Shown here one piece after another: positions 1 to 64,000 of a DNA stretch of 64,000 bases. This DNA is from a virus, in the IMG/VR virus record IMGVR_UViG_3300033388_006651, positions 1-64,000 of that record; one strand, written 5' to 3'. A model generated the notes under the pieces. The model was not told the origin of the DNA. It searched no databases and was given only the letters and a program-made list of their open reading frames with translations. Numbering within the stretch: position 1 is the first letter of the stretch; the number at the start of each line of letters is the position of its first letter. A program made the translations under genes and the position numbers.

Positions 1-1
1 T

Positions 2-430
2 CAACGTCTCATTTTTGGCGAAGACAGCACGACGACCGACGGCATCACGACGCTTAACCCGCGGTCCTACAGCACGAGCCCAACTGGCCTGAGCGGGGAA
101 GCGACCGCGGATGCCGAGGGTGACTTGGAAGATCTGAACCAGGATTTTTCCGATGCCGTGGAAGGTGAAATCCTGACTTTTCTCGTAGGGCCCAATGCGG
201 GAAGTTATCGGCTCGAAACTCTTCTCGGAAACAACGGAGGAGCCGTTGGTTTGGTCCCTGCGGGGTCCCTGGTGACGGGTGTGCGAGTTGCGCCGAGTAT
301 CCTCCAAATCGCCACCAGGATGCCACAGGAAGCCATAGGGCAGATCTACAAGGTCACGGTGGAGCGCCTGGGTGTCCGCACACCTTTTACCGTTCTGGCC
401 GAGGACGTTTCGGCTCAATTCTACATCTAG
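2..430 (+). CDS. C-terminal part of a probable virion structural protein (5'-truncated by the window edge)
   Basis: The frame of ORF 125..430 is open back to position 2 and ends at TAG 428-430. It lies directly upstream of the structural gene cluster. Confidence 0.6.
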   Translation, partial: QRLIFGEDSTTTDGITTLNPRSYSTSPTGLSGEATADAEGDLEDLNQDFSDAVEGEILTFLVGPNAGSYRLETLLGNNGGAVGLVPAGSLVTGVRVAPSILQIATRMPQEAIGQIYKVTVERLGVRTPFTVLAEDVSAQFYI

Positions 431-498
431 CGGCTTCGGTGGCCGGCCTATACCCAGCCCAAGGATAGAACTGCCGAATTCCCGGCCGAGGAAGCAAC

Positions 499-2832
499 AT
501 GGCTACCGCACTGATCCAAAGTCTCGTCAACGGTATCAATCCGGTGGTTGGGGCGAGCCGCGATGATCTCCGGGCAGGGGATACCGTAGAGCTCTCCGAT
601 GTTGGCGGTCCCGCCAACACCTACGCCTGGTCGATCGCTTACGCCCCCCAAGACAAGGACCGGGTGGATTCTGCCGCCGTCCTTGTTGGCAACATCTTCG
701 GCCCTGGTCCCGTCACCTTCGATGTCGATAACCAGGGCGCGTACCTGATTCGTCTCGTCATTGACGCAGGTCTCCCAACCCAAGACGAACAGTACGTTCG
801 TCTTCGCTACGACACGTTCTTCGGGGATTTGTCGTTGGTCGCGGCCGGTGAGCGCCGTGACGGCAGTGGCATCATCCCTGTGGACATCTCCGCAGAGGGG
901 TGGGCCGACGACCAGAACTTCAATCTCAACCGACTTCTTTGTCTGGTCCAGCACGTCAGTGCGAGCGGTCGCATCATCTACGTCGATGCGAACCGTGGCA
1001 AAGACAATTTGGCGGTTCCGAACGATCCCGCCATCGCAGAAGGGTTCGCTGACTTTTCCACGATCACCGAGGCCATCCTCGCGGCCGAGACCAACGCCGA
1101 TTTCAACGGTGGCGTCCTCCCGAGCGCAACACAGCCCATGATCGTGGCCGTGCGGCCTGGTTTTTACGAAGAGGACATCGAGTTCAAGCCTTACGTTCAC
1201 GTCATCGGATGGCCGTCATCCGGCGGCGGGACCGGTGAGCACCCTGACTTTGATCGTAGCGTGAACATTCGGGCCGCGAACGGAGGCGTGGCTCCCGCCG
1301 AACTGACGTTCACGGCCAACCTCCCGAACCTGGGCGAGTACTGCTACCTCTCGAACCTCATCCTCGAGAACGTCGGGGCCACGACCAACGCGCTGCTTCG
1401 CAAAGTTGGTGAGGGTGACGTGTACCTGGTCAACACCGAGCTGCTCCAGAACGGCGGTGGCGCGGTCGATCAAGGGTCCGGTGTTTCCGTCGAACGCGGT
1501 CGGGCTTTCCTTGAGAACACTCGGGTCATTCAGACCGATACATTCAGTCACGAATCGACTGCGTTCAGTGTCACCTCGACGTTGGGCACCTCCGCTCTTT
1601 TTGCGAAGGAGTCGATGTTCATCGGGCCGAGTATTGGTCAGGTGGACCCCACCCAGTTCGGTGGCGTCACGGCTCTGTTCAAGGGCACGAAGTTCCAACA
1701 GGTTCAAAACGCCGGTGCCGGCACCGAGTTCGCGATCCAGAGCTGGTCCGAAGACCTCATTTTTGACGATGGCTGTCAGGTCATCGTCGATGCGGCGAGT
1801 GCCATCACGGAAGCCATCGAGGTCAACGCGGATGCCGTGGGCGTCCCGGGCGATCTTTCCCTGACGCTTCGTCGGACTCTTCTTGGCGATACGACCACAG
1901 GAGCTCCTGGGTTCCTGGGTTTCACGATCGACAGCACCGGTGTTGGTGGCACGGCCTACTTGCGGATGGCGTCGTCGGAGTACGGCACGATCACCCAGGT
2001 CGGTGCCGTCACACGTCAGGCCCTCACCATCGGTACATCCTTGTTCTACGACAACACGGTTTCGGGCCTTGTGTCGGAGAACGTGCAGGACGCTATCGAC
2101 GAGATTGCCGGCGGCGGTGGTGGTGGCGCGGCTCCGAGTACCGCACCGTTCGTCACGCATGCGGTTTCAGGCGCCCTGACCGATTACCGTATTTTCAGTA
2201 ACGGTACTGGTACGACAGCCACTGTCGGCGGCGGCAACGGTACACCGGCTCAGGTTGATATCACGGCCACCGGTGTGGCTGCGGGCGCGTACACACGCAC
2301 CGATCTGACGGTCAATGCGCAAGGGCAGCTCACGTTGGCTGCGAGCGGTGTGGTCCAAGAGACCTACTCCCGGCAGATGCTCGTCGTGACTCCGCCTGCG
2401 GTCATCGTTCCGCCGCTCATCGTTCAGGAATACGATGTCATCAACAGCGCGACGGGGTTCACGTTCCTTGCGGGCCCTGCGGGCGCTCCAGGGGCTGCCG
2501 GTCCCCTCCAGCTTATCTGGGCTGTAGGTGGCCCATTCACGGTCGGTACCTTCCTTCAAGTGTACTTGGCGCCGTTCGGTGGCCCGATTGTTCCCATCAT
2601 CGATCCTGGCGGTGGTGCGGGATACGCCGCAGCCGGTTTCGATCTCAGTTTCTTGCCTGGTCCCATCGCACCGGGTGTCCCCGTCGGCGCTTTCATCGTC
2701 CAACCGCTTGCGCAACTGGGCTTTGTGGTGCCTCCCACGGTTCCCCACATGCTTCTGTTCCAGGTCACCTACCCAGCACTTCAACCTGTCGGAACAGACG
2801 GACTGACTGTGTCTCTCACCGGTAGTGTCTAA
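499..2832 (+). CDS. Probable tail fibre/spike-like virion protein (777 aa)
   Basis: SD-like GAGGA upstream. The protein has an Ig/PKD-like N-terminus and a pectin-lyase-like beta-helix start (FSTITEAI...VRPGFYEEDI). It also has the NVQDAIDEI and GAYTRTDLTVNAQG motifs typical of phage tail proteins. Confidence 0.6.
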   Translation: MATALIQSLVNGINPVVGASRDDLRAGDTVELSDVGGPANTYAWSIAYAPQDKDRVDSAAVLVGNIFGPGPVTFDVDNQGAYLIRLVIDAGLPTQDEQYVRLRYDTFFGDLSLVAAGERRDGSGIIPVDISAEGWADDQNFNLNRLLCLVQHVSASGRIIYVDANRGKDNLAVPNDPAIAEGFADFSTITEAILAAETNADFNGGVLPSATQPMIVAVRPGFYEEDIEFKPYVHVIGWPSSGGGTGEHPDFDRSVNIRAANGGVAPAELTFTANLPNLGEYCYLSNLILENVGATTNALLRKVGEGDVYLVNTELLQNGGGAVDQGSGVSVERGRAFLENTRVIQTDTFSHESTAFSVTSTLGTSALFAKESMFIGPSIGQVDPTQFGGVTALFKGTKFQQVQNAGAGTEFAIQSWSEDLIFDDGCQVIVDAASAITEAIEVNADAVGVPGDLSLTLRRTLLGDTTTGAPGFLGFTIDSTGVGGTAYLRMASSEYGTITQVGAVTRQALTIGTSLFYDNTVSGLVSENVQDAIDEIAGGGGGGAAPSTAPFVTHAVSGALTDYRIFSNGTGTTATVGGGNGTPAQVDITATGVAAGAYTRTDLTVNAQGQLTLAASGVVQETYSRQMLVVTPPAVIVPPLIVQEYDVINSATGFTFLAGPAGAPGAAGPLQLIWAVGGPFTVGTFLQVYLAPFGGPIVPIIDPGGGAGYAAAGFDLSFLPGPIAPGVPVGAFIVQPLAQLGFVVPPTVPHMLLFQVTYPALQPVGTDGLTVSLTGSV

Positions 2833-2833
2833 T

Positions 2834-2856
2834 CCCAACCCCAACCCCAACCCCAA
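2834..2856. repeat. Intergenic (CCCCAA)n hexamer repeat, a G-quadruplex-type sequence on the minus strand
   Basis: CCCAA CCCCAA CCCCAA CCCCAA lies between the stop at 2832 and the ATG at 2873. Confidence 0.85.
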
Positions 2857-2872
2857 CTTTGTGCTGTGGTAG

Positions 2873-5800
2873 ATGAGCGTTTTTGGTTACGGACTTGAGC
2901 CCTACGGAACAGGACCCTATGGGGGACTGGGGGGCGTCATGCTTCCACCCACGGTCCCTCCGCTTGGAGGGTATGGGGGGTACGGCTACGGCACGAGTCC
3001 TTACGGAGCCCTGGGCGGTTTCGGAAAACCAACGATCGCGATCACTGGGGGCTACGGCGGCTGCGCCTATGGCACCGGCGCGTACGGCTGCATGGATGCG
3101 CTGGCGAACCCGCCAGAGGTCATCGCAGCGATCTCCATCACCGGGTTCATCATCGAGGTCTTTTTCTCGAACGAGATGTCGCCGGATGCCGATCTTTTCG
3201 ATCCGGCAAGTTACACGATCCTCGACCTCATCGGTGCTGCGCCCGTCACGGTCATCAGCGTCCAAGAGGGCGTCCCTGGTGTCTGGGGTCCGACTTCCGT
3301 TCTCCTGAACCACACCGGCACCACCCTCGGGGGCCTCTACCGCGTGATCGTGGTTGGGCCTCGAGATATTGGTGGAACTGCAATCGCCGCCTATGCCCCT
3401 TTGAACCAAGCCGAAGTGCTGTGCAAAGGCGAGCCGCCTCCTTTCACGATCACTCCTGAGTCGGGTACGGAGCTTCGGTACGACTTCGAGCAGGACATGT
3501 TGGACGAAGCTGGGTTCACTCCTGGCATCTTGCAACTCGATGCCTACGGGTACGAGACCACCTTCCCGCAGAACATCATCCCTCAGAGCGTCACGCATCC
3601 GTACAACGCCGACTTCAAGCAGGTGAAGGTCGATGTCATCGGGATGACCTCGGCCGACTACGTCGGTGTCGTGAGCCCTGCGACGGCATTTGACTATGAT
3701 GCGACGTTTTTGCCGAACGATCCCCAGGCGGACTTCATGTCCCAGGAGATCGGGAGCGGCACGACGACGCAAGGCATCGACGAAATCCTGCTCACCGTGC
3801 CCATCGGGTTCGGGTACGGCTGGAGGTTCCTGGACACGAGCGGCAAGCTCATCCCAGGGTCGAGTTACCGCGCGGATGTGACGTTCGATGCGTCGGCGGC
3901 TGTGCAGATCGACCCGGTACCGGGTGCCGACAGTGTCCTCCTGATTTTGATCAACGATGGGGCCGTCCAGGTCGACCTGTCGTTCAAGCGTGTCGCTGGG
4001 ATCGACACCCTCGAGATCAACTCAGGGACTTTCACAGCCAGTTCGAGCATCGATTGGACAAGCCAAGCCGTCACGGTCTCTTTGGTTCGCAACCAGAAGG
4101 CGGACACGTACACCGTCGTCGTTAACGGCGAGCCCATCGTTGCGGGGCTGACTGCGGATTTCGACGGAGCCCCAGGATTCCCCGCAGGCATCCAGTTCCT
4201 TCTCAACCCTGACGGCGTCTACGACATCATCGATTTCCCGTTGCAGGGCATCTTGTTCACGGCAACGCAGACGGTTTTCTCGGCAGCGTGGAACTTCCTT
4301 CACAACCTAGGGGCGCCTTTCCTGGGGTCGGCTGCGAATGCCAAGGACTTCCTCCTGACGGCCAAGGGGCCGTTGGTGAAGGGGTGGGGAGACGCCACCC
4401 CTGCGACGAAGGGGGACGTGGTGGTTTACGTGAACGGGACACCGATCGAGGTCGAGTTGGTCAACCCGTACTACGGCAAGATCTTCCTCGTCATCCCGAT
4501 TCCGTTGATGCCTCCTGGCACGATGGACGTGGCTGTGGACTACATCTGGTTCCCGTCGCCCATCATGGCGATGGCCGGCCTCAACACCTTGGGGGTGGTC
4601 CTCAACAAGTACGACTGCAAGCCGCTGTGTCCCACGGGAGGCAACTCCAATGGGGTAGGCCTGCCTGGTGGGGGCACCAACGGCATCGAGTTCTCCCGGT
4701 TCCCGATGGGCCTCGTGCTGGGCCCTGGGGGCCCTGACATCCGCAAGCCGCTGCTCCGCAGTCCTCGGTTCGTCGCGTTCCAAAAACCCTACACGGCGTC
4801 TCTCAACAGCCCCACGTCGATGCTGTTGAACCGCAACCCGCACCAGGTCGCACTCTCCGATGAAGAGCGCGATCTTGAGGGTGTCGTGGTGTTTTACGAG
4901 GGCACCGTTGACCCCGTGGACGCCACTCCCGCTTGGGCCCTTGTTGGGGTCGATGAGCTCGACGGGTTCGATCCTACCGATCCGGCTTTCGATCTCATCC
5001 AGCCTCCCAACCTCTTGTCTCTTGAAGAGGCCATGGCTGACGGGATTTTCCAGGTTTTCAAGGCCACCAGCGGTCCTTACGGTGAAGGTGAAGTTACCTT
5101 TTTCACGCAAGAGATCGAGACGGACTTCCAGCAGTCCCTCATTTTGGTGGCGCGGTTCCAGGTGCTTCCGTCAACCACGTTTGCGGCAACCGAAGAAGAG
5201 GCCGAGATCCTCCCCTCTCCGGATGGGGTGTTTACGGGTGTTGGGTTCGGGTGTCACACGAACGACCACCTCTACTTGGTGGGGTGCTTGATCATCAATG
5301 ACGTGCAGCACGTCGGCATGCTGGTGGACCCGGCTTTCCCGGAGCTTGCAGAGTCCTGGGAGCTTGCGTACCAAACTCCTATCGAGATCTTGGACGCTAC
5401 GTCTTTCCGGACGGACAGCGACGCGCTGCCGCAGCTCATTCGAGAGCGGTTGATTTCGGACGACCTTGTTCGCTTCCAGATCCTGGACGGGACCCAAGCC
5501 GGTACCTACGAAGTCCTCCAGATCGTCGATCAGACTGACGGTACGAGCACGGTTTTCATCGATCCCTCGTCCTCTTTCCCGGCCGACTCTCAGCTTTTCG
5601 GGAACCGTGATTTCACGATCGTGTTCGAGGCTCGTTGGGATGGGGACGGCCAGGTGGGGCGTCCAGTGACCTACCGGCTCGTCATCAAGAACGACATCAA
5701 GCTGTTGCCCAAGGGCTTCGCTGAGTTGTTTGTGGGGAGTTCCTTTGCCGGGTCTTCTTTGACGCTCGAGGGGGCTCCTCCTTTTGCGATCCCTCCCGAT

Positions 5801-8371
5801 GGTGTGCTGCTGTACCCCACGGGTCAGGACGGGGAGATCTTCTGGGGGTCCCTGGACCGTCGAGCTCGCAACCTGAGTAGCTGGAACTTCATGCGGTACG
5901 CCGTCGATCCGGCGGTCACCACACAGAACTTCCGTCAGATCGTTGTCGCCGCGGAGATGAACGTCCTCCCCGAGGACGACCCGAATAACATCTGGTTCCT
6001 CACCCAAGAGTTTGGATCGCGCATCATCGATGCGACGGGCGACCAGGTTTTGCTCAAGGCGACCTCTGCTGACAACCAGCTCGGAGTTGAAGGCCAGGAT
6101 TTGACCATCGGGTATGCGCGCGTTGAGCCGTTCCTGACACGTCGCCTGGCCATTGACTTGGACACCACGTTCCAGGTGGACAGCGGAGTCCTGGGTGCGG
6201 GAGACCTGCTCTACAGCGTCCGTGATGGCCTACGCGAAGTTCGCCTGGGGACCCTCTTGTACGTGGAAAGTGCGACCGAGCGGTCTCTGTTGAATCTCGA
6301 AAACCTCTCGTTGTCGGGCCTGTTGTTGCCTGACCAACAAGGATGGATCAAGAGCGGGGGTCTGACTCTCGAGCAAGTTCAAGGGCAGCGGCTCCAGTTC
6401 ACCCAGGTTGCTGGGGAGACCCTCCTCTACTCCCTGATTCTGCTTCAAACCGGAGTCACGGAGTTGGCTGGTGATGGCCGTATTTTTGAGTCGCGCATCC
6501 AAGTTGTGACGATAGGGGCGACGGACGCTGATGGCGATACCGGCATCTTCATCGGCACCGATGTGGGGCCGATTGGCGCTGCTCGGGGTGTTGGCCTACA
6601 GCTTCGTGTCGCAGCCGGTGCCGACCCCGACCAGGTGTTCCTGTTTTCCCTGGAGACGGGCCTCGAAGTTGCAGCCTTCGACGTGGCATGGAACGACGGT
6701 GAGATCCACACGTATCGAGTCATTGCCGACACGGACACGGATACGGTCACTGTGGTTGTGGACGACGTGGTTCTTGGGACCACGGACTACACGTTGTTTT
6801 CGTTCTCCTCCACGGACACGCAAGCCACGTTGGGGTTCGCAAGCACGACGACGGATGCCCAGATCCAGATCGAAGATTTCTCGGTGGTGGTGCTGCCGCC
6901 TTCGACAGCCATGCGCACGTTGGGCGTTTGGCTCGGAGGTGACGTAGACGACATCAACCAGTGGAAAATCCCTCGGACGGACACGCTGGATGTGCCCAAC
7001 TCCGATCTCACTGCCGTGGTCGAAGAGATGGACTGGCGTTCGAGGATTCGGGCCCGGATTCATCGAGATCCCGGTTGGGGTGTCACCATTTTGCGTCCAG
7101 ACCTGCCGCCTCCTCCTGGGTTCACTGGGGATTTTGCGACGCAGTTCACGGAGCCGAGTGCTGGGTGGATCAACGTCGAGTACCGAGACCTTCCGCGAAG
7201 CCCGTCGGATGAAACGTTGGGGTTCGTTTCCTTCGGATCTCTGGACCCGAGGTCGATCAGCCAGACGCGCATCGACGAGGTTCGCTACCGGATCTACAAG
7301 TACGCGACCGAAGACATCATCATGCCGCCGCACATGGTGTTGAACCAGTTCAACGTCATCACGAGCGGAGAGTTTTTCGAGGACACCACCGTGGAGGTGG
7401 TGACGGTGATCTCGGAGAACGCCACCACGATCCAACTGGCCGGCGCGAACATCACCGCAGCTCGTGTGTTCCAGGTGTTGGTCACAGTGCGGGATGGGTC
7501 GCAGATCCTCCTTTTGCCGGACGTTTTCTCCTTCGACGTAGCGACCCAGATCATCACCATCACCGATCCAGCCTTTGAGCTCGACATCCTGTTTTTTGGA
7601 GAGGAACCGGTTGACGAGGATCTTGCTATCTTCAACGAAGATGTCGAGTTCCCGGATGATAACCAGACTCCCATCAAGATCCCGGTGGAGGTCAGCTTTG
7701 CCCCTGGCCGACCGCTGACCAAGACCTACCTGTGCTCGCAGCCACTCCTGGATGGCACCACGTTGCTCAACGAGGGGACGCCACCTTTCGAGACTTCTCA
7801 GGTGATGACGGACGAGGGCTTCTTGGCGTGGGGATCGAGGATCAACGATCCCAACGACCTGCTCAACACGGACCCGGATTTCATCCTCAACGATCCGTTT
7901 CGGTTCCGAGATTTCCGTTCAGACCCGAAGACGCAGTTCGAGGACATCGATTTCTGCGAAGTGTCCGAAGGTGAAGAGTGTCGCCTTTCGCCGTTTTGTG
8001 ACGATGGCTTACCGGGTGCCGCAGAAGCGGGAAATCCCGGCAACGATCCTGGCGACATCGGCAACGGATTGATCGGCATCGGACTCTCAGGCTTGGCTTT
8101 CACCGAAACGCAGCCCATCACATTCAGTGACGGGCCAGTCAATGGTTTTGGTCAACCTACCAGCAGCACTTTCCTCATGGCGAGCGGGGGAGACGCACCA
8201 CCAGGGGGCAATCTCCAAGAAGCGATTTTGTTCACGCCGCTCGGTCCGGAAACGCCTCCCTTCCAAGGTCCTGACGGTACTGTGGGATGGAGTGTGTTTG
8301 GTCAGCTTTACGACACGCTCACGGACACAACCACCAACATCTTTTTCGGAACAGAGTCGCTCGGTCCGTAG
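2873..8371 (+). CDS. Large virion structural protein (1832 aa), baseplate/tail-associated
   Basis: Long, acidic, beta-rich ORF with phage-like codon usage and N-terminal YG-x-x-PYG repeats. The functional call rests on context. Confidence 0.6.
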   Translation: MSVFGYGLEPYGTGPYGGLGGVMLPPTVPPLGGYGGYGYGTSPYGALGGFGKPTIAITGGYGGCAYGTGAYGCMDALANPPEVIAAISITGFIIEVFFSNEMSPDADLFDPASYTILDLIGAAPVTVISVQEGVPGVWGPTSVLLNHTGTTLGGLYRVIVVGPRDIGGTAIAAYAPLNQAEVLCKGEPPPFTITPESGTELRYDFEQDMLDEAGFTPGILQLDAYGYETTFPQNIIPQSVTHPYNADFKQVKVDVIGMTSADYVGVVSPATAFDYDATFLPNDPQADFMSQEIGSGTTTQGIDEILLTVPIGFGYGWRFLDTSGKLIPGSSYRADVTFDASAAVQIDPVPGADSVLLILINDGAVQVDLSFKRVAGIDTLEINSGTFTASSSIDWTSQAVTVSLVRNQKADTYTVVVNGEPIVAGLTADFDGAPGFPAGIQFLLNPDGVYDIIDFPLQGILFTATQTVFSAAWNFLHNLGAPFLGSAANAKDFLLTAKGPLVKGWGDATPATKGDVVVYVNGTPIEVELVNPYYGKIFLVIPIPLMPPGTMDVAVDYIWFPSPIMAMAGLNTLGVVLNKYDCKPLCPTGGNSNGVGLPGGGTNGIEFSRFPMGLVLGPGGPDIRKPLLRSPRFVAFQKPYTASLNSPTSMLLNRNPHQVALSDEERDLEGVVVFYEGTVDPVDATPAWALVGVDELDGFDPTDPAFDLIQPPNLLSLEEAMADGIFQVFKATSGPYGEGEVTFFTQEIETDFQQSLILVARFQVLPSTTFAATEEEAEILPSPDGVFTGVGFGCHTNDHLYLVGCLIINDVQHVGMLVDPAFPELAESWELAYQTPIEILDATSFRTDSDALPQLIRERLISDDLVRFQILDGTQAGTYEVLQIVDQTDGTSTVFIDPSSSFPADSQLFGNRDFTIVFEARWDGDGQVGRPVTYRLVIKNDIKLLPKGFAELFVGSSFAGSSLTLEGAPPFAIPPDGVLLYPTGQDGEIFWGSLDRRARNLSSWNFMRYAVDPAVTTQNFRQIVVAAEMNVLPEDDPNNIWFLTQEFGSRIIDATGDQVLLKATSADNQLGVEGQDLTIGYARVEPFLTRRLAIDLDTTFQVDSGVLGAGDLLYSVRDGLREVRLGTLLYVESATERSLLNLENLSLSGLLLPDQQGWIKSGGLTLEQVQGQRLQFTQVAGETLLYSLILLQTGVTELAGDGRIFESRIQVVTIGATDADGDTGIFIGTDVGPIGAARGVGLQLRVAAGADPDQVFLFSLETGLEVAAFDVAWNDGEIHTYRVIADTDTDTVTVVVDDVVLGTTDYTLFSFSSTDTQATLGFASTTTDAQIQIEDFSVVVLPPSTAMRTLGVWLGGDVDDINQWKIPRTDTLDVPNSDLTAVVEEMDWRSRIRARIHRDPGWGVTILRPDLPPPPGFTGDFATQFTEPSAGWINVEYRDLPRSPSDETLGFVSFGSLDPRSISQTRIDEVRYRIYKYATEDIIMPPHMVLNQFNVITSGEFFEDTTVEVVTVISENATTIQLAGANITAARVFQVLVTVRDGSQILLLPDVFSFDVATQIITITDPAFELDILFFGEEPVDEDLAIFNEDVEFPDDNQTPIKIPVEVSFAPGRPLTKTYLCSQPLLDGTTLLNEGTPPFETSQVMTDEGFLAWGSRINDPNDLLNTDPDFILNDPFRFRDFRSDPKTQFEDIDFCEVSEGEECRLSPFCDDGLPGAAEAGNPGNDPGDIGNGLIGIGLSGLAFTETQPITFSDGPVNGFGQPTSSTFLMASGGDAPPGGNLQEAILFTPLGPETPPFQGPDGTVGWSVFGQLYDTLTDTTTNIFFGTESLGP

Positions 8372-8411
8372 CGGTTTTCGTCCTATCAGAAGGCAATAAC
8401 AGGGAGATCCC

Positions 8412-9071
8412 ATGCCCAGAGTAATTCGTGAAAACATGCAGAGAGCCCGCACGGGCTTCAAGGTCGGCATGGGAACCCGCATGGCGGAGAACGCCATGAT
8501 CATGGCGACCGCCAAAGGCCGCGTCTTCATCGAGATGCACGATGCCGCAACGGGCATCCTGCAAGAACATCGAGATGTCCACAACGTCGTCACGCTCGAC
8601 GCCAGCCTTTTGGTTGCGCGCTTGATGAAGGACCCGCGAGAGCCCGCACACGGGATCAACATGCTCGGTGTTGGCACCGGGGCCCCAGGCGCTGTGCTCA
8701 ACCCCGACGCCCCGTCGAACGAACAGCGTCGGCTCAACAACGCGATTGCACGAAAGCCTTTCTCCGAAACGACTTTCCGTGATGCCAACGGAGCGGCAGT
8801 CGCGATTCCCACGAACGTCGTGGATTTCACGACGATCTACGGTGAGTCGGAGGCCGTCGGGCCGCTCAACGAGATGGGTTTGCTTTCGACCATCTCGGAC
8901 AACACGGGGACCATCAACAACAATCCGAACTTCGCAGGCAACGGCGGTCAGGCATACGACCCGTCCATCGATGTCACGAACTACGACATCCTCGTCAACT
9001 ACCTGACGTTCAGCGTGATCTCGAAACCCGTGACCTCAATTTTGACGGTGACCTGGCGCTTAAGTTTTTGA
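8412..9071 (+). CDS. Baseplate/tail-collar-type structural protein (219 aa)
   Basis: SD GGGAG upstream. The motif pattern GVGTG...L...ARK...TNVVDFTT.YGESEAVGPLNEMGL resembles tail-fibre N-terminal/collar proteins. Confidence 0.6.
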   Translation: MPRVIRENMQRARTGFKVGMGTRMAENAMIMATAKGRVFIEMHDAATGILQEHRDVHNVVTLDASLLVARLMKDPREPAHGINMLGVGTGAPGAVLNPDAPSNEQRRLNNAIARKPFSETTFRDANGAAVAIPTNVVDFTTIYGESEAVGPLNEMGLLSTISDNTGTINNNPNFAGNGGQAYDPSIDVTNYDILVNYLTFSVISKPVTSILTVTWRLSF

Positions 9072-9078
9072 GTAGGCC

Positions 9079-9864
9079 ATGAAGACCTGTCCCTCATGCT
9101 GCGTCGATAAAGACGCCTCCGAATTCGGCAAGAACAAGCGCCGGAAGGACGGCCTTGCGTGTTACTGCTGGGAGTGCTCGCGCAAGAAAGCCCGGGAGTA
9201 CGCCAGGACGCCGACCCAACAGATCAAGCGCAAAGGCTGGTATCAGGAAAACCGGGAGAAGGTTCGAGTCCAGAACAAGGAGCGTTGGGAGACCAACAAA
9301 GAGAAATACGAGCCTGCGCGGCAACAGTGGGCTGCAGACAACCGGGACAAGATGCTCGGCTACTACAAGGACAAGGGCACCGCGCACCGAGTTTTCGTTG
9401 ACCAAATTAAGTTCGGTCAACCGTGTCTCGATTGCGACAAGACCTTCCCTCCTTACGTGATGGAGTTCGATCATGTACGAGGGGTCAAACGTCACAACAT
9501 CGGCAAAATGGCCAACCATAGTCGAGAGCGTGTTCTCGCTGAGATCGAGAAATGTGAACTCATCTGTTGTGTCTGTCACCGCATCCGCAGTCACGCACGC
9601 CGGGAGCCAGCAAAGACCCCTAAATTGATTCAGTTCCGGGTGTGGATCAACGAAATCAAAGACGCACCTTGCACGGGTTGTTCTTTGGTGTTTCCTCCCG
9701 AAGCCATGGATTTTGATCACGTAAACGGTGAAAAGATTATCCAAATTTCAGATATGTGGTCTTGGGGACGCCCCAAGGTTCTCGCTGAAATCGCCAAGTG
9801 TGAACTGACTTGTGCAAACTGTCATCGTGAACGCACCGTGTTTCGCATGAGGGAAGCAGCGTAG
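9079..9864 (+). CDS. HNH homing endonuclease with two tandem HNH-like modules
   Basis: N-terminal KTCxxC...CxxC zinc finger. Two copies of CxxC...(E/D)FDHV.G...AEI.KCEL.C..CHR.R. Confidence 0.8.
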   Translation: MKTCPSCCVDKDASEFGKNKRRKDGLACYCWECSRKKAREYARTPTQQIKRKGWYQENREKVRVQNKERWETNKEKYEPARQQWAADNRDKMLGYYKDKGTAHRVFVDQIKFGQPCLDCDKTFPPYVMEFDHVRGVKRHNIGKMANHSRERVLAEIEKCELICCVCHRIRSHARREPAKTPKLIQFRVWINEIKDAPCTGCSLVFPPEAMDFDHVNGEKIIQISDMWSWGRPKVLAEIAKCELTCANCHRERTVFRMREAA

Positions 9865-9866
9865 CC

Positions 9867-12800
9867 ATGCCCACTCGTCCCAAGTTCTATCCGGCTTCTG
9901 TCAGCCGGTACCTGGATCCCAAAGAGCGATCTTGGGACACCGTCGTTGCCGAATTTGGAAAGCTCGTTCTCGACTCGGAGAAGAACCTCGAGCAGGACAT
10001 CCGTGATCTGGACCGTATCCGAGACCTGTCGCGCTCCGTCCCTTCGGGATGGGTGAGAGGTCAGAGTCGCGGGGACGCTTTCGACGAGTTCAGTTTCGAT
10101 GACCCTTGGCTTGCGGGTCCCGTCCTCAACCCCGACTTCATCGCCAACACTTTCCACATGCAGAAGGTGCAGGCGCTCGTGGCCGGGATGCTGCTCGACA
10201 TCGAGTACGTGGACACGGACACCAAGGGCGACAACCTGATCACGCTCGACGTTCCGAGCCCTCCAGGAGCTCCTCCCGGTTTCAAACGTACCGATTTCGT
10301 GTTCCTTGAGGTTTGGCTTGCTCTGGTGAGCGACAGCCCGGCCGCTCGTGGCACGCTGGTTGTGAGCGATCCGGTCACGGCCAACCCTGGTGACACCATC
10401 ACCGTGGACGGTGTGGTCCTCACAGGCGTCCTCGTTGCGCCGGCCGCGAACCAGTTCCAGATCTTCAACGTCAGTCCTACGAACACGGCTGCCAGTATCG
10501 CTACTCAGATCAATGGCATCGTCCCGACGGTCACGGCGACGGCGAACGCCAACATCGTTCGGATCACGGCCAACGATTCTGGAACCGTGGGCAACGCCTA
10601 CACCTTGGGGAGTTCCAACCCTGCGGGGATTTTGGCGTCCGGCGGTTTCCTGACTGGCGGCGTCGATACCCCGAACAAACCGACGCAGAACTCCATCTAC
10701 CGTCACGGCAACGTGGATTCATCGGCTGCGGTCGCATTGCCCGATGACATCGAAGACCCCACGGTAGGGGCTGAGACGACCAAGCGCGTCCAGATTCAGT
10801 ACCGCATCCGCCACACCGGTGAGGCCGAGGGTGTCGATTTCAAGCTCCAGGCAGACGGGTTCTCCAACCCCTTCATCCTGGCGCAGGGATCTCAGGTTGC
10901 TCCTGTGGCCCTGTACCCGTTCGTTCCGGCAGACAACAAGACCGTCATCGACAACAGTGACGCTCGAGATGGCGTGGCCGGTCCCGACATTGGATACGGC
11001 ATCCTCGACAACGGCCTGTGGATTTCGGGTGAGGGCACCGCCGCTTCGGCCGCGGACCTCGGGACCATCGACGGTTTCGTCTACGCCATTCCTATCGCGT
11101 TCGCGTTCCGCAAGAACGACAACACCGCCAGTGGTGGCTTCGATCCTGCCAGCAACACGAATGGCGGCCTCCTCTACAACCACGCTGCGACGCCGAACAC
11201 CAACCTGTTCCTGACGCCCGTCGCTGTTGGCGAGTCGAGTCGTCCCGATGGTGGCTTCGCAGATGCCATCGGTCCCACGGACGTGATGGACCTTCGTCGT
11301 CACATCCGGATGAACGGTCAGGACCTGGCAGCCGAGCTCCAGTTCCAGATGCAGGCGCTCCAGGATGGCACCACGCGGACCTGGGCCATCGACACCGCCT
11401 CCAAGCAGATCATGGGGTCTGGCTCGGGCGATGTGTCCACGCAGAACCTTGTGGCCAACGAGGTCGGCCGCACGGCCGCATCAGGAGGCATCCCCCCACT
11501 TTCCGGTGACACCACGCGTGGCGTCACCATCCGCAACTTCGATCACTTCGCACGTCGTTTCGGTGACCAGCCCGTTGTCGAGCGAGTCGTTCTGGCTCTC
11601 CTGCCCGGAGACGACATTGCGACGTTCCCAGGCAAGTACGTGGTGCGTCCTGGCTACGCGGCAGCGTTTGCCGGTTGGGCCGAAGAGGACGAGATCAACA
11701 TCAACCTGGCGGACTTCAACATGTCCACCTTGGGAGACTTCGATCCGACGAACGTCGAATCGTGGCCCGTACCCGCAGCCGACTACGCGTCTTTGATTCC
11801 GCCTGGGACGTTCGTCACGGACGTGCTGTCGATTTTCCACGATGACGGGAACTGGAACGTTGCCGTAGACCAGACGGTCAAGCCCACGGCCATCATTGGA
11901 CTTGGCACGTCTCACATCCAAGTCTCGCTCGACGTGAACCCTGTCCAGGTGACGGGCGGTATCAATGCAGCGGATCACGACATGGTCGGCACGTTGGTGT
12001 CGGGTGACGTGGGTTCGCCTCGTCGTATTTTCATCGAGCTTGAAGTGACGTACCCGCTGGGAGTGGGGACCACAGACACGCCCGATCTTGAGATCACTCC
12101 TGACGATCCGCCGTACCCGTACGGTCCGATGCTGGAGAACTGGCTTCCCACGGGACCGGACCAGCGACCTACGGACATGGAAGATCGGTTGGCTCCGAAC
12201 TTCCGGTCTGGTTTTCGTGAAGTTCATATCGAGTACATCGCCAACGATCCTACGGGCGGTGGTGGCAACGCGGGTATCCCCATCGGTACTTTGACGCCGG
12301 AGACGGTGGTGAGCCGAGACCCGAGCAGTTTTGTGCTCCCGCGTCGTTTCTTCGGCGATGCGACCACAAGCATCACGGTTACGGACGGGGACGATGGCAA
12401 CCCGCGTGATGTGGACGACCCTAACACCGACTACGGTGCTTCCACCCGTTTGGTGAATCTCGACATTGGAGGGCCCGCCCCGGCGATCCCTCTGTCTGGC
12501 GCAGGGCAGACGTTGTGTGAAGTTCGATTCTTCGCTCAGGATCCTGTTCCCAACTTCGGTCCTGCCGGAGCCGGTTACCAGCAGACCATTTACTTCCGTA
12601 CGAACGCGCCTCAGACGGTTGGCACCAAGGAAGGCGTCATCAGTACGACCATCCAGGATTTCCCGTACACGGGTGCTACCGGGCCGCTGCCTTCGACGCT
12701 TGAGGTCGAGCCGCTGTACGTGTCCCAGAACGTCTGGACCGGCCAAGTGGGCATGGGCAGCGTGGAGCTTCCGTTCCCGTACTTCGCCCCGTTGGACCAG

Positions 12801-13298
12801 CTCCCGGTCAACGACGGCCAGACGGAGACGGTGCCGCCCCCAGACGCGTTCCCCGGCGAGTACTACTTCGCGGCCACGGCCAACATCTCCATCGACGACT
12901 TCGATGCTGAGGTCGGCACGCTTGCCCTGCACACGTTGGTGCCACCCGAGGGGTCCATCCAGTGGACGATCGGTGGGACGCCTACGACGGACGAGCCTTT
13001 CAAGGACATCGAGTTCCGCGCCGTGTACCCCGTCATCAACCGCAGCGGTCACCGGCCCACGGGGATGGCTCAGGGCATGAGCAATGTGGTGCGTCACAAG
13101 GTGTTCCAGCCCACGCTGGTTCGCTCCAAGCAGGACAGCGTGCTGTTCCGCAAGGACGAGGTGCTCTTGCTTGTGGTGACACGCTGGGCTGTGCTCGATG
13201 CCAACAACGACCTGACCTTTGCGGACTCGGGCGGCAACACCGGCGTCGGTGTGTTCCGGACGAAGAACCTTTTGATGGTCGCGGGGAACCAGGAGTAA
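9867..13298 (+). CDS. Virion structural protein (1143 aa), paralogue of 23640..29345
   Basis: Shares the blocks LDSExN, DFxFLExW, DPTxGxETTxRVQxQYxIR, GTxDGxVYAxP and DGxFADxI...DLRR with 23640..29345. Confidence 0.65.
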   Translation: MPTRPKFYPASVSRYLDPKERSWDTVVAEFGKLVLDSEKNLEQDIRDLDRIRDLSRSVPSGWVRGQSRGDAFDEFSFDDPWLAGPVLNPDFIANTFHMQKVQALVAGMLLDIEYVDTDTKGDNLITLDVPSPPGAPPGFKRTDFVFLEVWLALVSDSPAARGTLVVSDPVTANPGDTITVDGVVLTGVLVAPAANQFQIFNVSPTNTAASIATQINGIVPTVTATANANIVRITANDSGTVGNAYTLGSSNPAGILASGGFLTGGVDTPNKPTQNSIYRHGNVDSSAAVALPDDIEDPTVGAETTKRVQIQYRIRHTGEAEGVDFKLQADGFSNPFILAQGSQVAPVALYPFVPADNKTVIDNSDARDGVAGPDIGYGILDNGLWISGEGTAASAADLGTIDGFVYAIPIAFAFRKNDNTASGGFDPASNTNGGLLYNHAATPNTNLFLTPVAVGESSRPDGGFADAIGPTDVMDLRRHIRMNGQDLAAELQFQMQALQDGTTRTWAIDTASKQIMGSGSGDVSTQNLVANEVGRTAASGGIPPLSGDTTRGVTIRNFDHFARRFGDQPVVERVVLALLPGDDIATFPGKYVVRPGYAAAFAGWAEEDEININLADFNMSTLGDFDPTNVESWPVPAADYASLIPPGTFVTDVLSIFHDDGNWNVAVDQTVKPTAIIGLGTSHIQVSLDVNPVQVTGGINAADHDMVGTLVSGDVGSPRRIFIELEVTYPLGVGTTDTPDLEITPDDPPYPYGPMLENWLPTGPDQRPTDMEDRLAPNFRSGFREVHIEYIANDPTGGGGNAGIPIGTLTPETVVSRDPSSFVLPRRFFGDATTSITVTDGDDGNPRDVDDPNTDYGASTRLVNLDIGGPAPAIPLSGAGQTLCEVRFFAQDPVPNFGPAGAGYQQTIYFRTNAPQTVGTKEGVISTTIQDFPYTGATGPLPSTLEVEPLYVSQNVWTGQVGMGSVELPFPYFAPLDQLPVNDGQTETVPPPDAFPGEYYFAATANISIDDFDAEVGTLALHTLVPPEGSIQWTIGGTPTTDEPFKDIEFRAVYPVINRSGHRPTGMAQGMSNVVRHKVFQPTLVRSKQDSVLFRKDEVLLLVVTRWAVLDANNDLTFADSGGNTGVGVFRTKNLLMVAGNQE

Positions 13299-13302
13299 CG
13301 CC

Positions 13303-16300
13303 ATGCCTCGTGAAGTAGATCCCGGCACTATCCAAAAGGGTACTGGTCTTGCGAACCAGGACTCGGTGGGCTCCAACTCGTTCACGGACGAAGTCATCGA
13401 GGGACAGAATAAGGGGCTCGACGCTCACCTCAACGACCCCGAGGATGCGCACCCGGCTTCGGCGATCTCGACCACGGGATCCAACGGTGCCTACGATGGG
13501 AACGATGTCCAGGAGAACCTGGATGAGCTCGCGGGCCTGGTTCCGATGCGACCTCCCACGATCGGCAACTTCGAAACGGTCACGACGTTCACGGGGATCA
13601 CCGACTGGGGTGTGCTCAAGATGCGCGATGCGGGTTTTGTCCAGCGCGGTGATGTCACGCCTCCAGTTGCGGCGAGTCCGACGAACGATTTCTTCGTCTA
13701 CAGCGAGTTTTGGTTCCCGCCATACGAAGCGCAGAACATTTTCGCCACTGCGATTGCTCCGAACCCTCCGGGTGATGTGTTCACGACTCCGGGTAACGAC
13801 CCGGATACGGACCTTACGTTCAATGTGGCAGACGGCGGCTACACCGGCGGGGGTCCTGGGTTTACACATCAAGGTGGTTTTACGCGCACGGTCCCTGTCG
13901 TGGAGACGGCGCGCACTTTGAACACCGCAGCCGACCCCGAAGTGGTCCTCTCTGGCGCGGTCTATCCCGCAGACCGAGGTGTGGTTGCCCTGTTCCATTG
14001 GCCGGCCGACGGGGGTATTGCGGAGTTCCTGGCACAGCCCCTGACCGACCGTGTCATTGCGGCTCTCCTGTGTGGCCAAGGAATCAACGGCGGCGACGGC
14101 GACGGCGACTGTGACGGAGGCCCAGGCGGCATGTTCGCGGAGGGCGACCCGAATGTATTCGCGTTCCCAGGTCGAGCTGCTGGTCAGTACGACCTGCTCG
14201 AAATCCATACCGGTTTCGACGCACAGGCCGGTGTCGCGATCCCTGCTGGTCCTGAGCCGGGAGCGGGTCAGGTGCGGTTGGGTACCGACCCGGCTGCTGG
14301 GGTTCCTGTCGTAGTGGGTGGGATTCCCATCTTTGGTGGCACCCCGGCAGGCACTGGTGGTGGCAACATCAACAACTTCTTCCGATACCGGTTGCCGTAC
14401 CTCGACGACTACACGACTGCCACGGGCATCGAATTCACGCCGGCTGTCCAGAAGCCGCGCTATTTCGAGAAGCCTGCGGTTTCGTTGGATCCCGGTGCGG
14501 ATCTGACGCAGGCAGGAGATTTCGCCAATTTCACGAAAGACTACTGGACGTACCAGGTCTCTCGTTACCGGCACCAGTTTGATCGGGCGTCTTTCGGCGA
14601 TCCGGACAACGGGTCGTACATCCTGTTGCACTTCCGTCGGGAAACGGATTTCGAGTCGTTCGCTCGAGACGGCATCATGCCGGACGACGTTGGGTTCGGG
14701 TACGACATGTGGAGCGCCAACATGGTGAACTACATCAACCCCGAGAGCGTGGACAACCTGGTGGACTCTTCGCTCCCCTTCGCGCCCACGACCTCGACGG
14801 CGTACCACCTGCACCGGTCGGCGGTTTTCGTCGATTCTGACACCATCGTGGGCCCTCTCGGCGCGGCGTACACCTTCGCAAGCGAAGTGGACGAGACCAT
14901 GTTCGTGTCGGGGATCCAATACTTCCTTCCCAACGGAAGCGGGATCGGTACCAACTGGCAGATTGATACGCTGACGTGGGGTGCGAGCGGGATGTTCTCG
15001 CCCACGTATCTGCTGGGCGATGACAACCTTCCGCCCACAGACGAGACTCCGGGTTTTTGGCACCGGCCGAACACCATCCTGTACCTGGGGATGGCCACGG
15101 CCGACTCCAACATCATCAATGGCCTGGGCGTCGGCTACACCGGCACCGCGTTTTACCAGCGCGTGGATTTCAACTACACGGACCTCGACTCCGTGAGCGG
15201 GCCCTTCGATCTGACCGTTGGCCCGACCACCCTGGATTCGGCGGACATCATCCTTCTCGGTGGTGATACGGCGGTCACATTCGGCGGTGACGACAACCAG
15301 TGTCACTTCTGGTTCGACGCAAGGCTTCGAGTCTTCGCTCGGAAACCGCAGAACCAGCAAGACGCGACGACCCCGAACACGACGTTCTTGTTCCCGAACC
15401 CCACAGGGGATTCGCTGCTCATGCACACCACGTCCCATTCGCCGTCGTTCGACAGCGGTGGTGACTACGGCAACTTCAAGACCGGTGCTGGCGATTCGCC
15501 TCCTCGTGTCAACCTCGAGAACCCTCGCAAGGACGTGGAAGAGCGGTTCTATGACGAGGTCTACCGTGTCGCTGAGACGACGCTGGTCTCGATCGATGCG
15601 AGTTACAACGCCGGGTTGGGGATCGGCAACTTGGTAGGACCGGGACTTCCTTTTGGACCTGGAGGCCCTCTCGAGCTTCCAGTCCGGTTTGCCGGTGAGC
15701 CTTTCGCAACATTCGGCAGCGCGTCTTACCTGCGTGCGGACTATTACGTTGAGGACCTTGCTACGAGTGGCCTCGTTCTGCTTGAGCTCCAAGTCAGCGG
15801 GCTTCCAGATCGCGATCCGCCAGCTACGGACGGGGTCGAGAACCCGTGTCCGTTCAGCGGTCAGGTGCTCTTCCCGCAGATCGATTACCTGGGCGGTGGC
15901 TTCCGCCCTTCCCTGGCGGATGGTGACATCACTGCTGCGCAGTTCGACTACTCGGCTGGTGGTGCCGCTGATCGGTTCTACTACCGGATGTTCGATGCTG
16001 CCTACAGCAACCAGGCAGCCCCAGATCAGGAGCCCACCGTTGTGGGTCAGCCCTTTTTGACGTTCCGTATCGACGGGCTCACGCTGGCTGATTTTGTGTA
16101 CACGCCTGCGGGACCGGGTAGCCCTGAGATTGCGCTCGAGCTCAAGATCCCTGGCCTCACGACATGGATGGACATGGGTCGCAAGGACATGGACGGTCCG
16201 TCGAAACAAGATCCTCTGGCCGATGGTGCCGGGTGCCAGATCATCGACCCCACTGCGACTTTCGATGGGCGTGACGCTGTCACCGGTACTGTGTTTTGTC

Positions 16301-16563
16301 AGGTGCGTGTGAACGTGGGGCCGGCCATCAACATCTTCGCCAATACCGGCGCAGTTGCTGGAGCGGCTGCCGGGGTTGCTCCCGTGTTCTTCCGTGCCCG
16401 GATTCGTTCCGGAGGAGGTCTTGCGCTGAACTTCACACAGGGAGGGCCTAGCGCGACTACGGATGTTCCTCGTGCTCTCACGGGCGTCACCCTTCTTCGG
16501 CACAGCACTGGCCTGGGCCCCAACGATGCAACTCCCTACGGGCCTCCCACCCCGTTCCCGTAA
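13303..16563 (+). CDS. Virion structural protein (1086 aa)
   Basis: SD AGGAG upstream. HLNDPEDAHPASAIS...DVQENLDEL motif seen in phage tail proteins. Operon context supports the call. Confidence 0.6.
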   Translation: MPREVDPGTIQKGTGLANQDSVGSNSFTDEVIEGQNKGLDAHLNDPEDAHPASAISTTGSNGAYDGNDVQENLDELAGLVPMRPPTIGNFETVTTFTGITDWGVLKMRDAGFVQRGDVTPPVAASPTNDFFVYSEFWFPPYEAQNIFATAIAPNPPGDVFTTPGNDPDTDLTFNVADGGYTGGGPGFTHQGGFTRTVPVVETARTLNTAADPEVVLSGAVYPADRGVVALFHWPADGGIAEFLAQPLTDRVIAALLCGQGINGGDGDGDCDGGPGGMFAEGDPNVFAFPGRAAGQYDLLEIHTGFDAQAGVAIPAGPEPGAGQVRLGTDPAAGVPVVVGGIPIFGGTPAGTGGGNINNFFRYRLPYLDDYTTATGIEFTPAVQKPRYFEKPAVSLDPGADLTQAGDFANFTKDYWTYQVSRYRHQFDRASFGDPDNGSYILLHFRRETDFESFARDGIMPDDVGFGYDMWSANMVNYINPESVDNLVDSSLPFAPTTSTAYHLHRSAVFVDSDTIVGPLGAAYTFASEVDETMFVSGIQYFLPNGSGIGTNWQIDTLTWGASGMFSPTYLLGDDNLPPTDETPGFWHRPNTILYLGMATADSNIINGLGVGYTGTAFYQRVDFNYTDLDSVSGPFDLTVGPTTLDSADIILLGGDTAVTFGGDDNQCHFWFDARLRVFARKPQNQQDATTPNTTFLFPNPTGDSLLMHTTSHSPSFDSGGDYGNFKTGAGDSPPRVNLENPRKDVEERFYDEVYRVAETTLVSIDASYNAGLGIGNLVGPGLPFGPGGPLELPVRFAGEPFATFGSASYLRADYYVEDLATSGLVLLELQVSGLPDRDPPATDGVENPCPFSGQVLFPQIDYLGGGFRPSLADGDITAAQFDYSAGGAADRFYYRMFDAAYSNQAAPDQEPTVVGQPFLTFRIDGLTLADFVYTPAGPGSPEIALELKIPGLTTWMDMGRKDMDGPSKQDPLADGAGCQIIDPTATFDGRDAVTGTVFCQVRVNVGPAINIFANTGAVAGAAAGVAPVFFRARIRSGGGLALNFTQGGPSATTDVPRALTGVTLLRHSTGLGPNDATPYGPPTPFP

Positions 16564-16574
16564 GGATTACCACG

Positions 16575-19500
16575 ATGGCCGAATTTACCGATCAGGAAAA
16601 AGAACTCCTCGACAAACTCCGCAAGGGGTTTGAGAGTGATGCCAAAACGCGTTCGCAGCTTGAGCCGTGGCAAGAGCTCATCGACCGGGACGAGACGGTC
16701 AATGCGAACCGTGCTTCGGCTGCGGCCAAGATCATCGAAGGGTTCGCAGGCTCTTGGGCAGCCCAGTACAACTTCGGTATGGGATCGAGCATCGTGCCCT
16801 CGGGAGCGCTCGTTAGCGAGGCGGTGACCAGTGCCGATCCCCAGGGGCCTCCCATCCCCGTCCGTGCCAAGACCAGCAAGCTGGGCTTGCGTGGAGCACC
16901 GGAGATCAACTTCGTCCCGTACAACTGGCGCACCAACACATTTGGTAGCAAGGGGCCGTCCCTGGTGGGGCATCCCATCGGATTCCAGATCGTGGGTCCG
17001 ACGCTCAAGTCTCCTGTGATGAACTGGACCTGGCAGGTCCTCGAAGGCGCTGGCCCCAACGGCGGGGACCTACTTCGCATGGCTGTGCAAACTGATGGCA
17101 CCGCCAATGTGATGGAGCCCTACGCTGCTGGGGATTTGGGTTTGGCCTACGGGCCTTTCGGCACCAGCGGATGGACGATCGGTGACGCTGCGGAACCGAA
17201 CGGCGGCCTCTATGTCCTGATCGCAGACGACGGTCTCAATTCGGGTTCGATTCCGGCCGGTCGTGTACCGATGGCAGCCTTGGATCGGTTTGTTGAGACG
17301 GCGCGGTACGAGATTTTTCGAGTGGCTTCGTTGCCAGTCGTCGGGGTCGGCGACCCTTACGAGATCGAGCTGCATCCCGACAAGAGCCTCAGCACCTATT
17401 TCGATCTGCCCGCGGTATCCATTGACCGCAGCATCCGGGCCATCACGATGGTGCGTCCCTACGTGGCACGCCTCCAGGCTGTTCCGCAGTCCGGGGCGGC
17501 AGGGGGCAACGATGGCGAATCGGTCTCAGGACGCGAGCAGGCGTTCGTGGTGGTGTCTCCTGAGCGGGCAGCCAGCGGGGACAACTTCCCACCGTTTCAG
17601 GGCCCGGCTGTGACGGACGGCACCTGGATTCAGGGTGGGTTCACGGACTCTCGACAGCCTGGAACTACCACGGCTGGCGAGCCGAGTGCGTACGGTGGTG
17701 CGGCCCGTCTGCCCGTTCCCATTCCAGTCCAAGAGGCAAGTGCAAGCGTGGAGAAAGCGTTTGTGCCGACCGTTTTGGTGGGCCAGTGGGCCATCACGGT
17801 GCCTTCGCTGACTCCGTACACGACGGGTCTTTTTGCGTCGCAATTCCCCATCGTGAATATCACGGTCACCCAGCGTTCCGACGATCTCCCGGCTCTAAGT
17901 CAAGGATCGATTCCGAGTTGTCTTGGATGGTTCGATGCGGTGACTACCAACGTGGCGCCTGATCGAGTTTTCTTGAATCGGGTACCCGAGACGGATCCCC
18001 AAACGGGTCTCACCTACTGGGGCCCTGGCCCCTGGGTTAACAGCCTGATTGGGACTCAGACCGTAGGGCTTCTGGCCACGCTGCATGAGCCCATCTCGAG
18101 TTTGTGGGTTGAGGAGTTCAACCTGGATGCGGTTGAGGCATCGCGGGTAAAAACCATGATCGACCCGCAGTGGGTAGGCCGGTTTGAGAAGCAAATTTCT
18201 GACCCACTTCTTGTGGGGCTTGAGCCTGCGCCCCCTCCCGGGTCGGGGCCTGGTCGGGCTGACCGTGCGATCTTTGACACGCGTTCGATTGCGGCTGGTG
18301 GTCCCATTCCGAATGCCGAGAACCCAGGCAACCTGATGGACCTCGGGTTTCGGATGGTGCTGTTTCCAGCCAAACCGGATCCTAACGACATTACCCAGAC
18401 GATCCCGAACTTCGATCTGCCGATCACGGGACGCGAGCTCGTCATCGACGGCTCCATCAACGAGAAGCAGTACATCGACATCGACTACTCGTCGGGTGTC
18501 GTACGGTTGAGTCATCCACCTCCTGAGTCAAGAACGACCATCCCCAGTGAGCCTTCGGATGTCATCCCGGATGGCATCAGCGGACTCACCGGTAACAACC
18601 CGCGTGGCGAGGTGGTCTTGTTTGCGGCCTGTGTTCCTTACTCGATGGAGGATTCCCAGCTCGGCACCGGTGTCCGACTGACGGCGAGTGCGGGGGAGGG
18701 GGCTTCAGACTTCGATGCTTACAGCACCGAGGTGTCGGCCAAGATCGATCTGACGAACACCACGTTCTCAGGTGTCGCTCCTTTCTTTGGGCCATCGCTT
18801 ATTGCGCCGCTCCCGATCGAGATCGTCCTTGACCGTCTGTGGGACGGCCCGGAAACCGGCGTCATCACGATCGCGGCAGGTTCGGACACCGCTACCTCTT
18901 TCGGTCGGTGGGGGTACACCACGAAACGTACTGTTACGCCCGCAGGAGGGGTTCCGGTTACCGCTCTCGGCGGACTTTCGTCTCTTACCGTAGTAGCCGA
19001 CCCCGATCCCTCTTTGTTTCCGGGCGAACAGACTCGCAACATCACCCTGCGACGTGAAGTTGTTTTTCACAGGGAAGGCGTAAGCATTGCGGCGTTGTCC
19101 GACATTGTGAGCGGTGACACCTACTACGGAAGTTCGACTCGTGCGGATACCCTTCGATTTGAGCGTGCTTCACTGGTGCCTCAGCTCGATGGTTCGATGA
19201 GCGTTCGTCCTCGTCCTGATCTGGCGATCCAGCTCGACCGCGCCACCGGTCATATTTTGCCGGCCAAACTGTCACTTCCGTTAGACACGGTAGTCAATCC
19301 GGTGCCTCCTGCGGGCCCTGGGTTCCCGTACTTCTCTGAGCAGGGTGTTTTCGCAGGGCTGTCTTATCAGGCGGATGCCTCTAATCCTGTCGGGATCAAT
19401 GCGGGGTTGACGTACAACGCGGGGATCCTTCCAGGAGTGGGTACGGACAACCGTGGTCCGGATCAGCGTCTGGAGATGCCTGGTGCAGTCCTCCCGCTGT

Positions 19501-20132
19501 GGCACGGGGTCATCACTCAAGATGGGGGCACTGCGGGTGCGGGTTCGTTCTTCCTTTCCACGAATTTCCGTTTTGTGGCGAAGATTGGGGTGACGTTTTT
19601 GGCGTCTGGCGCCGTGTCGGACGCTACGGGCTTCGTCGGGCTCATTCAGGACGCGACGGGGCCAGCGCTCACCCCCATCGTTTCGACGCTCTCAGATCCG
19701 GCCCTAGCGCCCGTGGGTCACGACTACATCGGGTTCCAGTTCGATACGACGGCAGCTCCGGTCTGGCGCTTTTGGACGCGAGGTTCGAGTGGTGTGGACA
19801 ACCTCATTTCTACGACGGCGGTTGTGGATCGAACGATCCTGCTCACCCTTCAAGGACCCTTCTATTTCGTCATCGAAAGTCCCCGAATCGGTGCCACAGA
19901 TGTCGATTCGGTGGTTGTTAAAATGGGGGTCTACGACGCCAACAAGGTGTTGCTGAGCAACATCACGGTGACAAACAAAGACCTGCTTCCCGCTCCTTCG
20001 GGACGAGGCTTTTTCACGAGCGCAGCGGTTCGTGAAGAATTTGTCGCGCTGAACCGAGGAGTTAATATGCTCATTTATTCCATGAGCATCGTTTTCGACA
20101 CCGACATCGACGACCTGCCTCCACTGCCGTAG
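16575..20132 (+). CDS. Virion structural protein (1185 aa), possibly receptor-binding
   Basis: SD AAGGA upstream. Long Pro/Gly-rich ORF in the structural operon with a beta-rich C-terminus. Confidence 0.55.
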   Translation: MAEFTDQEKELLDKLRKGFESDAKTRSQLEPWQELIDRDETVNANRASAAAKIIEGFAGSWAAQYNFGMGSSIVPSGALVSEAVTSADPQGPPIPVRAKTSKLGLRGAPEINFVPYNWRTNTFGSKGPSLVGHPIGFQIVGPTLKSPVMNWTWQVLEGAGPNGGDLLRMAVQTDGTANVMEPYAAGDLGLAYGPFGTSGWTIGDAAEPNGGLYVLIADDGLNSGSIPAGRVPMAALDRFVETARYEIFRVASLPVVGVGDPYEIELHPDKSLSTYFDLPAVSIDRSIRAITMVRPYVARLQAVPQSGAAGGNDGESVSGREQAFVVVSPERAASGDNFPPFQGPAVTDGTWIQGGFTDSRQPGTTTAGEPSAYGGAARLPVPIPVQEASASVEKAFVPTVLVGQWAITVPSLTPYTTGLFASQFPIVNITVTQRSDDLPALSQGSIPSCLGWFDAVTTNVAPDRVFLNRVPETDPQTGLTYWGPGPWVNSLIGTQTVGLLATLHEPISSLWVEEFNLDAVEASRVKTMIDPQWVGRFEKQISDPLLVGLEPAPPPGSGPGRADRAIFDTRSIAAGGPIPNAENPGNLMDLGFRMVLFPAKPDPNDITQTIPNFDLPITGRELVIDGSINEKQYIDIDYSSGVVRLSHPPPESRTTIPSEPSDVIPDGISGLTGNNPRGEVVLFAACVPYSMEDSQLGTGVRLTASAGEGASDFDAYSTEVSAKIDLTNTTFSGVAPFFGPSLIAPLPIEIVLDRLWDGPETGVITIAAGSDTATSFGRWGYTTKRTVTPAGGVPVTALGGLSSLTVVADPDPSLFPGEQTRNITLRREVVFHREGVSIAALSDIVSGDTYYGSSTRADTLRFERASLVPQLDGSMSVRPRPDLAIQLDRATGHILPAKLSLPLDTVVNPVPPAGPGFPYFSEQGVFAGLSYQADASNPVGINAGLTYNAGILPGVGTDNRGPDQRLEMPGAVLPLWHGVITQDGGTAGAGSFFLSTNFRFVAKIGVTFLASGAVSDATGFVGLIQDATGPALTPIVSTLSDPALAPVGHDYIGFQFDTTAAPVWRFWTRGSSGVDNLISTTAVVDRTILLTLQGPFYFVIESPRIGATDVDSVVVKMGVYDANKVLLSNITVTNKDLLPAPSGRGFFTSAAVREEFVALNRGVNMLIYSMSIVFDTDIDDLPPLP

Positions 20133-20152
20133 GCGCTCAGGATCCTACGAGA

Positions 20153-21313
20153 TCACTGACAGCCCCACCGAAAGTTGTCGATGAAAACGTAACTGTCGAG
20201 TGTCCCGTCGAATCCGTCGAACACCGCGAAAACGATCGTCACGGTGTCTCCTGGAGGTAGAAAAGCGACCGCGGTATTCCAGTCGGTGGCCCCGCTCTCA
20301 GCCATGCAAGTGCCCACGAGAGCAGGCGCCGAAGGTTCGTAGTCAGGTTCAAAACCGATTGTGTTGAGGGAGACGGCGTTTCCTTGGTCCGTCAAGGCAA
20401 CATTGCCCGTCCAATCTCCGGCTTCGAGCCAAACGAGGAACATGTCGTTGTACCCGCTGCCCACATCGCCTGGAATGCCTCTGGAAAGGAAGGCCCAGTC
20501 GAAGCTGAACTGGTCCACCGTTTCAGGCACCGTCACTTGGACACGAAGCTCCATGTAGTCGTATGTGTTGAAGGAGATTTGAGAAAGCTGCCCCTGGATC
20601 GTGTTGGAGCAGTCCCCTGTGCCTACTAACTCGGGATAGAGGTAGCAGTCTCCGGCATTGGTTTCCTGGATCGGGGCCGGGAGATCGAGATCTCCCGGTT
20701 CCTCAACGTCGCCGAGAAACTGGCTGCATGTCGTCATATCAGGAGGGAGATCGAGATCGCTAGTGTGTCCCGTGCCCAGAACCAAATAGCGCTCACCCTC
20801 GGTGGGATCCCAGGTGTCCGTTGTGCCGAAATGGGTTCGTGCTTCCCACCCCTCTTCCATCGCGGTCACCCCTGCCGACACCTGGATCTCCCCGGGGCAC
20901 CCAAGGCCGATCAACGCCGCAGCGTCTAGCCCTTCTCCTTCGTCACAAGGCGCGTGCTGAGGGACTACGCATGCCGGGCAGTCCACGTCCGGGTCAAGGC
21001 CACACGGGAGATCCTCATCACCGTCGCCGTCCCCGTCTCCACTGGTCGTGCTGGCGTCCGTGCTGGAGGTCGTGGAGGCGTCCGTGCTGGAGGTCGTGGA
21101 GGCGTCCGTGTTTTCACCTTCTCCACTTCCTGCGGTTCCCGTACCGGCCTCTTCCATGGTCGAAAGATCAGGGTTGAATTCAGCAGCGCAGCCGAGAGTC
21201 AAAACGGCACCCAACAAACATCCAATGATCGATCCCCTCATGCTGAAAAGTGTAGCAGGTGCGATCCCTTTCGTGGAAAGCGCGCTCGGGGAACTGTTTT
21301 GGTTGGGACCCAT
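20153..21313 (-). CDS. Lipoprotein with a choice-of-anchor-L-like C-terminal domain (moron); the start may be 21241
   Basis: Signal peptide and lipobox MRGSIIGCLLGAVLTLG-C, a Thr/Ser/Asp linker with GDGDGDGD and a Cys-rich segment. The C-terminal domain reads FSFDWAFLS...YNDMF...NVAL...AVFDGFDGTLDSYVFID. Confidence 0.7.
   Translation of the reverse strand: MGPNQNSSPSALSTKGIAPATLFSMRGSIIGCLLGAVLTLGCAAEFNPDLSTMEEAGTGTAGSGEGENTDASTTSSTDASTTSSTDASTTSGDGDGDGDEDLPCGLDPDVDCPACVVPQHAPCDEGEGLDAAALIGLGCPGEIQVSAGVTAMEEGWEARTHFGTTDTWDPTEGERYLVLGTGHTSDLDLPPDMTTCSQFLGDVEEPGDLDLPAPIQETNAGDCYLYPELVGTGDCSNTIQGQLSQISFNTYDYMELRVQVTVPETVDQFSFDWAFLSRGIPGDVGSGYNDMFLVWLEAGDWTGNVALTDQGNAVSLNTIGFEPDYEPSAPALVGTCMAESGATDWNTAVAFLPPGDTVTIVFAVFDGFDGTLDSYVFIDNFRWGCQ
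21048..21110 (-). repeat. 24-nt in-frame tandem repeat (TDASTTSS, about 3 copies) in the lipoprotein linker
   Basis: GGCGTCCGTGCTGGAGGTCGTGGA repeats on the plus strand. Confidence 0.85.
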
Positions 21314-21317
21314 GGTG

Positions 21318-21359
21318 CTTTGTGCACGGAGCTAGGGAACTTTTTACACAAGGATTTCG
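21318..21359 (-). promoter_or_regulatory. Putative phage promoter CGAAATC..TGTGTAAAAAG-N9-TCCGTGCACAAAG (copy 1)
   Basis: Near-identical to the element at 46608-46648. Ends 4 nt before the ATG at 21313. Confidence 0.6.
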
Positions 21360-21506
21360 CCAAAGGGCCTCTCAGGGGGCCTCCCGACCGATCCACGGGA
21401 TCGAGAGATGCGCCAGGAGCGCTCAGGGTGCTTGCTGCCCCCTTTGAGACTGGGAGGGCTGGGGCCATTTTTCCGCTTATAGGCGCCCCCGTTGTAGGGC
21501 CGCTGA

Positions 21507-21614
21507 ATGCAGATCGAAGCCACAGTTGTCGAAGGCGCTCCCCTTCAACAAGCGATCGAGTTTCCCCTCGGTAGGGTGAATCCAGTGCGACCTGAGCAGG
21601 GGGAGACGGCATGA
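21507..21614 (+). CDS. Putative small ORF (35 aa) coupled to the next gene
   Basis: Translates as MQIEATVVEGAPLQQAIEFPLGRVNPVRPEQGETA*. Its TGA overlaps the ATG at 21611 (ATGA). Confidence 0.35.
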   Translation: MQIEATVVEGAPLQQAIEFPLGRVNPVRPEQGETA

Positions 21615-22399
21615 GGATCGTTGCGACACTCGACTCGAACGAGATCATCCAGTTGGAGAAGAACCCACCCAATGGCGTGGGCGTGGCTCGGAATGGCCAG
21701 TACATGGTCCCTATCGCAGAGGGGGTGAAGGTCGCTGTTGAGCCCGATAGTTTCATCATCCCCACCTCCGATCCCAACTCGGTGGTAGCGCGGAACTTCG
21801 CAGGGTTACTCGTCCAACACCCGCAGTTTGAAAACGTCCTCTTCAACCCCCTCATCGAGGGCGGCGATATCGACGATCTCGATCCGGCGGGTGTTTTGAA
21901 CGAAGGGTCTCCGGTGACGGATTCCTACATTTCACGATTCCAATTTGGTCGTGGGACGGCCGGGCCCCTCCCTTCGGGAAATGCTGCGAACTCGGTCGCG
22001 GTCCTTCCTCAAAATGAGAGTGTGGGTCCTGGCTTTGAACGTCCCGGCGTGATCGTTACGAACACCATCGACGTGGGTCCACTCACCGGTGGGATCGGCG
22101 CTACGGAGTTTGCCGTTTATTGGTACGTGTACGAATTTTCGACGACCGTTGACGTGCGGTCCAGCTTCGGAACTTTTACGGGTCAGAACTCTCCGGCGAT
22201 CCGGGAGGTCCTTGAGATCGACCAAGAACCGTCTGACTTCGAGGTCTTCATCTCGATCAACGATGGTGCCAACTATTTTCCGATCGAGCGGTTGCTCCCA
22301 GTTGCGTTCTGCACCCCCGGGCTCCTCATCCGGTTGGCTTTCAAGAACACCAACTCCCTCAACAAGCGCTTCATCGCGCACTACGGGTTGCTTTTTTAA
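21611..22399 (+). CDS. Probable virion structural protein (262 aa)
   Basis: SD GGGAG upstream. The VFISINDGANY motif is common in phage tail/baseplate proteins. Confidence 0.55.
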   Translation: MRIVATLDSNEIIQLEKNPPNGVGVARNGQYMVPIAEGVKVAVEPDSFIIPTSDPNSVVARNFAGLLVQHPQFENVLFNPLIEGGDIDDLDPAGVLNEGSPVTDSYISRFQFGRGTAGPLPSGNAANSVAVLPQNESVGPGFERPGVIVTNTIDVGPLTGGIGATEFAVYWYVYEFSTTVDVRSSFGTFTGQNSPAIREVLEIDQEPSDFEVFISINDGANYFPIERLLPVAFCTPGLLIRLAFKNTNSLNKRFIAHYGLLF

Positions 22400-22400
22400 G

Positions 22401-23636
22401 ATGGCCAAACGTAGATACAGGAAGACGGCGACCTGCACGGTCTGTGAGTCGCCGTTCGACACGAGCAAGTACAGCGTTGCGCAAACGTGCTCCTCGCAGT
22501 GTCGAGGTGCCCTTCAACGTCAGAAGTCTGAATTGAAATTCCGGCTCGACGCTTTCGATGCGTGGACACCCGACATGGCCTACGCGCTCGGTCTGATTTT
22601 CAGCGACGGCAACATCACCAAACCGAAGCACGGATCTTGGCGCCTCCAATTCATCAGCACAGACCCAGAACAGACGACATGGTTCCACGGGTTCGTTGGT
22701 AATCCGAACAAGATTTCTGTTGTGATCCCTGAGCCGGGGATGATCCAGGGATGCGTCATCAACAGCACCAAGACTCAGTACAGGTCGATAACCGCAAGCG
22801 ATACGCTAGTGACACGTCTCAGAGATCTGGGCATTCGTCCTCGCAAGTCGAAAGAAGCCAATGGGCTGATGCAGGTCCCGGATGCAATGGTGAGCCATTT
22901 CCTACGAGGGGTTTGTGATGGGGACGGCTCTGTCATGTTCATCAAAAACGCGAAAATGCCAAAAGGGAAAACTCTCCGAAGCACTATCGTGTGTTATCCG
23001 AAGAAAGATCGCTTGTTTCTTTCGCGGCTTCTCCAAACCCTTGGAGTGCCCCATACGGTGACCGAGAAAACGGTCCGTATGGATGGCAGCCAAGCCGAGT
23101 TGTTCTGCAAGGCCATCTACGAAGGCGACGGTGTACGGCTCGAGCGCAAGCACCAGGTCTGGAAAAACTGGTGTGCGATGCGGGCCGACGTTGGGGGTCT
23201 GATCACGGAACGAGACCCTTACGAGCCTCTCCGTGGGGTGCGTTCCCAACCGTGGCATCGCTGGTTCGGTCAACTGCCGGATCGACAGATCGCCAAGAAA
23301 ACCGGGAAGGCCGTTAGCACCGTTGCCCTTGCTCGGAAAAAACTGGGCATTGATCCGGTGCCCCCGGCAAAGAAGATTGCCCCACGTCCGTGGCACTCCT
23401 CAGTTGGAGGGATGCCCGATTCTCATGTGGCTACGAAGTTCGGAATTTCTCCGGCCACCGTTCTGCACTACCGACGCAAAATGTCCGTCCCGATTTACAC
23501 CCCTTCAACACCGACGTGGCATGCACTCGTCGGTACAGTGTCTGACTCTGCTCTCGCCAGACAACTTGGGATCGACCGGAGCACAGTTTCGAATCATCGA
23601 CGCCGGTACGGATTACCGGCTGCAAGGAGCCTTTGA
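22401..23636 (+). CDS. Free-standing LAGLIDADG homing endonuclease with an N-terminal Zn finger and C-terminal HTH-like repeats
   Basis: The ATG at 22401 is in frame with ORF 22089..23636. Motifs are CTVC...CSSQC, MAYALGLIFSDG and HFLRGVCDGDG, plus three WH...G...D...A...G....TV...R repeats. Confidence 0.8.
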   Translation: MAKRRYRKTATCTVCESPFDTSKYSVAQTCSSQCRGALQRQKSELKFRLDAFDAWTPDMAYALGLIFSDGNITKPKHGSWRLQFISTDPEQTTWFHGFVGNPNKISVVIPEPGMIQGCVINSTKTQYRSITASDTLVTRLRDLGIRPRKSKEANGLMQVPDAMVSHFLRGVCDGDGSVMFIKNAKMPKGKTLRSTIVCYPKKDRLFLSRLLQTLGVPHTVTEKTVRMDGSQAELFCKAIYEGDGVRLERKHQVWKNWCAMRADVGGLITERDPYEPLRGVRSQPWHRWFGQLPDRQIAKKTGKAVSTVALARKKLGIDPVPPAKKIAPRPWHSSVGGMPDSHVATKFGISPATVLHYRRKMSVPIYTPSTPTWHALVGTVSDSALARQLGIDRSTVSNHRRRYGLPAARSL

Positions 23637-23639
23637 GCT

Positions 23640-26600
23640 ATGAGTCAAGATTTTGGGAATGGCGTGAGCCGCACTCTCGACGCGTTCGCGCGTCAGTTTC
23701 AAACCGTGGTTTTCCAGACCGGGATGCCACCGCTAGATAGCGAGTTAAATCTCGTCCAGCAGGACCAGGTCGAACAGCTCGCCCAGATGGTTCGGGCGGA
23801 AGCGCATTCCGGGTTCTTCTTGGACCCCACTCGTGCGCTCGAAGACTTCGTGACAAACGGCTCGTGGTCGAACCTGTTTGAGTTCGCTCAGCAGAAGGAC
23901 GACGCTGACGGCGATCCCGAAGAGCTTGCTCCGGTGATGTATGCCAACGTCAACGGTTGGATCATCCCCGTTGCTGGCAGCAACATCATTCAGGAGGGGA
24001 CGACTACCAACCAGATCAATCTGTTCCCGCCCCCTGAGAGCGATGCCCGGATTGACTTCATTTTCCTGGAGGCGTGGACCGTCAATGTCGCGCCCAATCC
24101 CAGCACGGCCAACAAGCCTGCGGCGGACAAGATCTGGAAGTGGGGCAACGTCGAGTTCGGCGCCACCAACCTCGACGACGACATCACGGATCCGACTATC
24201 GGTTTCGAGACCACGGAGCGCGTCCAGCTCCAGTACCAGATTCGGGTCGTGGGCTCAGGATCAGGTGCGGGCTCGAGCCCGGATCTCTCGGTTTACCCGG
24301 ATGGCTTGGGCGACCCCAACGTCTTCGCTCAAGGACCTCAGAGTTCGATCACCGCGTTCACCTTCGCCAACATGCGCAACCCTTTGGGGGACCCCTCCCT
24401 CTGGCGTGCCGGCGACGGAGACCCCCAGAACACCCTGGGCACCACCGACGGTTACGTCTACGCGGTTCCCATGTGCGCCGTGTTCCGGCGCAACAACCAG
24501 CCGTTCGTGGCAGTCAACCTGAGCGGCAACCCGAACCAGAACGGTGCGTTTGATCGTAACCCCTCGGCAGCCACTTTGGCCGATCCGCAAGACGGGGCTA
24601 AGCGTCTGACCACCATGGCGTTGGTGAACGACATGCTCCCTGAGCAGTTCACCGTGGACACCCTCATCGAGGTGGACAACCTCATCGGTTCGGGTTGGGA
24701 CGACCCCAACATCAACCTGACGAACGCTTTCATGGTGCTGGATGACGAGGTGATCGGCATCTCGGCGGTAGATACCACCTCCTCTCCCAATACCATCACG
24801 ATTCCAGCAGGTGGCCGTGGTCGGTGGGGAAGCGACCCTCTTACCCATGTGGGACGTAACATCAACGGCGATGTTGGCTCCGGCACCCCGGTGAACTTTT
24901 TCAACACGCGTGACGACGGCTTGTTCGCCGACGAGATCGCACAAGATGACATCCTCGACCTGCGTCGTGGCTGCAACCTCGGAGACTGGGACTACAGCCG
25001 CATCTTGCTGCACAATGTCGCCGCTCTGATGCGCAACCGTCTACGCTCCACCTGGAAGCAGGCCGGCAACGACGGTGGCGACACGCAAGGCGTGACGATC
25101 ACCGAGGTGGATTACCTCCTCCAAGACGGCGGCACGGCGGCTCCTTTTGGCACCGAAGCGCTTGATGGTCCTGACGGCATCCGACAAATCTGGTCGGACG
25201 CTGCAGCCATTCAAGGTGATGTGACGTTGTTGCTCAACCCCGATGGCACCATCAACGCGGGGTTCATTCAGACCCTCGACGATCTGGTGGACTGGGACGT
25301 TGGCGCGGATTTCAAACCCGCCGCGTTCATGAACAACATCAACAACACGACGCCGGGATTCACCGACGGCACCACGATTTTCCTGTACATCGGTGGTGAC
25401 GACGGCTCCAACGGAGCTCGCAAGACGTTCCGTGATGGCGGTACGCGTGCCGTTCGTTTCGTTGCTCCGCAGGAGTACTGGAAGACCCAGTTCCCCAACA
25501 GCAACACGGGACTGCAACATCCGGTGTCGCTCCTTTGGGTGAACTCGACCGAGTTCAACAACGGAAACGCAGCAGCCGGAGCTGGACTCCAGTCCCTGAC
25601 GCCGGCTGGCCCAGGTCAGACCGCGACCGAACACCCGGGACCGATGTACCCGCTCCAGTCACAGGACTTCGAGAAGCCCTTCCTGGTGTGTGGCGGCGTC
25701 CTCAACACGGCCTCTGTCATCACAGGCGTCGATGGTGCGACTCAACTTGAGGGGAACAGTCTCTCTGGTGGCACCATCCCTCTGGGAGAGGGCGAGATCG
25801 TCTTGCCCGGTATCGATTTCGATACCCCGGCAGATTGGTGGAGTGCCACCGCTCTGGGAGCGTTCGCCAATGACCCGAACCTCTTGAACTTCCCCGTCAT
25901 TCGGGGCCAGCGAACCCTGTGGGATCTCCTTACCAACGGAGGCAAGGACATCACCGGCAAGTCGTCGGAGGTGTACCTCATCATCTTCGGTGATGACGAG
26001 ACCACCGCGAACAACGGAGCTTTCCGCGTCATCGGAGCGGGCACCACGTCTGCCAACGGTGGCTTGACCACCAACCCTGCCAGCCAGAGCAACCGACTTC
26101 GTGTCGAGTTCATCTCGCAGGGGATCGATGACTTCGACAACACGACCACCAAGACTGTCACGGTCGAGATGCGGTCGCAGATCACCAACTCCGAGGACGG
26201 AAACGGCTCGGCCGGTGGCCCTGCTGCGATGACCATCACTTGCACGGACCTTCGGGCTGTTGCGGGTGGGGCGTCGAACCCTTGGAACGTGGAGAACATC
26301 AACCCTGGTGTGAAGCCGGGCCATTCGCTGACGACCCCGTTCGATTTCAAGGCCGTCTTGAACGTCACGATGATGTACCACCCCGGACGTGGGGCTATGG
26401 CTCGTGTGCCGGACAAGATCAACCGCATCACGATCCAGTCGCCGCTCAGTACGATTCTTCGTCAGAGCAAAGCGGTTCTCGATCCCAACTTCCCGAATGA
26501 GACGGGCGCTCCTGGGAACCCGGCCGAGGTCGATTACTGCCCCACGCATGTCCAGACGTGGAACCGGTTGCCCAGTTTGGGTCTTGCGGCTCCGCAGGCA

Positions 26601-29345
26601 CCGGACTACGGCGGCAACGTTGTCCTGAGTTCGGAGATCGATCGTGAAAACGAGAGTTTCTTCGACAACGGCTCCAAGACCCTGATGTTCCGGCCGTTCC
26701 AGCGGCAGGCGATGACCTTCCAGGGGTTCACGATCATCACGGATCTGGCCGACCTCACGTCGCTCCCGCCGGCCAACACTGACACGTTGCTCGGTGCGGC
26801 GACGATCGCCAATCCGCTCAACGGGACCCAGTACCCGAACCCGTCCCTCATCCCCAACGGTTGGGACGGTCCCAAGGACGATGCCAACATCTTCACGACC
26901 GGTCTGCGCATGGGGTACCCGGTGCCGTCCCAGTACGTGCCGCGCTTCGGTCGTCAGGACATCCCCTACTTCCAGGACAACGGTCCGATTTTCGGGGCCG
27001 GTGTCTTCTTGGAAGGCATCAACCACCTGTTCAGCGACAGCACCAATCTGACGAACCCCGTGTTCGACATCATCGGCGGTGAGGACAACCAGACGGGTGG
27101 CGTTCAGGTCACTCCGTTCTACCTCCAAACCGGTGCCACCGGCGGTCTCGAGTACGGCCAGTACGCGACCATCTTGGCCACGCTCACGCCCGCCTACCAG
27201 GGTCGTTTGACCACCGAAATCGGGGACGGTTGCTCTGAGGCGGCTGAGATCACCGCGAAGCTCAACGGCGTTGTCAGTTCGGACTTCGGTTCGGGCCTCA
27301 AGGGCATCATGTTGCCGCCGTACCTGGGCATCGCCCGGCTGTACGGGGTCTACGACCGACGTGACTTCGTGGCCAAGGGTGGTGTGACTTTCCAGAGTGA
27401 CCGTGTCACTCCCGAAGCCAACCCGGCCGTCAACTTGTTGCGTCGCGATGCGGACAAGCAGACCCTCTTCATCTGTGAAGACGGTGCGTTCGATTTGACC
27501 GGAGTACGCGGAGACCACACGTACATCGTCCCGTTCAACACGATCGACATCAGCAAGTCCCCGGAGTTCGTGGGCGGGGAGATCCCGGAGCAGCTTGAGT
27601 ATGTGCTTGAGTTCACCTCCTACGGGTTCGGCAACGGGTGGATCAACGAGAACAACTTCGTGATGGCTCGTCGCCACAACGGCCAGGGCACGCTCCGACA
27701 GGACATCGACAACCCCGAACTTTCGGGTGCGTTCATGAACATCCCGTCGTCGGCGCCTGATTCGAGCCGCCTCTACACGGCGTACAACCGCACCGTGTAC
27801 CAGGGCGACCCGTACATGACTCGCCAAGGGGCGACTCGGACGACCACGGACTACGAGAACCGCTACGGACAGGTCTCTCAGGGCAATGCGTTCGGCATGA
27901 ACGAGTCCATCCAGCAGTTCGACGCAGAAGGGGACCAAATCCCTGAGCGTCCCAACGCTCGGTCGTTCCAAGTCCTCGCCGCTGTGGATTTCTATACGAC
28001 GATGGGTACGGGAAATATCGGCGGTCGTTTGTTCGCCGGCACCGTGACCGATGTCGGGTACACCAACGATGCACTGCCCGCGGCAGACCGCATTCCTCCA
28101 GCGTCGAACACACCGGCCTGGAAGATCCTGACCCGTTCCTTCACGGAGGGACAGGCGAACGTCAACACGGACCGTGCTCAGGCTGTCCTCGAGATCACTG
28201 GTTCGTCGGCAACGGTTCCGGTCTTCGACTACACCGTTTCGGCGCTCACGATCTTCACCCCCGCAGGGCTTCCCGTGATCTTCACGGGTGTCAACGGGGC
28301 TACTGCCGCCGTCGATGAGTTCGATGCTTCGTCGCCTGATGTGGCCGTCGTGGCACGCGAGCTGTGGACGAAGATCAATGCTCGAACCGAGATCCAGAGC
28401 ATCGTGGCCGCGTTCAACGACATCGACTCGCCTCAGATCGAGATCGTGGCATTCGAGGTGGGAGCTGCAGGCAACGAGGTCAAGGTCCAGATCAACAACA
28501 CGGACGACTTCTTGCTCAAGGTCCCGACCACGGGCGCGCAAGGACTCAACGCGTTGTTGACGACGACCAGTTTGCTTGGTGGTGAGGATCTTCGTCTCAA
28601 CGCCGGCAACGGAACGACGCAGTTGGACCTCACCGGTATGACCGAGCGGATGCCGCTGGGTCTTCTGTTGCAGGACTCCGACTTCATCGGCGAGAACCCG
28701 CTCAACGACACCGCTTCGGCCGTCAACACCTTCTTCGGAGGGATTCGTCCGGTGCAGAGTCTGTTGCCTCTGACCGCTTCGGCCGGTGAGGAGTTCACAC
28801 GGTTCGCGGGGTCCCCTGGCGAGTTGATAGCTTCGTCGGATGGCGCGATCCTCCAGTACACGGCCTTCAACGAGGACACCAACCCAGGTGGTTCCAGGAG
28901 TTTCCGTCTGTTCCGTGGTGGCGGCTCGAGCCTCGTGCTCGGCGGTCGCAACCCTGGTGGTCCTGTGGACTGGTTCTCCGACACCATGGCGCCTGCTCTG
29001 ATGCCGGTGCTCAAGGGTGGTCTGCTGGCTTGCAAGGCTCTGTTGGTTCGCAACTTCGTCGAGGAAGCGTTCTCGACGGACGACACGACCACGGACGGTG
29101 ACGAGATTCAGATGGTGTTGCTCACCTTGGGCATCATCGGTGAGGAGCGCGCCGAGCAACAGCAGAACGGCATCACGATCGGCGGCATCATCAGCCCCAC
29201 CGGCTTCGGTGAGGGGTATGCGGCATCCGATCGTTACCGCATCGACGGGAAGCCCATGTTCGTGGGCCGCACTCGGGTCGTGCCTGATCCGGAGACCGTG
29301 CCCATGGCACCGTTCCCGGGCCGTGACGAAAGTGAGATTCTATGA
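23640..29345 (+). CDS. Very large virion structural protein (1901 aa), baseplate-wedge-like; paralogue of 9867..13298
   Basis: SD AGGAG upstream. N-terminal VVFQTGMPPLDSELN motif and blocks shared with 9867..13298. Confidence 0.65.
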   Translation: MSQDFGNGVSRTLDAFARQFQTVVFQTGMPPLDSELNLVQQDQVEQLAQMVRAEAHSGFFLDPTRALEDFVTNGSWSNLFEFAQQKDDADGDPEELAPVMYANVNGWIIPVAGSNIIQEGTTTNQINLFPPPESDARIDFIFLEAWTVNVAPNPSTANKPAADKIWKWGNVEFGATNLDDDITDPTIGFETTERVQLQYQIRVVGSGSGAGSSPDLSVYPDGLGDPNVFAQGPQSSITAFTFANMRNPLGDPSLWRAGDGDPQNTLGTTDGYVYAVPMCAVFRRNNQPFVAVNLSGNPNQNGAFDRNPSAATLADPQDGAKRLTTMALVNDMLPEQFTVDTLIEVDNLIGSGWDDPNINLTNAFMVLDDEVIGISAVDTTSSPNTITIPAGGRGRWGSDPLTHVGRNINGDVGSGTPVNFFNTRDDGLFADEIAQDDILDLRRGCNLGDWDYSRILLHNVAALMRNRLRSTWKQAGNDGGDTQGVTITEVDYLLQDGGTAAPFGTEALDGPDGIRQIWSDAAAIQGDVTLLLNPDGTINAGFIQTLDDLVDWDVGADFKPAAFMNNINNTTPGFTDGTTIFLYIGGDDGSNGARKTFRDGGTRAVRFVAPQEYWKTQFPNSNTGLQHPVSLLWVNSTEFNNGNAAAGAGLQSLTPAGPGQTATEHPGPMYPLQSQDFEKPFLVCGGVLNTASVITGVDGATQLEGNSLSGGTIPLGEGEIVLPGIDFDTPADWWSATALGAFANDPNLLNFPVIRGQRTLWDLLTNGGKDITGKSSEVYLIIFGDDETTANNGAFRVIGAGTTSANGGLTTNPASQSNRLRVEFISQGIDDFDNTTTKTVTVEMRSQITNSEDGNGSAGGPAAMTITCTDLRAVAGGASNPWNVENINPGVKPGHSLTTPFDFKAVLNVTMMYHPGRGAMARVPDKINRITIQSPLSTILRQSKAVLDPNFPNETGAPGNPAEVDYCPTHVQTWNRLPSLGLAAPQAPDYGGNVVLSSEIDRENESFFDNGSKTLMFRPFQRQAMTFQGFTIITDLADLTSLPPANTDTLLGAATIANPLNGTQYPNPSLIPNGWDGPKDDANIFTTGLRMGYPVPSQYVPRFGRQDIPYFQDNGPIFGAGVFLEGINHLFSDSTNLTNPVFDIIGGEDNQTGGVQVTPFYLQTGATGGLEYGQYATILATLTPAYQGRLTTEIGDGCSEAAEITAKLNGVVSSDFGSGLKGIMLPPYLGIARLYGVYDRRDFVAKGGVTFQSDRVTPEANPAVNLLRRDADKQTLFICEDGAFDLTGVRGDHTYIVPFNTIDISKSPEFVGGEIPEQLEYVLEFTSYGFGNGWINENNFVMARRHNGQGTLRQDIDNPELSGAFMNIPSSAPDSSRLYTAYNRTVYQGDPYMTRQGATRTTTDYENRYGQVSQGNAFGMNESIQQFDAEGDQIPERPNARSFQVLAAVDFYTTMGTGNIGGRLFAGTVTDVGYTNDALPAADRIPPASNTPAWKILTRSFTEGQANVNTDRAQAVLEITGSSATVPVFDYTVSALTIFTPAGLPVIFTGVNGATAAVDEFDASSPDVAVVARELWTKINARTEIQSIVAAFNDIDSPQIEIVAFEVGAAGNEVKVQINNTDDFLLKVPTTGAQGLNALLTTTSLLGGEDLRLNAGNGTTQLDLTGMTERMPLGLLLQDSDFIGENPLNDTASAVNTFFGGIRPVQSLLPLTASAGEEFTRFAGSPGELIASSDGAILQYTAFNEDTNPGGSRSFRLFRGGGSSLVLGGRNPGGPVDWFSDTMAPALMPVLKGGLLACKALLVRNFVEEAFSTDDTTTDGDEIQMVLLTLGIIGEERAEQQQNGITIGGIISPTGFGEGYAASDRYRIDGKPMFVGRTRVVPDPETVPMAPFPGRDESEIL

Positions 29346-29731
29346 ACCATTTGTCGCAGCAAATGATCTCCATTGAGCTCCGGAAGCCGCACATTCAGCG
29401 GCAACGGCGGAGACTCCAGGAGAAGCTGCGACAACCTGGCCTTTCGGCCACGGACCGGATCACCCTGCAAAACATGTTGGGGTTTCTTGGAAAACCAAAA
29501 GAGTACAAATGGACGGATACGCCTCAACCGGGGGCGATAGACCCTGGACCGATGCCTGTCGTTGAGATCGAACTCGACTTCGACGGTGCCACCTTCGAAA
29601 CACTCTCTACGCTGCCGCATTCACGGCTTTATCTCTACGCATATCAGGAAGGTCTGGAAGTCAAACCCGGTGATACCAAGGCTCTGGTCGTCAAGACGAT
29701 CTTGGCCGAACACCAAGGAGAAGAACCATGA
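29342..29731 (+). CDS. Hypothetical protein (129 aa)
   Basis: ATGA overlaps at both ends. Confidence 0.6.
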   Translation: MNHLSQQMISIELRKPHIQRQRRRLQEKLRQPGLSATDRITLQNMLGFLGKPKEYKWTDTPQPGAIDPGPMPVVEIELDFDGATFETLSTLPHSRLYLYAYQEGLEVKPGDTKALVVKTILAEHQGEEP

Positions 29732-30309
29732 AGAACCGACTCATGATGCTGCTAGCGTTGCTGGCCGTTTTCACCATCAGCGCCCCTGTACTTGCTGAGG
29801 CGCCTGTGGCTGCCGCGGCTGCCACTGGGGATACCAAAACCGACGACGCCAAAGCTGACGCTAAGGCTGACGACGCCAAAGCGCCTGACGCCAAAGCTGA
29901 TGACGCCAAAGCCGGAGACGGCAAAGAAGGCGATGCCAAGGTCGACGCGAAGGACGAAGCCAAGGCAGAAATCACCAGTGATGACGAGGCGGTTGCCGCA
30001 GCGTCAGCGCTGTTCACCGCCATTCAGGAAAAGCACTGGGGTCTCGCGTTGGGTCTCGGCCTTTCGTTACTCGTGTTCGGTCTGCGCAAGGCGAAGGTGC
30101 TTGCCAAGGTTCCTGCCAAGATGCTTCCGTGGGTCACGGCTGTGATCGGCGTGGTCGGCTACGTTGTGGCCGCACTCATGACGGATGGTGCCAACATGAC
30201 GGATGCGATTGTCGGAGGTGCCACAACGGGTGTCGCGGCTGTCGGTCTCTGGGAGATGGTGCTCAAGCACTTCCTCTCCAAAAAGGATGCTGAGGAAAGC
30301 ACTGCGTAG
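29728..30309 (+). CDS. Membrane protein, holin-like (193 aa)
   Basis: SD AAGGAG upstream. Signal-like N-terminus, KADDA low-complexity repeats and three hydrophobic segments. Last gene before the terminator. Confidence 0.5.
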   Translation: MKNRLMMLLALLAVFTISAPVLAEAPVAAAAATGDTKTDDAKADAKADDAKAPDAKADDAKAGDGKEGDAKVDAKDEAKAEITSDDEAVAAASALFTAIQEKHWGLALGLGLSLLVFGLRKAKVLAKVPAKMLPWVTAVIGVVGYVVAALMTDGANMTDAIVGGATTGVAAVGLWEMVLKHFLSKKDAEESTA

Positions 30310-30324
30310 CGTTGCGTGATGTGG

Positions 30325-30359
30325 AAGGGCCCGACTCACAAGGTCGGGCCCTTTTTTTT
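30325..30359 (+). terminator. Rho-independent terminator
   Basis: AAGGGCCCGAC-TCACAAG-GTCGGGCCCTT stem running into a T8 tract. Confidence 0.9.
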
Positions 30360-30434
30360 GCCTTGGATTCAGGTCGTGACGATTACTAGGCTATGACCTG
30401 CGTAGAATGAGGGGAACTTCCCCTTCTTTGTGCT

Positions 30435-32063
30435 GTGAGACGACGAAAGAAACAACCTATCCGGGTGACTCAGGGCCTTGCGGCCAGGCGCCGTATGCTG
30501 GCTGGGGTGGCTGAGATGACCCGAGTGGTCGCCGCTACCTACGGACCCCGAGGGCGCACCGTGATGCTGGATCGAGCCGGCGGTGTTCTTTCCACGAAAG
30601 ACGGGGTGTCTGTCGCGTGGGAAATCGAGCCGGCAGACCCGCTCGCACGGCTGGGAACCCGCCTCCTCCAAGAAGCCTGCGACAAGGTCAACAAAGCATG
30701 TGGGGATGGCACGACGACCACTGCGATTTTGGTTCATGCGATCCTCCGACAGAGCCTCAAGTACGTGGCCGCCGGAGAGCACCCAGCTCGGCTTGCCCAG
30801 CACCTTCAACGGATTGCCCAGAGTTTCGAGCACTCCGAGTTATGGGACGTGATGTGCCCCGTTCCCGTCGATAGCGAGCTGCTGATGCGGCAAGTCGCTT
30901 TGACTGCCAGCAACGGAGACGAGGAGATCGCCGACGCCCTTGTGGATGCGTTCGGCCGTGTGGGGTCCGAAGGCATCATCGTGGTCGAGGAGGGGAAGAG
31001 CCGGGGGATCGAGCTCGATCACAAGACCGGGATGGAGATCGAGAAGGGGTGGGAGAGCAGCGATCTCTCTGGCCCTGACGGGGGACCTCGTCACATGGAC
31101 GTGCCGCTGGTTGCGTTGATCGATGCGGAGCTCACGACCTTGAAAGATGTGAGCTCCATCTTGGAGCAGGCTAGTCAGTTCCCGCACCCCCTCATCATCG
31201 TGTCGCGTGGGTGCTTCGCTGACGCGCTCAAGGTGTTGATCGCCAACGACCGGAAACTCGAGCGTGGTGACGGGGGCAAGTTCGAGGTGATCGCTGTTCG
31301 ATGTCCGGGCCATATCGATTTCATGCGTTCCCACCTGGACGACTTGGCTGCGCTCACCGGGGCGACCGTGCTCGACCCTTTGGTGACGCCTCTCGACAAG
31401 TTCACGTCGGAGATGTTGGGGTCGGCCCAGACGGCGACGGTGAAGAAGGAGTCCGCGACGTTTGTGGCGTTCGAGGACAAGTTCCCGCTCATCGAAGCAC
31501 GCGTCGAACAGCTTCAAAAAGAGGACACCGGGTTCAGTCACGACGCCGAAGAAATCCGCACGAGGATCGCAAAGCTGACTGACGGGTTTTGCGTAATGCG
31601 AGTCGGTGGGTGGTCCGAAACGGAACTTCGTGAAAAGCGAGCGAGGATCGAGGACGCGCTGGAGGCCCTTCGTGTGGCCATCGACGAAGGCATCGTTCCC
31701 GGTGCCGGGGTGGCGTACTTGGCGCTCTCGAACTTCCTGGAATTCGCCACGGATGGGCCCGCATCGAAGATACTCCAGGACGCGCTCAGGGAGCCTCTCA
31801 GGACGTTGGCCCGGAATGCGGGCAAGGAGGCACCCGTCGTCCTGCAACGCGTCCTGGAGGCGTCTCAGGAGCCTGGAACTACCAAGGCACTGGCCTCCTG
31901 GGAGGCTGGATGGGATGCCCGCACTGACACTGTGCGGGACCTCCGCGATCTCCCCGTCATCTGTGACCCTTTGGCGGTGGTGAAGGCCACCGTGCTCACG
32001 GCGATTTCGACCGCCTCAACCCTGCTGACCGCCGAGGTTGTGATCACGCGGGTAAACTCGTGA
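30435..32063 (+). CDS. groEL: Phage-encoded GroEL/Cpn60-like chaperonin
   Basis: Motifs TYGPRGR, TKDGVSVA, GDGTTT, VEEGK, RVGG..E.E..EK..RIEDAL, EGIVPGAG and DPLAV...TAEVVI. No GGM tail. Confidence 0.9.
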   Translation: MRRRKKQPIRVTQGLAARRRMLAGVAEMTRVVAATYGPRGRTVMLDRAGGVLSTKDGVSVAWEIEPADPLARLGTRLLQEACDKVNKACGDGTTTTAILVHAILRQSLKYVAAGEHPARLAQHLQRIAQSFEHSELWDVMCPVPVDSELLMRQVALTASNGDEEIADALVDAFGRVGSEGIIVVEEGKSRGIELDHKTGMEIEKGWESSDLSGPDGGPRHMDVPLVALIDAELTTLKDVSSILEQASQFPHPLIIVSRGCFADALKVLIANDRKLERGDGGKFEVIAVRCPGHIDFMRSHLDDLAALTGATVLDPLVTPLDKFTSEMLGSAQTATVKKESATFVAFEDKFPLIEARVEQLQKEDTGFSHDAEEIRTRIAKLTDGFCVMRVGGWSETELREKRARIEDALEALRVAIDEGIVPGAGVAYLALSNFLEFATDGPASKILQDALREPLRTLARNAGKEAPVVLQRVLEASQEPGTTKALASWEAGWDARTDTVRDLRDLPVICDPLAVVKATVLTAISTASTLLTAEVVITRVNS

Positions 32064-32070
32064 AAAGCTC

Positions 32071-32892
32071 ATGCGCTATCAACTGATCCAACACAAGAAT
32101 GGCGTGTACACGCCGGACACCGTGGACGCCCTGCGGACGCTCGAGCAGCGTGTTGCCAAACTCAGCACGAGTCTCGTCGTTGAAGGTCGTCCACAGCCGA
32201 CGATGGGGTGGGGACAGGTTCGAGAGGACCCAGGGCCGACGGGGCTCCCTCCCGAGTGGAGCGCGGTTTCGACGGGGCGTGAAGTTTACATGCGCCTGGA
32301 GATGAACAAGGACGAAGGCTCCGAGGCAACGCGGCGTGAGCGTGAATTGGCGATGCTGTGGGGGCTCACGGTGCCGTTGGGGTTCACTCCGTACACGCGC
32401 TACCCGTTACCAGGGCCCCACGATCAGGTGTTTCACTTCTTCGGAGAGTGGACCACGATGATGGACCAGCTCCTGGGGGCCGGTCGTGGTGAGGCTGCGT
32501 GGCCGGGTTTTTGTGCTGCTGCACAACTTGACGTAGGAAAGTGGGAAGGCGGGCGCGGGACCGAGCGGCTCGTCCAAACTCACCTGCACCGGATCGGTTA
32601 CAACGTCGGCGCGATCGACGGCATCGTAGGGAACAAGACCCAAGGTGCGCTGAGGGCGGCTGGGATGCACTCCTTGGAAATGACCGAAGTGGCCAAGCAG
32701 ATCGTGAAAATGGTGCCGCACGTTCCAACGATCCTCGAAAAGGATGTGCAGGGTCGTTTGGAGATGCCTGACGTTGATTGGTCTATACATCCCTATGGAC
32801 AGGTACGCACGACGCGAACTGTTCGAGGGGCCGATTTTCACATCTCCGGTCCCGGCCGTGTCGTCATCGACGTTCGGGACCCTCCTACATGA
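32071..32892 (+). CDS. Protein with a peptidoglycan-binding (PG_binding_1-like) domain
   Basis: VQTHLHRIGYNVGAIDGIVGNKTQGALR. Confidence 0.65.
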   Translation: MRYQLIQHKNGVYTPDTVDALRTLEQRVAKLSTSLVVEGRPQPTMGWGQVREDPGPTGLPPEWSAVSTGREVYMRLEMNKDEGSEATRRERELAMLWGLTVPLGFTPYTRYPLPGPHDQVFHFFGEWTTMMDQLLGAGRGEAAWPGFCAAAQLDVGKWEGGRGTERLVQTHLHRIGYNVGAIDGIVGNKTQGALRAAGMHSLEMTEVAKQIVKMVPHVPTILEKDVQGRLEMPDVDWSIHPYGQVRTTRTVRGADFHISGPGRVVIDVRDPPT

Positions 32893-33575
32893 CTCTTTCC
32901 ACGCTCAGCCCGAATCACGAGAAGGTCGCCTGGGCGTGGCTCGACAACCTGGTGGACAGGGCCCAGCGGGGCCAGAAGCGTCCGCCCACACAAACGGTCC
33001 CTGCGGATCTTCCGCCTGCGGTCAAAATGACGCCGCGCGCACGGGAGCAGTCCGTCCAGGATGCGTACGACGCGACGTTGAAGGTCCTCATCGCGACCAT
33101 CAAGTCGGAGATCGGTGGCATCCAGAGGGCTGAGGCCCAGTTCGCACGCCGAGCTGGCGTAGATCCGCTGTACTTCAACTGGTTCCTCATCAACGGGAAA
33201 CATTGGCCCTCGATGTCGAGAGACGCGAACCGGGCTCTTCGAGCGATCCAGAACATCTACCTGTGGTACGGCGCGGTGCCGAGCCACTGGAACAACATGC
33301 AGATCCCTGAGATGGCTCAGAGCCGTGATCGGGATCGTGAATTTAAAGTTTTCGGCAAATGGTTTTTGCAGTCGGTCATCCCGAAAATCGAACGCAAGTA
33401 CGTTCGTGAAATTTACAAACAGTCGCAGGATTTGGTGAAACAGTTCCGAGGCCAGGGCACCCCGCGTGATCCCAAAGCTGCGATCATGTTGATGCGGGAT
33501 TTCGAGAAACGTCTCGTTGCGGATCGCTTCCAACTCAAGCCCGCGGTTCAAGAAGTCGTCGATCTCTTTTCGTGA
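32889..33575 (+). CDS. Hypothetical protein
   Basis: ATGA overlap at 32889, in frame with ORF 32778..33575. Confidence 0.6.
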   Translation: MTLSTLSPNHEKVAWAWLDNLVDRAQRGQKRPPTQTVPADLPPAVKMTPRAREQSVQDAYDATLKVLIATIKSEIGGIQRAEAQFARRAGVDPLYFNWFLINGKHWPSMSRDANRALRAIQNIYLWYGAVPSHWNNMQIPEMAQSRDRDREFKVFGKWFLQSVIPKIERKYVREIYKQSQDLVKQFRGQGTPRDPKAAIMLMRDFEKRLVADRFQLKPAVQEVVDLFS

Positions 33576-33591
33576 GGCGTATAAGTGGGGA

Positions 33592-36500
33592 ATGGATCTG
33601 GACCCGCGCCTCAAGGCAGCTCATGAGCGGCTGAAAGAGATTCGTAACGAAACGAAACTCACCCTCAAGCCAACCCCTTTGCTCAAGACGACCTTCACCG
33701 GGTTCGACGGCGAAGAGCACCCTTTCAACCTGCGGTACTACCAGGTGCAGGGTGTCCTCCACCTGGTGGCGATGAACCGGTTCCTGCTCGGCGACGACAC
33801 CGGCATCGGCAAGTGCGTCGCCCATGACACCCGGATTTTGACCGATCAAGGACTGGTCCCCATCCAGGACCTGTGGGCGGAAGGTCCCTGTGATCTCGAC
33901 AACCACCCCGAACCGGGCACGTTTGTGCCCGCAACGGACCACAAGGTTTGGACAGGCGCGCGGTGGGCGAAGATCAAGTCCTTTTACTATGACGGTGATC
34001 GGCCCACCAAGTACGTCGAGACCCGATACGGGTTCACGGTTGAAGGATCGCATCGCCATCCCATTCTGGTTCGCACGGAAGCAGGAGAAGAATGGCGGCG
34101 CCTTCCTGAAATTCAGGAAGGCGATTACGTTGTCGTCGAACGCCGCAAAGTGCGATGGCCTCAAGAAGCACCGGACCTGACATGGGAGCCCAGTCGAGCA
34201 CCGAACGCCAAGACGTACCCCCTCCCCGCCACACTGACTCCTCGTTACGCGCGATTGCTGGGTTACTTTGTGGCCGAAGGGAACTCCGCTAACCAGTACG
34301 GGTTTACCATCACGCAATACGACACCGAAATTCATGAAGACATCCGGGGGTGTTTGAAAGACGTGTTTGGCTGGGAGGGGAACGAAAACCGCGCCAACCG
34401 AAACGAGGAAATCGTGGTGTCGAGTGTGGTGCTTCGGGATTTTTTGGAGTTCTCCGGGGCAAAACATGTCACCTCGGAAGCCAAGCGGATCCCCTGGTCC
34501 GTCATGCAGGGAACCCAGGACTGTGCCGTGGAATTTCTACGAGGGTTGTTTGAAGGCGATGGGCATGCGCTCGCCATTGGGGGGATCGAATACACCTCCA
34601 AGTCTTTGCAATTAGTACGGGATATCCAGGCCCTTCTGCTTCGATTTGAAATTGTTTCACGAATAGCTGAGAAGGTGATTGATGATGAGTCCTACTGGCG
34701 TATGACCCTTCTTGGTGATGATGGCAGGGTGTTTCGCGATGGCATTGGATTCGTTTCGCGCCGCAAGACCGCTGATCTGCAAGTTGGTCTCGACAAACCC
34801 AGCAACACGAACCACGACATCATCCCTCATGTTGCCCATCTGGTTGGGCCGCTTTACGGAGCCCTGAAAGAAGCAACGCACGTTGGCGGCCCAAACGGGG
34901 CTCGCCAGGGGTCCGGGATCAAGCAGTTTGGAGACAGTTTCCGTAACTCCATCCAGCACGTTTTGGCGGGGCGTCGGAACCTCACGTATCCCAAGCTGCA
35001 AGAGCTTTTGAGCCATGCCGCCGATTTCAATCTCGAGGCCCTCCCAGAGTTCGTAGAGCTTCACCGCATCTCCCAGGACCATCATTTCTACGACCCCGTG
35101 ACATACCTTGACGATGGGGTGTGTCCGCTAATGGACCTGGAGATCGACGCGGAAGAGCACTCGTTCGTCGGCAACGGCATCGTCAACCACAACACGATTC
35201 AAAGTATCGCGGCCCTATGTTTCGTGTGGGCCAAGGACCCGAACATGAAGGCCGTCATCCTCACCAACAAGTCGGTGGTGGGTCAGTGGGCGCTCGAGTT
35301 CGACAAGTTCTGCACGCCGGACAACATCAACGTGATCACCTGCGTGGGCTCACCCACCAAGCGCGAGAAGATCTACAAGGAGTTCGAGGCGTCCACCGGG
35401 CCGACCGTCCTCATCATGGGGTACGCGACCTCTCGTCGGGACATCAAGTTTCTCCAGCACTGGAAGGACTTCGTCCTGATCTGCGACGAGGCCACTGCGT
35501 TCAAGAACCCATCCACGCAGACCTACAAAGTCATCCGTCACCTGTCCCGCAATGCGAGTCGGTTTTGGGCGCTCACCGCGACACTGATCAAGAACAATCT
35601 CATCGAGGGGTTCGCCATCTACTCGCTCCTCATTCCCGGCTTGTTCCCGAGCTCGAAGAACAAGTTCATGATGGAGTACTGCCTCACGCGGTTGCAGCCC
35701 ATCCCGGGTAGTCGCCGACAGATTCCGGTCATCATCGGATACCGCAGCGACCAGATCAAACGGTTCAAGGACAAGATCGATCCGTACTTCCTGTCGCGCG
35801 CCAAGTTCGACGTGGCCAAAGAGCTGCCCGTGCTCCAGATCAAGCAGCACAAGTGCGGCATGACTCGGGCCCAGCAGGCCAAGTACCAGGAGGCCCTCGA
35901 AGGGTTGCTGGAGAAGGACCTCTTGGACGAGGAGGTCGAGACCACGAAGCTCACCGCGCTGATCTACTGCCAGCAAATCGTGGACCATCCTGAGCTTGTT
36001 GACTGCGAAGGCGACAGCGACAAGATGAACGAGCTTTTCACGTTGTTGACCGAGGGGGATCTCGCAGACGAGAAGGTCATCGTGTTCAGCCGGTTCCGCA
36101 AAATGATCGACAAGCTCGAGGAAGTTGCGAGTTCCAAGAAGTACAAGATGAAAACCGTTCGGGTCACCGGGGCCGAAAACGAGGACGAGCGCAAAGCTGC
36201 GATGCAGGCGTTCCAGGACCCGAACTCCGATGTGCGCATCTGCTGGATCACGGAAGCGGCCAAGGAGGGCATCAATCTCCAGGCTGCCAAGGCCCTCGTG
36301 TTCTACGACAGCCCATGGTCTGCGGGAGACTACCTCCAATGTCTTGATGACGACACCGAGATTTTAACCCGGAGGGGGTTCGTGGGGCGCACAGAGATCC
36401 GAAAAGAGGACGAGGTCGCGGCTTTCAACCAGAACACTTCTGAGATTCGGTGGCAAGCCATTCGATCCATTACAGATCGTCCTTTGGCGCAGGGGGAGCA

Positions 36501-37650
36501 GATGTTCGAGATTAACTCTCGGCACCTGAATCTTCGCGTAACAGGGGGACACCGCATGCTTTACAGACGGAAGACACTCAAGGACAAGAAAGCCGTGTGG
36601 CCGGAAGCCTGGAGGATCGAGACTGCTGAGGAGATGGCCTCGGAGAGGTCTCACTACCAAGTTCCAGTCTCGGGTGAGCAGGAGGCCGAAGGACTCCCCC
36701 TTACTGAAGACCAACTTGAGTTTATCGGGTGGGTTCTATCAGATGGATCGCTTAACAAAGCGAACCGGCAACTCGTCATTGCGCAGGCCGTGCATCAGCC
36801 CCAAATTCACGATCTTCGTCATTGTATCCAGAAATGCGGTTTTGACTGGAGCGAGTATGACCGAGACCCTGAAAAGTGTGGGGGATTTCCGAATGGAAAA
36901 CCTCAGATCGTGTTCTCCATCCCGAAAGGCACTCAGGGAGGATCCCGTGCTCGTAACGGGTGGAAAGATCTCGAACCCTACCTGGACAAGGATTTCCCTC
37001 TCCTGTTGGAGAAAGCCACAAACCATCAACTTGCGGCCATGCTTCGAGGACTGCACCTTGGAGATGGCGCCAAATATCGCGGATCAGATTGGACGCAAAG
37101 GTCGTACCACATCTACACAAGTAGAAAGATCTTCGCGGACAGGCTGCAAAGCCTATGCGTGCGGCGAGGCTTCCGATGCAACGTGAGGCACGAAAAAGGA
37201 GGGCCGGGAAAAGCCCGTGAGAAGGACGGGTTTCATCTCCACATCAAGAAAACTAGTTCTTGGTCCCTTTGTGGCAACCTGAAACATGGTGACCGTTCTC
37301 ATCTGACTATTTCCCAAAGTAAACCAGAGGAACGCGTGTGGTGCGTCGAGAATGACATGGGGACCCTGGTCACTCGTCGTGCTGGGAAGGTGGCGGTCGT
37401 TGGAAATTGCTTGGGCCGCATGATCCGCATTGGATCGACACACGACCGCTGTTACGCGATCCACCTCGTAGCCAAGGGCACGATCGACACCAAGGTCATG
37501 GGCGTTCTGCGCACCAAGATGAAGCTCATCGAAGCCGTGATGGGCAAGCGCCTCAAGGGCGAAGGGATGGAGGACGTGGTGGTGTCATCCGACAACAGCA
37601 TCGACGACATTTTCTCGGCCCTCCAGGCGGACGCAAGGAAATACGCATGA
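33592..37650 (+). CDS. SNF2-family (SF2) helicase interrupted by two inteins
   Basis: Motifs LRYYQ, GDDTGIGK|T, CDEA, LTAT, EKVIVFS, EGINLQ and Q|CLGRMIRIG. The ATG at 33592 follows GGGGA. Confidence 0.9.
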   Translation: MDLDPRLKAAHERLKEIRNETKLTLKPTPLLKTTFTGFDGEEHPFNLRYYQVQGVLHLVAMNRFLLGDDTGIGKCVAHDTRILTDQGLVPIQDLWAEGPCDLDNHPEPGTFVPATDHKVWTGARWAKIKSFYYDGDRPTKYVETRYGFTVEGSHRHPILVRTEAGEEWRRLPEIQEGDYVVVERRKVRWPQEAPDLTWEPSRAPNAKTYPLPATLTPRYARLLGYFVAEGNSANQYGFTITQYDTEIHEDIRGCLKDVFGWEGNENRANRNEEIVVSSVVLRDFLEFSGAKHVTSEAKRIPWSVMQGTQDCAVEFLRGLFEGDGHALAIGGIEYTSKSLQLVRDIQALLLRFEIVSRIAEKVIDDESYWRMTLLGDDGRVFRDGIGFVSRRKTADLQVGLDKPSNTNHDIIPHVAHLVGPLYGALKEATHVGGPNGARQGSGIKQFGDSFRNSIQHVLAGRRNLTYPKLQELLSHAADFNLEALPEFVELHRISQDHHFYDPVTYLDDGVCPLMDLEIDAEEHSFVGNGIVNHNTIQSIAALCFVWAKDPNMKAVILTNKSVVGQWALEFDKFCTPDNINVITCVGSPTKREKIYKEFEASTGPTVLIMGYATSRRDIKFLQHWKDFVLICDEATAFKNPSTQTYKVIRHLSRNASRFWALTATLIKNNLIEGFAIYSLLIPGLFPSSKNKFMMEYCLTRLQPIPGSRRQIPVIIGYRSDQIKRFKDKIDPYFLSRAKFDVAKELPVLQIKQHKCGMTRAQQAKYQEALEGLLEKDLLDEEVETTKLTALIYCQQIVDHPELVDCEGDSDKMNELFTLLTEGDLADEKVIVFSRFRKMIDKLEEVASSKKYKMKTVRVTGAENEDERKAAMQAFQDPNSDVRICWITEAAKEGINLQAAKALVFYDSPWSAGDYLQCLDDDTEILTRRGFVGRTEIRKEDEVAAFNQNTSEIRWQAIRSITDRPLAQGEQMFEINSRHLNLRVTGGHRMLYRRKTLKDKKAVWPEAWRIETAEEMASERSHYQVPVSGEQEAEGLPLTEDQLEFIGWVLSDGSLNKANRQLVIAQAVHQPQIHDLRHCIQKCGFDWSEYDRDPEKCGGFPNGKPQIVFSIPKGTQGGSRARNGWKDLEPYLDKDFPLLLEKATNHQLAAMLRGLHLGDGAKYRGSDWTQRSYHIYTSRKIFADRLQSLCVRRGFRCNVRHEKGGPGKAREKDGFHLHIKKTSSWSLCGNLKHGDRSHLTISQSKPEERVWCVENDMGTLVTRRAGKVAVVGNCLGRMIRIGSTHDRCYAIHLVAKGTIDTKVMGVLRTKMKLIEAVMGKRLKGEGMEDVVVSSDNSIDDIFSALQADARKYA
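33814..35193 (+). mobile_element. Intein with LAGLIDADG endonuclease in the Walker A motif of the SNF2 helicase (460 aa)
   Basis: Starts CVAHDTRIL and ends GNGIVNHN followed by Thr. Internal LLGYFVAEG and FLRGLFEGDG motifs. Confidence 0.9.
36340..37407 (+). mobile_element. Intein in helicase motif VI of the SNF2 helicase (356 aa)
   Basis: Starts CLDDDTEILT and ends VWCVENDMGTLVTRRAGKVAVVGN followed by Cys. Internal FIGWVLSDG and LRGLHLGDG motifs. Confidence 0.88.
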
Positions 37651-38804
37651 TCGATCCCGTGACTGTCCGGCGTCCCCTCGGAGACAACGCGTCTACCGCA
37701 ACGCTCTACTACGGGGCCGACTGTCGAGAGACTCTGCGAGGGATCCCTGAGAAGTCCGTCCATACCGTTGTCACGTCGCCCCCGTACTTCGGTCTACGGG
37801 ACTACGGGACCGGTGATGCGCAGATCGGTCTCGAGAAAACACCACAGGCTTTCGTGGCCCAGCTCGTTGAAGTGTTCCGTGAAGTTCGACGCGTACTTCG
37901 TGACGACGGCACTCTGTGGCTCAACCTGGGAGACAGCTACGCCAACGACACGAAATGGGGAGGCAGTAGCGGGGGCAAGCACGCCGCCGGGCTTCACGGT
38001 GCTACTGGCGTGGGACGAGGGAAGCGCCACACGGGGCTCAAGAGCAAGGATCTGATCGGCATTCCTTGGATGGTGGCGTTCGCTTTGAGAGCAGACGGCT
38101 GGTACCTGCGCAGTGACATCATCTGGTCCAAGAGCTCGTGCATGCCCGAGAGCGTGAAAGACCGCCCAACGAAAGCACATGAGTATCTGTTCCTGCTGTC
38201 CAAACAGCCCAAGTACTTCTACGATTCGGATGCTATCCGGGTGCCGGTGGCGAACCCAAAAGCGGTCGCGCACGGTCTTGGTTCTGTCGAAGCGTGGTCG
38301 GCTACACGCAACAACGCTTACGGCTTAGGAGACGCGTCGAAGGGTCAGCCGAAGGGACATGCGGGCACGCACAAGTCTGGCAAGAACAAACGCTCGGTGT
38401 GGAACGTGAACCCCAAGCCGTACCCGGGGGCGCACTTCGCCGTGTTCCCGCCTGAGCTGATCAAGCCGTGTATTTTGGCGGGCACTTCGGCAAAAGGCTG
38501 CTGCCCTGACTGTGGAAATCCCTGGGAGCGGACGGGATCGCGGGGGAAAGACGCGGTTACGTGGCGCCCCACCTGTGAGTGTGATGCAGGGGACCCAGTT
38601 GGGTGTACGGTTCTGGACCCTTTCAGCGGAAGCGCCACCACCGGATTCGTGGCCCTGAACCATGGCCGGGACTACGTCGGCCTGGATCTGAGTGATGAAT
38701 ACCGGGCTCTTGCCGAGGCCCGTCTTCTCGGTGAACGTCCGCCAAAAGAAGATGAAAATGGCGACGACGGGATCTTGGAGTTCTTCGGGGTAGAAGATTC
38801 GTGA
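37647..38804 (+). CDS. Beta-class DNA amino-methyltransferase (SPPY, likely N4-cytosine)
   Basis: ATGA overlap at 37647. Motifs TSPPYF, RVLRDDG, HFAVFP and VLDPFSGSATTG, with a CxxC...CxC insertion. Confidence 0.88.
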   Translation: MIDPVTVRRPLGDNASTATLYYGADCRETLRGIPEKSVHTVVTSPPYFGLRDYGTGDAQIGLEKTPQAFVAQLVEVFREVRRVLRDDGTLWLNLGDSYANDTKWGGSSGGKHAAGLHGATGVGRGKRHTGLKSKDLIGIPWMVAFALRADGWYLRSDIIWSKSSCMPESVKDRPTKAHEYLFLLSKQPKYFYDSDAIRVPVANPKAVAHGLGSVEAWSATRNNAYGLGDASKGQPKGHAGTHKSGKNKRSVWNVNPKPYPGAHFAVFPPELIKPCILAGTSAKGCCPDCGNPWERTGSRGKDAVTWRPTCECDAGDPVGCTVLDPFSGSATTGFVALNHGRDYVGLDLSDEYRALAEARLLGERPPKEDENGDDGILEFFGVEDS

Positions 38805-39865
38805 GCCGAGAGTACGCCGATCCCGACTGCCCGGACTGCCGGGGGGAGGGGTTCATCTACGGAGCGTCCATGCTCGATGGGGGTCATTGCTGCCACTGCA
38901 TGATGGATGCGCTGAAACTCCAGAACATGGACAAAGTGTGGCCGTCCTTGGCGGCATCGAAGGAGTTTACGGACCTGCGTCTGAATCCTCCGTTGGCCAA
39001 ATTCCTGAACCACAGTATTTGGATCACAGGAAGAGAATCGTATTTTCGAGCGCACCTCAAAGCCGTGGCTTTCGTCCAGGACACCATGTGGGATGCGAGA
39101 GTGATCACGGACCTTGATCTGCTCGACGCATGGCTCAAGACCGCGAAAGCGCAGGGACACAAAATTTACGATTCGGAGATCGACAATCATGACCACCGGT
39201 TCGTTGCCATGGATGTTTCCGAGCTCGTTGAAACGTTCGGCCTTGTGATTTTGAAGCTCGGGGTGAAGCAAGCCCCAAACAAGGAGACGCACAGCGTCAT
39301 CCTTGAAGCCCTCGCCGTTCGTCGGCATTTGGGACTTCCGACGTGGATCGTGGACCAACCTGACCAACGCATCGACGACATGACCCACCGCGGTTACAGC
39401 GACATCCTTGAGGGGATGCTCGGTCACTGGCCACACCTTGCTTTGGTAGGCCCCAACATCAAGTTGATCGCTGGGGAACCGCCGCGAGGTGAGCCAGAAG
39501 TTGTTTCGGATGTGAGTGTGGATGACCTTTTGGAAACTGCACTTAGTGCCGACGACGAGGGTGGTGAAGACACCGAGGGCGACGGCGAAGACACCGAGGA
39601 CGCTGAGGACGGCGAAGACACCGAGGATGCTGAGGATGCTGAGGATGCTGAGGATGCTGAGGATGCTGAGGATGCTGAGGATGCTGAGGATGCTGAGGAT
39701 GCTGAGGACGAAGAGGAGGTCGAAGAAGAAGAAGAAGACGACGATGAAGAGGAGACCGAAAACTCGATGATCGCGGCCCTTCAAGCCAACGAGGAGCGGG
39801 CTGCTGAAAAAGAGCGGTACAAGCCCAAGAAGAAAAAGAAGAGTAGCTGGGGGCGCAAGAAATGA
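38801..39865 (+). CDS. Zn-binding protein, possibly a degenerate DnaC/IstB-like helicase loader, with an acidic tail
   Basis: CPDC...CHC N-terminus and SIWITG without GKT. Immediately upstream of the DnaB-like gene. Confidence 0.45.
   Translation: MSREYADPDCPDCRGEGFIYGASMLDGGHCCHCMMDALKLQNMDKVWPSLAASKEFTDLRLNPPLAKFLNHSIWITGRESYFRAHLKAVAFVQDTMWDARVITDLDLLDAWLKTAKAQGHKIYDSEIDNHDHRFVAMDVSELVETFGLVILKLGVKQAPNKETHSVILEALAVRRHLGLPTWIVDQPDQRIDDMTHRGYSDILEGMLGHWPHLALVGPNIKLIAGEPPRGEPEVVSDVSVDDLLETALSADDEGGEDTEGDGEDTEDAEDGEDTEDAEDAEDAEDAEDAEDAEDAEDAEDAEDEEEVEEEEEDDDEEETENSMIAALQANEERAAEKERYKPKKKKKSSWGRKK
39623..39703 (+). repeat. Perfect 9-nt tandem repeat (GAGGATGCT)x9 encoding (EDA)9
   Basis: Counted directly in the sequence. 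Confidence 0.95.
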
Positions 39866-41442
39866 AGAATCTACTTCGTTCCTGCTTCGTCGCGGACCCC
39901 ACGACGGACAAGTCTGAGCTGTTCGCTCACAACTACCACGCGATGGTGGACTCGGGCCTCGGGTTTGACACTCCGGAGGACAACATCCTGTGGACGTTCA
40001 TCCAGGACTTTTTCAAGTCCCATGGTCACGTCCCCGAGCTCCAGACGATGCGGTCCCACTTCGCGACCGTGCAAGACACGGACGCGGTGGACCGTATCGA
40101 ACGTCTGGCGATGCTCAAGTCGAGGATGCGGGGTGACTTCCTCACTTACCTCGAAGAGAAAGCCACCGACCGACGTAACCGGATCGTGATGGACCTCGCC
40201 AAAGAGATGGCGCAGATCGTCACCACCGGCATCGAAGTCAAAGACCTGAAAGGCAATTCGACGAAACTCCTGGGGGCGATCGACGCGATGCGTTACGTCC
40301 TCGATCGGAGCCACGACATTGTGGCACCGACACTGGGGTCCAAGCTCTCCGGCAACTTGATGCAGGATGAGGATGACTTCATCGATCGCTATGACCGCAT
40401 CAAAGCCGACCCTCTCTACGGGGTTGGGCAGCAGTGTGGCATCAGCCAGATCGATGCCGTGCTCAACGGTGCCAAACGGTACGAGCTGTGGTTGCACACG
40501 GCGTACACCGGCGGTTTGAAGTCCACGTTCGCCCTGCACTGGGCCTACATCCAAGCCATCTATTACCGGGCCAGCTCCGTCTACTTCTCGATCGAGATGC
40601 CCTACGTGCAGGTCCGCAACCTGATCATGGCGATGCACTCGGCGCATGAGAAGTTCCGGGAGGTCCGTGAACAGCTCGGCATCACCGGCCTCGGCCTGGA
40701 ATACGACAAGCTCAAGACCTCGACGTTGGCTCCCAACGAGGAGAAATTCCTCAAGGAGTACGTCGTTCCTGATTTCAACAAGAAATCCACGGTGCGGGCG
40801 ACCGGGCCTTCTGCGGTCCAGGCGGAAGACTACGGCGACATCCATATCCGTAACCGGGATCCGGAAAAGCGCACGTTCACCATCGACGATCTGCGCTCCC
40901 AGGCGGAACTGGTTTTCGCCAAGACTCCCTTCTCCCTGATCTTCGTGGACCACGTCGGTCTGATGGATCCGCGTGAGAAGCACGGCGGCACCACGGAGAA
41001 ACTGAACGAGGTGCTGAAAGACCTCAAACAGTTGGCCATGGGGTTCAACCGTGGCATGGGCATCGCGGTGGTCGGGCTGTTCCAGATCAGTCGTGAGGGG
41101 TTCAGGTCCGCTGAGAAGAACGGCGGCCGGTACAATCTCACCCACCTCAGTTACGCGAACGAGGCCGAGCGTTCTTCGGACATCGTCACGGCAACGTGGA
41201 TCGACGACGAGTTGCGCAAACTCAACCGGGCGATTTTCATGTGTCTCAAAACGCGTGACACAAAACCCTTTGATCGCGTGCCTGTGCGGGTAGAATTTGC
41301 TTGTCGCCGGATGCTTACGGACAACACGTCGATCGAAGAGATTGACCAGAAGGTCAAGGACGCCAAGGGCGGCGAGGACGAGGACAAACAGAATTGGAAA
41401 AAGAAGGCGAAACAACCCGTGCCGGATTTGGACTTTGACTGA
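39862..41442 (+). CDS. DnaB-like replicative helicase
   Basis: Walker A-like AYTGGLKS, plus YFSIEM, IFVDHVGLM, FQISRE and ERSSDIV. Confidence 0.85.
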   Translation: MKNLLRSCFVADPTTDKSELFAHNYHAMVDSGLGFDTPEDNILWTFIQDFFKSHGHVPELQTMRSHFATVQDTDAVDRIERLAMLKSRMRGDFLTYLEEKATDRRNRIVMDLAKEMAQIVTTGIEVKDLKGNSTKLLGAIDAMRYVLDRSHDIVAPTLGSKLSGNLMQDEDDFIDRYDRIKADPLYGVGQQCGISQIDAVLNGAKRYELWLHTAYTGGLKSTFALHWAYIQAIYYRASSVYFSIEMPYVQVRNLIMAMHSAHEKFREVREQLGITGLGLEYDKLKTSTLAPNEEKFLKEYVVPDFNKKSTVRATGPSAVQAEDYGDIHIRNRDPEKRTFTIDDLRSQAELVFAKTPFSLIFVDHVGLMDPREKHGGTTEKLNEVLKDLKQLAMGFNRGMGIAVVGLFQISREGFRSAEKNGGRYNLTHLSYANEAERSSDIVTATWIDDELRKLNRAIFMCLKTRDTKPFDRVPVRVEFACRRMLTDNTSIEEIDQKVKDAKGGEDEDKQNWKKKAKQPVPDLDFD

Positions 41443-41453
41443 TGGGTACCCTG

Positions 41454-42251
41454 TCATCCGATGCCCAGCGCTTTCCGGACGGCCTCATTGGGGTCCGTCC
41501 GGAAATCGATTTCCCAGACCTCGACAAGTTCGATGTTTCGGGCTTTCAGCAACGCGCATTTCCGTTCATACCGACAGGCAGTTCGAATCTGGCTCGGGTA
41601 TTCAGGACCATTCGGGTAGATTCTTGGATCTGCGTGCCAAAAAGTCCCGTTCACTTCGACAGCGATGTTTTTGGAGGGCACGAAGAAATCGATAACAGCG
41701 CCGAATGTCCCGTCTGGGTTTCGAATCCTGTGTTGGGGCATGTTGTCGATTCCGAGAGAGTTCAGCATCTTTCCGACTTCTTTCTCCAGATGAGAAACAC
41801 GTGGGACACGGCCTTCAGCGATCGCTTTGGAGGTGGCCAACGAAAGTTTCTGCCTCGTCTCGGCCGACACCGTGTATCGTCCCTCTGCCTTTCTTTGCGC
41901 GTTCATTTTGCGGCGTCGTTCAGAGGACGCTTGTCGCACGTGAAGAGGTACCTCGTACGGTTTGGTCACTACCCTTCCAACGATCCCGCTCCCACGAGCT
42001 TTGTAATGACACGCTCGCGAACAAAGAAAAGCGTCGGTTTTCGAGAGCCGTTCCTGCGAAGGAGTTCTCGTCACTGGGGTTTCACAGACCGCACAAGGCT
42101 TCGTCTCCGAATCGGAGAGGATCTCAGCTCGACGAGCGTACGAACATTTTCTCGAGCACGTGGTCTGACGGCCATGTTTCAACCGAGCAGGATCTGCTTG
42201 GTACGATGTCCCACACACCGGGCAATTCCGGTTAACTAAACGAGAACTCAT
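41454..42251 (-). CDS. Zn-finger plus Vsr/DUF559-like endonuclease (putative homing endonuclease)
   Basis: Two CxxC...CSxxC repeats. C-terminal IDFFVP..NIAVEVNGTFWHADP...VWE. Confidence 0.75.
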   Translation of the reverse strand: MSSRLVNRNCPVCGTSYQADPARLKHGRQTTCSRKCSYARRAEILSDSETKPCAVCETPVTRTPSQERLSKTDAFLCSRACHYKARGSGIVGRVVTKPYEVPLHVRQASSERRRKMNAQRKAEGRYTVSAETRQKLSLATSKAIAEGRVPRVSHLEKEVGKMLNSLGIDNMPQHRIRNPDGTFGAVIDFFVPSKNIAVEVNGTFWHADPRIYPNGPEYPSQIRTACRYERKCALLKARNIELVEVWEIDFRTDPNEAVRKALGIG

Positions 42252-42282
42252 GATGAAAAAGGACCTAGTTCATAGGGTGGTC

Positions 42283-43859
42283 ATGGTTCGTCTCTGGCAC
42301 GGGGACTGTCTCGAACGACTTCGAGATCTGTCTGATGGTGCTGTAGGGACGATCCTTTGTGATCCACCCTATGATTAGCAGACATCGCATTTATGTCAAA
42401 GGACTGGGATGACAACGACGTGCTGCGCAACGACAAGATCTGGCGGGAGTGTCTCCGAGTGCTGCGCCCTGACGGCATCTTCAAAGCGTTCGCGGCCACG
42501 CGGACCTATCACCGGTTGTGCCGCACCATCAAAACTGTAGGGTTCGTCGAGGTTCGGCTCGAGGCATGGCTGTACGGATGTCTCACCGACGATGCTGAAA
42601 TTCTGACTGAGAAAGGATGGGTGCCTGGTGTTGACGTGAAAATCGGAGACAAGGTGATGTGTTGGAGAAGCGATCTCGACGTGGCGGTGCTTATGCCTGT
42701 TGAGGACAAGACGCTTGCCCCTTTTGACGGTGATATGGTGGCTTTCGTTAATGACAACACGGATCAGTTGTTGACGCCCAACCACCGAGTCTACAAAAAA
42801 CATCGGTTCCGTAAACAGGTGGATGGGGTGCGTGTGTCTTCGCGTGAACCGGAGTGGACCGTAATGGAGGCGGCCGAGATTAATCGTTGGCAGCCCGTTC
42901 AACTGCCATTGGCAGCTTTCCACGAAGGACCGGGTTTGCAGAAGGACGAGTGGTATGCCGAACTCCTCGGCTGGGTTTGGACCGAGGGCGGTTTCGACAA
43001 GAACGGCACGGGGGTTCGCCTTTGGCAAAGCAGCGTGAACCCAGATCATGTTGATCTGATCAACACGCTTTTGGAAACCCATGTACCAGAGCATAAACAC
43101 TACGAACGAACTCGGAATTACAAGGGCCGCGACTACGTGGAACACTGCTGGTTTTTTTCCGGCGAACAAGCCCTACGTGTTCGCGGCGATTTGCCCGGTA
43201 AACATCCGACCTACGATTTGCTGTGGCGCATGACCCTTGAGGAGAAGGAAGCCTTTTCTCTCGCAGCCCTCCGCGGGGACGGAAGCAATGAGATCGTACT
43301 GTGGCAGAAGAACGAGGACGACCTTATATGGTACCAAACCCTTCTCCACATGACGGGACGACAGGGGCGGATCAATCTCCGAAAGTGGTGTTGTGGGGTC
43401 CACAACAATCCAACCACGGAGCTACAACAACGGCATCTCACTGCCGTGGACAAAGTTCCGTACAAGGGAAACGTGTGGTGCGTGAAAGTTCCGACCGGGG
43501 CTTTTTTCGCACGCCGCAATGGGCAGGTGTTCATCACAGGCAACTCCGGTTTTCCAAAATCCACGAACATTTCAAAAATGATCGACCGACAAGCCGGGGC
43601 TGAGCGAGAGGTTGTCGGCACCAAGCGTGGTGTCGGGGGCGAGAACATGAACGACATCGTGCACGGCAACGATGTCCGACAGACGACGGACGCTGGTGGC
43701 AAAGGGGTGGGGGCCTACGGCACCGGTGCCAAACAGGTCGCTGTGGATGTGCCGGTCACCATCCCTTTCACGGAGATGGCCAAATTGTGGGAGGGGTATG
43801 GAACTGGGCTTAAACCGGCTTGGGAAGCGGTGGTGTGCGGCCGAAAGAAATCGTCATGA
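42283..43859 (+). CDS. N-terminal (catalytic DPPY) half of a beta-class methyltransferase, with an intein and a 1-nt frame disruption at about 42375
   Basis: 42283-42378 reads MVRLWHGDCL...ILCDPPYD*. The -1 frame continues LADIAFMSKDWD...RVLRPDG...WLYG|SGFPKS...GTGLKPAWE. There is no FxGxG motif. Confidence 0.75.
42579..43544 (+). mobile_element. Intein in the methyltransferase (322 aa)
   Basis: Starts CLTDDAEILT and ends VWCVKVPTGAFFARRNGQVFITGN followed by Ser. Internal LLGWVWTEG motif. Confidence 0.88.
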
Positions 43860-44095
43860 TGAAAGAGGACAATCGGGTGTTCGTTCGTGTTCGTGGAGGT
43901 TGGCGTGTGGTGGACCCCGGTTGTGCTCTTGACGTGATGCCCCCCGACGGGTGGCCAGATCTCTCCTACGCTCTTCGGACGTATTCGGATCTCGTCATCT
44001 GGCGTGGGAGAATCGTCAAAGATCGATGGAACCTTTTCAACCTCACTGAGTTTTTGGCTGAACTCCGTGAACAAGGGATTTCGGTCGAGTCATGA
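43856..44095 (+). CDS. Small hypothetical protein (79 aa) between the methyltransferase halves
   Basis: ATGA overlaps at both ends. Confidence 0.55.
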   Translation: MMKEDNRVFVRVRGGWRVVDPGCALDVMPPDGWPDLSYALRTYSDLVIWRGRIVKDRWNLFNLTEFLAELREQGISVES

Positions 44096-45555
44096 AAATC
44101 GTAACGGTCACTCGGAAGCCGTGCACGTCGTCGAGTACGACGGGCAACGTGGTCGAGCATGACGCTGGTGCGATCAACATCGAGGCGTCGCGCATTGGGT
44201 TCGCGGACGCGCAAGACTTGGCGGTAGTCAAGATGAAAAACCCCAGCAACGGTGGGGCCGAGGCTGCTACCTCAGCCGTGTACGGGGCGAAACGTCCGCA
44301 GGGAAAGGTCACGGAGACAGGGCGTTGGCCTGCGAACCTGATCCTTCAACACAAATCCGGATGCAAACGCGTCGGGACCACGACAGTTCCTGGCTACACC
44401 ATCAACCGCTGGACGGATGGTGCGAAACCGTTTGGAGGGGGCGCCGGACACGAGTACGAGAGTGAAAGGCAGCCGGATGAGGAGGTTCCTGTCTGGGAGT
44501 GCGAGGATGGATGCGCTGTCAGAGGACTCGATGGGAAATATACGCCACCGCCAAAAGCGGGGAACCGTAGAAAATCTCTGAGGGGTACCACTGACGGGGG
44601 GGTTTATGGGGCGTGGGGGCCGGTGAGCCATAACCCCGACTATTTCAAGGATGATAATGGCACCGCGTCTCGCTTCTTCAAACAGGTACAGGGAACGGAC
44701 ATGAACGATCTTTCTCCCGAACTCATCGACTACCTCACCACGATGATCTCACCACCGCCCGAGTGCGAGCCTTTGGTGCTCATCGAACTCAATCTCGATG
44801 ACGTGGCGTGGGAACAGTATGAAGACAGCTCCGTCCACGGCATCATCACCGTCGGCAACCCTGAGCCGCACATGGACGCCATCGATCGTGTCCTGCGACC
44901 CGGTGCCCATCTCCTTGTCATCGCGCCGGATGAGGAGCCCGCAGGGTACCCCGCTGCCTGTGCGATCGAAGACTTCGGCTACGAGATCCGGGACGCCATC
45001 GCATTGCTCGATGAGCCCGGTGGTTTCCACTACGTCGCCAAAGCCAGTTCAGCCGAACGCAACGCTGGCATCCTGCTCCATGAAACGGAGACGGGGCGGA
45101 AGGTCCAGAATGAGCATCCAACAGTTAAGAGTATCGGCGTGATGGAGGCCCTTCTCCATGATGTACCCAAGGGAGCCCTCGTCGTCGATCCTTTCATGGG
45201 ATCCGGGACCACGGGCATCGCCTGTCTTCATACGGGCCACAACTTCATCGGCATCGACCAGGACGAGAACTACCTGCGCATCGCCGACCAACGGATCCGT
45301 CACTGGGACCGCGCCAAGAATGCGTGGAACGGTGCGACGATCGAGTCCGAAGCTGAGTTCGAGGAATCCGAAGAGCCGATGGAGCTCGACGATTTGTTTG
45401 GGTTGGCGGTCGAGGACCCCACCCCTGTTGGAGACTGTCGAGTTTGCGGAGAGCGGGACGAGGAAGAGGAGATCAAAGAGGGCGGCGAACGATTTGAAGT
45501 CTGTTCCCAATGCGCAGCCGATCGACCTCGTGTCCGAGCTTTCCTTGCGAAGTGA
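44092..45555 (+). CDS. Methyltransferase-like protein with the SAM-binding motif but no DPPY
   Basis: Motifs GAINIEASRI, GRWPANL, ASRFF, HPTVK and VVDPFMGSGTTG. The catalytic motif position reads HGIITVGNP. Confidence 0.75.
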   Translation: MKIVTVTRKPCTSSSTTGNVVEHDAGAINIEASRIGFADAQDLAVVKMKNPSNGGAEAATSAVYGAKRPQGKVTETGRWPANLILQHKSGCKRVGTTTVPGYTINRWTDGAKPFGGGAGHEYESERQPDEEVPVWECEDGCAVRGLDGKYTPPPKAGNRRKSLRGTTDGGVYGAWGPVSHNPDYFKDDNGTASRFFKQVQGTDMNDLSPELIDYLTTMISPPPECEPLVLIELNLDDVAWEQYEDSSVHGIITVGNPEPHMDAIDRVLRPGAHLLVIAPDEEPAGYPAACAIEDFGYEIRDAIALLDEPGGFHYVAKASSAERNAGILLHETETGRKVQNEHPTVKSIGVMEALLHDVPKGALVVDPFMGSGTTGIACLHTGHNFIGIDQDENYLRIADQRIRHWDRAKNAWNGATIESEAEFEESEEPMELDDLFGLAVEDPTPVGDCRVCGERDEEEEIKEGGERFEVCSQCAADRPRVRAFLAK

Positions 45556-45558
45556 GCC

Positions 45559-45949
45559 ATGCGCATCGTAACCGTCGCCCGGAAGCCCTGTGAGTCCTCG
45601 AGCACGACCGCGAATGTGGCCGAGCATGAGGCCGGTGCGATCAACGTGGACGCTTGTCGGATAGGGGGACGCTTGTCAGGGGGACGCTTGTCGGATAGGG
45701 GGACGCTGGCCGGCCAACGTGATCGTGGTTGGCTCTGAACCTCAAGAGTTTCTGGATGCCCAGAGTGGTCAGCTCACAAGCGGCACGGGGACCGTGATGC
45801 GGGCTTCGTCGAAGGATAAACAAGGCAACCGGGGAATGGCTTACGGCGCTGAGAGCCGTCCTTACGGCGCTGTGATGGTCAGCTACGGGGACACCGGGGG
45901 AGCCTCCAGGTACTACAAATGCTTCGAGGACGGGGATCAGCCCGAATAG
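45559..45949 (+). pseudogene. Paralogue of the N-terminal module of 44092..45555, frameshifted by a tandem repeat
   Basis: MRIVTVARKPC...GAINVDACRIG continues in another frame as GRWPANV...GGASRYYK. Confidence 0.75.
45648..45706 (+). repeat. Tandem repeat of GGACGCTTGTC(GGAT)AGGG units of 19, 15 and 19 nt
   Basis: Units at 45648-45666, 45667-45681 and 45682-45700, then a partial GGACGC. Confidence 0.9.
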
Positions 45950-46009
45950 CCGTCAACTGGGCTAGTTTCCAGGCTACGTCCGTTTCGTGAAAAGTCGGGT
46001 AAAACCAGC

Positions 46010-46573
46010 GTGAGCCAAACAGAAATGTACGTGGCGGGGCCGAACGGGGACGTGGAGTCCTACGCTGAGTTCAGAAATGCCCATGGAGGAGCGATGGCCG
46101 TGTGGCGCATCCTTTCCGAGAAGTACCTGAACGCGAAGGGCCCCGAGTTCATGATGCTGATGATGCAGGGGTTCAAGCCTCTGTTCGATCTGCACAAGCA
46201 GGGGAAGCTCGAGCCGTGGGAGGCCGTCGTTCTCACGACCACCTACGACAAGGTGTTCATCCCTATCGAACACGTCGCGTCGGTCGCATCCGCTTTCGAG
46301 AAATTCGTCGAGGTACACGGGCCTTCCCAAGAGGGGATGGTGTTCTCGATCCCGGAGCAGGCGAAGAACCTTCGTTTCATGCTGACCGAGGTCGAGGAGA
46401 AAGGCTGGCGGGGTGTCGGCTGGAACCAGAACTCGGTGAGCGAAGCGATCTGGCATGGGGATGGAGACACCCCCTACAACATCGACCGCGACACCAAACA
46501 CTGGGTCTGGCCCGAGAACAAAGCTGACCAGGAGGACGCGGAAGGCTCTTCGCGCGCTCCACGCGACGAGTAG
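46010..46573 (+). CDS. Hypothetical protein (187 aa)
   Basis: Phage-like codon usage. Follows a TTTCGTGAAAAG element. Confidence 0.65.
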   Translation: MSQTEMYVAGPNGDVESYAEFRNAHGGAMAVWRILSEKYLNAKGPEFMMLMMQGFKPLFDLHKQGKLEPWEAVVLTTTYDKVFIPIEHVASVASAFEKFVEVHGPSQEGMVFSIPEQAKNLRFMLTEVEEKGWRGVGWNQNSVSEAIWHGDGDTPYNIDRDTKHWVWPENKADQEDAEGSSRAPRDE

Positions 46574-46607
46574 AGTGGTCTCTGAGCCTTCTTTTCACGA
46601 TTTGAGC

Positions 46608-46648
46608 CGAAATCGTGTGTAAAAAGGTCGAAAGGTCCGTGCACAAAG
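46608..46648 (+). promoter_or_regulatory. Putative phage promoter CGAAATC.TGTGTAAAAAG-N9-TCCGTGCACAAAG (copy 2)
   Basis: Matches 21318-21359 (-). Ends 1 nt before the ligase ATG. Confidence 0.6.
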
Positions 46649-46649
46649 T

Positions 46650-48674
46650 ATGAGTAACCGCAAACAGCAGGAATTGGTCGAACGTATTGAGGAGATCGTC
46701 GCTGAGCTTAGGCCCGCGCGTTACGCCTATTACAACGACGATCCGATCATGTCGGACGCCGAGTACGACCTTCTCGAAGATGAGCTTCGGGAGGGCATGG
46801 ACGCGCTTCGGAAGATCGTCGAGAAGAAGACGTTTCTCGACTTGGTCAAGGATGTCGTGGTTTTCCTCAAGGGCGTCGGAGCCAAAGCGGCCAAGAAGAC
46901 CAAGTGGAAGACGGTCAAGCACAGCGCCCCGATGGGTTCGCTGATGAAGGTCAAGACCTCCGACGAATTCATCAAGTGGTACGCGGCTCTTACTCAAAAG
47001 ATCGCGAAGGCGAAGAGCGACGGTGACATCGACAAGGCTTCGTCCGAGCAGGTCGGCAGCGAGAAGCTGGACGGCATCTCCCTGAGCCTCAAGTACGTCA
47101 AGGGCAAGTTCGTCCAGGGCGTCACCCGTGGTGACGGCGAGGAGGGCGAGGACATCTCCCGCAACGTGCGTTTGATGAAGGGGTTCCAGGACAACGTGCG
47201 CGATCTGACCGGCATGGTCCGTGCGGAGATCATCCTCAAGAAGTCCGACCACAAGAAGTACCTCTCCGAATACAAGAACCCGCGCAACGCGGCCAGCGGT
47301 ATCGCCAAGCGCGAGTCAGATCCAGAGCCCTGCAAGCACCTCACGATCATCTGCTATCAGATCATCAGTGAAGAGCACGACATCACTTCCAAGTCGATGG
47401 AGTTCAAGATGCTCAAGGCGCTTGGGTTCCTCACCCCGAACTGGAAGATCTGCAAGACCCAGGACGCCGTGCTCAAGATGTACCAGGACTACATCGACGG
47501 GAAGCGCGAGAAGTTGGACTACGAGATCGACGGGTTGGTGTACGAGTGCAACATCCTCGCCATCATGGAGCACTTGGGCGAGCACGATGGCCGTCCCAAG
47601 GGCGCCCGTGCGTTCAAGTTCCCCCACGAGGAGCAGCCGACCCGGCTCCGCAAGATCGTGTGGCAGGTGGGCAAATCTGGCCGCGTGACGCCCGTCGCTT
47701 ACTTCGAGACTGTGGACCTCGTTGGAGCCAGCGTGAGCCAGGCGACGTTGCACAACATCAGCAACATCCACCGGCTCGCCGCCAAGTCTCCGCAGACTCT
47801 CATGGGGCTCGGCGATACCATTTTGGTGTCCCGTCGGGGCGACGTGATCCCCCAAGTCGAGAAGGTGATCAAGGCATCGAAGAATGCCCGCTACCTCGTG
47901 CCCACCGAGTGTCCTTCGTGTGACACGAAACTCAAGATGAAAGGCGAGTACCTCATGTGCGGCAACGGGGCTCGGTGCCCGGCGCAGCAGAGCGGCTCCA
48001 TCAAGCGTTGGGTCGAGAAGCTCGACATCAAGGACTGGGGCGGGACGCTCATCGAGGCCCTGTGCGAGAACGGGATGGTCGTCACCATCGCCGACCTCTA
48101 CGGGCTCGACGAGGACGCGCTGGCTGCGGTGACGCTCTCCGGCAAGAGGGTCGGCAAGAGCACGGCCAAGAAGGTCATGAAGAACCTGCGGGCCAAGATG
48201 GAATTGCCCATTGGGGACTTCGTCGGCTCCCTGGGCATCGACCTGTGGGGACGTTCCATGGTCAAGCTCCTGGCGGCAGCCGGCATCGACACCATCGAGA
48301 AGATGGAAGATGCCGCCGTTGGGGACATCGCTCGCATCCCGCGTGTCGGTGAGACCAAGGCCGTCGCGTTCGTCAACGGCTTCGGTCGGCGCAAGAAACT
48401 GATCGATGACCTCCTGGCTGCTGGCGTCACCGTCAAAGCGCCCATCGTCGGCGGCAAATTGTCCGGGGTGTCCTTCTGCTTCACCGGAGTGCGCGACAAG
48501 CCGCTCATGGTGGACCTCGAGAACGCTGGCGCCACGGTGAAGGGGAGCGTTGGGAGCGGCCTGACCTACCTTGTGGTAAAGTCCAAGACCTCCTCTTCGG
48601 CCAAAATGAAGAAGGCCAAGGCGCAAGGGACTTCGATCGTGACCCTTGATGAGGCAAAGGCTCTTCTCCGATGA
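46650..48674 (+). CDS. ligA: NAD-dependent DNA ligase
   Basis: YY...P.MSDAEYD, H..PMGSL, EKLDG, TRGDG, NPRNAASG, EIDGLV, ATLHN, RRGDVIP, a C4 Zn finger, HhH repeats and a C-terminal BRCT domain. Confidence 0.95.
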   Translation: MSNRKQQELVERIEEIVAELRPARYAYYNDDPIMSDAEYDLLEDELREGMDALRKIVEKKTFLDLVKDVVVFLKGVGAKAAKKTKWKTVKHSAPMGSLMKVKTSDEFIKWYAALTQKIAKAKSDGDIDKASSEQVGSEKLDGISLSLKYVKGKFVQGVTRGDGEEGEDISRNVRLMKGFQDNVRDLTGMVRAEIILKKSDHKKYLSEYKNPRNAASGIAKRESDPEPCKHLTIICYQIISEEHDITSKSMEFKMLKALGFLTPNWKICKTQDAVLKMYQDYIDGKREKLDYEIDGLVYECNILAIMEHLGEHDGRPKGARAFKFPHEEQPTRLRKIVWQVGKSGRVTPVAYFETVDLVGASVSQATLHNISNIHRLAAKSPQTLMGLGDTILVSRRGDVIPQVEKVIKASKNARYLVPTECPSCDTKLKMKGEYLMCGNGARCPAQQSGSIKRWVEKLDIKDWGGTLIEALCENGMVVTIADLYGLDEDALAAVTLSGKRVGKSTAKKVMKNLRAKMELPIGDFVGSLGIDLWGRSMVKLLAAAGIDTIEKMEDAAVGDIARIPRVGETKAVAFVNGFGRRKKLIDDLLAAGVTVKAPIVGGKLSGVSFCFTGVRDKPLMVDLENAGATVKGSVGSGLTYLVVKSKTSSSAKMKKAKAQGTSIVTLDEAKALLR

Positions 48675-48675
48675 A

Positions 48676-48942
48676 ATGTCCGATTTGCTACCCATGCGTC
48701 GTGACGAGGGGCGTCCGGGTCTCTACCGTGACTCCGAGAACGGCAAACTCGGCGGGGTGTGTTCTGGCGTCGCCCGTTGGACGGGCGTCCCTTCTGTGGT
48801 CTGGCGCCTCATATTCGCAGCAATGTTCTTCGGGTGGGGTACTGGGCTCGTGTTGTACGTGCTCCTGTGGTTCCTCATGGACGATCCCCCGAAGCCGACG
48901 CAGCCAGCGCTCCGCAGTTCAACCGTCGAAGCTCTGTATTGA
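48676..48942 (+). CDS. PspC-domain membrane protein
   Basis: LYRDSENGKLGGVCSGVARWTG...WRL...LYVLLWFLM. Confidence 0.85.
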   Translation: MSDLLPMRRDEGRPGLYRDSENGKLGGVCSGVARWTGVPSVVWRLIFAAMFFGWGTGLVLYVLLWFLMDDPPKPTQPALRSSTVEALY

Positions 48943-48951
48943 GGTGAACCT

Positions 48952-49299
48952 ATGGCATTTGGAAAAATAGACCAACGCGCGTACAAAAAAGCACTGCATG
49001 AGGCGGTCGATAGCTATTCAGGAGTGCCGTCAGTTAGCGACGTTCTGGACAAGATGGCCAGGGCAGAAAAGGAGCACCCGAACTACCTCAACAACGAGAC
49101 GGTCCGTGACAGCCTTCACAAATATCTCCTCGCGCACAATGCACCTCGCGCAAAGAAGTTCGTGGATCACCTCCCGGACACGACGGCGGCCCCTTGGGTT
49201 GTGGCATCGATGATGGCGGGAATGGCGGTGCTCGCTTTTGGGGCAATCGCCCTTGTTGTCGGGTTGGCGATTTTCCTGTTTCAGTATTTTTTCGGCTAG
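48952..49299 (+). CDS. Hypothetical membrane protein
   Basis: SD GAGGT upstream. Hydrophobic C-terminus. Confidence 0.6.
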   Translation: MAFGKIDQRAYKKALHEAVDSYSGVPSVSDVLDKMARAEKEHPNYLNNETVRDSLHKYLLAHNAPRAKKFVDHLPDTTAAPWVVASMMAGMAVLAFGAIALVVGLAIFLFQYFFG

Positions 49300-49422
49300 G
49301 CCGGATCGAACTCAGCGTTTCGTGAAAAGATGAGCGTGGCACGGCTGCGCCTATAGAACCCCCTTCTTGTGACTTCCTACCTTACGGTGGGGCGACGCCC
49401 ACCGAGGGGGTACAAGAAGAGC

Positions 49423-50067
49423 ATGAAGCTCGCGGACGCATACGAACGGCTCCAATGGGGCGCCCCGTTGTCATTTGAGCGAGCTGCGCTCGGGGGCGAG
49501 AACGACGCGCCGACGTTTCCTCGTGGGATCGGCACGTCGGTCCACATGTTGATCGAGCTCTACCTCGACATACACCGGAGCCGAACCTCTCAGTTCGGAC
49601 GCCCATATTTCCTGGTTCGGTGTCTGTCCTCAGGACAAGGGAGAGAGCTACGAGACTGGCTGTCGAGAATCCATCACAGGCTCGATCTCGACGTGGACCT
49701 CGACCGTGTCCGGTTTTCCCCTACGAGTGGGGGTACCGAGAGGATTCGTGGGGAGATTTGGTATTCGTGGGCCATTTTCTGCGATCACTCGGTCAAGGAA
49801 GAGGACACCGTTGGGGCCGATCGTAACGTGGGACCTTACGGTCTCATCCGTCGTCTCGAGCCAGACAACTCTCGCATCCGTCCGTTTTGGAGAGCCTATG
49901 ATCGTGATGACCGGTATATCGGTGCGCTCACCGACAACGGCAAAAGCGATCTGATGGATACGGCAACGTGTCCCATCACGTTGGGAGGCACGCGGCCAAC
50001 GACGTACCCGGCGGCTTTCCTGGGAACCGATGTGAGTGTCCGTCTCCGAAAGGCGTTTGCTCGATGA
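49423..50067 (+). CDS. Hypothetical protein
   Basis: ORF 49369..50067, with the likely ATG at 49423. ATGA overlap with the next gene. Confidence 0.55.
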   Translation: MKLADAYERLQWGAPLSFERAALGGENDAPTFPRGIGTSVHMLIELYLDIHRSRTSQFGRPYFLVRCLSSGQGRELRDWLSRIHHRLDLDVDLDRVRFSPTSGGTERIRGEIWYSWAIFCDHSVKEEDTVGADRNVGPYGLIRRLEPDNSRIRPFWRAYDRDDRYIGALTDNGKSDLMDTATCPITLGGTRPTTYPAAFLGTDVSVRLRKAFAR

Positions 50068-50663
50068 GCTTCGAGCGCATGCGTGCCCGTGCGGAACGGG
50101 TCAAGACCGAGTGCGATCTCGGAACTCTTTTGCAGGATTACGGCTACGCCGTTTTCTCCGACCGCCATCGGGAGCAGCAGTTCTCGTGTGACCTGCACGG
50201 CGTGGACAACAGCCCGTCGGCTCGTCTCTACGGCCACAACAACACGACCTACTGCTGGGCCTGTGGGAAGACCCGAGACCCTATCTCCTACGTGATCGAG
50301 AAGGAGCTCCTGAACTTCCGGGGTGCCGTGGAGTATCTCGAAAAGAAGATGGGGCTCCCTCCTCTTCCCTGGTCCGATGACCACGAACGTCCCGTCACCG
50401 TCGAGGATGAGATCAGCAAGATCGAGAAGACCTCGACGACCGTCACCTACGCGCAAGCCAAACAGCGCCTGGGCAAGTTCCTGGAGTCGCTGACTACCGA
50501 CCGTGATATGGGTTCAAGCTCTCTCCTCTCGTTCTGGGAGGTGTACGACCGGGTGGACTACGGCGTGGCTCGAGAGAACTGGGAGGAGCACAAAGGTGCG
50601 GCGGCGATGGAGGGGTTGCGGGAGCGTGTCATGAAGAAACTCCAGGAGGTGTCGGGGCAGTGA
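50064..50663 (+). CDS. CHC2 zinc-finger protein (primase-like Zn-binding domain without TOPRIM)
   Basis: CDLHG.DNSPS...YCWACG...DPISYV......F..AV..L. Confidence 0.8.
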   Translation: MSFERMRARAERVKTECDLGTLLQDYGYAVFSDRHREQQFSCDLHGVDNSPSARLYGHNNTTYCWACGKTRDPISYVIEKELLNFRGAVEYLEKKMGLPPLPWSDDHERPVTVEDEISKIEKTSTTVTYAQAKQRLGKFLESLTTDRDMGSSSLLSFWEVYDRVDYGVARENWEEHKGAAAMEGLRERVMKKLQEVSGQ

Positions 50664-51115
50664 TCACGGGCATGCGTTACGCCATGATCCAGGACCCCGA
50701 TCGCTTCCGCATAGTTCCGGTGCTTTACCCGACGCCGTTGCCCGACAATCTATGGGGAGTCCTCCTTCCGTTGCGCGATACCGTCTGGGGCGCGCAGATT
50801 CCGACCGTCACTGGGGAGGCGTTATCACATGCGTTGCATGGCGACCCGAAGGCGTTTCTTGAAATGTTGGGGCGCCCACCTCGAGGCCGACCGTTACGTT
50901 TGGAGATGGAGGATCGCAGGTGCATCGAAGCCCAACACGAAACGTGCGCCCTGGCGGGATCGCACTGCGTACCAGGGTCGGGCAAATTGCCCGATTGCTA
51001 CCTCGCACCCTACGAAGATCCCACGCTGAGACTCCTGGCGGTCACTGTGGGCCGGGCGTGGGACGAGGGGCGCGCGGTATTCGTCGTAGAGGGCCCTGAG
51101 TTTATGGTTCGGTGA
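50660..51115 (+). CDS. Hypothetical protein
   Basis: GTGA overlap. Contains a Cys cluster. Confidence 0.6.
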   Translation: MITGMRYAMIQDPDRFRIVPVLYPTPLPDNLWGVLLPLRDTVWGAQIPTVTGEALSHALHGDPKAFLEMLGRPPRGRPLRLEMEDRRCIEAQHETCALAGSHCVPGSGKLPDCYLAPYEDPTLRLLAVTVGRAWDEGRAVFVVEGPEFMVR

Positions 51116-51154
51116 ATTCCGGGGAGTAGAACCTCCGAGCGAGAGGACCCACCG

Positions 51155-54100
51155 ATGAGTTTCCTGGATGAGTTGGAAGTAGCCACACGGCCTGATGTTG
51201 AAAAGAAGCCTTGGATGAGCAAGGTAACGATGGAACTTGTTTCCGTCGAAACCCTTGAACGCGTCATCGACGAGTGTATCGAAGCCGGGCATTACGCCCT
51301 CGACGTTGAGACCACCGGTCTGGACAACCGCTATTTCAAGGAAATGGGCGGCACCAAGGACAAGATCGTCGGGATCTGTTTGAGCCCTGACGGACACCGG
51401 GGCTACTACATCCCGGTTCGTCACAAGAAGGGTCAAGAACACAACATTCCCCTGACGCTTTTCAACGAGCAGATGCTCCGACTCGTGGAATCGGAAGCCA
51501 TCGCCATTTTCCACAACGCCAAATTCGATCAGGAGTTCCTCCAGTTCAACGGCGGCGCGACGCTGGGCATCTGGGACGACCCGCTCAAGTTCGAGGACAC
51601 CCTCATCCTGGCGTGGCTCCGGAACACCCGCGAACGGAACAAGGGCCTCAAGCATCTGAGCAAGGTCGAGCTCGACAAGGAGATGATCGAGATTACCGAT
51701 CTCTTCGGAAAGGATGAAGTCAAGAAGCGCAAGGGCTACATCAACTTCGAGGAACTCGACCCCTCCTGGGAGCCTTGTATTTGGTACGCGTGTTCGGACG
51801 CGATCTGCACCTACCTGCTCTACCAAGTTCTGCACCCCCAGGTGGTGGCGCCGGACGGGAACCGGGGCCGTGGCCAGGAAGTCGTGTACCGCCTGGAGAA
51901 GATGTGCCTTCCGGCGACACGCTGGATGGAGCGGTGCCGGGTTTGGATCGATCCCGAGAAGGTCTCCGAGCTGATTCAGATCGGTCAGGTCGAATACTTC
52001 GAGTGCATCATCACCATCTACGATTTCTGCAACAAAGCCCTCGGCCGCAAAATCGAGCCCGGCTGGGTGCGTCTCCTGCGTGAGAAGTTCATCCCCGACG
52101 ACGCCGACTACAACATCAACAAGCAGATCGAGGACCTGCGTCTGGAAGCGAACCGTGGTCGGATGGATGACTACGACGCGAACGGTCATTTCATGAAGAC
52201 CCAGTCAGGGTTTGCCGAACGCTACGACATTCTCAGTCGCCAGCAGCTCGGGCCTCTGTTCGAGGAACTCAAGATCCCGGACCTCCGCAAGACGGAGAAG
52301 TCCGAGCAGATCATGACGACGCAGTCAGAGATCGACCGGCTCAACGAAAAGTACGGGCACCGGTACTCGTTCCTCCCGAAGATCAAGCGCCTGGGCGAAC
52401 TCCAGAAAGCCCTGGGCACGTACCTGATCTCCCTGCACAACGACGTGGGCCCTGACGGCACCCTGCGCATCAACTACCGTCAGACCGGCACAGACACGGG
52501 ACGTTTCACGACACCGTCTTCACGTCGTCCGCAGCTCGACGGTGGGACGAAGTTCCCGATGCACGGCACACCGGCTTCGTACGACAAGACTCGACCAGAG
52601 TGTCTTCTCCGGATTCGTGAGGCCATCAAGGCGCGACCCGGCAAGCTCATGGCTGCTCTCGACTTTGGCGGCGTGGAACTCAGGATCGCCACCATCCTGT
52701 CTGGCGAGCCCAAGTGGCTCGAGGAGTATTTCCGTTGCAGCACCTGTGGTCAGGAGTTCGAGCGCGGTGACGGCAAGAGCACCCCGGAAGCGCCCCCGGC
52801 TTACTGCCCCAAGTGCGGCGACGACCGCATCGGCGATCTCCACACGCTCACCGGCGTCACCTTCTACGGCAACGAGCGCATGTCCACCAAAGAGGGGAAG
52901 GGGCTGCGACAGGGTGCCAAATCTGCAAATTTCGCTATGGCTTACGGAGGGGGTCCGAGCGCCATCATGCGTGCCATCGAAGGTTGCACCGAGCAGGAGG
53001 CTGCTCGGCATCACCGGACCTTCAACAACACCTACGGCACGCTGAAAGCCTGGTGGGATCAGATCAAGGGCTTCGGTCGCAAGCACGGCTACGTGGCCAC
53101 GGCCTTCGGGCGTCACTACCCGCTGCCCGACATCCGGTTGCCCATCAGCCAGCGCGATGTTGCCAAGGACCTTCGCGAGAAGTACCAAGCCAAGATCGAA
53201 GCCGGCAAGGAGGCCACGGCGCCGACCGACGCGGACGTGAAGAAGTTCATGGACTTCAACCGAAAGTTCCGGGCGAAGGCCGAGCGTAACGCGACCAACG
53301 GACCCATCCAGGGGTTGAGCGCGGACATCACCAAGCTGGCGATGGCGCTGATCTACCGCGAGTGCAAGAAGCGCGGCTGGTTCGACAAGGTGGCGATGAC
53401 CATCACGATTCACGATGAGCTTGTGTTCGAGATCGATCTCGATCTTGCACCCGAGGCTCTTGAGGTGTTCCAGGAGATCATGACCCGGAACAAGACGCTC
53501 CTGAATCTCAAGTGGAGTGTCCCGCTGACGACGGACTGCGAGATCGGGCACGATTGGACCGTCCCCTGGGACATCAAGGATTTCAAGTTCCAGCGTGTGC
53601 GTGCCGACGGTTTCCAGACCAATGAGCACGGGGGGCTGTACCGTCACGAAAAAGACGATAAGAACGGCAAGTTCAAAGCAGGTGAGTTGGGGGCCAAGCG
53701 GTGGCCTCCTGAATACGTGAAAACATTCGGTGCCGTGTACGGCTTCGCGCCGGTTACGGAAAACTTGACCGCCGAAGAAGGTAAAAAGTTCTTCGGTGAC
53801 GACTGGACGCCGTTGCCGCTGTCGGACAAGGCGACGGCCCCGGTGCGCCCTTTGAGCATCACGACGGCCAGTAGTCCGCAGCCGTCCTCCAGTGTTGCTC
53901 AGACGCCTCAGATGCCCCAGGAGCCTTCGCAGCCCACTCCCGCGCCCGTTGCGGCACCCACGTTGGACACCGCTCCTGCTGCCCCTCAGCGCCCCTCACC
54001 GGTGCAGCTTGAGAAGGGCGAACCGTTCCAATACGAGCTCCGTGAGATTGGTGTAGGAGTCGCGGAAAAATTGGCCCGTGTGATCGTACAGTGTCAGGGG

Positions 54101-54220
54101 CGCGGCGCTCATCCATTACGCGTCATCGACCCTACGGGAAAATCTGTCCTGTGGGATGGAGCGACCATCATGGTCAACCCTGTCGAGTTCAATATCGCCG
54201 CCAACTACCACGGGATCTAA
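51155..54220 (+). CDS. Family A DNA polymerase (3'-5' exonuclease plus polymerase)
   Basis: Exonuclease motifs DVETTG, HNAKFD and YACSD. Polymerase motifs TGRF, A DFGGVELR, B RQGAKSANFAMAYG, NGPIQG and C IHDEL. Pro-rich C-terminal linker. Confidence 0.95.
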   Translation: MSFLDELEVATRPDVEKKPWMSKVTMELVSVETLERVIDECIEAGHYALDVETTGLDNRYFKEMGGTKDKIVGICLSPDGHRGYYIPVRHKKGQEHNIPLTLFNEQMLRLVESEAIAIFHNAKFDQEFLQFNGGATLGIWDDPLKFEDTLILAWLRNTRERNKGLKHLSKVELDKEMIEITDLFGKDEVKKRKGYINFEELDPSWEPCIWYACSDAICTYLLYQVLHPQVVAPDGNRGRGQEVVYRLEKMCLPATRWMERCRVWIDPEKVSELIQIGQVEYFECIITIYDFCNKALGRKIEPGWVRLLREKFIPDDADYNINKQIEDLRLEANRGRMDDYDANGHFMKTQSGFAERYDILSRQQLGPLFEELKIPDLRKTEKSEQIMTTQSEIDRLNEKYGHRYSFLPKIKRLGELQKALGTYLISLHNDVGPDGTLRINYRQTGTDTGRFTTPSSRRPQLDGGTKFPMHGTPASYDKTRPECLLRIREAIKARPGKLMAALDFGGVELRIATILSGEPKWLEEYFRCSTCGQEFERGDGKSTPEAPPAYCPKCGDDRIGDLHTLTGVTFYGNERMSTKEGKGLRQGAKSANFAMAYGGGPSAIMRAIEGCTEQEAARHHRTFNNTYGTLKAWWDQIKGFGRKHGYVATAFGRHYPLPDIRLPISQRDVAKDLREKYQAKIEAGKEATAPTDADVKKFMDFNRKFRAKAERNATNGPIQGLSADITKLAMALIYRECKKRGWFDKVAMTITIHDELVFEIDLDLAPEALEVFQEIMTRNKTLLNLKWSVPLTTDCEIGHDWTVPWDIKDFKFQRVRADGFQTNEHGGLYRHEKDDKNGKFKAGELGAKRWPPEYVKTFGAVYGFAPVTENLTAEEGKKFFGDDWTPLPLSDKATAPVRPLSITTASSPQPSSSVAQTPQMPQEPSQPTPAPVAAPTLDTAPAAPQRPSPVQLEKGEPFQYELREIGVGVAEKLARVIVQCQGRGAHPLRVIDPTGKSVLWDGATIMVNPVEFNIAANYHGI

Positions 54221-54224
54221 CCCA

Positions 54225-54890
54225 ATGCTGAAACCCCTGACGACCATTTTCCGAGATCACGAGATCACTCTCGAGTGCACTCACAAGAAGATCTTCCCTC
54301 CCCCTCAGATGTACGGGTCCACGCCCGAAGACATCGACACCCTGTGGAAGCAGGGCGTCATCGATCAGAACCAGTACCAGCAGCTCCGGGTCTGGAAAGA
54401 GAAGTGCGGCATCATGGTGATGGGACCGCGCTGTCTCGACTGCCCGTTGGCGAAAAAGCAGAATCCTCGTCCCGGGCGCCCCAACGTCATCGAGACCGAG
54501 TCGTGGATTGCGGCGAAGGAGAAGATGCACTGGGCCGACATGAAGGCCGGCAAGCTGGCCCCTCCCGGAGATACGATCGTGGTCGAAGGAAAGGCAACTC
54601 TCACCGTAAAGATTGCTTCGGAGCCGGAGACTGTGGTCAGCGAGAAGGGGTTTGTGAAAAAGGGAACGCCGGTGCCCGTCGCCGTCGTGGAGCCCCAGGA
54701 AACAGAGCCCGCGGCCGAAGAAACGCTCCCCGAAGAAACGATGGAGGAGGCTCCGGCCGAGCCCGAGAAGGAGACGCTGCTCGACGCCCTCAAGAACCCT
54801 GACAAGTTTCTCGTTCAGGAAACCGATCCGGAACCTGAGTCCGATGACGGCTTGGGCGACGACATTCTGGACGCGCTCGCGGACGACTGA
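54225..54890 (+). CDS. Hypothetical protein with an acidic C-terminus
   Basis: The ATG at 54225 is in frame with ORF 54156..54890. Confidence 0.6.
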   Translation: MLKPLTTIFRDHEITLECTHKKIFPPPQMYGSTPEDIDTLWKQGVIDQNQYQQLRVWKEKCGIMVMGPRCLDCPLAKKQNPRPGRPNVIETESWIAAKEKMHWADMKAGKLAPPGDTIVVEGKATLTVKIASEPETVVSEKGFVKKGTPVPVAVVEPQETEPAAEETLPEETMEEAPAEPEKETLLDALKNPDKFLVQETDPEPESDDGLGDDILDALADD

Positions 54891-55918
54891 TGGCGAAGAA
54901 GCCGCCCAAGCTGAGTCTCGGAGATCGGGTTCTTGGAATGACGCCCCGCAAGAAGCGGGATCTCCTTGCTGGGTGCAATGAAGCTGGCAAGCAGTGGTTT
55001 CATCCGGACGATCACGTCTTCATGAAGACGTTCTGTCGTCTCTGCAAGAACGCAGACTGCATCCGTGCCAAGGGAGCCATCAGCCCTTGGCACACCCGCA
55101 TGGCGGAACAGGTGGACTACCTGCTCAACGATCCGGCGTTTTCCGACATCACGAGCGAAGCCCATCGGGATCTGGCCAACCAGGCGTTCAACGACATCGG
55201 CCACAAGATGCAGCGCCTGGAGATCGCCAAGCAACGCCAGGACTGGGAAATCCCGGAAGGCCCCACCGATGGTTTCGACAAGGTGGCTGCACCGGACACG
55301 ACGGACCAGTTCGATGAGGCCGCCAAGGAGCTCGCCCGAGCTCGGGGCAAGAAAGAGCCTGATCTTCCGCGTCCTCAAGGGGAGGATGCTCCGGCGCATT
55401 TCCAGGTCGATGAGGACGACGACGATCCGTACGAGTACGACACGGACTACCCGAGTTCGGATGGGAGTCGCACGTACCACGTCACGCTCGACAAGGGCGG
55501 TCACTGGGCCTGTGAATGCAACGGCTACAAGCACCGCAAGAAGTGCAAGCACATCGATACCGTCGCCCAGTGGTACCGGGAGCAACTTGAGCGTGATGAT
55601 GACGACGATGATGATGACGACGACGGCTCTTCAGGAGGGCCCACAGGAGGTGCACCGGCGCAACTTGAAGCACCCCGACCTGCTGCCCCGGAGCCACGAC
55701 CTGAACCGCCGCCTCGAGACCCCAGGCTTCCTGCAGAGCCGCGTCCTTTCAACACACCGATGCCGCAAGGTGGCGTGATGGTCGGGCGTGAGGACATGCC
55801 ACCTGACCAGGGGCAGCAGCGTACGAGTGCTCCGCAGAAAGATCCTTGGGCAATTCCCACGCAGAAGGTTGTGGAACCCGGCGCGAGAGTTACCTTGAAG
55901 AGCAAGAAGAAGCCATGA
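54890..55918 (+). CDS. SWIM-type zinc-finger protein
   Basis: YHVTL...WACEC...CKHI, with Asp- and Pro-rich tracts. Confidence 0.7.
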   Translation: MAKKPPKLSLGDRVLGMTPRKKRDLLAGCNEAGKQWFHPDDHVFMKTFCRLCKNADCIRAKGAISPWHTRMAEQVDYLLNDPAFSDITSEAHRDLANQAFNDIGHKMQRLEIAKQRQDWEIPEGPTDGFDKVAAPDTTDQFDEAAKELARARGKKEPDLPRPQGEDAPAHFQVDEDDDDPYEYDTDYPSSDGSRTYHVTLDKGGHWACECNGYKHRKKCKHIDTVAQWYREQLERDDDDDDDDDDGSSGGPTGGAPAQLEAPRPAAPEPRPEPPPRDPRLPAEPRPFNTPMPQGGVMVGREDMPPDQGQQRTSAPQKDPWAIPTQKVVEPGARVTLKSKKKP

Positions 55919-56994
55919 GTGACGAAAAAGCGTTCCTTGATGCGGTGCTGCGATTCGGCCATGAGTTCCTGGACAAGAATCCCGGGCTCATTGATTTGAT
56001 TGAAACGGCTCGAGCCGGTGCGCTGGACCCCAAGGAGGTCATCAAGGAGGTGTGGCGTGCGGCGGCCGAGAACCAGGAGTTCCAAGACAGCGTGCAGAAA
56101 GCTCTGTCGGAAGCCTTCGGAGTCCAGGATTCGACAGCACTGGCCAAGCTACCCGAGCGCGAGAAGATGCTCGAACGGTGGGGATTCTCGGATGAGGATT
56201 TGGTCTTCCAGCCCTTCGAGAATCGACCTGACTACAAGATGCTCCATCCGCTGTTGATGGGGATGATCGTCGAACTCATCCAGTTCGATGGCGACATTCC
56301 TGAGCTGCGTACCGGCCCTCTTCCAGAAGGCGGCTCCCCGGCAGTTCCCGTCAAAACAATGGCCCGCAACCCGGTGGTGATCGGCGCCATGCTGCGGCGA
56401 GCCAGTGAAGAAGTTACTCTCGAACTCGGCGCAGCCAAAATCGAACAAGACCAGAAGGTTGCGGCCCTCATCCAAGCACTTCCCGAAGGCGACCCTGCGG
56501 TTTCTGGGCTTGTGCGTCAGGAGACTGAGCGAGGGCTTGCGGTGCCGGGGTACCGCCCCGGGCAGAAGGCGCAGATGCGAGAAGTGGAAGCCCCCACCGG
56601 ATCCCAGCTTGCGCGTATGCCTTTCAAGGAGAAGCAAGAGCTGGCCCACAAGGCGCTGACCAGTACGCAGGGTCGGCGCTCGGCCGTGCCGGTGATTACA
56701 GAGATGATGGCTGCGGCTTTGGGCCCGATGGTCCAAAAGCTGGAGATCGTGGCTCGTAACGCTAACGATCCGTTCGCCGAGGCGGAATGGGCGGTGCAGA
56801 TCGACGGAGGCGTCTCCGAACGCAATCCGAATTTCAACTTCATCGACACTGCGGCCCAGTCGCTGACCAACAAACTGCGTCGGGAACTCGGGGCCCAAGA
56901 TGCTTGGGGTGATGAGTACGAATTGGTGGTCGCTCCCATCAATACGGTTGACGACCGTCGCGTTGGCTGGCGGGCTGCTTTGTACGCTTCGTGA
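55915..56994 (+). CDS. Hypothetical protein
   Basis: ATGA overlap at 55915. Confidence 0.65.
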   Translation: MSDEKAFLDAVLRFGHEFLDKNPGLIDLIETARAGALDPKEVIKEVWRAAAENQEFQDSVQKALSEAFGVQDSTALAKLPEREKMLERWGFSDEDLVFQPFENRPDYKMLHPLLMGMIVELIQFDGDIPELRTGPLPEGGSPAVPVKTMARNPVVIGAMLRRASEEVTLELGAAKIEQDQKVAALIQALPEGDPAVSGLVRQETERGLAVPGYRPGQKAQMREVEAPTGSQLARMPFKEKQELAHKALTSTQGRRSAVPVITEMMAAALGPMVQKLEIVARNANDPFAEAEWAVQIDGGVSERNPNFNFIDTAAQSLTNKLRRELGAQDAWGDEYELVVAPINTVDDRRVGWRAALYAS

Positions 56995-57030
56995 AAAGGG
57001 CGCTCAGGCTTTTGCGTAAAAAGGAGGAAG

Positions 57031-57405
57031 ATGGTGGTCACCGTGTCCAGTCATATCTCCGCAGTTCGCGCAGCCGTGGAGCACGCACGTCAAAGTGGGA
57101 GCTGGATCGTCATTGTGGCGCCGTCCGGAGGGCCCGAGACGACGCTCCAGGAGACCCTCACAGCCGTCCGGCCGCCTGACGCCGCCATGGGGGGCCGAAC
57201 CCTCCTGATACCTGGTGGCGGGCGTGTGACGGTCACAGGAGGGTCTTGTGATGTGGCCGGGGAGGGTTACTTCATGATGACCCTGGGCTACGACACCAAA
57301 TTGACCCCCAGGGAAGAGATCGCTCTCCATGGTTGGCGTCAGAATGCCGCCGGGATGGTTACGATGGGTGCACAGCCAGGTGAGCTGAGGATCATACGAA
57401 AATGA
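57031..57405 (+). CDS. Hypothetical protein
   Basis: Strong SD AGGAGG. Confidence 0.6.
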   Translation: MVVTVSSHISAVRAAVEHARQSGSWIVIVAPSGGPETTLQETLTAVRPPDAAMGGRTLLIPGGGRVTVTGGSCDVAGEGYFMMTLGYDTKLTPREEIALHGWRQNAAGMVTMGAQPGELRIIRK

Positions 57406-57845
57406 GACAGCTTTGGATTTTTCGCGTATCGGGAGGGGAGCCTTTTCAACTTCAAGTGACGGGCAACCCGTCCATGAATTACGACGGGCGCCCCAATGCG
57501 CTCCTTCGGACATTGTGCACGCGCGAGCAAGCGATGACGCTGGAGGCTGAGATCCGGGCGAAGGGTTGCACGGTCGAAGCGAGTTGCCCCGATGAGAGCC
57601 CCGCGCAAACAGAGAAGCGCAAGAACATCATGCACGTCCTCGGGGGCGAGATCACGTTCCCCTCTGTCAAGTGCGCCGAGTGTGCGTGGTTCGATCCAGC
57701 GATTCCGAGTTTGTGCGGTGCTGGTTTCTCGAGCATCGCTGACCGCAAGGGTTGGGACGACGACGCCATGAAGGGCGTGATGGAGAGCGAGAAATACGCG
57801 GACGACTTCGCCAGTTGCCCTATCCGGGACGACCAGATGCAATGA
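57402..57845 (+). CDS. Hypothetical Cys-containing protein
   Basis: ATGA overlaps at both ends. Confidence 0.6.
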   Translation: MRQLWIFRVSGGEPFQLQVTGNPSMNYDGRPNALLRTLCTREQAMTLEAEIRAKGCTVEASCPDESPAQTEKRKNIMHVLGGEITFPSVKCAECAWFDPAIPSLCGAGFSSIADRKGWDDDAMKGVMESEKYADDFASCPIRDDQMQ

Positions 57846-58099
57846 AAGCGAAAACGGAAGAAGACAGGATTTTGGACGCCCGTGAGAGCGCGTTCATGTG
57901 GGGCGCCACGGCGCTGGCGACCGTGCTGGTTGTGCTCGGGGTCATCGGTGCCCAGTACGACAAACCGTGGTGCACGATGGACCTTGCGGAGGTTCCTCGT
58001 GGGATGGAGCTTTTTGCCCTGGCAGTGTGTGCTCTCGGGTACAAAGGGTCCCGGTGGTTTGGCGTGAACCGGTTTGACCCGAAGCGGAAAAAGAAATGA
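57842..58099 (+). CDS. Small membrane protein
   Basis: ATGA overlaps. Two hydrophobic segments. Confidence 0.55.
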   Translation: MKAKTEEDRILDARESAFMWGATALATVLVVLGVIGAQYDKPWCTMDLAEVPRGMELFALAVCALGYKGSRWFGVNRFDPKRKKK

Positions 58100-58728
58100 G
58101 CGACGACGAAAAAGAGAAACGGAGCCCCCAACTCGAAGTTCGCGATGGCGGCATGCCCCCACGCGCCGAAGTCCAGAAGCTCCTCAAGGGGACTTTCCTT
58201 GATGTCTATGGCGAGAACTATATGGGCAGCGGGCTCGGGTTCTCTGATTGGATGCGCACGATGGACATCCTTCGTTACGAGCGCTGGTACGGGAACCAGG
58301 CCCGTGACGAGAAGAGGCGCCGGATGAAGTACCTGGTCGCCCTGTGCGCTGAGCAGGAGCGCTTGGTCGAAGCTGATATCACCGCCACGGGGTTGTCCGA
58401 GTCGGTGATCGAGTGCCTCGTCGAGGGTGACTGGAACAGCGTGAAAAGCTGGACCACTGCGCTCAAGTTCGAGGACGAGAACCAGTCCTGGCGCGAAGAG
58501 ATGCAGAAGCGGTTCGCCAAGTTCGTGGAGATCGCCGAGGAAGCCTACGAGACGCGCCCGAGGGCCTTCTGCCCTGTGTGCCGGCGCCCCACTCCGAAAG
58601 AGAACATCGGCTCGTTCAAGGACGGCCGTCACGAATGTCCGTGGTGCGCCATCATCCACGATGACGACGGCGAAGCCATCGAGAAGAGCAAAGCCCATCT
58701 GAGCCCCGTGGAGGATACCAATGAGTGA
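58096..58728 (+). CDS. Hypothetical protein with a C-terminal Zn ribbon
   Basis: CPVC...CPWC. Confidence 0.6.
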   Translation: MSDDEKEKRSPQLEVRDGGMPPRAEVQKLLKGTFLDVYGENYMGSGLGFSDWMRTMDILRYERWYGNQARDEKRRRMKYLVALCAEQERLVEADITATGLSESVIECLVEGDWNSVKSWTTALKFEDENQSWREEMQKRFAKFVEIAEEAYETRPRAFCPVCRRPTPKENIGSFKDGRHECPWCAIIHDDDGEAIEKSKAHLSPVEDTNE

Positions 58729-59113
58729 CATGTTACCCCTGGGCACCGTGCTCGATCATCCGTGCCCTGAGTGCGGGAGCACGATGGTGCTCCGCAAAAG
58801 CAAGTACGGGGTCTTCTACGGCTGCTCGGAGTTCCCAAAGTGCAAAGCTGCACACGGGGCCCACAAGAGTTCCGGCAAGCCCCTGGGCACGCCGGCCAAC
58901 AAGAAGACCAAGCAGGCCCGGATGCGTGCTCACGCGTCCTTCGACACGCTGTGGAAGGACAAGCACATGGACCGAAGCGCCGCGTACGTGTGGATGCAGG
59001 AGGCCATGGAGATGACCGAGGACGAAGCCCACATCGGCAAGTTCAGCGAAGAGCACTGCGACCAGCTCGAGATGCTGGTCAATGATTATCTCGAAGAGCA
59101 GGACGATAAATAG
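58721..59113 (+). CDS. Topoisomerase-C4-like Zn finger / DUF3268-like protein
   Basis: CPECG..MVLR.SKYG.FYGCS.FPKC, PLGTPA, R..AH..FD.LW and HIG.F. Confidence 0.7.
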   Translation: MSDMLPLGTVLDHPCPECGSTMVLRKSKYGVFYGCSEFPKCKAAHGAHKSSGKPLGTPANKKTKQARMRAHASFDTLWKDKHMDRSAAYVWMQEAMEMTEDEAHIGKFSEEHCDQLEMLVNDYLEEQDDK

Positions 59114-59115
59114 CC

Positions 59116-59367
59116 ATGGCTGATGCACCCAAAAAAAAACTCGCCGACCTTTGGAACGACTACGCGACCAAAGTGCTCCCTGCAAATGCTATCCCGGTCC
59201 AGGTGATCCAGTTGAGGAGGGCGTTCTACGCTGGGGCCTATGCCACCCTCACCGAACTGGTGAGTCAGGTTGGGGATGAAGAAGATGCGAACTTCGACAT
59301 GCTGGGCGGGTTCTTTCAAGAAGCCGAAGAGTTCTTCGTTTCCCAGATCAAAGGCGCTTCGGCTTAG
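59116..59367 (+). CDS. Hypothetical phage protein
   Basis: RRAFYAGA motif. Tight operon packing. Confidence 0.6.
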   Translation: MADAPKKKLADLWNDYATKVLPANAIPVQVIQLRRAFYAGAYATLTELVSQVGDEEDANFDMLGGFFQEAEEFFVSQIKGASA

Positions 59368-59372
59368 TTTTC

Positions 59373-60212
59373 ATGGCCCAGAAGATGTGGCTGGTCCCGG
59401 CCCTCGACGGGCTCATAGATTTGAACGACGACTCGGTTGACCTCATTGTCACCGATCCGCCGTACGACACGCTCGAGAAATGGCGCAACATGGGGACGAC
59501 GACCCGGCTCAAGAAGTCGAAGCAGTCGAGCAACGAGTGGTTCCCGACGTTGACTTTTGCCGAGCTCGAGAAGGTCTTCGTCGAGTGTTTCCGGGTCCTC
59601 AAGAAGGGCACGCACATGTACATCCTGTGCGACGAGGAGACGGGTGACGCGCTCAAGCCCATCCTCAAGGCGATTGGGTTTGACATGCGCAAGAGCCTGA
59701 TCTGGCACAAGGTCGGCAAACGTATCGGGGTCGATGTGGACTGCCCTCGCTGTGGCGAGTACGAGATGGACGACCACACACCCGGGACACCCGGCATGGG
59801 TTACCCGTACCGCAGCCAGTGGGAGATGGTGCTGCTCGCCCAGAAGGGCAAGCGCAAGCCTCCCGAGAACCGATCAGTCCGCAACGTGTTGACCGTGCCG
59901 TGGATCAAGCGTAAAGGCGCTTACCCCACCCAGAAGCCTCATGAACTTGCTCAAACTTTCATAACTCAGAGTAGCTCACCAGGAGATTTGGTGTTGGATC
60001 CCTTCGCGGGATCCTGTTCGACTGGTTACGCGGCTTTTTTGGAAGGCCGGGATTTTTTGGGATTCGACATCAGTGAAAAAGCCGTTAAGTTTGCCCGGGA
60101 GTGGCAATCCTCGTGGCTCAAGATTGAGGCTGAAAACATCCCAGAATCCCCTGGGACCCCGTCTATCCTGGATCTGTTTGGAGCGCCCGAAGAATCCGCT
60201 GACGACACATAG
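59373..60212 (+). CDS. Beta-class DNA amino-methyltransferase (DPPY, likely N6-adenine)
   Basis: VDLIVTDPPY, RVLKKG, YPTQKP and VLDPFAGS. Confidence 0.88.
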   Translation: MAQKMWLVPALDGLIDLNDDSVDLIVTDPPYDTLEKWRNMGTTTRLKKSKQSSNEWFPTLTFAELEKVFVECFRVLKKGTHMYILCDEETGDALKPILKAIGFDMRKSLIWHKVGKRIGVDVDCPRCGEYEMDDHTPGTPGMGYPYRSQWEMVLLAQKGKRKPPENRSVRNVLTVPWIKRKGAYPTQKPHELAQTFITQSSSPGDLVLDPFAGSCSTGYAAFLEGRDFLGFDISEKAVKFAREWQSSWLKIEAENIPESPGTPSILDLFGAPEESADDT

Positions 60213-61059
60213 TCGAGTCTTTTTTCATTTCGGATTCCCACACGCGTACCGTAGTGAACCCGCACGCGGTCATGTAGGCGTCCTGTGCTTTGTCCCAGTT
60301 GCGTTGGCGTTGTTGCCGAGCGCTGGGATTCGGGTAGCGAACCGGATTTGCGTGCCAGTAGTCGCCGTCGAATTCAATGACCAGGGTTTGTCCGGGAACC
60401 CAAGCATCTACGGTGAACCGCCCATTCACGGTATGCTGAGGCTTGTATGAGATCCCGAGATCCTTGAGCATCGTGTAGCAGCGACGTTCAAAATTGTTCG
60501 GCTGACGTTTTTGTTGCTCTGCGTTCATCCGGCGCAGCATAGCGATCCGCTCCGGGTCCCGATCACGGCATTGGAGGGAGCAGTATTTCCGGTTGGAGTG
60601 CGTGGCAGCGGAAGGGGAACACCAAAAGGTCTGTTTACAGATTTTGCAGGTGTACGAAATTTTGTTGCGGCTCTGCCATCGGTCGTGACATGTGGTGGAA
60701 CAAAAGCGGGCAGTTTTTCGAGATTGCGGGACGACAAACTTCGAATTGCATTGTCCGCAGTTTTTTGTGATCTGGTCTTTTCGGTTTTTGAGTGCACATG
60801 AGAGTGTGCAAAACCGACTGCTGTTTCCGCGCCCTGCGGGGATTTCATAGGAGGTTCGGCAACCTTCACATGTCCTTTGTTCTGGTGGTCGTTTTGGACG
60901 GGGTTGACGAGGGCGACGTTGGGTTGGGATCCCCAGTTGGCGCCGCCATCGCATAACCGTGGTCCCAGAGACTCCGAAATGTGTTCCTAAGTCCGTATCC
61001 GAATTGCATTCGTACCTTTCACGCAAGAGCGCTTCGGAGGGCCGCGAGGCTTTGTGCAC
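60163..61059 (-). CDS. HTH, Zn-finger repeats and a Vsr/DUF559-like endonuclease (putative homing endonuclease)
   Basis: Three CxxC...(F/Y)CxxxC repeats. C-terminal FTVDAW....LVIEFDGDYWHANP...RVWE. Confidence 0.75.
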   Translation of the reverse strand: MHKASRPSEALLRERYECNSDTDLGTHFGVSGTTVMRWRRQLGIPTQRRPRQPRPKRPPEQRTCEGCRTSYEIPAGRGNSSRFCTLSCALKNRKDQITKNCGQCNSKFVVPQSRKTARFCSTTCHDRWQSRNKISYTCKICKQTFWCSPSAATHSNRKYCSLQCRDRDPERIAMLRRMNAEQQKRQPNNFERRCYTMLKDLGISYKPQHTVNGRFTVDAWVPGQTLVIEFDGDYWHANPVRYPNPSARQQRQRNWDKAQDAYMTACGFTTVRVWESEMKKDSTMCRQRILRALQTDPG

Positions 61060-61115
61060 GAAGTTATCTTACCTGGATATGCTCTGATCGGTAGCTCGCC
61101 TATCGTTCCTTCCAA

Positions 61116-61730
61116 GTGAGGATGCAAAGCGTCACTGCCACTCCTGACTTTGTCCCCCATGAAGCGTGGGACCAGTTCGCATGGCTCGTGCCCCACGAGA
61201 CGGGCAAGGAGCCGTGGTTCTACAGGGCGTTCCGGAACAAGCGCCCCAACACGCGGCGTCTTCCTTCGGACCCGAACTTCATGAAGACGGTGGACCCGGA
61301 ACTGCAGCCGCTCGTCGGTTGGCTGCATTCGCGTGGAGTAACCACGGGACCTTCGTGTTCGGGACACGACATCAACAAGCGCGGGTTCCACGAGATCTAC
61401 GCCGGGCTCGAACGCGACGCCACCAAAATCAAGACGGCTGGTCTGACGCTGCAAGATCCGGAGAACGGTCGCGACTACGTGATGCAGGACAACAACTACC
61501 AGCTCCCCTGGGGCTCGTTCGATTCGTTCCGCAAGGTGGCCAACCAGCATCAGCCGGTTGGGTGGCTCCCGTTCTACACGACCGATCTGCGGGCAGGGCT
61601 TGCGTTGGGCACTGGGCCTGGGTTCGAGATCAAAGAGACGGCTCCCGACATGTACGGGATTCGGACGACGGGCGAGAATCCTGACGCATGGCGTCTGGCA
61701 TCGGACGTATTGCATCGCGCCCTTTCGTGA
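61116..61730 (+). CDS. Hypothetical protein
   Basis: Contains a TTGPSCSGH motif. The start may be the ATG at 61122. Confidence 0.6.
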   Translation: MRMQSVTATPDFVPHEAWDQFAWLVPHETGKEPWFYRAFRNKRPNTRRLPSDPNFMKTVDPELQPLVGWLHSRGVTTGPSCSGHDINKRGFHEIYAGLERDATKIKTAGLTLQDPENGRDYVMQDNNYQLPWGSFDSFRKVANQHQPVGWLPFYTTDLRAGLALGTGPGFEIKETAPDMYGIRTTGENPDAWRLASDVLHRALS

Positions 61731-61754
61731 AAAGTCGTTTCGGTAATATGTTGG

Positions 61755-62435
61755 ATGGCTGAAAAGCCCCAACTGGCGCTCCCAGGGATAGTGCCGCCCA
61801 TCGAGCTCCTGTACGAGGACGATGAGGTCATCGAGTTCGTCGAGCACGTTTACGGGGGCGTGGACATGTTCAACATGCCCGCAACGCACTACGGTAAAAC
61901 CGGTCGAAATTGCATCCACTGCAAGGTCATCTTCCTTAAAGCTGGGAAGCCCGAGGCGAAAGTAGGGACCCTCGAGAGCCTCTGGATTTACGAAGATAAT
62001 GCTGGAAAACCCATCCGCTCCAATATCGCGCTATCCTGTCCGGGACCGGGGTGTACGTTGACCGGGGAAGCACTAGAGCGAGCACGCCACAACAAGCAGG
62101 AAATCCGGCACACGAACGAGCAAGTTCACCGGGTCGAGAAGCAGCAGTACGCTCTGGCCGCGGCGATGGAAGGTCGCATCACTCAGCTCGAGCAGGAGAA
62201 CAAGGCACTCAAGGAGCAGGTCGGTCAGGTCACTCAGCTCGACATGAAGGAGTTGGCCGCACACCTTTTCGCGTTGGCCGAGCAAGCCAAGGAGCAAAAG
62301 GCGCTCGAGTCCGTGGAGAGCAAGGGCCGCGTGGTCCAGATCCCGAAGGAGCTTGCCGAGATCATCGACGTGGTGGGGATCCCGGTCGAGGCCGAAATCA
62401 TCGAAAAGGAAGAGGACGATGCTGAACCTGAATGA
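61755..62435 (+). CDS. Hypothetical coiled-coil protein
   Basis: ORF track. E/Q/K-rich C-terminal half. Confidence 0.6.
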   Translation: MAEKPQLALPGIVPPIELLYEDDEVIEFVEHVYGGVDMFNMPATHYGKTGRNCIHCKVIFLKAGKPEAKVGTLESLWIYEDNAGKPIRSNIALSCPGPGCTLTGEALERARHNKQEIRHTNEQVHRVEKQQYALAAAMEGRITQLEQENKALKEQVGQVTQLDMKELAAHLFALAEQAKEQKALESVESKGRVVQIPKELAEIIDVVGIPVEAEIIEKEEDDAEPE

Positions 62436-62964
62436 CACCCCGGATACCGTCCTCGACCTGTGCGAAGGCGAGGCGTCTTTCTTGACGGCCCCGGTGAACA
62501 ACCGGTTCGACGCGTACCGGGAGTACGAAGTGCTGTGGAAGTATCCGCACCGCTTTGGGGGCTACCGTCGGGGGCTGTGGGAGAAGCTCAGGGACTACAT
62601 CGACACGGGGGTGCGGTGGGGCAACGTCCACGATCTGTTCCAAGCCATGACTTTCCTTGGAGGCGACTGGGTTCCCTTTGACATGCCTGCTGCCAAAAAG
62701 ACGTGGGGATGGTCTCGTCCGGACGGCACCGATCGTCAGAGCGTGCTGATCGACATGGTCAAAGAGGGATGGCACGGCACCCGCCAGGACTTTCGCCGGA
62801 ACTGGCACGAGGAAGGTCCCTTGCGCCCTCTGATCGAAACACCAGAGGGACGCAAGGAGATCGCACGCATGTTGACGACAGGCGATCACTGTCTTGAGTT
62901 CAAGGATGGCGAGTTCGTTCCCGCCATCCTCCGACACCTGGGTTACCAGAGCTCGCTGAGGTGA
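62419..62964 (+). CDS. Hypothetical protein
   Basis: ATG at 62419 after GAGGA, in frame with ORF 62353..62964. Confidence 0.6.
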   Translation: MLNLNDTPDTVLDLCEGEASFLTAPVNNRFDAYREYEVLWKYPHRFGGYRRGLWEKLRDYIDTGVRWGNVHDLFQAMTFLGGDWVPFDMPAAKKTWGWSRPDGTDRQSVLIDMVKEGWHGTRQDFRRNWHEEGPLRPLIETPEGRKEIARMLTTGDHCLEFKDGEFVPAILRHLGYQSSLR

Positions 62965-63621
62965 CCCCTCATGTAGAGCTTGGCTCGCATTGTCTTGTCC
63001 GTGTTGTGGTCGTGGACGGTGTCGCGTTGGATGGCGATTGTCCGGACCTTGTCCCCTCGAGCTCCACCACCGATCTGCTTGCGCCGCTTGGAGTTCCGCT
63101 CTTTGACGCGCTTGGTGGTGCCGGCAACCAGCAGTCGAGCCCGTAGGACCTCTCGTGCTGTCTGTCGGTTGATGGGCTGGCTCCGGCCGCCGTCGACCCG
63201 AACTTTGATGCCCGAGGGCCTGTGGACCAGGATGACGCAGGTATCGGTTTTGTTCCGATGCTGGCCGCCGGGCCCACTGCCGCGAGTGAAGGACTCATCC
63301 AGATCGCGCTCGTCGAGCTCGACCTCGTGGGCCTTCGGTTCTTGCAGGACCGCGACCGTCACCGTGCTGGTGTGGACGCGACCTCGCTTTTCGTTGGGTG
63401 GTACGCGTTGGAAACGGTGACCGCCTGCTTCGTGGCAGAACGCAATGTCAGCGTTCTTGCCGGAGATGCGCATCAGCAAAAAGCCGGCGCGCTCCTCTAG
63501 CAGTTCGTGGTCAAAGGTGCTCCAAAGAACAGTACCGGGTGTAGATGCGATACTGTTCCTGGACCAGATTTTTGGCGTCTTCGCCGCCTTCTGCGGCACG
63601 AATTTCTACGAGAATGCTCAT
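62943..63621 (-). CDS. Class I peptide chain release factor-like protein (about 225 aa), expressed via a +1 frameshift
   Basis: ORF1 (63621-63511) reads MSILVEIRAAEGGEDAK...LEHL*. The +1 frame reads DHELLEE...EAGGHRFQRVPPNEKRGRVHTSTVTVAVL...GPGGQHRNKT...RSQ..N...DKVRT. Confidence 0.9.
63510..63525 (-). promoter_or_regulatory. prfB-type programmed +1 ribosomal frameshift cassette
   Basis: The minus strand reads TTG GAG CAC CTT TGA C: an internal SD GGAG, a 3-nt spacer and CUU-UGA-C. Confidence 0.85.
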
Positions 63622-64000
63622 GACTACTGTCTCTTTCAGCCCCGAACAGCATCGCTTTGGCAAGCTCTGCAAACGAGGACACGGTTACGAGGATACTGGA
63701 AAAAGTCTTCGGTTCAAATCGAACGGAAGTTGTGTGATGTGTGTCCGGGAATCGAGCGCTCAGTACCACCAGGAGCACAAGGACGAGATCCACGCTCGGG
63801 CAAAAGGGTGGCGTGCTGAGAACAAAGAATTTCTTCGTGAGAAGATGAAAGGGTACGAGAAACAGTACGGGAAGACCAAACGGGGACAGGAGGTCCGCCT
63901 TCGAGCTCGAAGATCACGGAAAGCCGAGGGACGGGATAAGATCACCCGCGATAAATACCGTCGAACCAAAAAAGGCCGTGAGTCTCAGCGCCGGTGTAAT
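63620..64000 (+). CDS. N-terminal part of a probable HNH-type homing endonuclease (3'-truncated)
   Basis: Open from the ATG at 63620 to the window end: MTTVSF...GKLCKRGH...R...GSCVMC followed by a basic helical region. The nuclease domain lies outside the window. Confidence 0.55.
   Translation, partial: MTTVSFSPEQHRFGKLCKRGHGYEDTGKSLRFKSNGSCVMCVRESSAQYHQEHKDEIHARAKGWRAENKEFLREKMKGYEKQYGKTKRGQEVRLRARRSRKAEGRDKITRDKYRRTKKGRESQRRCN

Follow-up and report, generated by a model that had tools for sequence, protein, structure and literature searches.

A release factor gene of the RF1 lineage, carried on the minus strand of the genome of a huge marine-sediment phage, is split between two reading frames at a cassette of the kind known from bacterial prfB, and the joined factor is probably made by a +1 slip at CUU-UGA-C, with RF2 activity most likely setting the supply of an RF1-type factor. 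The gene occupies 63621-62943 of the window, by which we mean the whole 64,000-nt stretch analysed (positions 1 to 64,000 of the viral record IMGVR_UViG_3300033388_006651). The prfB frameshift is a textbook recoding signal that acts as sensor and effector at once. Its autoregulatory +1 shift in the RF2 gene, with the arrangement SD-N3-CUU-UGA-C, has been described in a review (PMC5009743) and a survey (PMC12421855).

A mechanical ORF list starts the phage gene at a GTG at 63599, which lies in the +1 frame. As the earlier note had proposed, the real N-terminus is in the other frame and begins at ATG 63621-63619; all of the letters and coordinates that the note gave for the split gene hold when checked against the record. 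The zero-frame ORF (63514-63621, minus strand) has 36 codons (MSILVEIRAAEGG...SLEHL), the last being the slip codon CTT, and encodes strand 1 and the decoding helix (alpha5, EIRAAEGGEDA...) of release factor domain 2. It aligns with RF1 residues 89-121 of the structures 2fvo/1rq0, and the N-terminus of the relatives matches that of the window, with the pattern M-x-x-(I/L/V)-(I/L/V)-V-E-I-R. The junction reads TTG GAG CAC CTT TGA C and contains every element of the prfB-type cassette, i.e., an internal Shine-Dalgarno-like GGAG (63520-63523, minus strand) followed by the 3-nt spacer CAC (63517-63519), and then the shift heptamer CTT TGA C (63510-63516, minus strand), made up of CTT at 63516-63514, TGA at 63513-63511, and the +4 C at 63510. 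The +1 frame ORF (62943-63512, minus strand; 189 aa plus TAA) runs from GAC at 63512 to TAA at 62945-62943 and encodes the remainder of domain 2, the GGQ domain 3, and domain 4. By alignment and the joined translation, the catalytic GGQ (residues 118-120) was placed at 63261-63269 (minus strand), and the tripeptide "anticodon" position, P74-P75-N76, lies at 63393-63401 (minus strand), where RF1 has PxT and where Thr186 is thus replaced by Asn.

Skipping one T at the junction gives a joined protein of 225 aa with the Pfam domains PCRF (residues 2-89) and RF-1 (residues 98-205), and this protein matches the RF1 structures 2fvo/1rq0 over residues 89-315 (E 1.7e-40), unbroken over the junction. 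Homology therefore resumes in the +1 frame beyond the in-frame stop, as it does in prfB-type genes, and zero-frame readthrough of the UGA yields a translated sequence without homology. The full cassette, GGAGNNNCTTTGAC, occurs once in the window against 0.03 occurrences expected from shuffles, and GGAG-N3-CTTTGA is found a single time across the whole 146.8-kb record. The window's SD, a 4-nt GGAG, is weaker than the GGAGG usual in the family. The release factor start codon (63621-63619, minus strand) overlaps the likely starts (ATG 63614 or ATG 63620; window 63614-63622) of a divergent plus-strand ORF, whose product is Cys-rich and very basic (…FGKLCKRGHGYEDTGKSLRF…), and between the two there is zero intergenic room for either promoter. 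A scan of 62700-64000 for sigma-70 promoters and intrinsic terminators found none.

The possibility that the extra T is an assembly error, raised in the earlier note, was checked against contigs assembled in other studies. A contig from a hydrothermal vent (X2) shows no differences and no gaps over 63472-63628, a contig from sediment (X3) likewise shows none over 63370-63624, and a cold seep relative (X5) has substitutions only at the site. Because contigs of other studies span the site without a gap, the extra T is real.

The gene product is a class-I release factor of the RF1 lineage, with domains 2-4 complete and without domain 1. Among NCBIfam models, prfA scores highest (192 bits, E 1.2e-56), followed by prfB (127 bits, E 8.8e-37), PrfH (71 bits), and ArfB (41 bits), all of them under their cut-offs: the RF1 equivalog models NF001859 and TIGR00019 give 192.4 against 400 bits and 183.7 against 423 bits, respectively, the PrfH model TIGR03072 gives 70.9 against 166.65 bits, and the ArfB model NF006718 gives 40.7 against 100 bits. 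The prfA match is limited to model positions 105-334, and domain 1 is therefore missing. Two other candidates were ruled out, ArfB (a GGQ domain only) by the presence of a codon-recognition domain as well as by its score, and PrfH by its score and by a structural comparison (TM 0.63 versus 0.91 for RF1). When aligned with bacterial RF1 and RF2, the protein shows the RF1 Gln three residues ahead of the tripeptide, a loop of RF1 length, and, beyond the long helix, a stretch of RF1 type.

The fold was predicted for a natural in-frame relative and its alignment, rather than for the window's own joined protein. The resulting family model (pLDDT 87.5) superposes on ribosome-bound RF1 with a TM of 0.91-0.92 and an rmsd of 1.7 A. 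In this model, three residues form the loop that links the decoding helix (residues 15-34) to the strand after it, and the gate falls there, so that the family model and the RF1 alignment both bear out the earlier claim that the site lies directly after the decoding helix of domain 2. The reading of the gene as prfB-like stood as far as the cassette is concerned; the RF1-type nature of the product and the missing domain 1 had been overlooked. The joined protein retains Gln181 and Thr194, which read the third base, and His193, which stacks (roles as given in PMC3974865). In contrast, the equivalents of Glu119 and Thr186, positions that touch the first and second stop-codon bases (PMC3974865), are Asp15 and Asn76 in the window, the latter making the tripeptide PPN and not the RF1 PxT (among gated relatives, PPT is found in 55 and PPN in 30). 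With two stop-codon-contacting residues changed, the codon specificity predicted for the factor is uncertain.

The check suggested in the earlier note, namely whether the cassette is conserved in homologues, was carried out with a profile scan that matched 535 viral and at least 595 metagenome stretches. From each set the 80 best were taken, and bacterial genomes were scanned too, giving a typed sample of 178 unique genes, and the cassette proved to be conserved: a +1 shift is required in 119 of the 178. The gates of these 119 genes are CTT_TGA (87), CTT_TAG (28), CTT_TAA (2), TTT_TAG (1), and CCT_TGA (1), so the slip codon is CTT in 117, and the site falls in the window's alignment column in 113. 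A +4 C follows the stop, whichever it is, in 98 of the gated genes (TGA-C in 68/119), and 94 of them have an SD core, which is set off by a 3-nt spacer in 84 of those 94. Across the 113 main-site relatives, CTTT is 99-100% conserved, the +4 base is C in 81%, and a GGAGG-like profile is seen at -8..-4 despite 41 different tripeptides being encoded there, which means that it is the RNA that is constrained. At the same site, CTT and the SD core are both missing from ungated relatives, and natural in-frame relatives have L-D, L-S, or L-E at the junction, matching the slip prediction. The close relatives on viral contigs (L001 and L005-L019) all pass from frame 1 into frame 2 at this position, and in the nearest GenBank phage match, a 485-kb uncultured phage, the gene is split at the same codon by CGG AGG GGT CTT TGA C. 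Taken together, these comparisons indicate that the junction is a programmed +1 signal.

No tandem double frameshift site was found in any of the 119 gated genes. Synteny of the window with its closest relative (L048) is only partial. A further 80 loci were left untyped by the classifier; nearly all are small GGQ-only, ArfB-like genes outside the family, and one (L190) is a further frameshifted member. Small GGQ-only proteins (…FRGSGPGGQHRNK…), resembling ArfB-type peptidyl-tRNA hydrolases, are encoded on many phage contigs (L025-L037) and are unrelated to the gated family beyond the GGQ domain.

In addition to the main site, the cassette occurs at two other positions. Three genes (L020, L021, and L024) carry GGAG-N3-CTT TGA C about 12 residues before the main site, and three others (L023, L072, and L082) carry CTT TGA C about 20 residues after it; a seventh gene (L060) has the main site, shifted by an insertion. 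In an RF2-rooted tree, the gated short factors group together (support 95) as the sister of full-length RF1, away from RF2. The early-site and late-site groups are clades of their own (support 99 and 100) and belong to a small lineage of which an ungated gene is a member too. The main clade has 127 members, of which 111 are frameshift-gated, 10 have an in-frame stop, and 6 are ungated. Several of the in-frame TGA codons sit at the canonical RF1 Gly-Trp position. Readthrough of UGA usually inserts Trp. The earlier note had suggested that the cassette was acquired independently of that in prfB, and this is supported and can be extended: it occupies three positions in three clades, and prfB has its site in domain 1, a domain that this factor lacks, so the acquisition was independent of prfB. 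The placements on the tree show that the cassette arose separately at least three times within genes of the RF1 lineage.

Two low-GC (28-29%) huge-phage relatives, L002 and L003 (LR745206 and LR756504), have a gene that is otherwise single-frame and contains in-frame TGA codons (L002:3124, L002:3148, and L003:3121), a pattern expected of TGA-recoded phages. Given these codons, their RF1-type gene would likewise be unreadable while UGA terminates efficiently.

The window represents a huge-phage replication module that encodes a DnaB helicase, a DNA polymerase, an NAD-ligase, methyltransferases, and GroEL, and CheckV estimates the 147-kb record to be 28% complete. An alternative genetic code was considered and rejected: under code 11 the genes are long and unbroken, TGA is used more often than either other stop, and no suppressor tRNA was found. 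Among confident long ORFs of the whole record, TGA makes up 44-48% of stops, TAA 16-20%, and TAG, the RF1-specific stop, 30-37%, an unusually high share for a genome of 59% GC; this suggests a real demand for RF1-type activity. Just past the window end, an array of 20 tRNA genes (64348-86201) begins about 700 bp upstream of the release factor gene and comprises Lys x4, Thr x3, Asp x2, Val x3, Ile x3, Met x3, His, and Phe. The four tRNA-Lys genes share the strand of the release factor gene, and neither a suppressor tRNA nor a tRNA-Leu was found.

Elsewhere in the window, a GroEL-like chaperonin is encoded at 30435-32063 (plus strand; phrog_5725, E 3e-94), and at least three DNA methyltransferase genes lie within 23 kb (37407-38804, 44092-45555, and 59373-60212, plus strand), adjoining the genes for the DnaB helicase, the NAD-dependent ligase, and the DNA polymerase. 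A 1377-aa SNF2-family helicase (33517-37650, plus strand) is split by an intein that itself carries a LAGLIDADG homing-endonuclease domain (Pfam SNF2-rel_dom, Helicase_C, LAGLIDADG_3, Intein_splicing, and Hint_2). Giant ORFs of 777, 1832, 1143, 1086, 1185, and 1901 aa follow one another over 499-29345 (plus strand) and have zero Pfam matches.

A member of the gated family (L053) is also present in the chromosome of a Nannocystaceae isolate (ST9), with the cassette CTGGAGGGA CTT TGA C, where its neighbors encode a TPR protein and unknown proteins. The same isolate's own prfB carries CGGAGG CAT CTT TGA C, so the signal is in use in a likely host lineage. The ST9 assembly additionally contains, on a small contig (L130; G001 contig 7, 4055-4897), a piece of prfA that looks enterobacterial and is interrupted by several stops; it is probably a contaminant or sequence of low quality.

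If the gene works as prfB does (PMC5009743, PMC12421855), the full-length factor would be made only when peptidyl-tRNA-Leu sits on CUU with UGA in the A site, slips from CUU to UUU, and lets translation resume at GAC. With the internal GGAG, 3 nt upstream, base-paired to the 16S rRNA anti-SD, this slip would be favored, and its competitor would be termination at UGA-C, a weak stop context. Output of the factor would then go up when UGA termination, i.e., host RF2 activity, is slow and down when it is fast, and in this prfB-derived sense the gene may act as the termination sensor that the earlier note took it to be. The prfB product reads its own gate codon; here, HMM scores, motifs, tree, and fold all make the product RF1-type, an expected reader of UAA and UAG, and the gate is UGA. 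Because of this mismatch, the loop would most likely be cross-regulatory and probably not self-limiting as that of prfB is. There are points against such a circuit, the comparatively weak SD of the window being one. A factor reading only UAA and UAG would not directly relieve a shortage of UGA termination, which makes it hard to see why selection would favor a UGA gate. In addition, relatives interchange UGA, UAG, and UAA gates and in-frame UGA, and the well-supported branches alone force at least 10 changes between UGA and UAG; that these occurred without a matching change of tripeptide fits poorly with a circuit tuned to one host factor.

These same gate changes are what a second explanation would accommodate, namely true self-autoregulation, in which a broadened factor also reads UGA (or all three stops) and the gate senses the factor's own activity, as in prfB. 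An omnipotent factor would permit the gate to flip freely, and the gate codon indeed shows no covariation with the tripeptide (TGA: PPT 39, PPN 23; TAG: PPT 15, PPN 7), no relation to local GC (p 0.73), and none to the gene's own terminal stop, and the gate frequencies (UGA > UAG > UAA) track the known order of stop-codon leakiness. The residues at the codon point the same way, as the equivalent of Glu119, which contacts U1, is Asp in 112 of the 119 gated genes as opposed to Glu in 36 of 39 full-length release factors, and the window has Asn for the second-base reader Thr186. Nevertheless, Gln181, His193, Thr194, and the RF1-length loop are kept, most relatives have a canonical PxT (PPT), and an RF1-type third-base reader combined with tolerance of G at the second base risks reading UGG. 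We regard self-autoregulation as rather unlikely. Its molecular premise, a relaxed second-base discrimination (through Asp for Glu119 family-wide and Asn for Thr186 in the window's subgroup) by which UGA, UAG, and UAA would all be terminated, is to our mind just as doubtful. If it were true, every gate variant would be a genuine self-sensing loop, and phages and some myxobacteria would own a single autoregulated, domain-1-less, near-omnipotent bacterial release factor that adds to termination capacity without depending on host RF1, RF2, and RF3.

A constitutive attenuator or timer is a third explanation, and one to which we give little credence: the frameshift would merely fix a low output, or delay a factor harmful in excess, with no sensing. 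Release factor overproduction is toxic in bacteria, strongly for RF2 and mildly for RF1 (PMC12421855), any stop gate, whether a +1 shift or an in-frame UGA at a Trp position, cuts output, and interchangeable gate types suit a generic throttle. However, a weak promoter or RBS would be a cheaper throttle, and what was put together at three separate positions is a prfB-like architecture that is inherently sensitive to termination rate. Finally, it is scarcely credible, and contradicted by the comparative data, that the gene is broken or artefactual (whether as a pseudogene, through an assembly indel, or as two polypeptides made via reinitiation). Although gene callers give a truncated gene, and the public protein entries are fragments of 174-218 aa that cover 77-87% of the joined protein and carry at best the name "peptide chain release factor 1", the identical frame break recurs in more than 100 diverged genes with both halves conserved as protein, the contigs of other studies agree at the site, the +1 frame near the junction is without ATG, GTG, or TTG, the T run of 3 nt is too short for transcriptional slippage, and the invariance of CTT is explained by tRNA slippage instead.

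According to the current view, the frameshift is unique to RF2, its stop is essentially always UGA, and RF1 is not so regulated (PMC12421855). The present family has a prfB-type cassette in RF1-lineage genes of huge phages and Myxococcota-labelled contigs, with UGA, UAG, or UAA gates or in-frame UGA; brought out as well are the lack of covariation between gate and tripeptide, the family-wide Asp, the placements on the tree, the loss of cassette elements in ungated members, the comparison with host prfB, and the agreement of contigs from other studies. The family opens several questions to direct study: whether release factors can be cross-regulated, with RF2 activity controlling an RF1-type factor, how far the ribosome dictates cassette design, how a domain-1-less release factor acts on the ribosome, and why large phages invest in termination capacity. 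For annotation, the consequence is that gene callers cut these genes by about 36 codons throughout public databases.

Among known systems, PrfH is a domain-1-less RF2 homologue that rescues damaged ribosomes and has RtcB as its partner. The window's factor shares with it the absence of domain 1 and a length of about 200 aa, but the match is weak and the codon-reading motifs are kept in the window's factor; no RtcB partner was seen next to the release factor gene. Phage-borne class-I factors as such are known: RF1 and RF2 appear among the huge-phage genes listed by Al-Shayeb et al. (PMC7162821), and Borges et al. report release factors in stop-codon-recoded phages (bioRxiv 10.1101/2021.08.26.457843), in neither case with mention of a frameshift, and the 2016 recoding review contains no phage case (PMC5009743). 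L002 and L003 resemble such code-4 phages, whereas the window's phage uses the standard code. RF1 (prfA; TIGR00019, NF001859) is the best match in both sequence and structure, sharing Gln181, His193, Thr194, the GGQ, and the loop length; the window's factor differs from it in lacking domain 1, in scoring below the equivalog cut-offs, and in having PPN for PxT and Asp for Glu119, and the 2025 prfB survey considered programmed frameshifting unlikely for RF1 (PMC12421855).

With prfB, the phage gene shares the internal SD, the 3-nt spacer, the CUU-U slip site, the UGA, and the +4 C, as well as being a class-I release factor gene with a short zero-frame ORF and its functional part in the +1 frame, and in both the cassette elements are lost in ungated relatives. 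In contrast to prfB, the product is of the RF1 and not the RF2 lineage, and the site lies in domain 2 at codon 36 as opposed to domain 1 at about codon 25, domain 1 being absent here. The stops of the family are UGA in 88, UAG in 29, and UAA in 2, whereas TAG was found in 0 of 8,164 prfB motifs (PMC12421855). The family also differs in having three cassette positions in three clades, with huge phages and Myxococcota-labelled contigs as the carriers.

Follow-up and report, generated by a model that had tools for sequence, protein, structure and literature searches.

A predicted RF1-type phage release factor without domain 1, with a PPN tripeptide and a prfB-like frameshift gate

The stretch of DNA analyzed here (64,000 nucleotides, hereafter the window) carries near its end a short gene for a class I release factor that raises a question about its own control. 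The decoding loop of the predicted protein has the layout of RF1, but the threonine of the RF1 PxT tripeptide is replaced by asparagine (PPN), and the gene is split by a UGA codon. Does PPN change the stop codons that the factor reads, such that the protein could sense the UGA in its own message? The original prediction had offered three options: UGA or all-stop reading through PPN with true autoregulation, RF1-like decoding with the UGA read by host RF2, or a ribosome rescue factor. The record that holds the window is 146.8 kb long and represents part of a larger phage (CheckV completeness, 28%; G+C, 59%).

Reading the sequence directly and translating it placed the ATG start at 63621-63619 on the minus strand. 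The features of the locus are as follows.

62943 to 63621, minus strand: whole joined gene; product of 225 amino acids (P0001)
63514 to 63621, minus strand: frame-0 part; ATG plus 35 codons, the last being CTT (Leu36)
63510 to 63523, minus strand: +1 frameshift cassette; GGAG at 63523-63520, spacer CAC, CTT at 63516-63514, TGA at 63513-63511, C at 63510
62943 to 63512, minus strand: +1-frame part; 189 codons for residues 37-225, plus the TAA stop (62945-62943)
63366 to 63410, minus strand: decoding loop QRVPPNEKRGRVHTS, residues 71-85
63393 to 63401, minus strand: PPN tripeptide; Asn76 codon AAC at 63395-63393
63261 to 63269, minus strand: GGQ motif for peptidyl-tRNA hydrolysis, residues 118-120
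63614 to 64000, continuing to about 64330 beyond the window, plus strand: open reading frame of an HNH endonuclease (Pfam HNH, E = 3.7e-10), a neighbor separate from the factor
64348 to 65896, beyond the window, minus strand: four tRNA-Lys genes, the first of 20 tRNA genes, on the same strand as the release factor gene

The frame-0 part codes for the opening strand of release factor domain 2 and for its helix alpha-5, including the AAEGGEDA tip (63597-63574; residues 9-16 of the joined product). The TGA that directly follows CTT closes this frame after 36 codons. The +1 frame opens at GAC (63512-63510) and covers the remainder of domain 2, the GGQ-bearing domain 3 and domain 4. An in-frame TAA at 63687-63685 lies 22 codons ahead of the ATG, which leaves no room for a domain 1 in that frame; the DNA upstream is filled by the HNH gene on the opposite strand, and the two starts overlap head to head. 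The original prediction was correct in all its statements about the sequence (loop, GGQ, upstream TAA and coordinates), and its start coordinate, 63512, coincides with the base that opens the +1 frame.

Is the split real, or is this a broken gene or a sequencing error? Ordinary gene calling yields only a 218-amino-acid open reading frame with a meaningless N-terminus, as a broken gene might. However, the shift site is identical, letter for letter, in contigs assembled independently in two other studies (X2 and X3), and no insertion or deletion at the locus was found in any of the sequencing runs compared. The X3 contigs also cover the Asn codon AAC, while those of X2 stop short of it. A stop codon interrupts about 95 distinct related loci in like manner; in 91 of these the break falls at the same codon, with the same arrangement of Shine-Dalgarno (SD)-like run, CTT, stop and C, and both halves of the protein show protein-level conservation. 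The split is therefore real and selected and is no assembly artifact, which leaves a broken gene or a sequencing error hardly credible.

The layout of the site points to a known mechanism. In Escherichia coli, the prfB site reads AGGGGG-UAU-CUU-UGA-C. The cassette in the window, GGAG-CAC-CTT-TGA-C, has the prfB-type order of an SD-like run, a 3-nt spacer, CUU, UGA and C (PMC12421855). A position matrix built from the 91 family sites gives C-GGAGG-nGT-CTT-T[G/A][A/G]-C, with CTT kept in 99 to 100% of sites and the C after the stop in 81%; the SD-like run is missing from family members with an unbroken frame. By analogy with prfB, ribosomes would shift at the cassette, and the predicted dependence on a UGA frameshift is supported. 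The stop codon of this gate varies within the family: it is TGA in ∼73% and TAG in ∼24% of shifted members and TAA in two, and TGA and TAG have been swapped about 21 to 22 times on the tree. The choice between them is unrelated to G+C, and some subclades carry an in-frame TGA in place of the shift. In a 2025 survey of 8,164 prfB genes, TAG was never used as the frameshift stop, and the programmed frameshift was absent from prfA (PMC12421855). The phage site also differs from that of prfB in its position, at codons 36/37 in domain 2 of an RF1-type gene rather than at codons 25/26 in domain 1 of RF2, and in that the phage product probably cannot read its own UGA gate.

We then asked what protein the joined frames encode. 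The Pfam PCRF model matched only at positions 101-194 of its 194, over residues 2-89 and thus across the junction, and the Pfam RF-1 model matched over residues 98-205. The NCBIfam RF1 profile was matched at positions 105-334 of 347 in an alignment unbroken across the junction. All NCBIfam release factor scores fell under their curated cutoffs: 192 and 184 bits for the RF1 models TIGR00019 and NF001859 (cutoffs, 400 and 423), 127 bits for RF2, 71 for PrfH (TIGR03072; cutoff, 167) and 41 for ArfB (cutoff, 100). The best matches among PDB sequences were all RF1 (E = 1e-40 to 1e-34), followed by mitochondrial RF1 and then RF2 (1e-22), and PrfH matched in the GGQ domain only. A structure predicted with AlphaFold from 20 family members had a mean pLDDT of 85, with values of 91 to 97 over residues 1-70, around the junction. 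It superimposed on ribosome-bound RF1 with a TM score of 0.91 and an rmsd of 2.2 to 2.4 Å; the closed forms seen in crystals of free RF1 were a poor match. Judged from profiles and from the model, the two halves are one continuous protein comprising RF1 domains 2 to 4. The alignment and profile searches agree with what had been predicted for it, namely, an RF1-type loop length and layout, an intact GGQ and a missing domain 1.

How widespread is such a factor? The nearest database proteins are open reading frame calls of 174 to 235 amino acids with 52 to 99% identity, and pattern scans returned 409 relatives in IMG/VR and >597 in metagenomes. In a search of 185,579 species represented by one genome each, the best 80 matches comprised four short-form members, all on metagenome-assembled contigs (one labeled Nannocystis), and otherwise full-length prfA. 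Among GenBank phages, members were found in uncultured huge-phage records only, with related matches in the LR7452xx and LR7565xx records. The family carries the signatures x-EIRAAEGG-[DE]-DA and QR-[VI]-PP-[TN]-EKRGR-V-[HQ]-TS.

A phylogeny was run with RF1 and RF2, and the relation to PrfH and ArfB was judged by the profile scores. On this tree of 155 rows rooted with RF2, a branch with an SH-aLRT support of 100 (FastTree, 95) has the 119 short-form members on one of its sides; domain 1 is missing throughout the clade, and the cellular RF1 sequences do not come together as one resolved group. By these criteria of sequence, the family is a large phage and metagenome clade apart from cellular RF1. 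A place within an already characterized family, named beforehand as an outcome that would refute the original prediction, is half borne out: the protein belongs to an uncharacterized clade of its own and to no characterized family, but that clade lies next to or within RF1. A gate-bearing RF1-type factor without domain 1 is thus widespread in large phages. Our literature searches found no description of this short-form family, nor any account of frameshifting in the gene of a phage-borne or RF1-type release factor.

What has changed in the reading head? Equivalent residues were taken from an alignment to Thermus thermophilus RF1, with roles after PMC3974865.

G116 of T. thermophilus RF1, G12 of the phage factor: main chain reads U1
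E119, D15: main chain reads U1
Q181, Q71: reads base 3
R182, R72: stops E119 from bonding G at base 2
P184, P74: first residue of the PxT motif
T186, N76: bonds to U1 and A2
H193, H83: stacks on base 2
T194, T84: reads base 3

Among these decoding residues, only T186 (to Asn) and E119 (to Asp) are changed; the equivalents of G116, Q181, R182, H193 and T194 are all present, as is GGQ. The position of E119 is Asp in nearly all family members, and the loop has an extra Lys-Arg. In our family alignment (A1), Q71, R72, P74, P75, E77 and the GG tip of helix alpha-5 are invariant, as are GGQ and the whole hydrolysis domain. The reading head ranks among the most conserved parts of the family, and the switch-loop region is strongly conserved too. 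For comparison, E. coli RF1 discriminates against UGA 650-fold in KD (PMC3974865).

Against this background of conservation, the third residue of the tripeptide varies between T, N, S, H and G, and SPT variants occur as well. Among the 120 nearest proteins (90% clustering) and the query, 56 had PPN, 56 had PPT, 5 had another tripeptide and 4 had no loop match. Representatives at 50% identity, a sample from a search unbiased for the motif, included short forms with PPN (13, plus 1 PKN), PPT (36), SPT (3), PPS (3) and a few more. A third set, found with a pattern biased to PP[NT], had 122 distinct loci first classed as short form (PPN, 22; PPT, 70; other, 30), 2 of which turned out to be full-length RF1 genes truncated by the ends of their contigs. 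Asn thus stands at the threonine position in anywhere from about a fifth to about half of the family. In our sample of cellular RF1s, the motif was P-[AEVS..]-T in 106 of 106, with neither Pro-Pro nor Asn in any. The frequency of Asn in the family and its absence from this sample suggest that the phage reading head is under constraints different from those of cellular RF1.

If Asn conferred UGA reading, it would be expected to occur together with UGA gates. Our data revealed no such pattern. Asn and Thr have interchanged at least 13 times on the tree among 100 to 102 rows, with 5 to 7 independent contrasts on well-supported branches. The window's gene belongs to a PPN trio whose sister group consists of two PPT genes, the next lineage out being again a PPN gene, and the Asn codons AAC/AAT are one transversion from the Thr codons ACN. 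Among shifted genes with a TGA or TAG gate, TGA was found in 16 of 21 PPN genes and in 37 of 49 PPT genes (76% each), the remainder, 5 PPN and 12 PPT genes, having TAG. In independent pairs on the tree, Asn/Thr showed no association with the gate codon, which argues that Asn itself is no switch. No covariation with Asn was detected at the decoding-residue columns Q71, R72, P74, H83 and T84, and the split between His and Gln at position 83 is alike in the PPN and PPT groups. A link between PPN and base composition was also considered: G+C was 0.60 for PPN and 0.53 for PPT in the raw comparison (P = 0.0008), and the link was dropped because it was gone in phylogenetically independent pairs.

Organellar factors offer a precedent. 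According to Duarte et al. 2012, 9 of 10 noncanonical organellar RF1 motifs are PxN (PMC3472500). As cited there, Young et al. 2010 reported full release activity, specific for UAA/UAG, for Caenorhabditis elegans mtRF1a (PVN) in vitro and in vivo, and also reported that loops of full length with PxN can carry out codon-specific release. The organellar PxN factors (C. elegans mtRF1a, PVN; Plasmodium falciparum pRF1, PKN; Cryptococcus mtRF1a, PAN) have Asn for the PxT threonine and are otherwise RF1; they are full-length and nuclear encoded, and most of their loops are two residues shorter (PMC3472500). The phage loop differs in having its full length and a middle Pro and in its switching between Asn and Thr among close relatives. 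These findings favor viewing PPN as a conservative, probably harmless variant of the RF1 PxT that does not amount to a new "anticodon." The first option, with UGA or all-stop reading through PPN and true autoregulation, is not supported, given the repeated switches, the lack of a link to the gate, the absence of co-changes and the PxN precedent. RF1-like decoding with a gate read by host RF2 is the best fit of the three.

The surroundings of the gene bear on its possible role. According to ARAGORN, run on the whole record, the 20 tRNA genes begin 730 bases upstream of the release factor gene. The four closest relatives also have tRNA-Lys genes just upstream on the same strand, and the tRNAs neighboring other family members are of many kinds. 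A same-strand tRNA lies within 1 kb upstream in 27 of 111 loci, and 154 of 157 nearby tRNAs share the strand of the release factor gene. In the window, the HNH gene parts the factor from the tRNAs, which weakens the case for their co-transcription there. In a heuristic set of open reading frames made with no gene caller, the phage uses TGA 67 times, TAG 45 times and TAA 23 times as stop codons, so that half of its stops are TAG or TAA.

Could the genetic code itself be altered? For the window's phage, we found no sign of recoding; it has long open reading frames in the standard code and no suppressor tRNA. For the subclade with an in-frame TGA, reading of TGA as sense was considered. Coding cover in the standard code was already 78 to 95% and hardly higher with TGA open, which makes whole-genome recoding unlikely for the records checked.

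On the basis of these results, we propose, with a probability of roughly 60%, that the gene encodes a phage RF1-type class I release factor without domain 1 in which PPN is a conservative PxT variant. In this model, which follows the established prfB mechanism, a ribosome with tRNA-Leu on CUU would stall at the weak UGA-C while the internal SD-like GGAG, separated from CUU by three bases, base-pairs with 16S rRNA; the tRNA would then slip onto UUU, and reading would restart at GAC. The amount of full-length factor should therefore vary inversely with the rate of UGA termination, that is, with host RF2 activity. The 225-amino-acid factor would read UAA and UAG, with Asn76 replacing the hydrogen bonds of Thr186 to U1 and A2, release the peptide through GGQ and depart without RF3. 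Loss of domain 1 reportedly leaves release and codon specificity intact, the domain being needed only for RF3 (PMC1586002). Given the same-strand tRNAs and the stop codon usage of the phage, we interpret the factor as the stop-codon counterpart of a translation supplement otherwise made of tRNAs.

An RF1-type product could not close a UGA gate directly, and thus the gate in the window's phage may report host RF2 activity. Extra RF1 would free host RF2 from UAA codons and could in this way close a feedback loop indirectly; the gate may then act as a general sensor of slow termination. Some observations do not sit easily with this model. If the factor reads only UAA and UAG, about three-quarters of the family's gates, those with UGA, are beyond direct closure by their own product. 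The ∼21 switches between TGA and TAG gates would be easier to explain if both codons were the same to the factor, and the amide side chain of Asn could in principle also act as a hydrogen-bond donor toward O6 of a G in the second codon position. The Asp in place of E119 and the extra Lys-Arg of the loop may likewise affect discrimination at the second base.

These points lead to the view that decoding has been broadened to UGA, UAA and UAG, whether through Asn76, the family-wide Asp for E119 or the PP-x-EKRGR loop, which would make UGA and UAG gates alike true autoregulatory sensors. The free exchange of TGA and TAG at a gate for which prfB never uses TAG (PMC12421855), the majority of TGA gates in front of an RF1-like protein and an unusually free third tripeptide residue speak for omnipotent decoding, and the absence of Asn from cellular RF1s would also fit. 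However, the gate codon is indifferent to Asn or Thr, which means that Asn is not the switch, and PxN loops are reported to be UAA/UAG specific (PMC3472500). In addition, the third-base readers Q181 and T194 are kept, so that acceptance of G at position 2 would risk release at the Trp codon UGG; for omnipotent RF2 mutants, such release is known to be toxic (PMC7530605). We therefore regard broadened decoding as possible but rather improbable. Its clade-wide form, in which the whole phage clade is a bacterial-type class I factor reading all three stops through a relaxed head (PP-[T/N/S/H], SPT and Asp for Glu119), is a shade more speculative still. If true, it would give phages a one-protein termination system independent of the host RF1:RF2 balance, with both kinds of gate self-sensing.

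A role in ribosome rescue or counterdefense, in which the factor frees ribosomes on damaged or tRNA-starved messages, for example, after attack on tRNA-Lys by an anticodon nuclease, may seem attractive because tRNA-Lys is a known nuclease target. The gene lies near four tRNA-Lys genes, its domain 1 is missing as in PrfH and ArfB, and its expression would rise when A-site decoding is slow. The conserved stop-codon reading head argues against this role, as do the low PrfH and ArfB scores, the ordinary release factor domain 4 at the C-terminus in place of an ArfB-type tail, and the many kinds of tRNA, not Lys alone, that accompany other members. The tripeptide of PrfH is SxY (PMC1586002), and no RtcB was found in the 147 kb of the record. 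With so little in its favor, rescue is unlikely. The lack of domain 1 throughout the clade also fits a modulator of termination that would forgo RF3 recycling and mainly sit on stop codons, delaying or biasing termination by the host instead of adding to it, and a gate that holds expression low would suit such a dose-sensitive protein. Yet GGQ and the hydrolysis domain are invariant, and RF1 that lacks domain 1 is reported to be functional both in vivo and in vitro (PMC1586002), so that we consider a modulator very improbable.

How does the predicted RF1-type factor compare with known systems? Bacterial RF1 (prfA), its best match by profile and structure, shares domains 2 to 4, the loop length and the pattern Q-R-x-P-x-[T]-E-x-x-G-R-x-H-T-S, the GG tip, GGQ and the switch-loop region. 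In contrast to RF1, the phage factor lacks domain 1 (∼105 residues), is phage borne and depends on a frameshift; besides Asn for Thr186 and Asp for Glu119, it has Pro in the middle of the tripeptide and EKRGR instead of E-[ST]-Q-G-R. PrfH (RFH) of the RtcB2-PrfH pair is likewise a class I homolog that has lost domain 1 and kept the decoding domain and GGQ, but its gene follows rtcB (PMC1586002), whereas the phage factor has an RF1-type head and no RtcB neighbor. ArfB consists of a GGQ domain alone with a basic C-terminal tail; the ArfB model matches only residues 98-132 of the phage factor, which has a full decoding domain. Phage-encoded class I release factors have been reported in huge and recoded phages; in the passages searched, these papers name RF1 and RF2 and mention neither the truncation nor the frameshift gate nor the tripeptide (PMC7162821; bioRxiv 10.1101/2021.08.26.457843). 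What is new here is the negative result for PPN and the tabulation of tripeptide, gate codon and tree together.

On its own, PPN is ordinary: it toggles with Thr with no detectable consequence. What is unusual is the gene around it, which encodes an RF1-type factor without domain 1, often lies in same-strand tRNA arrays and carries a gate known so far only from RF2, with a gate codon that differs by member (UGA, UAG and rarely UAA). The family is thus a natural experiment on what a prfB-type gate senses and on which share of a release factor is required for termination, and its Asn/Thr, His/Gln and SPT variants are ready pairs for working out the rules of stop-codon reading.

Residue 83 of P0001, the joined frameshift product, corresponds to H193 of Thermus thermophilus RF1, the histidine that stacks against the second base of the stop codon. 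Glutamine occupies this position in ∼45% of the family: 36/79 members with Thr as the third residue of the decoding-loop tripeptide and 8/23 of those with Asn. The same substitution is found in a few cellular RF1s, on metagenome contigs bearing Treponema, Ruminococcaceae, or Eubacteriales labels. Five related loci (L053, which is L005; L112; L144; L143; and L075) carry a Ser-Pro-Thr tripeptide, whose first residue is that of RF2 and whose third is that of RF1; four of the five have a TAG gate, a number too small for a test. The decoding loop is shortened or rewritten (for example, Q-H-A-P-T-G-K-V-H-T-S) in L013, L056, L099, L114, and about one-third of the short 50%-identity representatives. 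These shortened loops are reminiscent of some organellar RF1s, in which the loop is two residues shorter.

Across the family, the factor genes themselves end mostly in TAA (68 of 120, with 33 TGA and 19 TAG), in contrast to the stops of the window's own phage, among which TAA is the least common (23/135). Three neighboring or nearby genes of the window were annotated as follows.

63614-64000, continuing to ∼64330 of the record, plus strand: HNH endonuclease gene (Pfam HNH, E = 3.7e-10)
within 59373-61059, plus strand: N6/N4 DNA methylase gene (Pfam, E = 2.5e-32)
within 59373-61059, minus strand: gene encoding Cys-rich repeats followed by a DUF559/REase_MTES_1575 endonuclease-like C-terminal domain

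The last two genes are convergent. The HNH gene lies between the release-factor gene and the tRNA-Lys cluster, and its start codon (ATG) overlaps that of the factor, also ATG, in a head-to-head arrangement within the palindrome TCATGA. Because the tRNA-Lys genes of at least one close relative (L002) end ∼80 nt before the factor gene, the HNH gene looks like a mobile insertion.

In one subclade, an in-frame stop takes the place of the frameshift. This stop is TGA in L070, L073, L085, L098, L148, L154, L156, L161, L174, L152, L063, and L056 and TAG in L045; its context is frequently GG[CT]-TGA-CT[CG], and in several members it falls at the position of Gly-Trp in cellular RF1. Since 20-kb stretches from five such phage records appear standard-coded, the in-frame stop seems to be passed by gene-specific read-through. 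A CTT-TGA-C shift occurs at the same codon in L225, which falls within this clade.

The CTT-TGA-C cassette occupies at least three codon positions, which differ by subclade. Counted from the EIR motif, the stop lies 20 codons downstream in L016, L017, and L020, 42 to 43 codons downstream in L019 and L225, and 32 codons downstream in all other members. This distribution suggests that the gate was gained or moved repeatedly.
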